Positions 1 through 23,639 of a stretch of 23,639 nt of DNA are shown one piece after another (position 1 is the first letter of the stretch; each line of letters starts with the position of its first letter). The translations under genes were made by a program, and so were the position numbers. The DNA lies in contig RQSC01000028.1 of NCBI GenBank assembly GCA_013416795.1, positions 2,787 to 26,425 of the forward strand, read 5' to 3'. Source of the stretch: Prasinococcaceae sp. CCMP 1430. Taxonomy: Eukaryota > Plantae > Prasinodermophyta. The notes beneath the pieces are model-generated. The model did no database searches. It worked only from the letters and a program-made list of their open reading frames with translations, and was not told where the DNA came from.

Positions 1-1946
1 GCGCCGCCCGCCGCCGGCGAGGCTGCGCCGCGCGCCGCCGGCCACGAAGTGCACGTTCTCCACGAAGGACTGCGAGAGCGTGTTGCCCACCTTGTCCTCC
101 AGCTCCATCGACTCGAGGCCCCAGATGCCGGGCGCGCTGCCGGCGGGCAGCACCACGGTGATGACGTACGGCGCCCACGCGGTGGGGTCGCCCTGGAAAA
201 AGGTGGTGTGGAAGTTGTCGTGGTAGTGGTACTCGAAGTGGGATGTGCCCTGCGGGTCGAGCAGTCGGTAGTTCACGTGGCCCAGCCCGGACTTGTCGTC
301 GCGCGCGAAGTACTCGATGCGCACCAACGTCTCGCCGTTGGGCGCCTCGGGGTTGGTGGGCGCCGCACTCACGTTCAGGTATCCCACGCGGACGTCCAGC
401 TCGGGCGCCGTGCGATCCGGATTGGGCGGCTCGATCTCCACCAGCACGGGCGGCTGGTGGCCCGCCTGATCGAGGAAGGTCGTGCTGGCCTTCCTGAGCG
501 CCTCGTCCTGCATGGTGATCTCCGACACGGAGTAGTTGCCAGGCCACTGAAACTCCGTCAGGACGGTGCTGAGCGTCGCACGGTAGCACACCACGGCCGT
601 GTCGACGCCCGCCGGCGTGGCGTAGCCGCTGCACTCGTCGCTGGCGACGACGCTGCCGTACTCCTGCATCCCGTACGTGTTTTGCCCCGGCTGATCGCTG
701 ACAACGCGCATGTACGTGTAGTCGACATCGTTCTTCTCCAGCAGCAGCCAACTGGCGACGAAGTTGTGCACGGCGTGCCCCTCAAGCACGTCCTCGACGC
801 TGGTCGCCGTGAGCGAGCCCTCGATGTACAGAGGTGCGGCCTTGTCCTCAAGCGGATTGTCCACGTGCAGGCGCCAGCCAAAGTCGTTGGTGCCGGCGAA
901 GCGCTGGTTGCCGACGGTGTCCGTCAGGACGATCTGCGCGGGCGCCCACAGGCCGCTCGTGGCGAAGCGCGACAAGGTGAATGTGTTCGCCAGCACCGAG
1001 GTGTTTCCGTCCTTGGGGTACAGATAAACGTCTGTGTACGTGTCGTCCTCGCTGAAGAGCCGGAAGAAGGCATGCTGGGCGCCGTCGAACACGCCGTCGG
1101 CGGTGTGCAGCGCAATTTCCACGTGCACGCGCTTGTCCTCCTCGGGCGCCCCCTCGACGGCGATGTCCACCCTCACAATGCGGCCGGGGTAGACGAAGTC
1201 CGGCGCCAGGTTGAGCACCTCGAATGTCAGGTCCTCGCGCAGCCGCGAGACGTAGCGGTAGCCGCTCATGATGCGATCGCGGATGAAGTCGTACTTGTCC
1301 GGGCAGCAGGCCTGCAACCTGGCGGGGTTTTCGACGTAGTACGACAGGCTCTCGGCCTGAGTCAGGCCGCGCGGGAACGGGCGGCGCAGGCAGCTCCCGT
1401 CAGCGCAGCGCATGCGCAGCGATGGCGTGCGAGTGCGCAGCTTTGCAACGGACCATGTCCTCGTCGGGATTCTTCTCGTGGGCGTAGGCTGTCACGAAGG
1501 TCGTTTGCTCTGTGGTGGACCAGCCCGAGGTGGCGTTGGGGTCCACGAACCAGCCCCCCAGCGACGTCCAGTTGGCTCGCAGGCCCTCGCTGAAGAGGTG
1601 CGACCACATGAAGTGCGCCTTCTCGTGCAGGATCAGTCGGCGGAGGTGGCGGATGTCCGAGCGGAAGCCCGACTCCATGAATTCGACGTAGCCCCTGCCA
1701 GTCCAAGCCACAGCGGGCGCCAGCGGATACAGTGGGTGCGGGTAGCCGTCCTTGCGCCGCAGGCACCAATCGAAGCCAGGCACGACGTGAAAGCCCGATG
1801 GGAGCTCCTCAAGCATCTCGAGCAGGAGCAGCGCCTCCTCTGGATGCGTCTCGAACGGCTGGAAGGCGGCGGCGGTGTCGTCGGTGATGCCCGAGGTCAG
1901 GCTCACGTACGTCGAGTTCGGCGCGGCGGCGGGCGCGGCGGCGGGC
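1..1946 (-). CDS. Bacterial-type HExxH zinc metallopeptidase with C-terminal beta-sandwich-like repeats; partial at both ends; exons 1454..~1946 and <1..1356
   Basis: Manual minus-strand translation gives ...LILHEKAHFMW...FVTAYAHEKNPDEDM|AESLSYYVENPARLQACCPDKYDFIRDRIMSGYRYVSRLREDLTFEV...DRTAPELDV...GIWGLESMELEDKVGN...ENVHF. The frame stays open to the window edge (452 codons in 1..1356). A phase-0 GT..CAG intron at 1357-1453 restores the EDM|AES motif. The 5' end is lost at the 1921-1946 repeat. Confidence 0.8.
1357..1453 (-). other. Spliceosomal intron (97 bp) in the metallopeptidase gene
   Basis: GTCCGT donor, CTGAC branch-like motifs, CTCAG acceptor. Removal joins the two exons in frame and removes an in-frame TGA. 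Confidence 0.85.
1921..1946. repeat. 26-bp direct repeat, copy 1 (gcgcggcggcgggcgcggcggcgggc)
   Basis: Identical to 3935-3960 by direct comparison; built from a 12-mer gcggcggcgggc unit. Confidence 0.9.
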
Positions 1947-2164
1947 CGCACTAGGTCAGCGGCGAATCGCCCCGCAGAGGCCTCGGTGGGAGTCGGGAGG
2001 GGGGGTATGTGTGTGTGTGGGGGGGGGTCGCATCGGCCCGCCGCAGCGCGTCGGCGGAGCGCGGGCGTGGGCGCGCGCAGCGTCGGGCGTCCCTGCGCGG
2101 CGCCGAGGCGCCCCTCCGTGCGCCCGCTGTACGCTCCCCGCTGTACGCTCTCGACGCGGCGCAC

Positions 2165-2269
2165 CTTTTCGCACAGCGCCTTGATCTCCCTCTCAGGGAT
2201 GAGCTCGAACTCCTGTAGCCGGCTGATGATGCCCTCAATCTGCGGGATCTCCGCCGAGGAGAGCGGCAT
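2165..2269 (-). CDS. PP2A: PP2A catalytic subunit, first coding exon (35 aa), displaced downstream of exon 2
   Basis: MPLSSAEIPQIEGIISRLQEFELIPEREIKALCEK followed by a GTGCGC donor. Aligns by eye with the PP2A N-terminus ([26 protein letters not shown]). The ATG is preceded by a CTGAC...CGCAG|CC acceptor, i.e. a 5'-UTR intron. Confidence 0.8.
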
Positions 2270-2402
2270 GGCTGCGATGCCGCGGGCGCGCAGTGGGTCA
2301 GCGCACCGCCCCCGTGCCCGCGGCCGTGCGCTCGCGCGCCACCGCCGCTGGGCGGGGCGGGTCACCCCTAAAAAAAAAAACGACCGCCCACCCCAAAAAA
2401 AG

Positions 2403-2921
2403 ATGGTGTTCGGCGTGACCTCCGCCATGATCGTCAAGGACTCGTACGTCAAGATCTTCTCGCGCGACTGCTCCGAGTGCTTCGGGTTCGGCAAGATCGT
2501 CTGCAAGCACTGCCGGGGGACGGGGGTGCTCGACAAGACGCGCGGGGGCAAGGACGCCAAGGCGTTCCAGAGCGCCGACCAGCTGGCCGTCAGCGAGAAC
2601 GAGTACCTCTGCCCCTTCTGCCAGGGCGACGGCGTGGTGACCTGCAAGCGCTGCAACGGCTCGGGCATGGCGCACTCGCCCGTGCCCAACCTCGACAGGC
2701 TGTTCATGTCCAAGGGGCCGCAGTTCGACCGCACGATCCGCCTGCAGAAGCTCAAGACCAAGGCCACCGAGCTCGGCGCGGTGGCGTCGAACATGGTCAA
2801 GACCAAAGGGGGGGCGGGCGCGGACGGGGCGGGGGCGGGCGGGAGCGGCGGGGCGGGGGGGAGGTTCAGCGTGAGCGCGAGCGACACGGACGCGCTGCCG
2901 AGCGACGCCGCGCTCGGGTGA
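2403..2921 (+). CDS. DnaJ-like zinc-finger protein (four CxxCxGxG repeats, no J domain); N-terminus possibly incomplete
   Basis: CSECFGFG, CKHCRGTG, CPFCQGDG and CKRCNGSG motifs after a short hydrophobic stretch; strong GC3 bias. Resembles the plant/algal BSD2/ORANGE/LQY1-type class. Confidence 0.8.
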   Translation: MVFGVTSAMIVKDSYVKIFSRDCSECFGFGKIVCKHCRGTGVLDKTRGGKDAKAFQSADQLAVSENEYLCPFCQGDGVVTCKRCNGSGMAHSPVPNLDRLFMSKGPQFDRTIRLQKLKTKATELGAVASNMVKTKGGAGADGAGAGGSGGAGGRFSVSASDTDALPSDAALG

Positions 2922-3093
2922 GCCGGCGGGCGCTCGAGCCGTGAAATTCGTTCGCTGTTACCACACCGACCGCGTCGACGCGCCGCCCGACGCCCGACGC
3001 CCGACGTCCCCCCCGCCCCCCCCCGCGCTCGCCCGCACACCCACACGCACCCGCTGCCGCCGCTGCCGCCCCGAGGAAGCCTCCCTCGCTCGC

Positions 3094-3921
3094 CTACAGG
3101 AAGTAGGACGGCGCCCTGCGCGTGACCTCCGGCCTCCCCCTGCGCGGCGCCTGCTCGAAGCTGGTGAGCGTGGTGTTCATGGGCTCGTCCACCTCCATGA
3201 TGGCGCCCAGGTTGCCGCATCGGTAGCAGTAGTTGGGCGCGCTGAACACCGTGATGACGTTCTTGTTGTGCGCCCAGTTGTAGCCCTCCATCACCAGCTG
3301 GTGCGCGCGCACGACCAGGCTGAGCCCGTTCTTGTAGTTGAACTGCTCGGTGATGTCCTGCCCGAAGGTGTACCCCGCGCCGCGCGGGCTGATGCCCCAG
3401 CCCATGCGCTCGTCGGGGTCGCTCCACACGAGGTCGCACATGGGCCCCTCGTGCGGCACCTCGGTGAAGCGGTCCATCGACTGAATCTGGTCGATGGTGT
3501 CGAGGCTCGGGCTGAGGCCGCCGTGCGGGCAGAAGAGCTGGTTCTCCACGAGCGCCGCCAGCGGCAGCATGTCGAAGAGGTCGGTGAAGTAGTTCCACAC
3601 GCTGGCGCTGCCGTACTTGCGCACGCACTCGTCGTAGAAGCCGTACACCTGCGTGATCTGCCGCGACTCGTGGTTGCCGCGCGTGAGGGTGACGCGGTTG
3701 GGGTACCGCACCTTCATGGCGAGCACCAGCGCCACGCACTCCACCGAGTAGTACCCTCGGTCCACGTAGTCCCCCATGAAGCAGTAGTTGGTGTCGGGGC
3801 ACGGCCCGCCGATCTTGAAGAGCTCGAGCACGTCGTGGAACTGGCCGTGCACGTCGCCCACGAGCGTCACGGGGGCTCGCACGGGCACCACATTGGGCTC
3901 CTCGCGGAACAGCTCGGTGGC
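3094..3921 (-). CDS. PP2A: PP2A catalytic subunit, exon 2 (275 aa + stop)
   Basis: GDVHGQ, GDYVDRG, RGNHE, HGG, RAHQ and [14 protein letters not shown] motifs. PP2A-specific GYTFGQDI...GYNWAH and a C-terminal ...RRAPSYFL. Confidence 0.96.
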
Positions 3922-3934
3922 CTTGCCGGCGCGC

Positions 3935-3960
3935 GCGCGGCGGCGGGCGCGGCGGCGGGC
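3935..3960. repeat. 26-bp direct repeat, copy 2, at the edge of an N-gap
   Basis: Identical to 1921-1946; lies in the 3' part of the PP2A intron. Confidence 0.9.
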
Positions 3961-3961
3961 G

Positions 3962-4445
3962 NNNNNNNNNNNNNNNNNNNNNNNNNNNNNNNNNNNNNNN
4001 NNNNNNNNNNNNNNNNNNNNNNNNNNNNNNNNNNNNNNNNNNNNNNNNNNNNNNNNNNNNNNNNNNNNNNNNNNNNNNNNNNNNNNNNNNNNNNNNNNNN
4101 NNNNNNNNNNNNNNNNNNNNNNNNNNNNNNNNNNNNNNNNNNNNNNNNNNNNNNNNNNNNNNNNNNNNNNNNNNNNNNNNNNNNNNNNNNNNNNNNNNNN
4201 NNNNNNNNNNNNNNNNNNNNNNNNNNNNNNNNNNNNNNNNNNNNNNNNNNNNNNNNNNNNNNNNNNNNNNNNNNNNNNNNNNNNNNNNNNNNNNNNNNNN
4301 NNNNNNNNNNNNNNNNNNNNNNNNNNNNNNNNNNNNNNNNNNNNNNNNNNNNNNNNNNNNNNNNNNNNNNNNNNNNNNNNNNNNNNNNNNNNNNNNNNNN
4401 NNNNNNNNNNNNNNNNNNNNNNNNNNNNNNNNNNNNNNNNNNNNN
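3962..4445. other. Assembly gap (N run)
   Basis: N characters, flanked by GC repeats and poly-C. Confidence 1.
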
Positions 4446-4644
4446 CCCCCCCCCCACCTCTCCGCGCGCGCTCGCTGTGGCCGCGGTGCCCCCCCGCGGC
4501 CCCCGCCCCCCCACCCCCGCTGGCCTCCCGCCCGCCAATTTGGCTTTTGTCGTGTTTCATGCGCTCGCTCGCCTCCGCGGCGATCGCAGGGAACTCAGCT
4601 GAACGCACACCCTTCAAAGAATGACGACCGTAAACATCGCAAAC

Positions 4645-4656
4645 AGGGTTAGGGTT
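4645..4656. repeat. Short telomere-like motif AGGGTTAGGGTT
   Basis: Two TTAGGG-type units in an AT-richer intergenic patch; function unknown. Confidence 0.4.
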
Positions 4657-4742
4657 GGGGCGCACACGACGCGCAGTGCGAGACCGCAACAACACCACGG
4701 GAGTCGAAGAGTGATTACGGCGGGGGCCCCCGTCGGCGCGGT

Positions 4743-6557
4743 TCAGGCGCCGCTCGCCGCACTGACCACCTCGGCCTCCCGCCCCTCCTCGGCTCGAGCG
4801 CGCTCCCCCTCTGCGACGGCGGCGAAGAACCGCTCCAGCTGGGCGCTGTGCTTCGCGCGCGCGGCCTCCTCTTGCGCGGAGCCCGCCGGCCAGCTGGTCA
4901 CGCCGCACGCGTCGCAGTCGCCCCGCTCGCACGCGCCGTGGTCCGCGCGCAGCGAGTATCCTGCCGCCTGCATTTCCGTGAGGGCGGACGCGTACTCGTA
5001 CAGCCGCCGGTCGAGGTGCGTCCTCTCCGCGAGCAGTGCGCGCGCCTCCGCCTCTCGCGCGGGATCCGAGCGCAGCGCCTCCTCCACCTTGTTCAGGGAG
5101 GTGTCGTTCCAGCTCTTCGCCGGAGCGAAGCCCGATCCCTTGAAGTTCCTCCCATCGACGTCCACGAGCCTGGCGGGCCACCCGAAGGCACACCGCAGAG
5201 GCTCTATCGACTGCCTCATGCGCTCGGTGACCAGCACGTGGTCGAAGCGCCCCAGCCTGTGCAGCGCGGTGAACAGGTGCTCGGGATTGACGTTGTCGAC
5301 GCCTTGCTCACCCGTGAGGCGCTGCACCTGCTCGTTGTACCGGAACTTGTTGCCACTTCCCCCCGCCAGGAAGTCCGCGAACGCCGCGCTCGAGTTGACC
5401 TCGAGGCGATGTCGCACCCATCGCGACACGGCGTAGGCGCTCGGGTCGCGCACCACGGTGGCAGTCCGCACGCGCCCGCCGGTGTAGAGTCCCCATGTGG
5501 GCTGCCACCCTTCCAGCGCGAAGTTTCTCTGCGCGCGGTGCTTGCCGTGGATGAGCCTGCATTGCTCAGCCACGTTGGCTCCCTTGAGCTCGCCGTCGAT
5601 CTCCCCTCCCAACATCCCCAGGTTGCAGTTCCACGTGTGCACGGCACCGCCTGCGTCGGGCGATCGCGGCATGGCCAGGCCATTGAGTTCTGCCGTCGTG
5701 CACAGCGTCGAGCCGCCGGTGTAACTCATGTGGAAGAAGAAGAGCCGCAGCTCTCCCTCTCGCGCGTCGCCGCCGGCAGCGGCTCCCCCATGGCCGGGCT
5801 GATGCGCGCGCGGCGGCGGCGGCGGCTTGCCGACGCGGTCGTAGCGCTCCGCCGAGCGCACCACGCCCAGCGACGCCGACGGCGGCACCTGCACCTCCCA
5901 AGTGATGCCGCGCCTGCCATCGGTCAATGCGCTGGCGCTCGCATTGGCGGCGCCTACGCCGGCCGGCGCGGGGGTCGCCCCGCTGCTCCTGAGGCCGCTC
6001 AGCGCGCGCCGCAGGGTCGCCTCCCACCTGCGCGCGCCGCCCCTGCGGCTCGCCCCGCCGGCGCGCCTCGAGCCGCTGTAGTACTTGGCGCACGAGCGCC
6101 GGAACTCGTCGCCGTCCGCGCGCGACCACTCCAATCGCGCTCTCGAGCCGCCGCGCCCGCCGCCGCGCACGCGCGCCGCCGCCTCGGTGCGCTCGCGCGC
6201 GATTGCCGCTCTCGCTCTCGCGCTCCCGCCAGCGATCGCGGCGCCACCCGGCAGCCCCACGCGTCCCTCCTGGCGTGCCCGGGCAGCCGCCGCATCGACG
6301 GCCGGGCGCGCTTTCGCCGCGTTCGGAGAAAGCCACAGCCTCGAGTCTCCCGGCACCTGCTGCAGCGCCCGCGTGCCGACTCCCTCGCCCGCGTATCGGA
6401 GGTAGGGCCCAGCGCCCGCGCGCGCCACCACCGAGGCCACCGCCAAGAGCGCGCCGAGCGCCACAGCTGCCGCCGCCGCCGCCGCCACCGCCGCACCCCC
6501 GCCGCCGCACCGCCACCGCGATCGCTGCTGCCGCGCGCCAACCCCACCGCCGCCCAT
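4743..6557 (-). CDS. Type II membrane (Golgi-type) sulfotransferase-like protein, ~604 aa if unspliced
   Basis: N-terminal hydrophobic anchor (AVALGALLAVASVVA), low-complexity stem, 5'-PSB-like FFHMSYTGGST, 3'-PB-like TVVRDPSAYAVS, NEQVQRL, FDHVLVTE and C-terminal DRRLYEYA. An intron in the low-complexity stem cannot be excluded. Confidence 0.75.
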   Translation of the reverse strand: MGGGGVGARQQRSRWRCGGGGAAVAAAAAAAVALGALLAVASVVARAGAGPYLRYAGEGVGTRALQQVPGDSRLWLSPNAAKARPAVDAAAARARQEGRVGLPGGAAIAGGSARARAAIARERTEAAARVRGGGRGGSRARLEWSRADGDEFRRSCAKYYSGSRRAGGASRRGGARRWEATLRRALSGLRSSGATPAPAGVGAANASASALTDGRRGITWEVQVPPSASLGVVRSAERYDRVGKPPPPPRAHQPGHGGAAAGGDAREGELRLFFFHMSYTGGSTLCTTAELNGLAMPRSPDAGGAVHTWNCNLGMLGGEIDGELKGANVAEQCRLIHGKHRAQRNFALEGWQPTWGLYTGGRVRTATVVRDPSAYAVSRWVRHRLEVNSSAAFADFLAGGSGNKFRYNEQVQRLTGEQGVDNVNPEHLFTALHRLGRFDHVLVTERMRQSIEPLRCAFGWPARLVDVDGRNFKGSGFAPAKSWNDTSLNKVEEALRSDPAREAEARALLAERTHLDRRLYEYASALTEMQAAGYSLRADHGACERGDCDACGVTSWPAGSAQEEAARAKHSAQLERFFAAVAEGERARAEEGREAEVVSAASGA

Positions 6558-6617
6558 CGCCCCACCAGGGCTGACGCCCGTGGATGGGGAGAGGGTGGGT
6601 GGGTGGGTGGGGGGGGG

Positions 6618-7039
6618 NNNNNNNNNNNNNNNNNNNNNNNNNNNNNNNNNNNNNNNNNNNNNNNNNNNNNNNNNNNNNNNNNNNNNNNNNNNNNNNNNNN
6701 NNNNNNNNNNNNNNNNNNNNNNNNNNNNNNNNNNNNNNNNNNNNNNNNNNNNNNNNNNNNNNNNNNNNNNNNNNNNNNNNNNNNNNNNNNNNNNNNNNNN
6801 NNNNNNNNNNNNNNNNNNNNNNNNNNNNNNNNNNNNNNNNNNNNNNNNNNNNNNNNNNNNNNNNNNNNNNNNNNNNNNNNNNNNNNNNNNNNNNNNNNNN
6901 NNNNNNNNNNNNNNNNNNNNNNNNNNNNNNNNNNNNNNNNNNNNNNNNNNNNNNNNNNNNNNNNNNNNNNNNNNNNNNNNNNNNNNNNNNNNNNNNNNNN
7001 NNNNNNNNNNNNNNNNNNNNNNNNNNNNNNNNNNNNNNN
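6618..7039. other. Assembly gap (N run)
   Basis: N characters after a poly-G run. Confidence 1.
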
Positions 7040-7040
7040 C

Positions 7041-7301
7041 GGCTGGCGCGACACGGTCGTCGCGCTGGCTGGCCAGCGCCGGCGCGTGACGAGGATGGCG
7101 AGTCGCCTGCGTGTTCGCGTGGCTGCGTCGGCGCTGGAGAGGTGGTGTGACTTCGTGTCCGAGGCCGCGCACATGCGCGTGGTGCTTGGCCGCGCCGCTG
7201 TCCGTCTGGCGAAGCGTCAGCTTTCGGGCGCTTTCGGCTGCTGGCTCAACGCTGTTCAGAGCGGGCGTGATATACGTGCCAAGCACGCACGTATGGCGAG
7301 G
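7041..7301 (+). CDS. Sfi1-like (centrin-binding) repeat fragment
   Basis: Trp codons at 7044, 7143 and 7242, exactly 33 residues apart. The third repeat fits A-x7-(L)L-x3-F-x2-W (AAVRLAKRQLSGAFGCW). Confidence 0.55.
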
Positions 7302-7982
7302 TTCCTCGTGCGCGCCGTGCTGCCGAGCTGCACGGGGCTGTGCGTTTCGGAGGGGGAGCTCGAGCAGGCGCTCACGAGCGTGGAGACGCATGCGGAGGGA
7401 GGCGCGATGGAAGGGACCGCGGGCGCGGTCGGGCGGGTGCGTCGGTCCCCCACGGACCTCCGCAGGCGCGCCGCAGCGGACGTCGACGCGCTGCTGTCGC
7501 TCGGCGCGCTCGCGCGACGCCTCGACTTCGAGGCGAGCCGCTCGTACTGGTTCGCGCTGCCCGGCCGTGGGGGCGCCCTGCGCGCGCTCGCTGACGGGCG
7601 GGCGGAGCTTGCCGCGTGGCTGCGCAAGAAGAAGTTCAAGGAGGTGAGCGCGGCCGCGTCGCCTCGCTTCTCGCCTCGCGCCTCGCCTCGCGCCCAGCGT
7701 AGCCTCGCTCGCTGACGCGCGTAGCCTCGCTCGCTGACGCGCGTTTCCTCGCGCGCGCCTCTCGCGCTCGACGCGGCAGGCGCTGCGCGCCGACGTGCAC
7801 GCGGTCCCGCTGCGCCGCGCGCAGGTGCCCGCGGAGTACGTCGCCCTCGACATGCTTGGCGGCGGGCTGCTGCTGGCGGTGCCCACGCCCAAGGGCGAGG
7901 CCCTCCGGCTCTCGCGCAAGTGCGCCGAGGCGCGCGCCGAGCAACACCCCGCCGCGCTCGCGCGCGCGCGCCCCCGCGTCCA
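7302..7982 (+). CDS. STK19: STK19-like winged-helix protein, C-terminal half; exons ~7302..7643 and 7780..>7920
   Basis: SYWFALPGRGGALRALADGRAELAAWLRKKKFKE|ALRADVHAVPLRRAQVPAEYVALDMLGGGLLLAVPTPKGEALRL matches the STK19 pattern (SWWLAVPGAG...GRQAVLSMVRKAKYRE...YHVHDLIGAQLV...TTSGTLLRL). Phase-0 GTGAGC..GGCAG intron at 7644-7779. Confidence 0.75.
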
Positions 7983-8025
7983 NNNNNNNNNNNNNNNNNN
8001 NNNNNNNNNNNNNNNNNNNNNNNNN
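7983..8025. other. Assembly gap (N run)
   Basis: N characters. Confidence 1.
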
Positions 8026-8206
8026 GCGGGCGACGGCGCGGCGCGCGCCACGCCTCCTCCCCCTCCCCCACCCACCCACCTGCCGCGCCGCGCCACGGCC
8101 GCGCGGCGGGCCAGGTTCACGCAGCGTCAGAAGTTGGACGTGGGGGTTGGCAACATTTACAGTAGTCAGTCGAATCATCGTCCTCGTCCCCGTGCATGAG
8201 CAGCTC

Positions 8207-8299
8207 CTAGATGCCCTGCTCGCCACCTTCATCGATGTCCTCGGCGTACAGCGCGCCGTCCTCGGTATCGAGGACCTCCTCCTCGGCGTCCACGACGCA
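8207..8299 (-). pseudogene. Orphan acidic coding fragment (CVVDAEEEVLDTEDGALYAEDIDEGGEQGI*), a last exon or decayed ORF
   Basis: Host-like GC3 codon usage. Coding-like sequence continues past the TAG (ELLMHGDEDDDSTDY). TGTAA on the minus strand at 8157-8161. No upstream exon identified. Confidence 0.35.
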
Positions 8300-8300
8300 C

Positions 8301-8372
8301 TACTCTAGCTAGCACCAGTCTAGTCTCTAGCTAGCACTCACTCTAGAGCTAGTTTAGTGACTAGTCTAGTCC
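8301..8372. repeat. CTAG-rich low-complexity tract
   Basis: Nine CTAG tetramers starting at 8305, 8309, 8320, 8327, 8331, 8343, 8349, 8361 and 8366; ctctagctagcac occurs twice. Confidence 0.85.
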
Positions 8373-8660
8373 TACGATTTTCATGCCCTTTCTCGTCATT
8401 TCTACTATTGGCAAAAGCTGCATGCCAGCTGGGCCGCTGGCACCCCGTGCCTCGTTTCGAATTTTTTTTGAATCCGAACCAGATGCGGCGCGGGTGGTCA
8501 CGCAGGAAATGGCTCGTTGAAGGGTGGCAAAGAGGTCGATCCGAGTTTGCTCCAAAGAATGTGAATGAAAGTCGTCAACGCACACACCCAACTTTGGCGC
8601 GCTCGCTCGCTCGCTCGTGGCCGCAGCCTCGACTGAGGCGCGTGACTGGCATTGACAGCG

Positions 8661-8702
8661 GCAGCCGCAGCCACAGCCACAGCCGCAGCCGCAGCCACAG
8701 CG
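8661..8702. repeat. (GCAGCC/ACAGCC)n hexamer microsatellite
   Basis: About seven imperfect tandem hexamers. Confidence 0.8.
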
Positions 8703-8996
8703 AGACTCGCGGCGGCCAACTGTTGACACGCGAGAGGCGCGCTCGCCCGCGCTGAGCCCATCACATTCTGGGCTGCTCCTCGCAGTGGCCGCCAGCTGGC
8801 GCGCGGCGCACCGAAGAATCGGCGGCGGCAAATTGCGGCGCGGCGCGGCGCGGCGCGGCCCGCGTGCGGTAGGCCGCGCCTGGCAGGCGCGCGGGGGCGT
8901 GCGTCCGCTCGCGCCAGCGGGGGTGCTGGCGCGGGGCGCGGCGCCGAGCGGGAGGCTGAGAGGACCTCGACTTTTTTCCCCCCCGCGGACGGATCG

Positions 8997-10811
8997 ATGC
9001 ATTCCAGGACGGCGGCGGCGGCGGCAGCACCGTGGGCGCCGCTGCCCGCGGGGCCTTCCGCGGGCTGCTTTCCCGCGCCGCTGCTGTACAAGGGGAAGGA
9101 GCAGGACTGGGAGAGCGCCGCGCGCGACCACGTCACGGTCCCACACCCGCCGCCGTACGCCGCAGAGGGCGCCGCAGCGGCGGAGGCTTCAGGTGCCTCC
9201 CATGCATTCCCTCCCGCTGCCGGCGCCGGCGCCGGCGCCTCCGGCGACGGCACCGAGTGGGCGGCCGAGCGCGAGCTCGTCGAGTGGGGCGCGGACGCGA
9301 GCTCGTCCGCGCGTCGCGCCTACCGCGTGTACACCAACGTGGGGGCGAGCGACAAGTTCGGCGGGCGCAAGTACGACGTCCACGCCAAGGAGGACGGCGG
9401 GGCCACGCTGATCATGTGCTTTCACGACAGGGCGGGCGAGAGGAAGGACAAGCCGTGCGGTCTCGCCCAGCAGGGGTCATTCTACAAGTCGGATGGCTCG
9501 CTCGGCATCTACGGCGACGCCGACAAGGTCGCACTCATCGCAATGGTGGACGGCCACCAGCTGCCCGCGCCCCCGAGCGAGGAAAACGACCGGGGGTGGA
9601 GCGCAGGCGCGTGCGCCGAGAGACTCAGGACCCACAACGAGAGCGCGACAGCGGCACACGACGAGCTCAATCTGGACGAGCACGCCATTGGCGCCAAGCA
9701 ATCGCAGGAGGACGGCACTGGCAGCGCAACGAGTTGCGCTGGGACAGACGGGCGGCCGTGCTCCTGCGAGCCCGACCTCGCCTTCGTGCTGCAAATTATG
9801 GACGAGCTCGCCGACAACTACTGCGTGGACCTGCGCGAGGTGTACGCCATCGGCTTCGGGGAGGGCGGCAGGATGGCGCTGGAGATGGCGGTGGCGCCGC
9901 CCACGCCGAAGTACGGCATGCGGGTCAAGGGCGTGATCCCCATCATGTCTCTGCCCTCGACAGACGCGACCGCCGTGTTCGGCTCGTGGGATTCGATGCA
10001 ATACGTGCCGACGCCGTACCCCCTCGCCGATGTGGCGGGAAACAAAACGGACTGGCCAGGACCACCCCCACAAGTCCACGACGGCACGGCGGACGACAGC
10101 GTCGGCGGCCACTCGCAGGCTGCTCCAGTCCACGTGTTGCACGTCCACGGCCTGGAAGACGACCGCTACCCGCCTCAGCTCTTCGTCGTCGAAGATGCAA
10201 CGCCGCCATCTGCCGTGGGCGCGCAGGCCACCGGAGGAGGAGCGTGGCACGCGCCCGACGGAGGCGGCAACATCACGGGCGCCCACGGCACGGGCGCGCA
10301 GGCGGCGCAGCCTCAGCAGAAGTGGCGCGTCGATGCGACCGCACTCGGGCGGCCGCAGCTGCGATGCGCGAGCACTCCCACCGAGAGCACGACCTACAAT
10401 GAGGGGGAGAACGGGCCAGACGACGGCGACACGACGGTGTGCCTGGCGCACATGCACGCGGCTTGGGGCGCGCCAGCCTTCGGCGATGCCCTGTTGTCCT
10501 CCTCGTGGGAGTCGGCGCTCGGGAGCAACAACGGCACCGCCGCAGTGCACGCTGGCGTGGCAGTCGTGCGCGAAGATTTTGGATGGCGCGCGGACGAGGG
10601 AGATGCAGGCGGCGTCGACGCCGAAGCCAACGTTCCGTACGAGTGCTACTCCGCGCTCGTGCCACACGCCAGCAGCAGCGCCGATGACGGCCTCAACAGG
10701 CGCTACACGCAATGCCTCTTCGAAGGAGGTCACACGAAGCAAGTGTGGTTTGACCAGCTCGTGCTCGACTGGGTGCGCTGCGTGCGCAACGAGAGCAACT
10801 GCCCAGAGTAG
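8997..10811 (+). CDS. Alpha/beta-hydrolase of the PHB-depolymerase/LpqC/feruloyl-esterase type, lacking the nucleophilic Ser
   Basis: DLAFVLQIMDELADNYCVDLREVYAIGFGEGGRMALEMA (family: DDVxFv..l.d.l....ciD..rvyatGfSNGg), VLHVHGLEDDRYP and C-terminal GGHT. Single long ORF with GC3 bias; start codon uncertain. Confidence 0.75.
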   Translation: MHSRTAAAAAAPWAPLPAGPSAGCFPAPLLYKGKEQDWESAARDHVTVPHPPPYAAEGAAAAEASGASHAFPPAAGAGAGASGDGTEWAAERELVEWGADASSSARRAYRVYTNVGASDKFGGRKYDVHAKEDGGATLIMCFHDRAGERKDKPCGLAQQGSFYKSDGSLGIYGDADKVALIAMVDGHQLPAPPSEENDRGWSAGACAERLRTHNESATAAHDELNLDEHAIGAKQSQEDGTGSATSCAGTDGRPCSCEPDLAFVLQIMDELADNYCVDLREVYAIGFGEGGRMALEMAVAPPTPKYGMRVKGVIPIMSLPSTDATAVFGSWDSMQYVPTPYPLADVAGNKTDWPGPPPQVHDGTADDSVGGHSQAAPVHVLHVHGLEDDRYPPQLFVVEDATPPSAVGAQATGGGAWHAPDGGGNITGAHGTGAQAAQPQQKWRVDATALGRPQLRCASTPTESTTYNEGENGPDDGDTTVCLAHMHAAWGAPAFGDALLSSSWESALGSNNGTAAVHAGVAVVREDFGWRADEGDAGGVDAEANVPYECYSALVPHASSSADDGLNRRYTQCLFEGGHTKQVWFDQLVLDWVRCVRNESNCPE

Positions 10812-11217
10812 GTGGGCCATCGGCGGCATTGCTCCTCGTCCCTCCTCATGCTTCCTTCATTCACCAATGCATCTTGGCCGGCGTACCGGCCGGCCGACTC
10901 GGCCGTCACACTCATCCACGCACGCACACTTCACCACACGCGCAGGTGCTCGTGGGACCACGTACACACGACATCTTCAAGGTGCATGCATGCTCTTCCA
11001 GCGACGGGCCGCTCATGCACAGGACTGAGAGCAGAGAGAATCTCTCTGGCAGTCCCGCCGCAGGCGGTCGCCAACGATTACGAGTAGGATTGCCCCCTGC
11101 GCGCGCGTGTCGGGCGACCACCGCCGGCATCTACGCGCAGCGAGTAAGGGGGCACGCTTATGGTACACATAGGTCACAGGTATGCGAGGACCGCGCACGC
11201 GCGCGCGCGCCGCGAGC

Positions 11218-11845
11218 TCACGGGTGGTAGCTACGCGCCCGGAACGCGCTCGCGCCGACGCTGTCCGCGAGCGCCCTGCACGCCGCCAGGTCGACCTCCG
11301 GGCGCTCAACGGCCGTCACCTCGAGCGCCACGCCCTCTGCCACCAGCGCGCGGGCGAATGCCACCCACTCCGCGAGCGTGGTGGGCTGCGCCGCAACGAC
11401 GCGCCCCGCTTTCCCGCCTTCCACGCGCCCTGCCGCTATCGACAGCGCAGCGAAGCCCTCTGCGCCGGCGCAACGGGCGCAGGCGGGCCGAGTCAGCGCG
11501 CGGCAGGGAGAATTTTTGGCGTTGGCGTGCGAAGCCAGGCGATCACGCACCTTCGTCCGCGGCGTGCAGGAGCACGGAGACCTCGTCGACTGCCGCGGCC
11601 ACTCGAGCGGCGCACGATGGCGGCAGCAGCCCCGACGTGTTGGCGCGCACGCGCACGTGCGGGCGCGCCGCGCGCACCGCACGCGAGACCGCCTCCACGC
11701 AGTCCAGCCGCAGCAGCGGGTCGCCGTGGCCGGCGAACACGAGGCTCGCTCGCGCGTCCTCCGCGCCCCGTCGATCGCGCTCGGCTGCCTCGGCGCGCGC
11801 GAGCAGCTCTGCCACCTCCTCCGCCACGCGCACCGCGTCCGGCTC
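11218..11845 (-). CDS. TatD-associated radical-SAM-like protein, N-terminus missing; exons ~11845..11551 and 11459..11218
   Basis: EPDAVRVAEEV...LVFAGHGDPLLRLD...VRANTSG...VDEVSVLLHAADE|EGF...VTAVERPEVDLAACRALADSVGASAFRARSYHP*. Phase-1 GTGCGT..CGCAG intron at 11460-11550. In-frame TGA at 11849-11851; no CxxxCxxC exon found. Confidence 0.7.
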
Positions 11846-12084
11846 GCATCAGCGGCGCGCCGCCGCCACCGCCGCAGGCCGCATGCACCCCGCCCTCACC
11901 CCGGCCGCACGCACGCCCAGCGCCGCGCCGCGCACCCTCGCACCCCTCTGGCCCCCTTCCTCTCTGCTCCTCCCCCTCGTCACCCCCCTCTCCCCATCCT
12001 TACCCCCCCCACCCTCCGTCCACACCTCGGCCGCGTCGTTGGCGCCGGGGGCTGCAACCCACACACGCGCCGCTTCGCGGCATT

Positions 12085-12284
12085 GCATTTCACCATCAGA
12101 TCATCACGTTCGGGTTCAGTTTCAGGCTTGCGAGTGAAGGACGAAAACCACCGCCTCACGAATATGGCGCACTTTCAAACATTCCCTGTCGGTGGGTTTC
12201 ACACTCAGCCTCATCACTGTCCAGTTCATTTTCAAGGTTCTCACTTTCAGGCTTCCCTTTCAGGTTTCGACAAAAACGTGCCGC
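12085..12284. other. AT-richer island with strand-biased TTTCA repeats
   Basis: TTTCA at 12088, 12120, 12173, 12197, 12230, 12245 and 12258; TTTCAGG three times. Composition differs sharply from both flanks. Confidence 0.7.
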
Positions 12285-12700
12285 GATGCCGCGCTGGCAC
12301 TCGACCCGTGCTACTCGCGTGCATTGCAGCGCCGCGTGGACGTGTGGACCGCCATGGGCGACTACCAGCAGGCCGTGCGCGACTTGCAGGCGCTCATCGG
12401 GCCGCCGCATCGCCTAGGCGCCGAGGCGACCACCAAGCTCGCCGATGCTCAGCGCCGCGCGCGAACGTCCAAGGGTGCCGATCCCTACGTGGTGCTCAAT
12501 GTGGAAACCACCGCCAAGGACAGCGAGGTGAAGAGCGCCTATCGCAAGCTCGCGCTGCGGTTCCACCCCGACAAGTGTCGCGACGAGGCGCTGCGGCCGC
12601 AGGCGGAGGTGCTCTTCAAGTTGGTCAGCGGCGCGTACAACACGCTCTCGGACCCAGCCTCGCGCCGCAAGCACGACCAGCAGGCCTTCGCCAACATGGC
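12285..12700 (+). CDS. C-terminal fragment of a TPR + J-domain co-chaperone (DNAJC7/TPR2-like architecture)
   Basis: TPR tail DAALALDPCYSRALQRRVDVWTAMGDYQQAVRDL, then J domain DPYVVLNV...VKSAYRKLALRFHPDK...FKLVSGAYNTLSDPASRRKHD. Truncated at the N at 12701; N-terminal TPRs absent. Confidence 0.85.
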
Positions 12701-12789
12701 NCGCCCGCGCGGCGCCGAGCGCGCGCCTGACGCCCGCGCGCGCGAAAACGCGCTCGCCTCTCGCGGGCCCGCCCCCATCCCCCTCCCAG

Positions 12790-14276
12790 GTCGACATCCA
12801 CTGCGACTGCCCCTTCTGGGAGAACGAGGGCATCTGCGCCGTCAAGGACTGCTCGGTGTGCGAGTGCCCCGAGGAGGAGGTGCCCAGCCCCTGGCGACGG
12901 GCGCACCGCGAGCCCGCCGAGGGCGAGGAGCAGCCGCCGAGCTGCCTCGACGCGGGGACCGTGGAAGCGTACGGAGCGGACGGCGGCGGTGGAGGTGGCG
13001 CCTACGGTGGCGTGACGCTCGGCGACCTCGCGGACGCGGATGCATCCGTCGAGCCGGGGTTCCTGGCCTGGGCGGAGGACGCCAGCAATCCCTGGACCGC
13101 AGAGTACGACTCGGGAGCGGGGCGCGGCGGCGGCGGCGACGGCGCCCCGGGGAATGCGCAGTACATCAACCTGCTGCTCAACCCGGAGCGCTTCACGGGC
13201 TACGCGGGGCCGTCCGCGGCCAAGGTGTGGGGCGCCATCTACGACGAGAACTGCTTCTTGGAGGGCGGCAGCGGGGTGCCCGAGGAGATGGCGGGCGCCG
13301 ACGAGTGCGTCGAGAGGCGCGTCTTCTACCGCCTGATTAGCGGCCTGCACGCGTCCATCTCCACGCACATCGCCGGCGAGTACCCGATGACGTACGACGG
13401 CCCGGATGTGGTGGAGTGGGGCCCCAACGCGGATGACTTCTTCACGAGGGTGCGTCGACGTGGCTGCGCGGCGGCGGCGGCGATGGCCTGCTCCGCGAGG
13501 CGCGCGCCTCCGCTCGAGCGCGCGCAAACACGCTCGATCTGACGCGCGAGACCTTGCGCCGCCATCGCTCCTGTTCGCTCGCGCCGCCTCCCTGGGCGCC
13601 GCGCCGCCATTCCCAGGTGGGCTATCACCCGAAACGCGTGGAGAACCTGTACTTCGCCTTCCTGTTCGTGTTGCGCGCCGCCACCAAGGCCGCGCCTCTG
13701 CTTGAACGGGCGAGCTTCGACACGGGCAACGCCATCGACGACACGCGCACGACCGAGCTCGTCCGCGCGCTCGTGCGCTCGCCCGAGCTGGCGGCCGCTT
13801 GCCCGCTGCCCTTCGACGAAGCCACCCTCTGGCGCGACGATGCGGGCGGTGCGCTGCGCGAGCAGCTGCGAGCGCGCTTCGCCAACATCAGCGCGGTGAT
13901 GGACTGCGTAGGCTGCGAGAAGTGCAAGGTGTGGGGCAAGCTGCAGGTGCTGGGCCTGGGGACCGCGCTCAAAATCCTCTTCGCAAATGACGATCTGGGC
14001 GCCAGTGAGCTCACGCTGCAGCGCAACGAGGTCATCGCGCTCTTCAACACGCTGGAGCGCTTCTCCAAGAGCATCATGACGTTGCAGCACTTTCTCGTTG
14101 AGCGCTACGGGGCGGACGAGGGCGCGCCCTCCGACGAGGGCGAGGAGGGGAGCAGGGAGGCGCGGGGGATGGGCATGGAGCATGGCCATCTCGCAGGGCA
14201 CCTATCACCGTCCAAGTCGCCGACGCGCGCACGAGCTCCGCCGCCTGCGTTCATGGCGCACGGCGACGAACTCTGA
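12790..14276 (+). CDS. ERO1: ER oxidoreductin-1; exons 12790..13449 and 13617..14276; first exon missing
   Basis: VDIHCDCPFWENEGICAVKDCSVCEC (CxxxxC shuttle site), YINLLLNPERFTGY, RLISGLHASIS, RVENLYF and MDCVGCEKCKVWGKLQ (CxxCxxC inner site). CCCAG acceptor at 12789; phase-0 GTGCGT..CCCAG intron at 13450-13616. Confidence 0.95.
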
Positions 14277-14334
14277 CGCGCGCGGCCACTGCACCGCGCC
14301 CGCTCTATCCTCGGCCAAACGAGCCTACTGTACA

Positions 14335-14339
14335 TGTAA
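14335..14339 (+). promoter_or_regulatory. Possible TGTAA polyadenylation signal of ERO1
   Basis: TGTAA about 60 nt after the ERO1 stop; UGUAA is the known near-upstream element in several green algae. A single 5-mer is weak evidence. Confidence 0.35.
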
Positions 14340-14393
14340 TGAAATGACGCTGGTCGTGTGCGAAGCCGATGTATTAGTGTACTGTGCCAACGC

Positions 14394-16840
14394 CTACTTT
14401 CCTCCGAACACGTGCGGCGCGAAGTACCGCCCGCTCGCGGCCGGCTTGGCCGCGTCGTCGGGCATCCCGCCGTCGGCCTTCGCGGCAGCGGGAGCGTCGC
14501 GGGTGCTGCCCGTCGGCAGCTCGAGCCCGTCAAACATATTGGTGAAGCCTGGCATTGAGGCTCCCTCGCCCATTGCCGATATGAACACATTTGCGGGCGG
14601 CAGCGAGTGCTCGGCGAGCGCGGCCGCTGCGTCCAGCGGCGCGCCGAGACGCGACAGCGGCTGCGGCGACAGCAAGGGCGGTCCGCGCGCGCCTGCGCCT
14701 CCCGCTCCCGCTGGGTGCTTGGGCGACATCGGCAAGGCACCACCGCCGGGGCACTTGTTGTCCAACGGCGAGAGCACCCCTCGCATCGGAAAGCCCAGCG
14801 GCGAATCCATCGACGCCGGCAGCGGGAGACCGGCAGCCCTCGGTGGCGAATGCGGGACTGCCGCGGCAGGCGGATGTGTCTGCGCATCCAGGTGGGGCGC
14901 CACCCCAGCAGGACTGCCCGTGGCAGTCGACGACCCGCCGACGCTACCTCCGGCGCCCGTGGCGGCGCTCACTATGAAACTTGCGGCTGTCTGGCCTGCG
15001 GCCGAGCCTGCCGGTGGCCACGCACCGCTTGCGCTGGCACGCCCCGCGCGATCGCCGACGTCGGCGTTCCCTGTGACCGCCGCAATCGCGTTCGTTAGGC
15101 TGGGGAAGCCATGCATCGTCACGTCAAGTGGGGATTGAAGGTGCTGGTGCTGCTGTGCTTGTGCGGGCGCGCCCACAGCCGCGGCCCCCGCCTCGTTCGC
15201 ATCCACCGGCGGCAGAGAGTCGTCGGCGCGAAGCAGGCTCAGCCAGCCCGCGGTCGTGTTGCCGGTCTCGCTCGGCACAATCGCGTTCAGCGGCCTCAAG
15301 CCAGCAGCGAGAGGGGCCACAGGCAGCGACGCAGGCGCGGCCGTTGTCCCACCCTGGCACTGGACGGTCGGTGCTAGCTGCGCTTGCGCTTGTGGTTTCG
15401 TCTGCTTCGCCCGCTGGCGCTTGCGAGCAGGCGCGCCGCCCTGCTTGTCCGGCGCAGCGCGCTTCGTGGCCGCCTTGGATTTGGCACCTGCTGGAGCCTT
15501 CTGCGAGGGCGCCTGAGCCTTCGTCGCGTTTTTGCCACCAGCGCCTGGCTTGGTCTTCCCGCCGGCGCACGCCTTGGCCTTTGGGTTCGCCTTGGGCGTC
15601 GCCTTCGCGATCGCGCCTCCAGTTGGCCTGGGCTGCCCCTTGGAGGACTGCCTGGGCCGCGGCGCTTGGCTGGGCTTCCCCTCGTGCGGCTCTCGCAACG
15701 GCGAACCTTGCTGCTCTTTGTCACGGAGCGGGGCCCCGCAGCTTCCGGCCGTCTGCTCTGCCAGCGGCAATCCTCCGAGGATCGCTCGCTCGTCCTCGTC
15801 GCCAGCGCGGCCGATGGTGTACTTGAGTCGAAAGGGGGACGGGCAGCCAAGCTCCTCGAAGTAGGTCCCGACGGCGTACACGCCATTCTCCTCGAGCGAC
15901 ACCATCTCGCCGTCGATCGAAAAAAAGCGCACGATGATTTCACCTCCGGCAGTGGTATCCTCGGAGGCGAGTTTCGATGGTTCTGCGGCAGTCTGCACGG
16001 TCATGTCGCGCCCACCCTCAGAAGAGGGAGCGGCGACGGTCGCGGCCCCACCACCAGTTGCGGCGCCGCTCCCAGCGCCCTCGCTTGTCCCCGCGCGCGC
16101 CCGCGCGTTCGCGCCGCCGCTCGCACATGCCTGCGCGTCGCTGGTCGTGACCACTTTCTTGGCCAGATGCCGTCGGATCGACTCGAAGCGCTTGGAGCGC
16201 GGCACGACGAGCTCGCGCACGGGCGCAACACCCGCAGCCTTGACGGCGGCGTGCACGCCCGCGTGGAGCGGGTAGAGCTCGAGCACGATCTTGCCACCGG
16301 GCACGCGCGCCTGCTGCTTGGCCTGTGCCACCGCCGCCGCCTCTCGCGAGGCAGCGCTCGCGGTGCCGCCCATCACAGCGGCCGCAGCCTTCGCCGCCGC
16401 CGCCTGATCACCCCTCTGCAGCGTGGCCGTGGCCATCGCCATGTGCACCGATTGCAGATCCGAGCTCTCCACCGTCACCCCCAGTGGCGCCAGGAGGTCC
16501 TTGGCCTTCCGCATGGCCCGATAGTACAGATTTCGCACCTGCTCAACCGTCTTGGCGACCCTCCCCTGGGCGCGCGCGGCCTCCGCGAGCTTGGCTTGCA
16601 GCCCGGCAAAGTCCTTGCCGACGCTCACCAGCGACTCGAAGAAGATGCGCTCCTCGTCGGGTTCCCACTTGACCCATGGCATGCGCCCGCCTAGGTGGCC
16701 CACTGCCGTGGACGGGGCCGCCACGGTGCGGCTGTGCGAGCGCTGCGCGCCGCTGCTCGCCGCCTTTTGCCTGACCTCGCTCTGGCCGGCCGCCGCTGCG
16801 GCCGGCTGCGACGGCGAGGTGGCCGCCGGCACTGCGCCCG
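14394..16840 (-). CDS. TKI1: TSL-kinase-interacting protein 1 / CRAMP1-like SANT protein; 5' end probably lost at the N at 16841 (first in-frame ATG at 16682)
   Basis: SANT-like WVKWEPDEERIFFESLVSVGKDF...KTVEQVRNLYYRAMRKAKDLL, plus the plant TKI1-type block KIVLELYPLH...VRELVVPRSKRFESIRRHLAKK; long disordered C-terminus. Confidence 0.72.
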
Positions 16841-16841
16841 N

Positions 16842-17507
16842 GCCGCTCGCGCCCGCCGTCGCACGGAGTGCGTCCTTGGTTCCGCGCCACTCGCTGCGCT
16901 CTTGGCGCTTGCGCACAGCCTCGCGCACGTAGTCCCTGGGAGCGAAGGTGCCTACGTCCGCCACCGGCCGGTGCGTGTATATCTTGAAGTAGATCATTGG
17001 CGGAAACCTCCCGCCGCCGAGCCGGAAGCGCACGTGCACTCCTGCGGCCGCGTCCATCATCTGTGCCTCCTGAGGGAAGGTTGCCTTGAGCAGCTGACGC
17101 GGATCGCCCCGGCGCTCCACTGCGGCGATCATGGAGCGGTAGTACTTGTACACGCGCCGGCTGGAGTGCGAGCGCCACGCTTTTTGTATCGTCTTCGCCG
17201 CCTCGCTGGGCGTGACGCGTCGCCGCACGCGGTCGGCGTAGTCGCGCCACGCGCGCTGGCAGCGAATGATGCAGCGGCGCGTGTAGAGGTACCTCAGGCG
17301 GCACTTGCGCCCGCGAAACCACGCCTGGACGCGCGTGGCTGTCCAGTTGTAGAGCAGCGACGTCGCGACGTCGGGTACCGTCCCATCCGCCATCGCAGAC
17401 CTCCGCCGCGCGCTGTGCTGGGCGAACTCGGCGTCGGCCGCTGCACGCGCGAACGCCGCTGCGGCCGTATCAACCGCGTCCCTGCCGACCATTCCCGCGC
17501 TCAGCAT
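16842..17507 (-). CDS. IQ-motif protein with C11orf65/MFI-like domain; 3' end lost at the N at 16841
   Basis: Three IQ-like motifs (ATRVQAWFRG, IIRCQRAWR, AAKTIQKAWR), then GDPRQLL...PQEAQMMDAAAGVHVRFRLGGGRFPPMIYFKIYTHRPV, which closely resembles human C11orf65 (DAAAGIHVRFRLGGVKFPPDIYYKIFTHRP). Confidence 0.8.
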
Positions 17508-17689
17508 GACTTTCACGCGGCGGCGATTGGCACGCCGCGCGTGGGCGCGCGCGCGCTCTGCCTCCTTTCCCCCCCCCCGCTCCCCCTCCCGCCGCTTTTC
17601 GGCGCCGCCCTCTGCGCTTTTCGCGGCCCAATTCGCGCGGCCGACCGCGGCGGGAAACGCAATGTGCGGGTGGGTGTTTGGGGGGCACG

Positions 17690-17709
17690 TTAGGGTTTTA
17701 TTTAGGGTT
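17690..17709 (-). promoter_or_regulatory. Two telo-box-like motifs (AAACCCTAA and AACCCTAAA) upstream of the IQ/C11orf65-like gene
   Basis: Plus strand ttagggttttatttagggtt, about 180-200 nt upstream of the ATG at 17507, in an AT-richer intergenic patch. Confidence 0.5.
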
Positions 17710-18026
17710 AACGTACAGTAGCGAGACTGCTGTACCATCGCTCCGTCCATGAAAAAACCCAACCACGTCGAAATGCACGGGAGAAGTTGGCCGTTTTCGG
17801 TCGTAGACCCTTTTTAAAAAGTTCGTTCGATTTGATGGGGGAGACTTCGGGCGTACGCACCGCTGCGCGCCCGCGGATTCATCAAAACGAACGAGTTGTG
17901 TGTGTGTGTGTTTTTTTAACGGAAGAGAGGGTTCGTACTGGCCCTTTCTTCTTAGGAGATTGGGTTGCCCGCGGCGCAGCGGCGGCGCGGCGGGAGCGGC
18001 CGCCGCCACAGCGCGCGCGCCCCTCG

Positions 18027-18755
18027 NNNNNNNNNNNNNNNNNNNNNNNNNNNNNNNNNNNNNNNNNNNNNNNNNNNNNNNNNNNNNNNNNNNNNNNNNN
18101 NNNNNNNNNNNNNNNNNNNNNNNNNNNNNNNNNNNNNNNNNNNNNNNNNNNNNNNNNNNNNNNNNNNNNNNNNNNNNNNNNNNNNNNNNNNNNNNNNNNN
18201 NNNNNNNNNNNNNNNNNNNNNNNNNNNNNNNNNNNNNNNNNNNNNNNNNNNNNNNNNNNNNNNNNNNNNNNNNNNNNNNNNNNNNNNNNNNNNNNNNNNN
18301 NNNNNNNNNNNNNNNNNNNNNNNNNNNNNNNNNNNNNNNNNNNNNNNNNNNNNNNNNNNNNNNNNNNNNNNNNNNNNNNNNNNNNNNNNNNNNNNNNNNN
18401 NNNNNNNNNNNNNNNNNNNNNNNNNNNNNNNNNNNNNNNNNNNNNNNNNNNNNNNNNNNNNNNNNNNNNNNNNNNNNNNNNNNNNNNNNNNNNNNNNNNN
18501 NNNNNNNNNNNNNNNNNNNNNNNNNNNNNNNNNNNNNNNNNNNNNNNNNNNNNNNNNNNNNNNNNNNNNNNNNNNNNNNNNNNNNNNNNNNNNNNNNNNN
18601 NNNNNNNNNNNNNNNNNNNNNNNNNNNNNNNNNNNNNNNNNNNNNNNNNNNNNNNNNNNNNNNNNNNNNNNNNNNNNNNNNNNNNNNNNNNNNNNNNNNN
18701 NNNNNNNNNNNNNNNNNNNNNNNNNNNNNNNNNNNNNNNNNNNNNNNNNNNNNNN
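18027..18755. other. Assembly gap (N run)
   Basis: N characters. Confidence 1.
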
Positions 18756-19214
18756 GAGGCTGACGCGCAGCTCACCGCGCTGGAGGCCGGCGGCGCCGGC
18801 GGGTTCGTGCGGCGGGTCGCGGACGGGCCGGAGGACGACGCGCGAGGGGGTACGACGAGCGGCGGGGCCAGCGGGGCGGCAGGGTGCGTCTCATTGCTCG
18901 CGCGCTCTCGCGCGCCTCGCCGCGCACGCCCGCGCCCGTGCGCCAACGCGCAGTGCGCTCGCTCCAGTCCGCACCCGCTGACCTCTCTGGCGCGCACCTC
19001 AAGCTTTGCGGCGGGCATTGGCGGCGGGTTCGGCGGAGGCCTGGGCGCAGGTGCGCCTGTGGCTCCCAAGCCAAAGCCTCGCTTCGCCGTGCGGGCGAAG
19101 CCTGCTGCTGCAACGGCTGCTGCGGCAGCCGCGGCGCCCGCGCCGCCGCCAGCCGCGCCCGCAGCGGCGCTCGGCATGCTTGGCGGCTACTCCAGCAGCT
19201 CCGACGACGAGTGA
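18756..19214 (+). CDS. C-terminal fragment of an unknown low-complexity protein; exons <18756..18883 and 19004..19214
   Basis: A phase-2 GTGCGT..CTGAC..TCAAG intron (18884-19003) joins AAG|FAAGIGGGF in frame; ends LGMLGGYSSSSDDE*. Confidence 0.55.
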   Translation, partial: EADAQLTALEAGGAGGFVRRVADGPEDDARGGTTSGGASGAAGCVSLLARSRAPRRARPRPCANAQCARSSPHPLTSLARTSSFAAGIGGGFGGGLGAGAPVAPKPKPRFAVRAKPAAATAAAAAAAPAPPPAAPAAALGMLGGYSSSSDDE

Positions 19215-19400
19215 GCTGGGCCTGCCCCCGAGCAGGCCGTCATGGACACGCGCGACGACCGCGGTATAATATTGAACAGGCTTCACATGCAATGCGCGCG
19301 AGCGCGGCGCGGTGCGACGCACGGCTGTGTGCTCGCCCGACCCCCGGCCACCTAGGCGAATCCCTCGCCTGGCATCAATCGCATTGCACACGCGATGGCG

Positions 19401-20165
19401 TCACAGGTCCTCCTTGGCCTCCGCCGCCTTTTCCGCGAGCTTCTTGGCGAGCTCCTCGCGTGCCTCCGCGCACGTCTTGCCTTCGGGATCCATTGAGTTG
19501 ATCTCCATCTGGAACTGCAGCGGCGAGTTGGCGGGGATCTTCGGCGGCGAGCCGCGCTCCCCGTAGGCCAGGTCGTAGGGGATGTACACCTCCCACTTGT
19601 CGCCGACGCACATGAGCTGCAGCGCCTCGGTCCAGCCCGCGATGACCTGGTTCGGCGAGAACGATATGGTGCCTGCGTCGAACTGCTCGCCCGTGCGCAG
19701 CTGGCCCGCGTATGTGACGCTCGCCTGGTCGGCGGCCGTTGGCGAGCGCGCGCCGTCCGCGGGAACCTCCTTGATCACCTTGAAGTGCAGACCGCTCGGC
19801 AGCACCTGCACGCCGTCCTCCGCGGCCTTCTCGGCGAGCCACTTGATGCCCGTGCGCTTGTAGTACTGTTGACGCCGGTCGGAGCGCCCACGCGCGAGCG
19901 CGAGCGCGGGCGCTTCGTGTCAGACCTGGTGGCGCGGGCGCGCGGGCAAAGCGCGGCGTCCACCCGCTCTCTCGCGCCCACTCACGCGGACACCGCACTC
20001 ACTCCCCCGCAGGCGCCCACGCAGGCCCTCTTCGCCCCCCCGTCGCACGCCCCCCTCGCCACCACCCTTGCAGCGCCTGCGCCGCGCGCGCACCTTGGCC
20101 ATCTTCTCCCCCGGGTCGGCGCTCGCGCCCGCAGCGCCCGCGGCGGCGAGCGCGGCGGCGAGCGC
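19401..20165 (-). CDS. FKBP: Secretory Mip/FkpA-type FKBP peptidyl-prolyl isomerase; exons >20165..20094 and 19865..19401; start in gap
   Basis: Signal-peptide-like ALAAALAAAGAAGASA, then DPGEKMAK|YYKRTGIKWLAEKAAEDGVQVLPSGLHFKV (FKBP N-terminal-type motif), VTYAGQL, QVIAGWTEALQLMCVGDKWEVYIPYDLAYG and IPANSPLQFQME. Phase-0 GTGCGC..AACAG intron at 19866-20093. Confidence 0.9.
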
Positions 20166-20356
20166 NNNNNNNNNNNNNNNNNNNNNNNNNNNNNNNNNNN
20201 NNNNNNNNNNNNNNNNNNNNNNNNNNNNNNNNNNNNNNNNNNNNNNNNNNNNNNNNNNNNNNNNNNNNNNNNNNNNNNNNNNNNNNNNNNNNNNNNNNNN
20301 NNNNNNNNNNNNNNNNNNNNNNNNNNNNNNNNNNNNNNNNNNNNNNNNNNNNNNNN
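20166..20356. other. Assembly gap (N run)
   Basis: N characters; probably hides the starts of two divergent genes. Confidence 1.
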
Positions 20357-22375
20357 GGCCGCGGCCGACGGCGGGGAGCGGCGAGGGCGCGCTGAGGACA
20401 GGGACGATGGCGGGTGAGTGGCGCGCGCGCGGGAACGCGCGCGGGGGAGCTTGCACGCGGGCTCGCGCGCGTCCACTGGCGTGGACGCGGCGGGGACGCG
20501 CAGTGCCTTGTCGCCTTGCGTGCTGCCCTCTGACTCGCGCCCCGGGTGCGCCGCCTCGCGGGCCATCGTGTGCGCGTCATCGCAGTCGGAGCGGCGCTCG
20601 CGGCAGCCGCCGCCACAGCCGCAGCCGCTCGCGCGGCCGCTCGCACAGCCGCGGGCGGGGACGGCGCGCGCTGCGCAGCAGCCGGGACGTGCACCTACTC
20701 TTCGTGCTGCAGCTGCCTCGATGCGCTCCGTTTTGGTGGTGCCTCGTGCACTTCATGCTTCCGGTCGCCATCGTCACGTGGACGTCGGATCCGCTCCTCA
20801 GGAGGAGCAGCGTATCCAGAATGTGGGTGCTCAACGAGGGGCGGAGAGTACCGAGCGCGCCGCCCGAGCTCGCGCCCGGCGCGCCGCTCGAGACCCTCCC
20901 CGACCAGCTGGTGGTGCTCGAGGCGCGCGCCTCGGATGGACGGCGTCGCGTCGCCGACGGCGAGGCAGTCATGGTCAAATGGGACGGTGCCGCCGGCACC
21001 GTGTGCCCCGGTCGTGCCGCGCTCTGCGCGTACGAGCTGCGCGGCGGAGAGAGCACGCTCTCTCCCGACGTCGAGCGCGAGCGCGAGCGCGGAAACCTGC
21101 GCTACTCTGAGTGCGATGAGCTGCAGCTCGGGGTCGGATCGCATGAGGTCCTTGGCGCAGACCTCACGACTAGCGCTCCGCGACGGCATACGTCCATACC
21201 CGAGGCGAACGGATGGGGCGTAGCCTCGCTTTGGTGGCGTTCCCTGCGGAGTCTGCGCGTAGTTGCTCGCAAAAGGGACGCATCTCGCGCGGCCCTTGCG
21301 TTCGCCCCCGGCACAGAGCTTGAGCTGCCGTACGTGCATACCCGCGTCCTGATGACGTCGAGCAGCCCGGACGAGACAGCGATGTGCCCGCTGTGGGTGC
21401 CTACTGCAGCTGACGGAGAGCATCCCGCCGCACATGGCGAGCGAGATGCCAAGGCAAACGAGAGCGCGCAGGAGGCTGACGGCAGTAGCGCGCTTTGCGA
21501 GGCGGGAGACGCCGGAGAGGGGGAGGTCTGGCGTGGTGCCAAGGCCAAAGCCGCGCCGGTGTCTCCTGCAGCGCAGCCAGTACCAAATGGTGGCGGCCCC
21601 CCAGGTGCTGTGGATGGTGTCCGAGCACAGGACCAATATGCACGACTTCACGACGATCCGGAGATGATCGTGAAGTACGTGCACTCTCTCACGGGCGAAA
21701 CGACGCGCGAGCGCTCGCAGACAGACCTGCATTTAGTGGGGAGCAGTGGGATGCAAACGTACACGGTCTGGAATAACACGCGGCCAGGGTTGGACTCTGG
21801 CAGCGATTATGTGTTTCGAATGTACTGTGCGCGCGGAGACCTCAATGATGAGGCGTGGCAGCAGGGGCGACATCTGGAGGAGCCGTCTGAGTGGGCGCTC
21901 ATCGCGCAGAGGTAGGAGGCGCGCTGCGTGGCTGCGCACGTGCGATTCTGCCACCGGCGCTCTCGACGGTGCTGACGCCTGCGCGTCGCTCTGCTTCGCT
22001 CGACACGCCCGTCTGCCCGTACGCGCAGCAACGTGGTCGCCCTTTCAGGCGCCCGTCGCCTGGCCACCCTCGAGGCGCGTGCTGCGCGCAAGGCACGCAG
22101 GACAAGCCTCGATGCGGCCGATCTTGCGCTCGCTGCCGACGCTGAGATAGTGGAGGCGTACGCCCTCGAGGTGCGTCGGCGGCGTGTCTAGCTTGAGTAT
22201 GCTGCTGCGATCCCTGCTGCTGTGCGCGCACATGGGACAGGCCGTGCGCTGACCCGAGCTGACTCGCCACCCATTGCCCTGCATCTACCGGCACGCGCAA
22301 CAGGTCGAGGTGGACGAGCCTGATGCTGCGGATCTCACAGTCGACGATGCGACCGGCGAGGCGAGCCACGAGTGA
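20357..22375 (+). CDS. Hypothetical protein, four visible exons: <20357..20413, 20586..21911, 22029..22170, 22304..22375
   Basis: Three introns (GTGAGT..CGCAG, GTAGGA..CGCAG, GTGCGT..AACAG), each with a CTGAC branch motif, are phase-compatible (2, 2, 0) and give one open frame ending ...DATGEASHE*. The ORF-track stop at 21913-21915 falls inside intron 2. Confidence 0.65.
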
Positions 22376-22460
22376 TCCGACGCGCTGCGGCTAGGTGGCC
22401 CAGCCGAGCGTTCCACAACAATGTACAATTCGATTATTTCCGCCGGCACCGCCCACCGAA

Positions 22461-23639
22461 TCATCGGCGCCTCTCGAGCGTCTCCTCGGCCGCCGTGAGC
22501 GCCTCCTGGAGCGCCGAGGCGCCGCTGGCAGCGCGCGCAGTCGCAATGTCATCTGGGTCGGTTGAGTCCGCAGACGCTGCCGCAACGGCCTGTGCGCCGT
22601 CGAGCGCCGAGCGCGCGGCTCGCAGCCAGTCCTTGGCCACCGCCGCATCCCATCGGTGCTCGCTTTCATCGCCCTGTCGGACGAGCGCAAAGCGCAGCGC
22701 ATTCAGGGCGCCGAGCACCACGTCGAGGTCGTGCGGGAGCGCGGGCAGCCCTCCGCGCGGAGGTAGCAGCGCGTCGCCCACAGCACGGCGCAACGCCGAG
22801 TCGACAGCGACGAAGTCGCCGCCATCCTCATTGGGTGCGCGCAGGACGATCGCCCATTCGGCGCAAGCCTCGTCCTTGAGGCGCTTCAGGGCCAGCGCAG
22901 CAGCGGGGGACGGGAGCGCGCGCGCGTTGTCCGCGTCGCGCACGCACAGCGCCTCGAGCGCCGCCGCACGCGTGTCGCCTCGTGGGCACAGGGAGATGAG
23001 ACGCTGCCAGCACGCGTGCAGCGCGGACCGTCGTTCCCGCCGCAGGGCGCCGCATACCATCGCTGCTCCGATGGTGCGCACCGCCTTTCGCCAGGCGCCG
23101 CTGTCGTGTAATGCAATGCCCTCACGCGCCACGCATGCGCTTCGCGAAAGGACAGAGAAGACCGCGCCCGCCAGCGCGATCGCCTTGTCCGCAGACTCGT
23201 CGCTCGGGACACTTGCGAACGCTGCCGTTGCCTCCAGGGCGAGCGCCATCGACGGCATCGCTTCCATCTCCGCGTAGCTACCGGCGTCATCAGCGGTGCC
23301 CTCCGCGTCCGCCCCGTCGGCGCTGTGCGCGAGCACGAGAGCGGACTCGACGAGGCCGACATCGAGCTCCGCTGCCCCCGTGCACAGCACCTCGCCATCT
23401 TCGGCGAGCACCGCGATGAGCCGTTTGCGCAGAGGCGCGAGGTCGAGCAGTGAGCGCGCTCCGGCTGCGCGCAGGGCCGCCTGAGCGCAGGCGAACCACG
23501 GCGCCCCGACGGTGGCGGCATCGCCCGGCGAGGTGCCCACGACGCCCAGTGCCGCGACGGCGAGCAGCGCGGCGTGCGCGTCGCTCAGATGCTCGCCGTA
23601 CGACTCGCGCGCGAGCGCACGGCGCGCGAGCTGCGCGCG
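22461..23639 (-). CDS. ALF4: ALF4 / glomulin-like helical-repeat protein, C-terminal part (runs off the window)
   Basis: LLPPRGGLPALPHDLDVVLGALNALRFALV matches the plant ALF4 C-terminal block (LRPPKGGPPxLPExSDAVLSALNLYRFxL). The frame is open from 23639 to the TGA at 22461. Confidence 0.7.
   Translation of the reverse strand, partial: RAQLARRALARESYGEHLSDAHAALLAVAALGVVGTSPGDAATVGAPWFACAQAALRAAGARSLLDLAPLRKRLIAVLAEDGEVLCTGAAELDVGLVESALVLAHSADGADAEGTADDAGSYAEMEAMPSMALALEATAAFASVPSDESADKAIALAGAVFSVLSRSACVAREGIALHDSGAWRKAVRTIGAAMVCGALRRERRSALHACWQRLISLCPRGDTRAAALEALCVRDADNARALPSPAAALALKRLKDEACAEWAIVLRAPNEDGGDFVAVDSALRRAVGDALLPPRGGLPALPHDLDVVLGALNALRFALVRQGDESEHRWDAAVAKDWLRAARSALDGAQAVAAASADSTDPDDIATARAASGASALQEALTAAEETLERRR

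Follow-up and report, generated by a model that had tools for sequence, protein, structure and literature searches.

The permuted PP2A gene of a Prasinoderma coloniale draft scaffold is very probably an assembly artefact

The window analysed here, the whole stretch of 23,639 nucleotides, belongs to a Prasinoderma coloniale draft scaffold, on whose minus strand exon 2 of a PP2A gene (3921-3094) precedes exon 1 (2269-2165). This permuted layout is very probably an assembly artefact of some kind, be it the exact reconstruction that we favour or a variant of it. We prefer an artefact because of three independent sources, namely the conflict with the reference annotation, a spliced transcript and the break of a neighbouring peptidase-like gene. 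We found no evidence of new biology at the PP2A locus. The parts of the gene and the repeat associated with them are as follows:

2165-2269, minus strand: exon 1 of the PP2A catalytic-subunit gene, 35 aa, 35/35 identical to residues 1-35 of database protein P0126
3094-3921, minus strand: PP2A exon 2, 275 aa and the stop, 275/275 identical to P0126 residues 36-310
1947-2164, minus strand: 5′ part of the PP2A intron, contiguous with exon 1; donor GTGCGC at 2164-2159, CTGAC at 1958-1954
3922-3961, minus strand: 3′-terminal portion of the PP2A intron, holding repeat copy 2 (3935-3960) and the AAG acceptor (3924-3922)
1921-1946, no strand assigned: first copy of the repeat (copy 1), with 2.2 units of a GC tract of 12-nt period, exactly identical to 3935-3960

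A sequence-only reading of this DNA had described the permuted order of a 35-aa exon 1 and a 275-aa exon 2, the intron signals listed above and a 310-aa product with a CEK|ATE junction. The translations agree with it, and the donor, the CTGAC and the acceptor are all readable in the sequence, as is an intron of at least 257 nt, the minimum obtained by joining both repeat copies. The exons were compared with P0126 separately and not as a joined sequence; exon 1 plus exon 2 are 100% identical to this 310-aa EukProt protein of P. coloniale (PRCOL_00002431-RA), which matches both the junction and the length exactly. The product, which ends in ...SYFL, is an ordinary protein. Exon 2 encodes a Metallophos domain (Pfam PF00149, E = 1.1e-42, exon 2 residues 17-210), thousands of PP2A-C matches at 70-75% identity were returned by a database search, and colinearity with annotated PP2A-C proteins extends over the full length, the exon 1-encoded N-terminal helix region included. 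Compared with green-algal and plant PP2A catalytic subunit genes (PPP family), only the exon order in the scaffold is odd. An environmental relative (P0008) is 96% identical over exon 2 and carries an equivalent junction (CAK|, followed by 11 residues not given here). In a metagenome scan with P0008 as query, the best of the matches listed was a generic PP2A of 74% identity, and no Prasinoderma locus appeared among the matches listed.

The P0126 protein is also encoded on a public JGI/IMG contig of 1,021 nt. This length leaves no room for an intron of 257 nt or more beside a CDS of 933 nt, so the contig is intron-less, that is, a spliced transcript. PRCOL_ identifiers are names of genome gene models, and the PRCOL_00002431 model thus requires colinear exons. 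In the organism, PP2A is almost certainly an ordinary gene of exon 1, intron and exon 2. The trans-splicing that a single genuine copy had been thought to require is not needed, since the annotated reference gene model is colinear. The P. coloniale gene set derives from a PacBio/NextDenovo assembly of 22 chromosomes (PMC7455551). We take the present draft to be a different assembly, because the window contains 7 N gaps, all flanked by low-complexity sequence of 78-92% GC. No PRCOL identifiers were found in the supplements of the genome paper or in the searchable literature.

The 26-nt direct repeats at 1921-1946 and 3935-3960 are identical and lie 2,014 nt apart from start to start; these values, like all coordinates of the sequence-only reading, held when checked in the sequence. 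No match like this pair arose in 100 dinucleotide-preserving shuffles. By TRF, the repeat is a GC microsatellite with a period of 12 nt (2.2 units in copy 1 and 3.0 units in copy 2). The PP2A intron thus includes a (GCGGCGGCGGGC)n tract, at which the assembled sequence ends: around copy 2 the tract spans 3927-3961, up to the last base before a gap, and copy 2 itself is a contig end, one base short of this gap:

3962-4445, no strand: scaffold gap of 484 N, to which block 1921-~2400 probably belongs

Copy 1 is followed by C and copy 2 by G, hence the copies do not simply abut, and one would have to assume additional repeat units or an error at an end. A search of the window revealed related tracts with 3 mismatches at 6143-6168 and 20138-20163, the latter stopping 2 nt before another gap (20166).

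To the left of copy 1 lies the gene in which the break is best seen:

1-1921, minus strand: an HExxH peptidase-like gene, represented by its 3′ part, in two exons (1921-1454 and 1356-1, the latter extending past the window edge) separated by an intron (1453-1357)

This gene is cut off at about 1921/1922. Its homologues align across the EDM|AES junction, and both algal and bacterial homologues conserve the N-terminal domain. Residues 308-480 of an independent ORF, P0285, are identical to window positions 1921-1403 at 171 of 173 residues, from PNSTYV onward; P0285 stems from a relative that differs by 2 substitutions over these 173 aa and is not provably the same strain. Identity falls from 99% to noise exactly at 1921/1922, and P0285 residues 1-302 have no match anywhere in the window. 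Before PNSTYV, P0285 reads RRFGLSIASAST and the window PAAAPAAA. The repeat had been taken as native to the peptidase gene, and removal of the loop had been expected to reopen the 5′ end of this gene at PAAAPAAAP. Neither proposal survived the comparison: the N-terminal 302+ residues are absent from the window, so that PAAAPAAAP is not peptidase sequence. With peptidase homology stopping at the left edge of copy 1, we read copy 1 as the likely start of a misplaced PP2A-intron block and not as part of the peptidase gene. The RF of GRFAADLV, upstream of copy 1, was considered as a remnant of the conserved R[FY]GCT motif and rejected, as nothing aligns beyond 1921.

The same comparison bears on a genuine rearrangement, in which recombination at the 26-nt tract (Campbell type) would have inserted a circle of 2 kb, bearing PP2A and the zinc-finger gene described below, into the peptidase gene, or a permuted gene would be used with trans- or back-splicing. 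Circle-mediated permuted translocations are reportedly known from cattle KIT colour-sidedness and wine-yeast region B, and the formal signature is present here as it is there, a circularly permuted unit between short direct repeats. Unlike in those cases, one repeat is a contig end and the reference annotation of the same species carries a colinear gene. The target gene, as seen in the near-identical relative, has no tract at the junction, and it does not appear to resume after copy 2, where the gap of 484 N is smaller than the missing 906+ nt, gap sizes being estimates, and where contig B shows no peptidase homology. Integration would also disrupt a conserved PP2A catalytic gene and a peptidase gene at once. 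Since the repeat is not native to the peptidase gene and excision of the loop does not restore it, the Campbell-type interpretation loses its main support, and a genuine rearrangement of either kind seems hardly credible.

The gene located between the two PP2A exons, with its spacers, provided a further line of comparison:

2403-2921, plus strand: DnaJ/BSD2-type CxxCxGxG zinc-finger gene (Pfam BSD2_CRD, 1.3e-07; exact protein P0001)
2270-2402, no strand: spacer of 133 nt from the PP2A ATG to the zinc-finger ATG
2922-3093, no strand: convergent 3′ spacer from the zinc-finger stop to the PP2A stop, with one AT-richer island at 2941-2963

The exact zinc-finger protein, for which viral and prokaryote-genome scans gave no matches, clusters with EukProt P. 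coloniale PRCOL_00002432-RA (P0003), and this gene and the PP2A gene, PRCOL_00002431, bear consecutive numbers. The reference annotation of the zinc-finger gene includes an 84-nt in-frame intron at 2786-2869. In the annotated model P0003, which is an annotation model only, a first exon MADEGDGAYGILSG is spliced onto 2403, and an AG acceptor is indeed found at 2401-2402, just 5′ of this position. The first exon occurs in none of the six frames of the window (best chance match 6/14). Because it is missing, we suspect a second hidden false join somewhere within 2270-2402. The convergent spacer 2922-3093 is judged to be probably real, given the consecutive gene numbers and the missing first exon.

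The exact reconstruction that we favour, and which appears reasonably probable from the arrangement of the sequence, is that block 1921-~2400 was misplaced and has its home in the 484-N gap. A piece of ~480 bases would have ended up on the opposite side of a GC-rich repeat from where it belongs. The block comprises the tract, the 5′ part of the intron, exon 1 and its upstream flank, and in the scaffold it sits at the truncated 5′ end of the peptidase-like gene. The true order on the plus strand would be the peptidase gene (minus), its missing 5′ part together with zinc-finger exon 1, the zinc-finger gene (plus), PP2A exon 2 (minus), the intron, exon 1 (minus) and contig B. Both 26-nt 'copies' would then represent a single genomic tract shown twice, and the block would be flanked by both false joins, one at 1921/1922 and the other at a point in 2270-2402. 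The block after the repeat measures 456 nt, as against 484 N in the gap. At its right end, the block shows no convincing overlap with contig B: the best match, of 19 nt with 2 mismatches, falls in GC-rich low-complexity sequence and is not significant, and neither is a 9-nt near-match read by eye.

We chose the tail-to-tail over the head-to-head arrangement on account of the size of the gap and the absence of the zinc-finger exon. In the mirror image of this reconstruction, the head-to-head order of PP2A exon 1, 133 nt and zinc-finger ATG would be real, and the exon 2 block 3094-3961 would be the misplaced piece, with a false join in 2922-3093. Such a join could hide in the low-complexity runs of this spacer, (CGCCCGA)3, C-runs and (CCGCTGCCG)2; the number of false joins equals that of the favoured model, and either orientation fits the consecutive PRCOL numbers. 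However, the first exon of the zinc-finger gene must then lie upstream of the whole PP2A gene, across an intron of >1.4 kb, since the window covers everything nearer and does not contain that exon. It would also have to be a coincidence that a gap of 484 N lies next to copy 2 and agrees in size with block 1947-2402. To a lesser degree, the lone AT-richer island between the two stops suggests a real convergent pair. We therefore hold the mirror arrangement to be unlikely.

A tandem duplication would involve at least two real copies of the 2,014-nt unit of PP2A and zinc-finger gene, collapsed by a short-read assembler; the zinc-finger gene would then truly adjoin PP2A on both sides, and only the peptidase join would be false. 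A collapsed repeat yields exactly such a permuted layout with identical ends, and 1947-3934 is continuous, without N. Against this, P0126 has one EukProt accession only, and the unit lacks the first exon of the zinc-finger model. Moreover, an assembly error has to be assumed at the peptidase junction all the same, so that a duplication is added while no artefact is removed. This explanation is distinctly unlikely. The same grade broadly applies to a real tandem duplication or circle integration taken together, which we regard as improbable. That the culture contains the unit as an extrachromosomal circle or as a tandem array of at least two copies, with the scaffold a collapsed view that is wrong at the peptidase junction only, is highly doubtful.

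The favoured misplacement resembles the misjoins and misplaced contigs of short-read drafts at GC-rich low-complexity tandem repeats, where a contig breaks in the repeat and is then wrongly placed by scaffolding or gap closing: the sequence breaks at a GC tract of 12-nt period, one copy is a contig end beside an N gap, both contig ends share a short sequence, flanking genes are truncated without N and independent data disagree. The junction coincides with a contig end and gap and with a low-complexity tract, and independent sequences of the same or a near-identical genome (P0285, PRCOL_00002431 and zinc-finger exon 1) contradict the join. The evidence backs the sequence-only reading in its view that mis-assembly through GC repeats is most parsimonious. 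The place of copy 2 beside the 484-N gap and the absence of the annotated zinc-finger first exon are further facts that fit an error.

A misjoin hidden in this manner, with no N to mark it, would truncate the peptidase-like gene, drop the first exon of the zinc-finger gene and split a conserved PP2A gene. Gene prediction could also yield a chimeric protein here, since one open frame that includes PP2A exon 1 continues through the intron as far as the peptidase gene. The main value of the analysis is one of quality control: where other findings on this draft depend on gene order, on fusions or on missing exons in the vicinity of GC-rich tracts, they need a check against the long-read reference.

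Beyond the 484-N gap lies one more gene:

4743-6557, minus strand: neighbouring gene, whose 604-aa product has a hydrophobic stretch at the N-terminus and shares 99% identity with independent protein P0260 along the whole length

This protein gave no Pfam or NCBIfam match, and no EukProt member is present in its cluster or in that of the peptidase exon. By our own reading of the motif, it may be 'sulfotransferase-like'. The tract at 6143-6168, inverted and related to the 26-nt repeat, is carried by this gene.

Re-reading of the window confirmed the layout described in the sequence-only reading, with repeats, exon positions and splice sites as follows, together with the two neighboring genes:

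1921-1946 and 3935-3960: direct repeat GCGCGGCGGCGGGCGCGGCGGCGGGC (copies 1 and 2), 2,014 nt apart, read from the sequence
2269-2165, minus strand: PP2A exon 1, MPLSS...ALCEK, then GTGCGC
3921-3094, minus strand: PP2A exon 2, AAG directly before it, ending ...SYFL and stop
2403-2921, plus strand: zinc-finger ORF, present in the protein collection and clustering with EukProt Prasinoderma coloniale PRCOL_00002432-RA
1-1921, minus strand: peptidase-like gene with a HEKAH motif; intron at 1453-1357 verified (EDM|AES)

Exon 2 carries a Metallophos domain (E = 1.1e-42), and a word search with it retrieved a 310-aa cluster including PRCOL_00002431-RA (P0126). We aligned the PP2A exons one by one to this reference: residues 1-35 are exon 1 (35/35) and residues 36-310 exon 2 (275/275), so that the splice junction and 310-aa length proposed earlier proved exact. 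The equivalent junction of P0008, an environmental relative with 96% identity over exon 2, is CAK|ATELF. In the rebuilt intron CTGAC lies 47 nt upstream of the acceptor, compared with ~43 nt in the verified peptidase intron. P0126 was additionally found on a JGI/IMG contig of 1,021 nt. Since this is too short for the 933-nt CDS together with an intron of 257 nt or more, the contig lacks the intron and is most simply a transcript, which answers the question of whether the junction occurs in RNA.

PRCOL_00002431 (PP2A) and PRCOL_00002432 (zinc-finger) are names of gene models on the genome, numbered consecutively; according to the P. coloniale genome paper (PMC7455551), the PacBio/NextDenovo assembly comprises 22 chromosomes. 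Permuted exons are impossible in a model built on genomic sequence; hence the reference assembly has exon 1, intron and exon 2 colinear, beside the zinc-finger gene. Judging by its N gaps, the window appears to be a separate, draft assembly of the same species (Prasinoderma coloniale). The permuted PP2A gene is very probably an assembly artefact of some kind and no real feature.

The window contains seven N gaps and is therefore a scaffold built of short contigs; low-complexity sequence of 78-92% GC borders 7/7 of them. The 26-nt repeat, matched in 0/100 shuffles, is a GC tract with a 12-nt period (2.2 units at copy 1, 3.0 at copy 2). At copy 2 the tract extends to the final base of its contig, the copy stopping 1 base short of a 484-N gap (3962-4445). 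The next base keeps the period after copy 2 (G) and breaks it after copy 1 (C), which suggests that the real tract exceeds 26 nt. Tracts of this type are recurring sites of contig breaks in this assembly, and two related ones were observed:

6143-6168: related GC tract, inverted
20138-20163: related GC tract, CCGCGGCGGCGAGC x2, 12-nt period, 3 mismatches relative to the repeat, ending 2 nt before the gap 20166-20356

The peptidase identity of gene 1-1921 is weak, resting on profile matches to Peptidase_Mx/Mx1 and TIGR04549 that are all sub-threshold; no Pfam or NCBIfam model scored above threshold. Its HExxH family is large, with 250 representatives at E <= 1e-3 (P0285, P0225, P0229, P0142 and P0143 among them), and is common to GC-rich algae and bacteria (Myxococcales, Poribacteria, Deltaproteobacteria, others); the block YAH..NP.EDM is invariant across it. 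The gene may be of bacterial type, now with introns, in an alga. In homologues, a separate conserved N-terminal domain (150-300 residues) closes with R[FY]GCT, a few residues ahead of the PNSTYV position; no part of this domain was found in the window.

A full-library search with 1945-1403 as query returned P0285, a 480-aa ORF with the same in-intron stop codon at its end, from a near-identical relative that is not certainly the same strain. From PNSTYV on, 171/173 residues are identical. Immediately upstream P0285 has ...DRRFGLSIASAST, where the window has another sequence, and P0285 residues 1-302 had no match in any window frame. Since identity is lost at 1921/1922, where copy 1 has its left edge, this copy is part of the PP2A-intron block and not of the peptidase gene. 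Removal of the 2,014-nt segment, earlier thought to reopen the peptidase gene, would thus not restore it. True circle integration, also put forward earlier, or trans-splicing is highly improbable: the peptidase orthologue lacks the tract, the reference model is colinear, and the peptidase gene does not appear to resume past copy 2, where the gap, by its estimated size, is smaller than the missing 906+ nt and the contig beyond it shows no peptidase homology.

Mis-assembly at the GC repeat, ranked first in the sequence-only reading, is supported and can be refined. Assembled sequence breaks off at the tandem tract of the PP2A intron, and a small contig starting in the tract (1921-~2400) would have been set at the broken peptidase end and not in the gap past 3961; the block past the repeat measures 456 nt, against a gap of 484 N. 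The plus-strand order would be peptidase (-), missing peptidase 5′ part with zinc-finger exon 1, zinc-finger gene (+), PP2A exon 2 (-), GC-tract intron, exon 1 (-), upstream flank, then the contig beyond the gap with a 604-aa gene (-). We somewhat favor this exact reconstruction, with block 1921-~2400 misplaced. A real tandem duplication collapsed in the assembly agrees with the unbroken sequence 1947-3934 but still requires the peptidase misjoin, and the single EukProt accession for P0126 counts weakly against it; we regard it as improbable.

The consecutive PRCOL numbers place the zinc-finger/PP2A adjacency at either 2270-2402 or 2922-3093. The annotated zinc-finger model P0003 (PRCOL_00002432-RA) begins MADEGDGAYGILSG, spliced onto the ATG at 2403 (AG at 2401-2402), and this first exon was not found in the six window frames (best chance match 6/14). 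Because all head-to-head upstream sequence (spacer, exon 1, intron, exon 2) is in the window, the missing exon lies in sequence not represented in the scaffold, which favors the tail-to-tail side (2922-3093) as the real one and points to a second join hidden within 2270-2402. The mirror case, with the exon 2 block as the misplaced piece, fits the gene numbering equally but is at odds with the missing exon and with the 484-N gap, and is rather unlikely.

Within the zinc-finger gene, an 84-nt in-frame G-rich GT..AG segment (2786-2869, plus strand) is an intron in the reference annotation (P0003) and is retained in ORF calls on environmental contigs (P0001, P0002, P0004). The segment may be a genuine intron or a low-complexity part of the coding sequence that is retained.

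Beyond the gap lies the 604-aa gene named above:

4743-6557, minus strand: protein of 604 aa whose N-terminus has a hydrophobic stretch; motif FFFHMSYTGGS

The motif looks sulfotransferase-like; Pfam and NCBIfam gave no match for the protein. It occurs on independent contigs at 99% identity, with one further, more distant relative only (44%). ATG-to-stop ORFs 9480-10829 (-) and 20698-21732 (-), for which Pfam returned nothing, are matched exactly by proteins of the MMETSP transcriptome set (P0282, P0284); both regions are therefore transcribed, and the called frame or strand may be wrong in such GC-rich sequence. Finally, an 800-aa open frame (1400-3802, minus strand) reaches from an antisense context of PP2A exon 2, across exon 1, intron and copy 1, into the peptidase gene, exon 1, intron and peptidase gene sharing one frame; a gene predictor run on the scaffold could output a chimeric protein from it.
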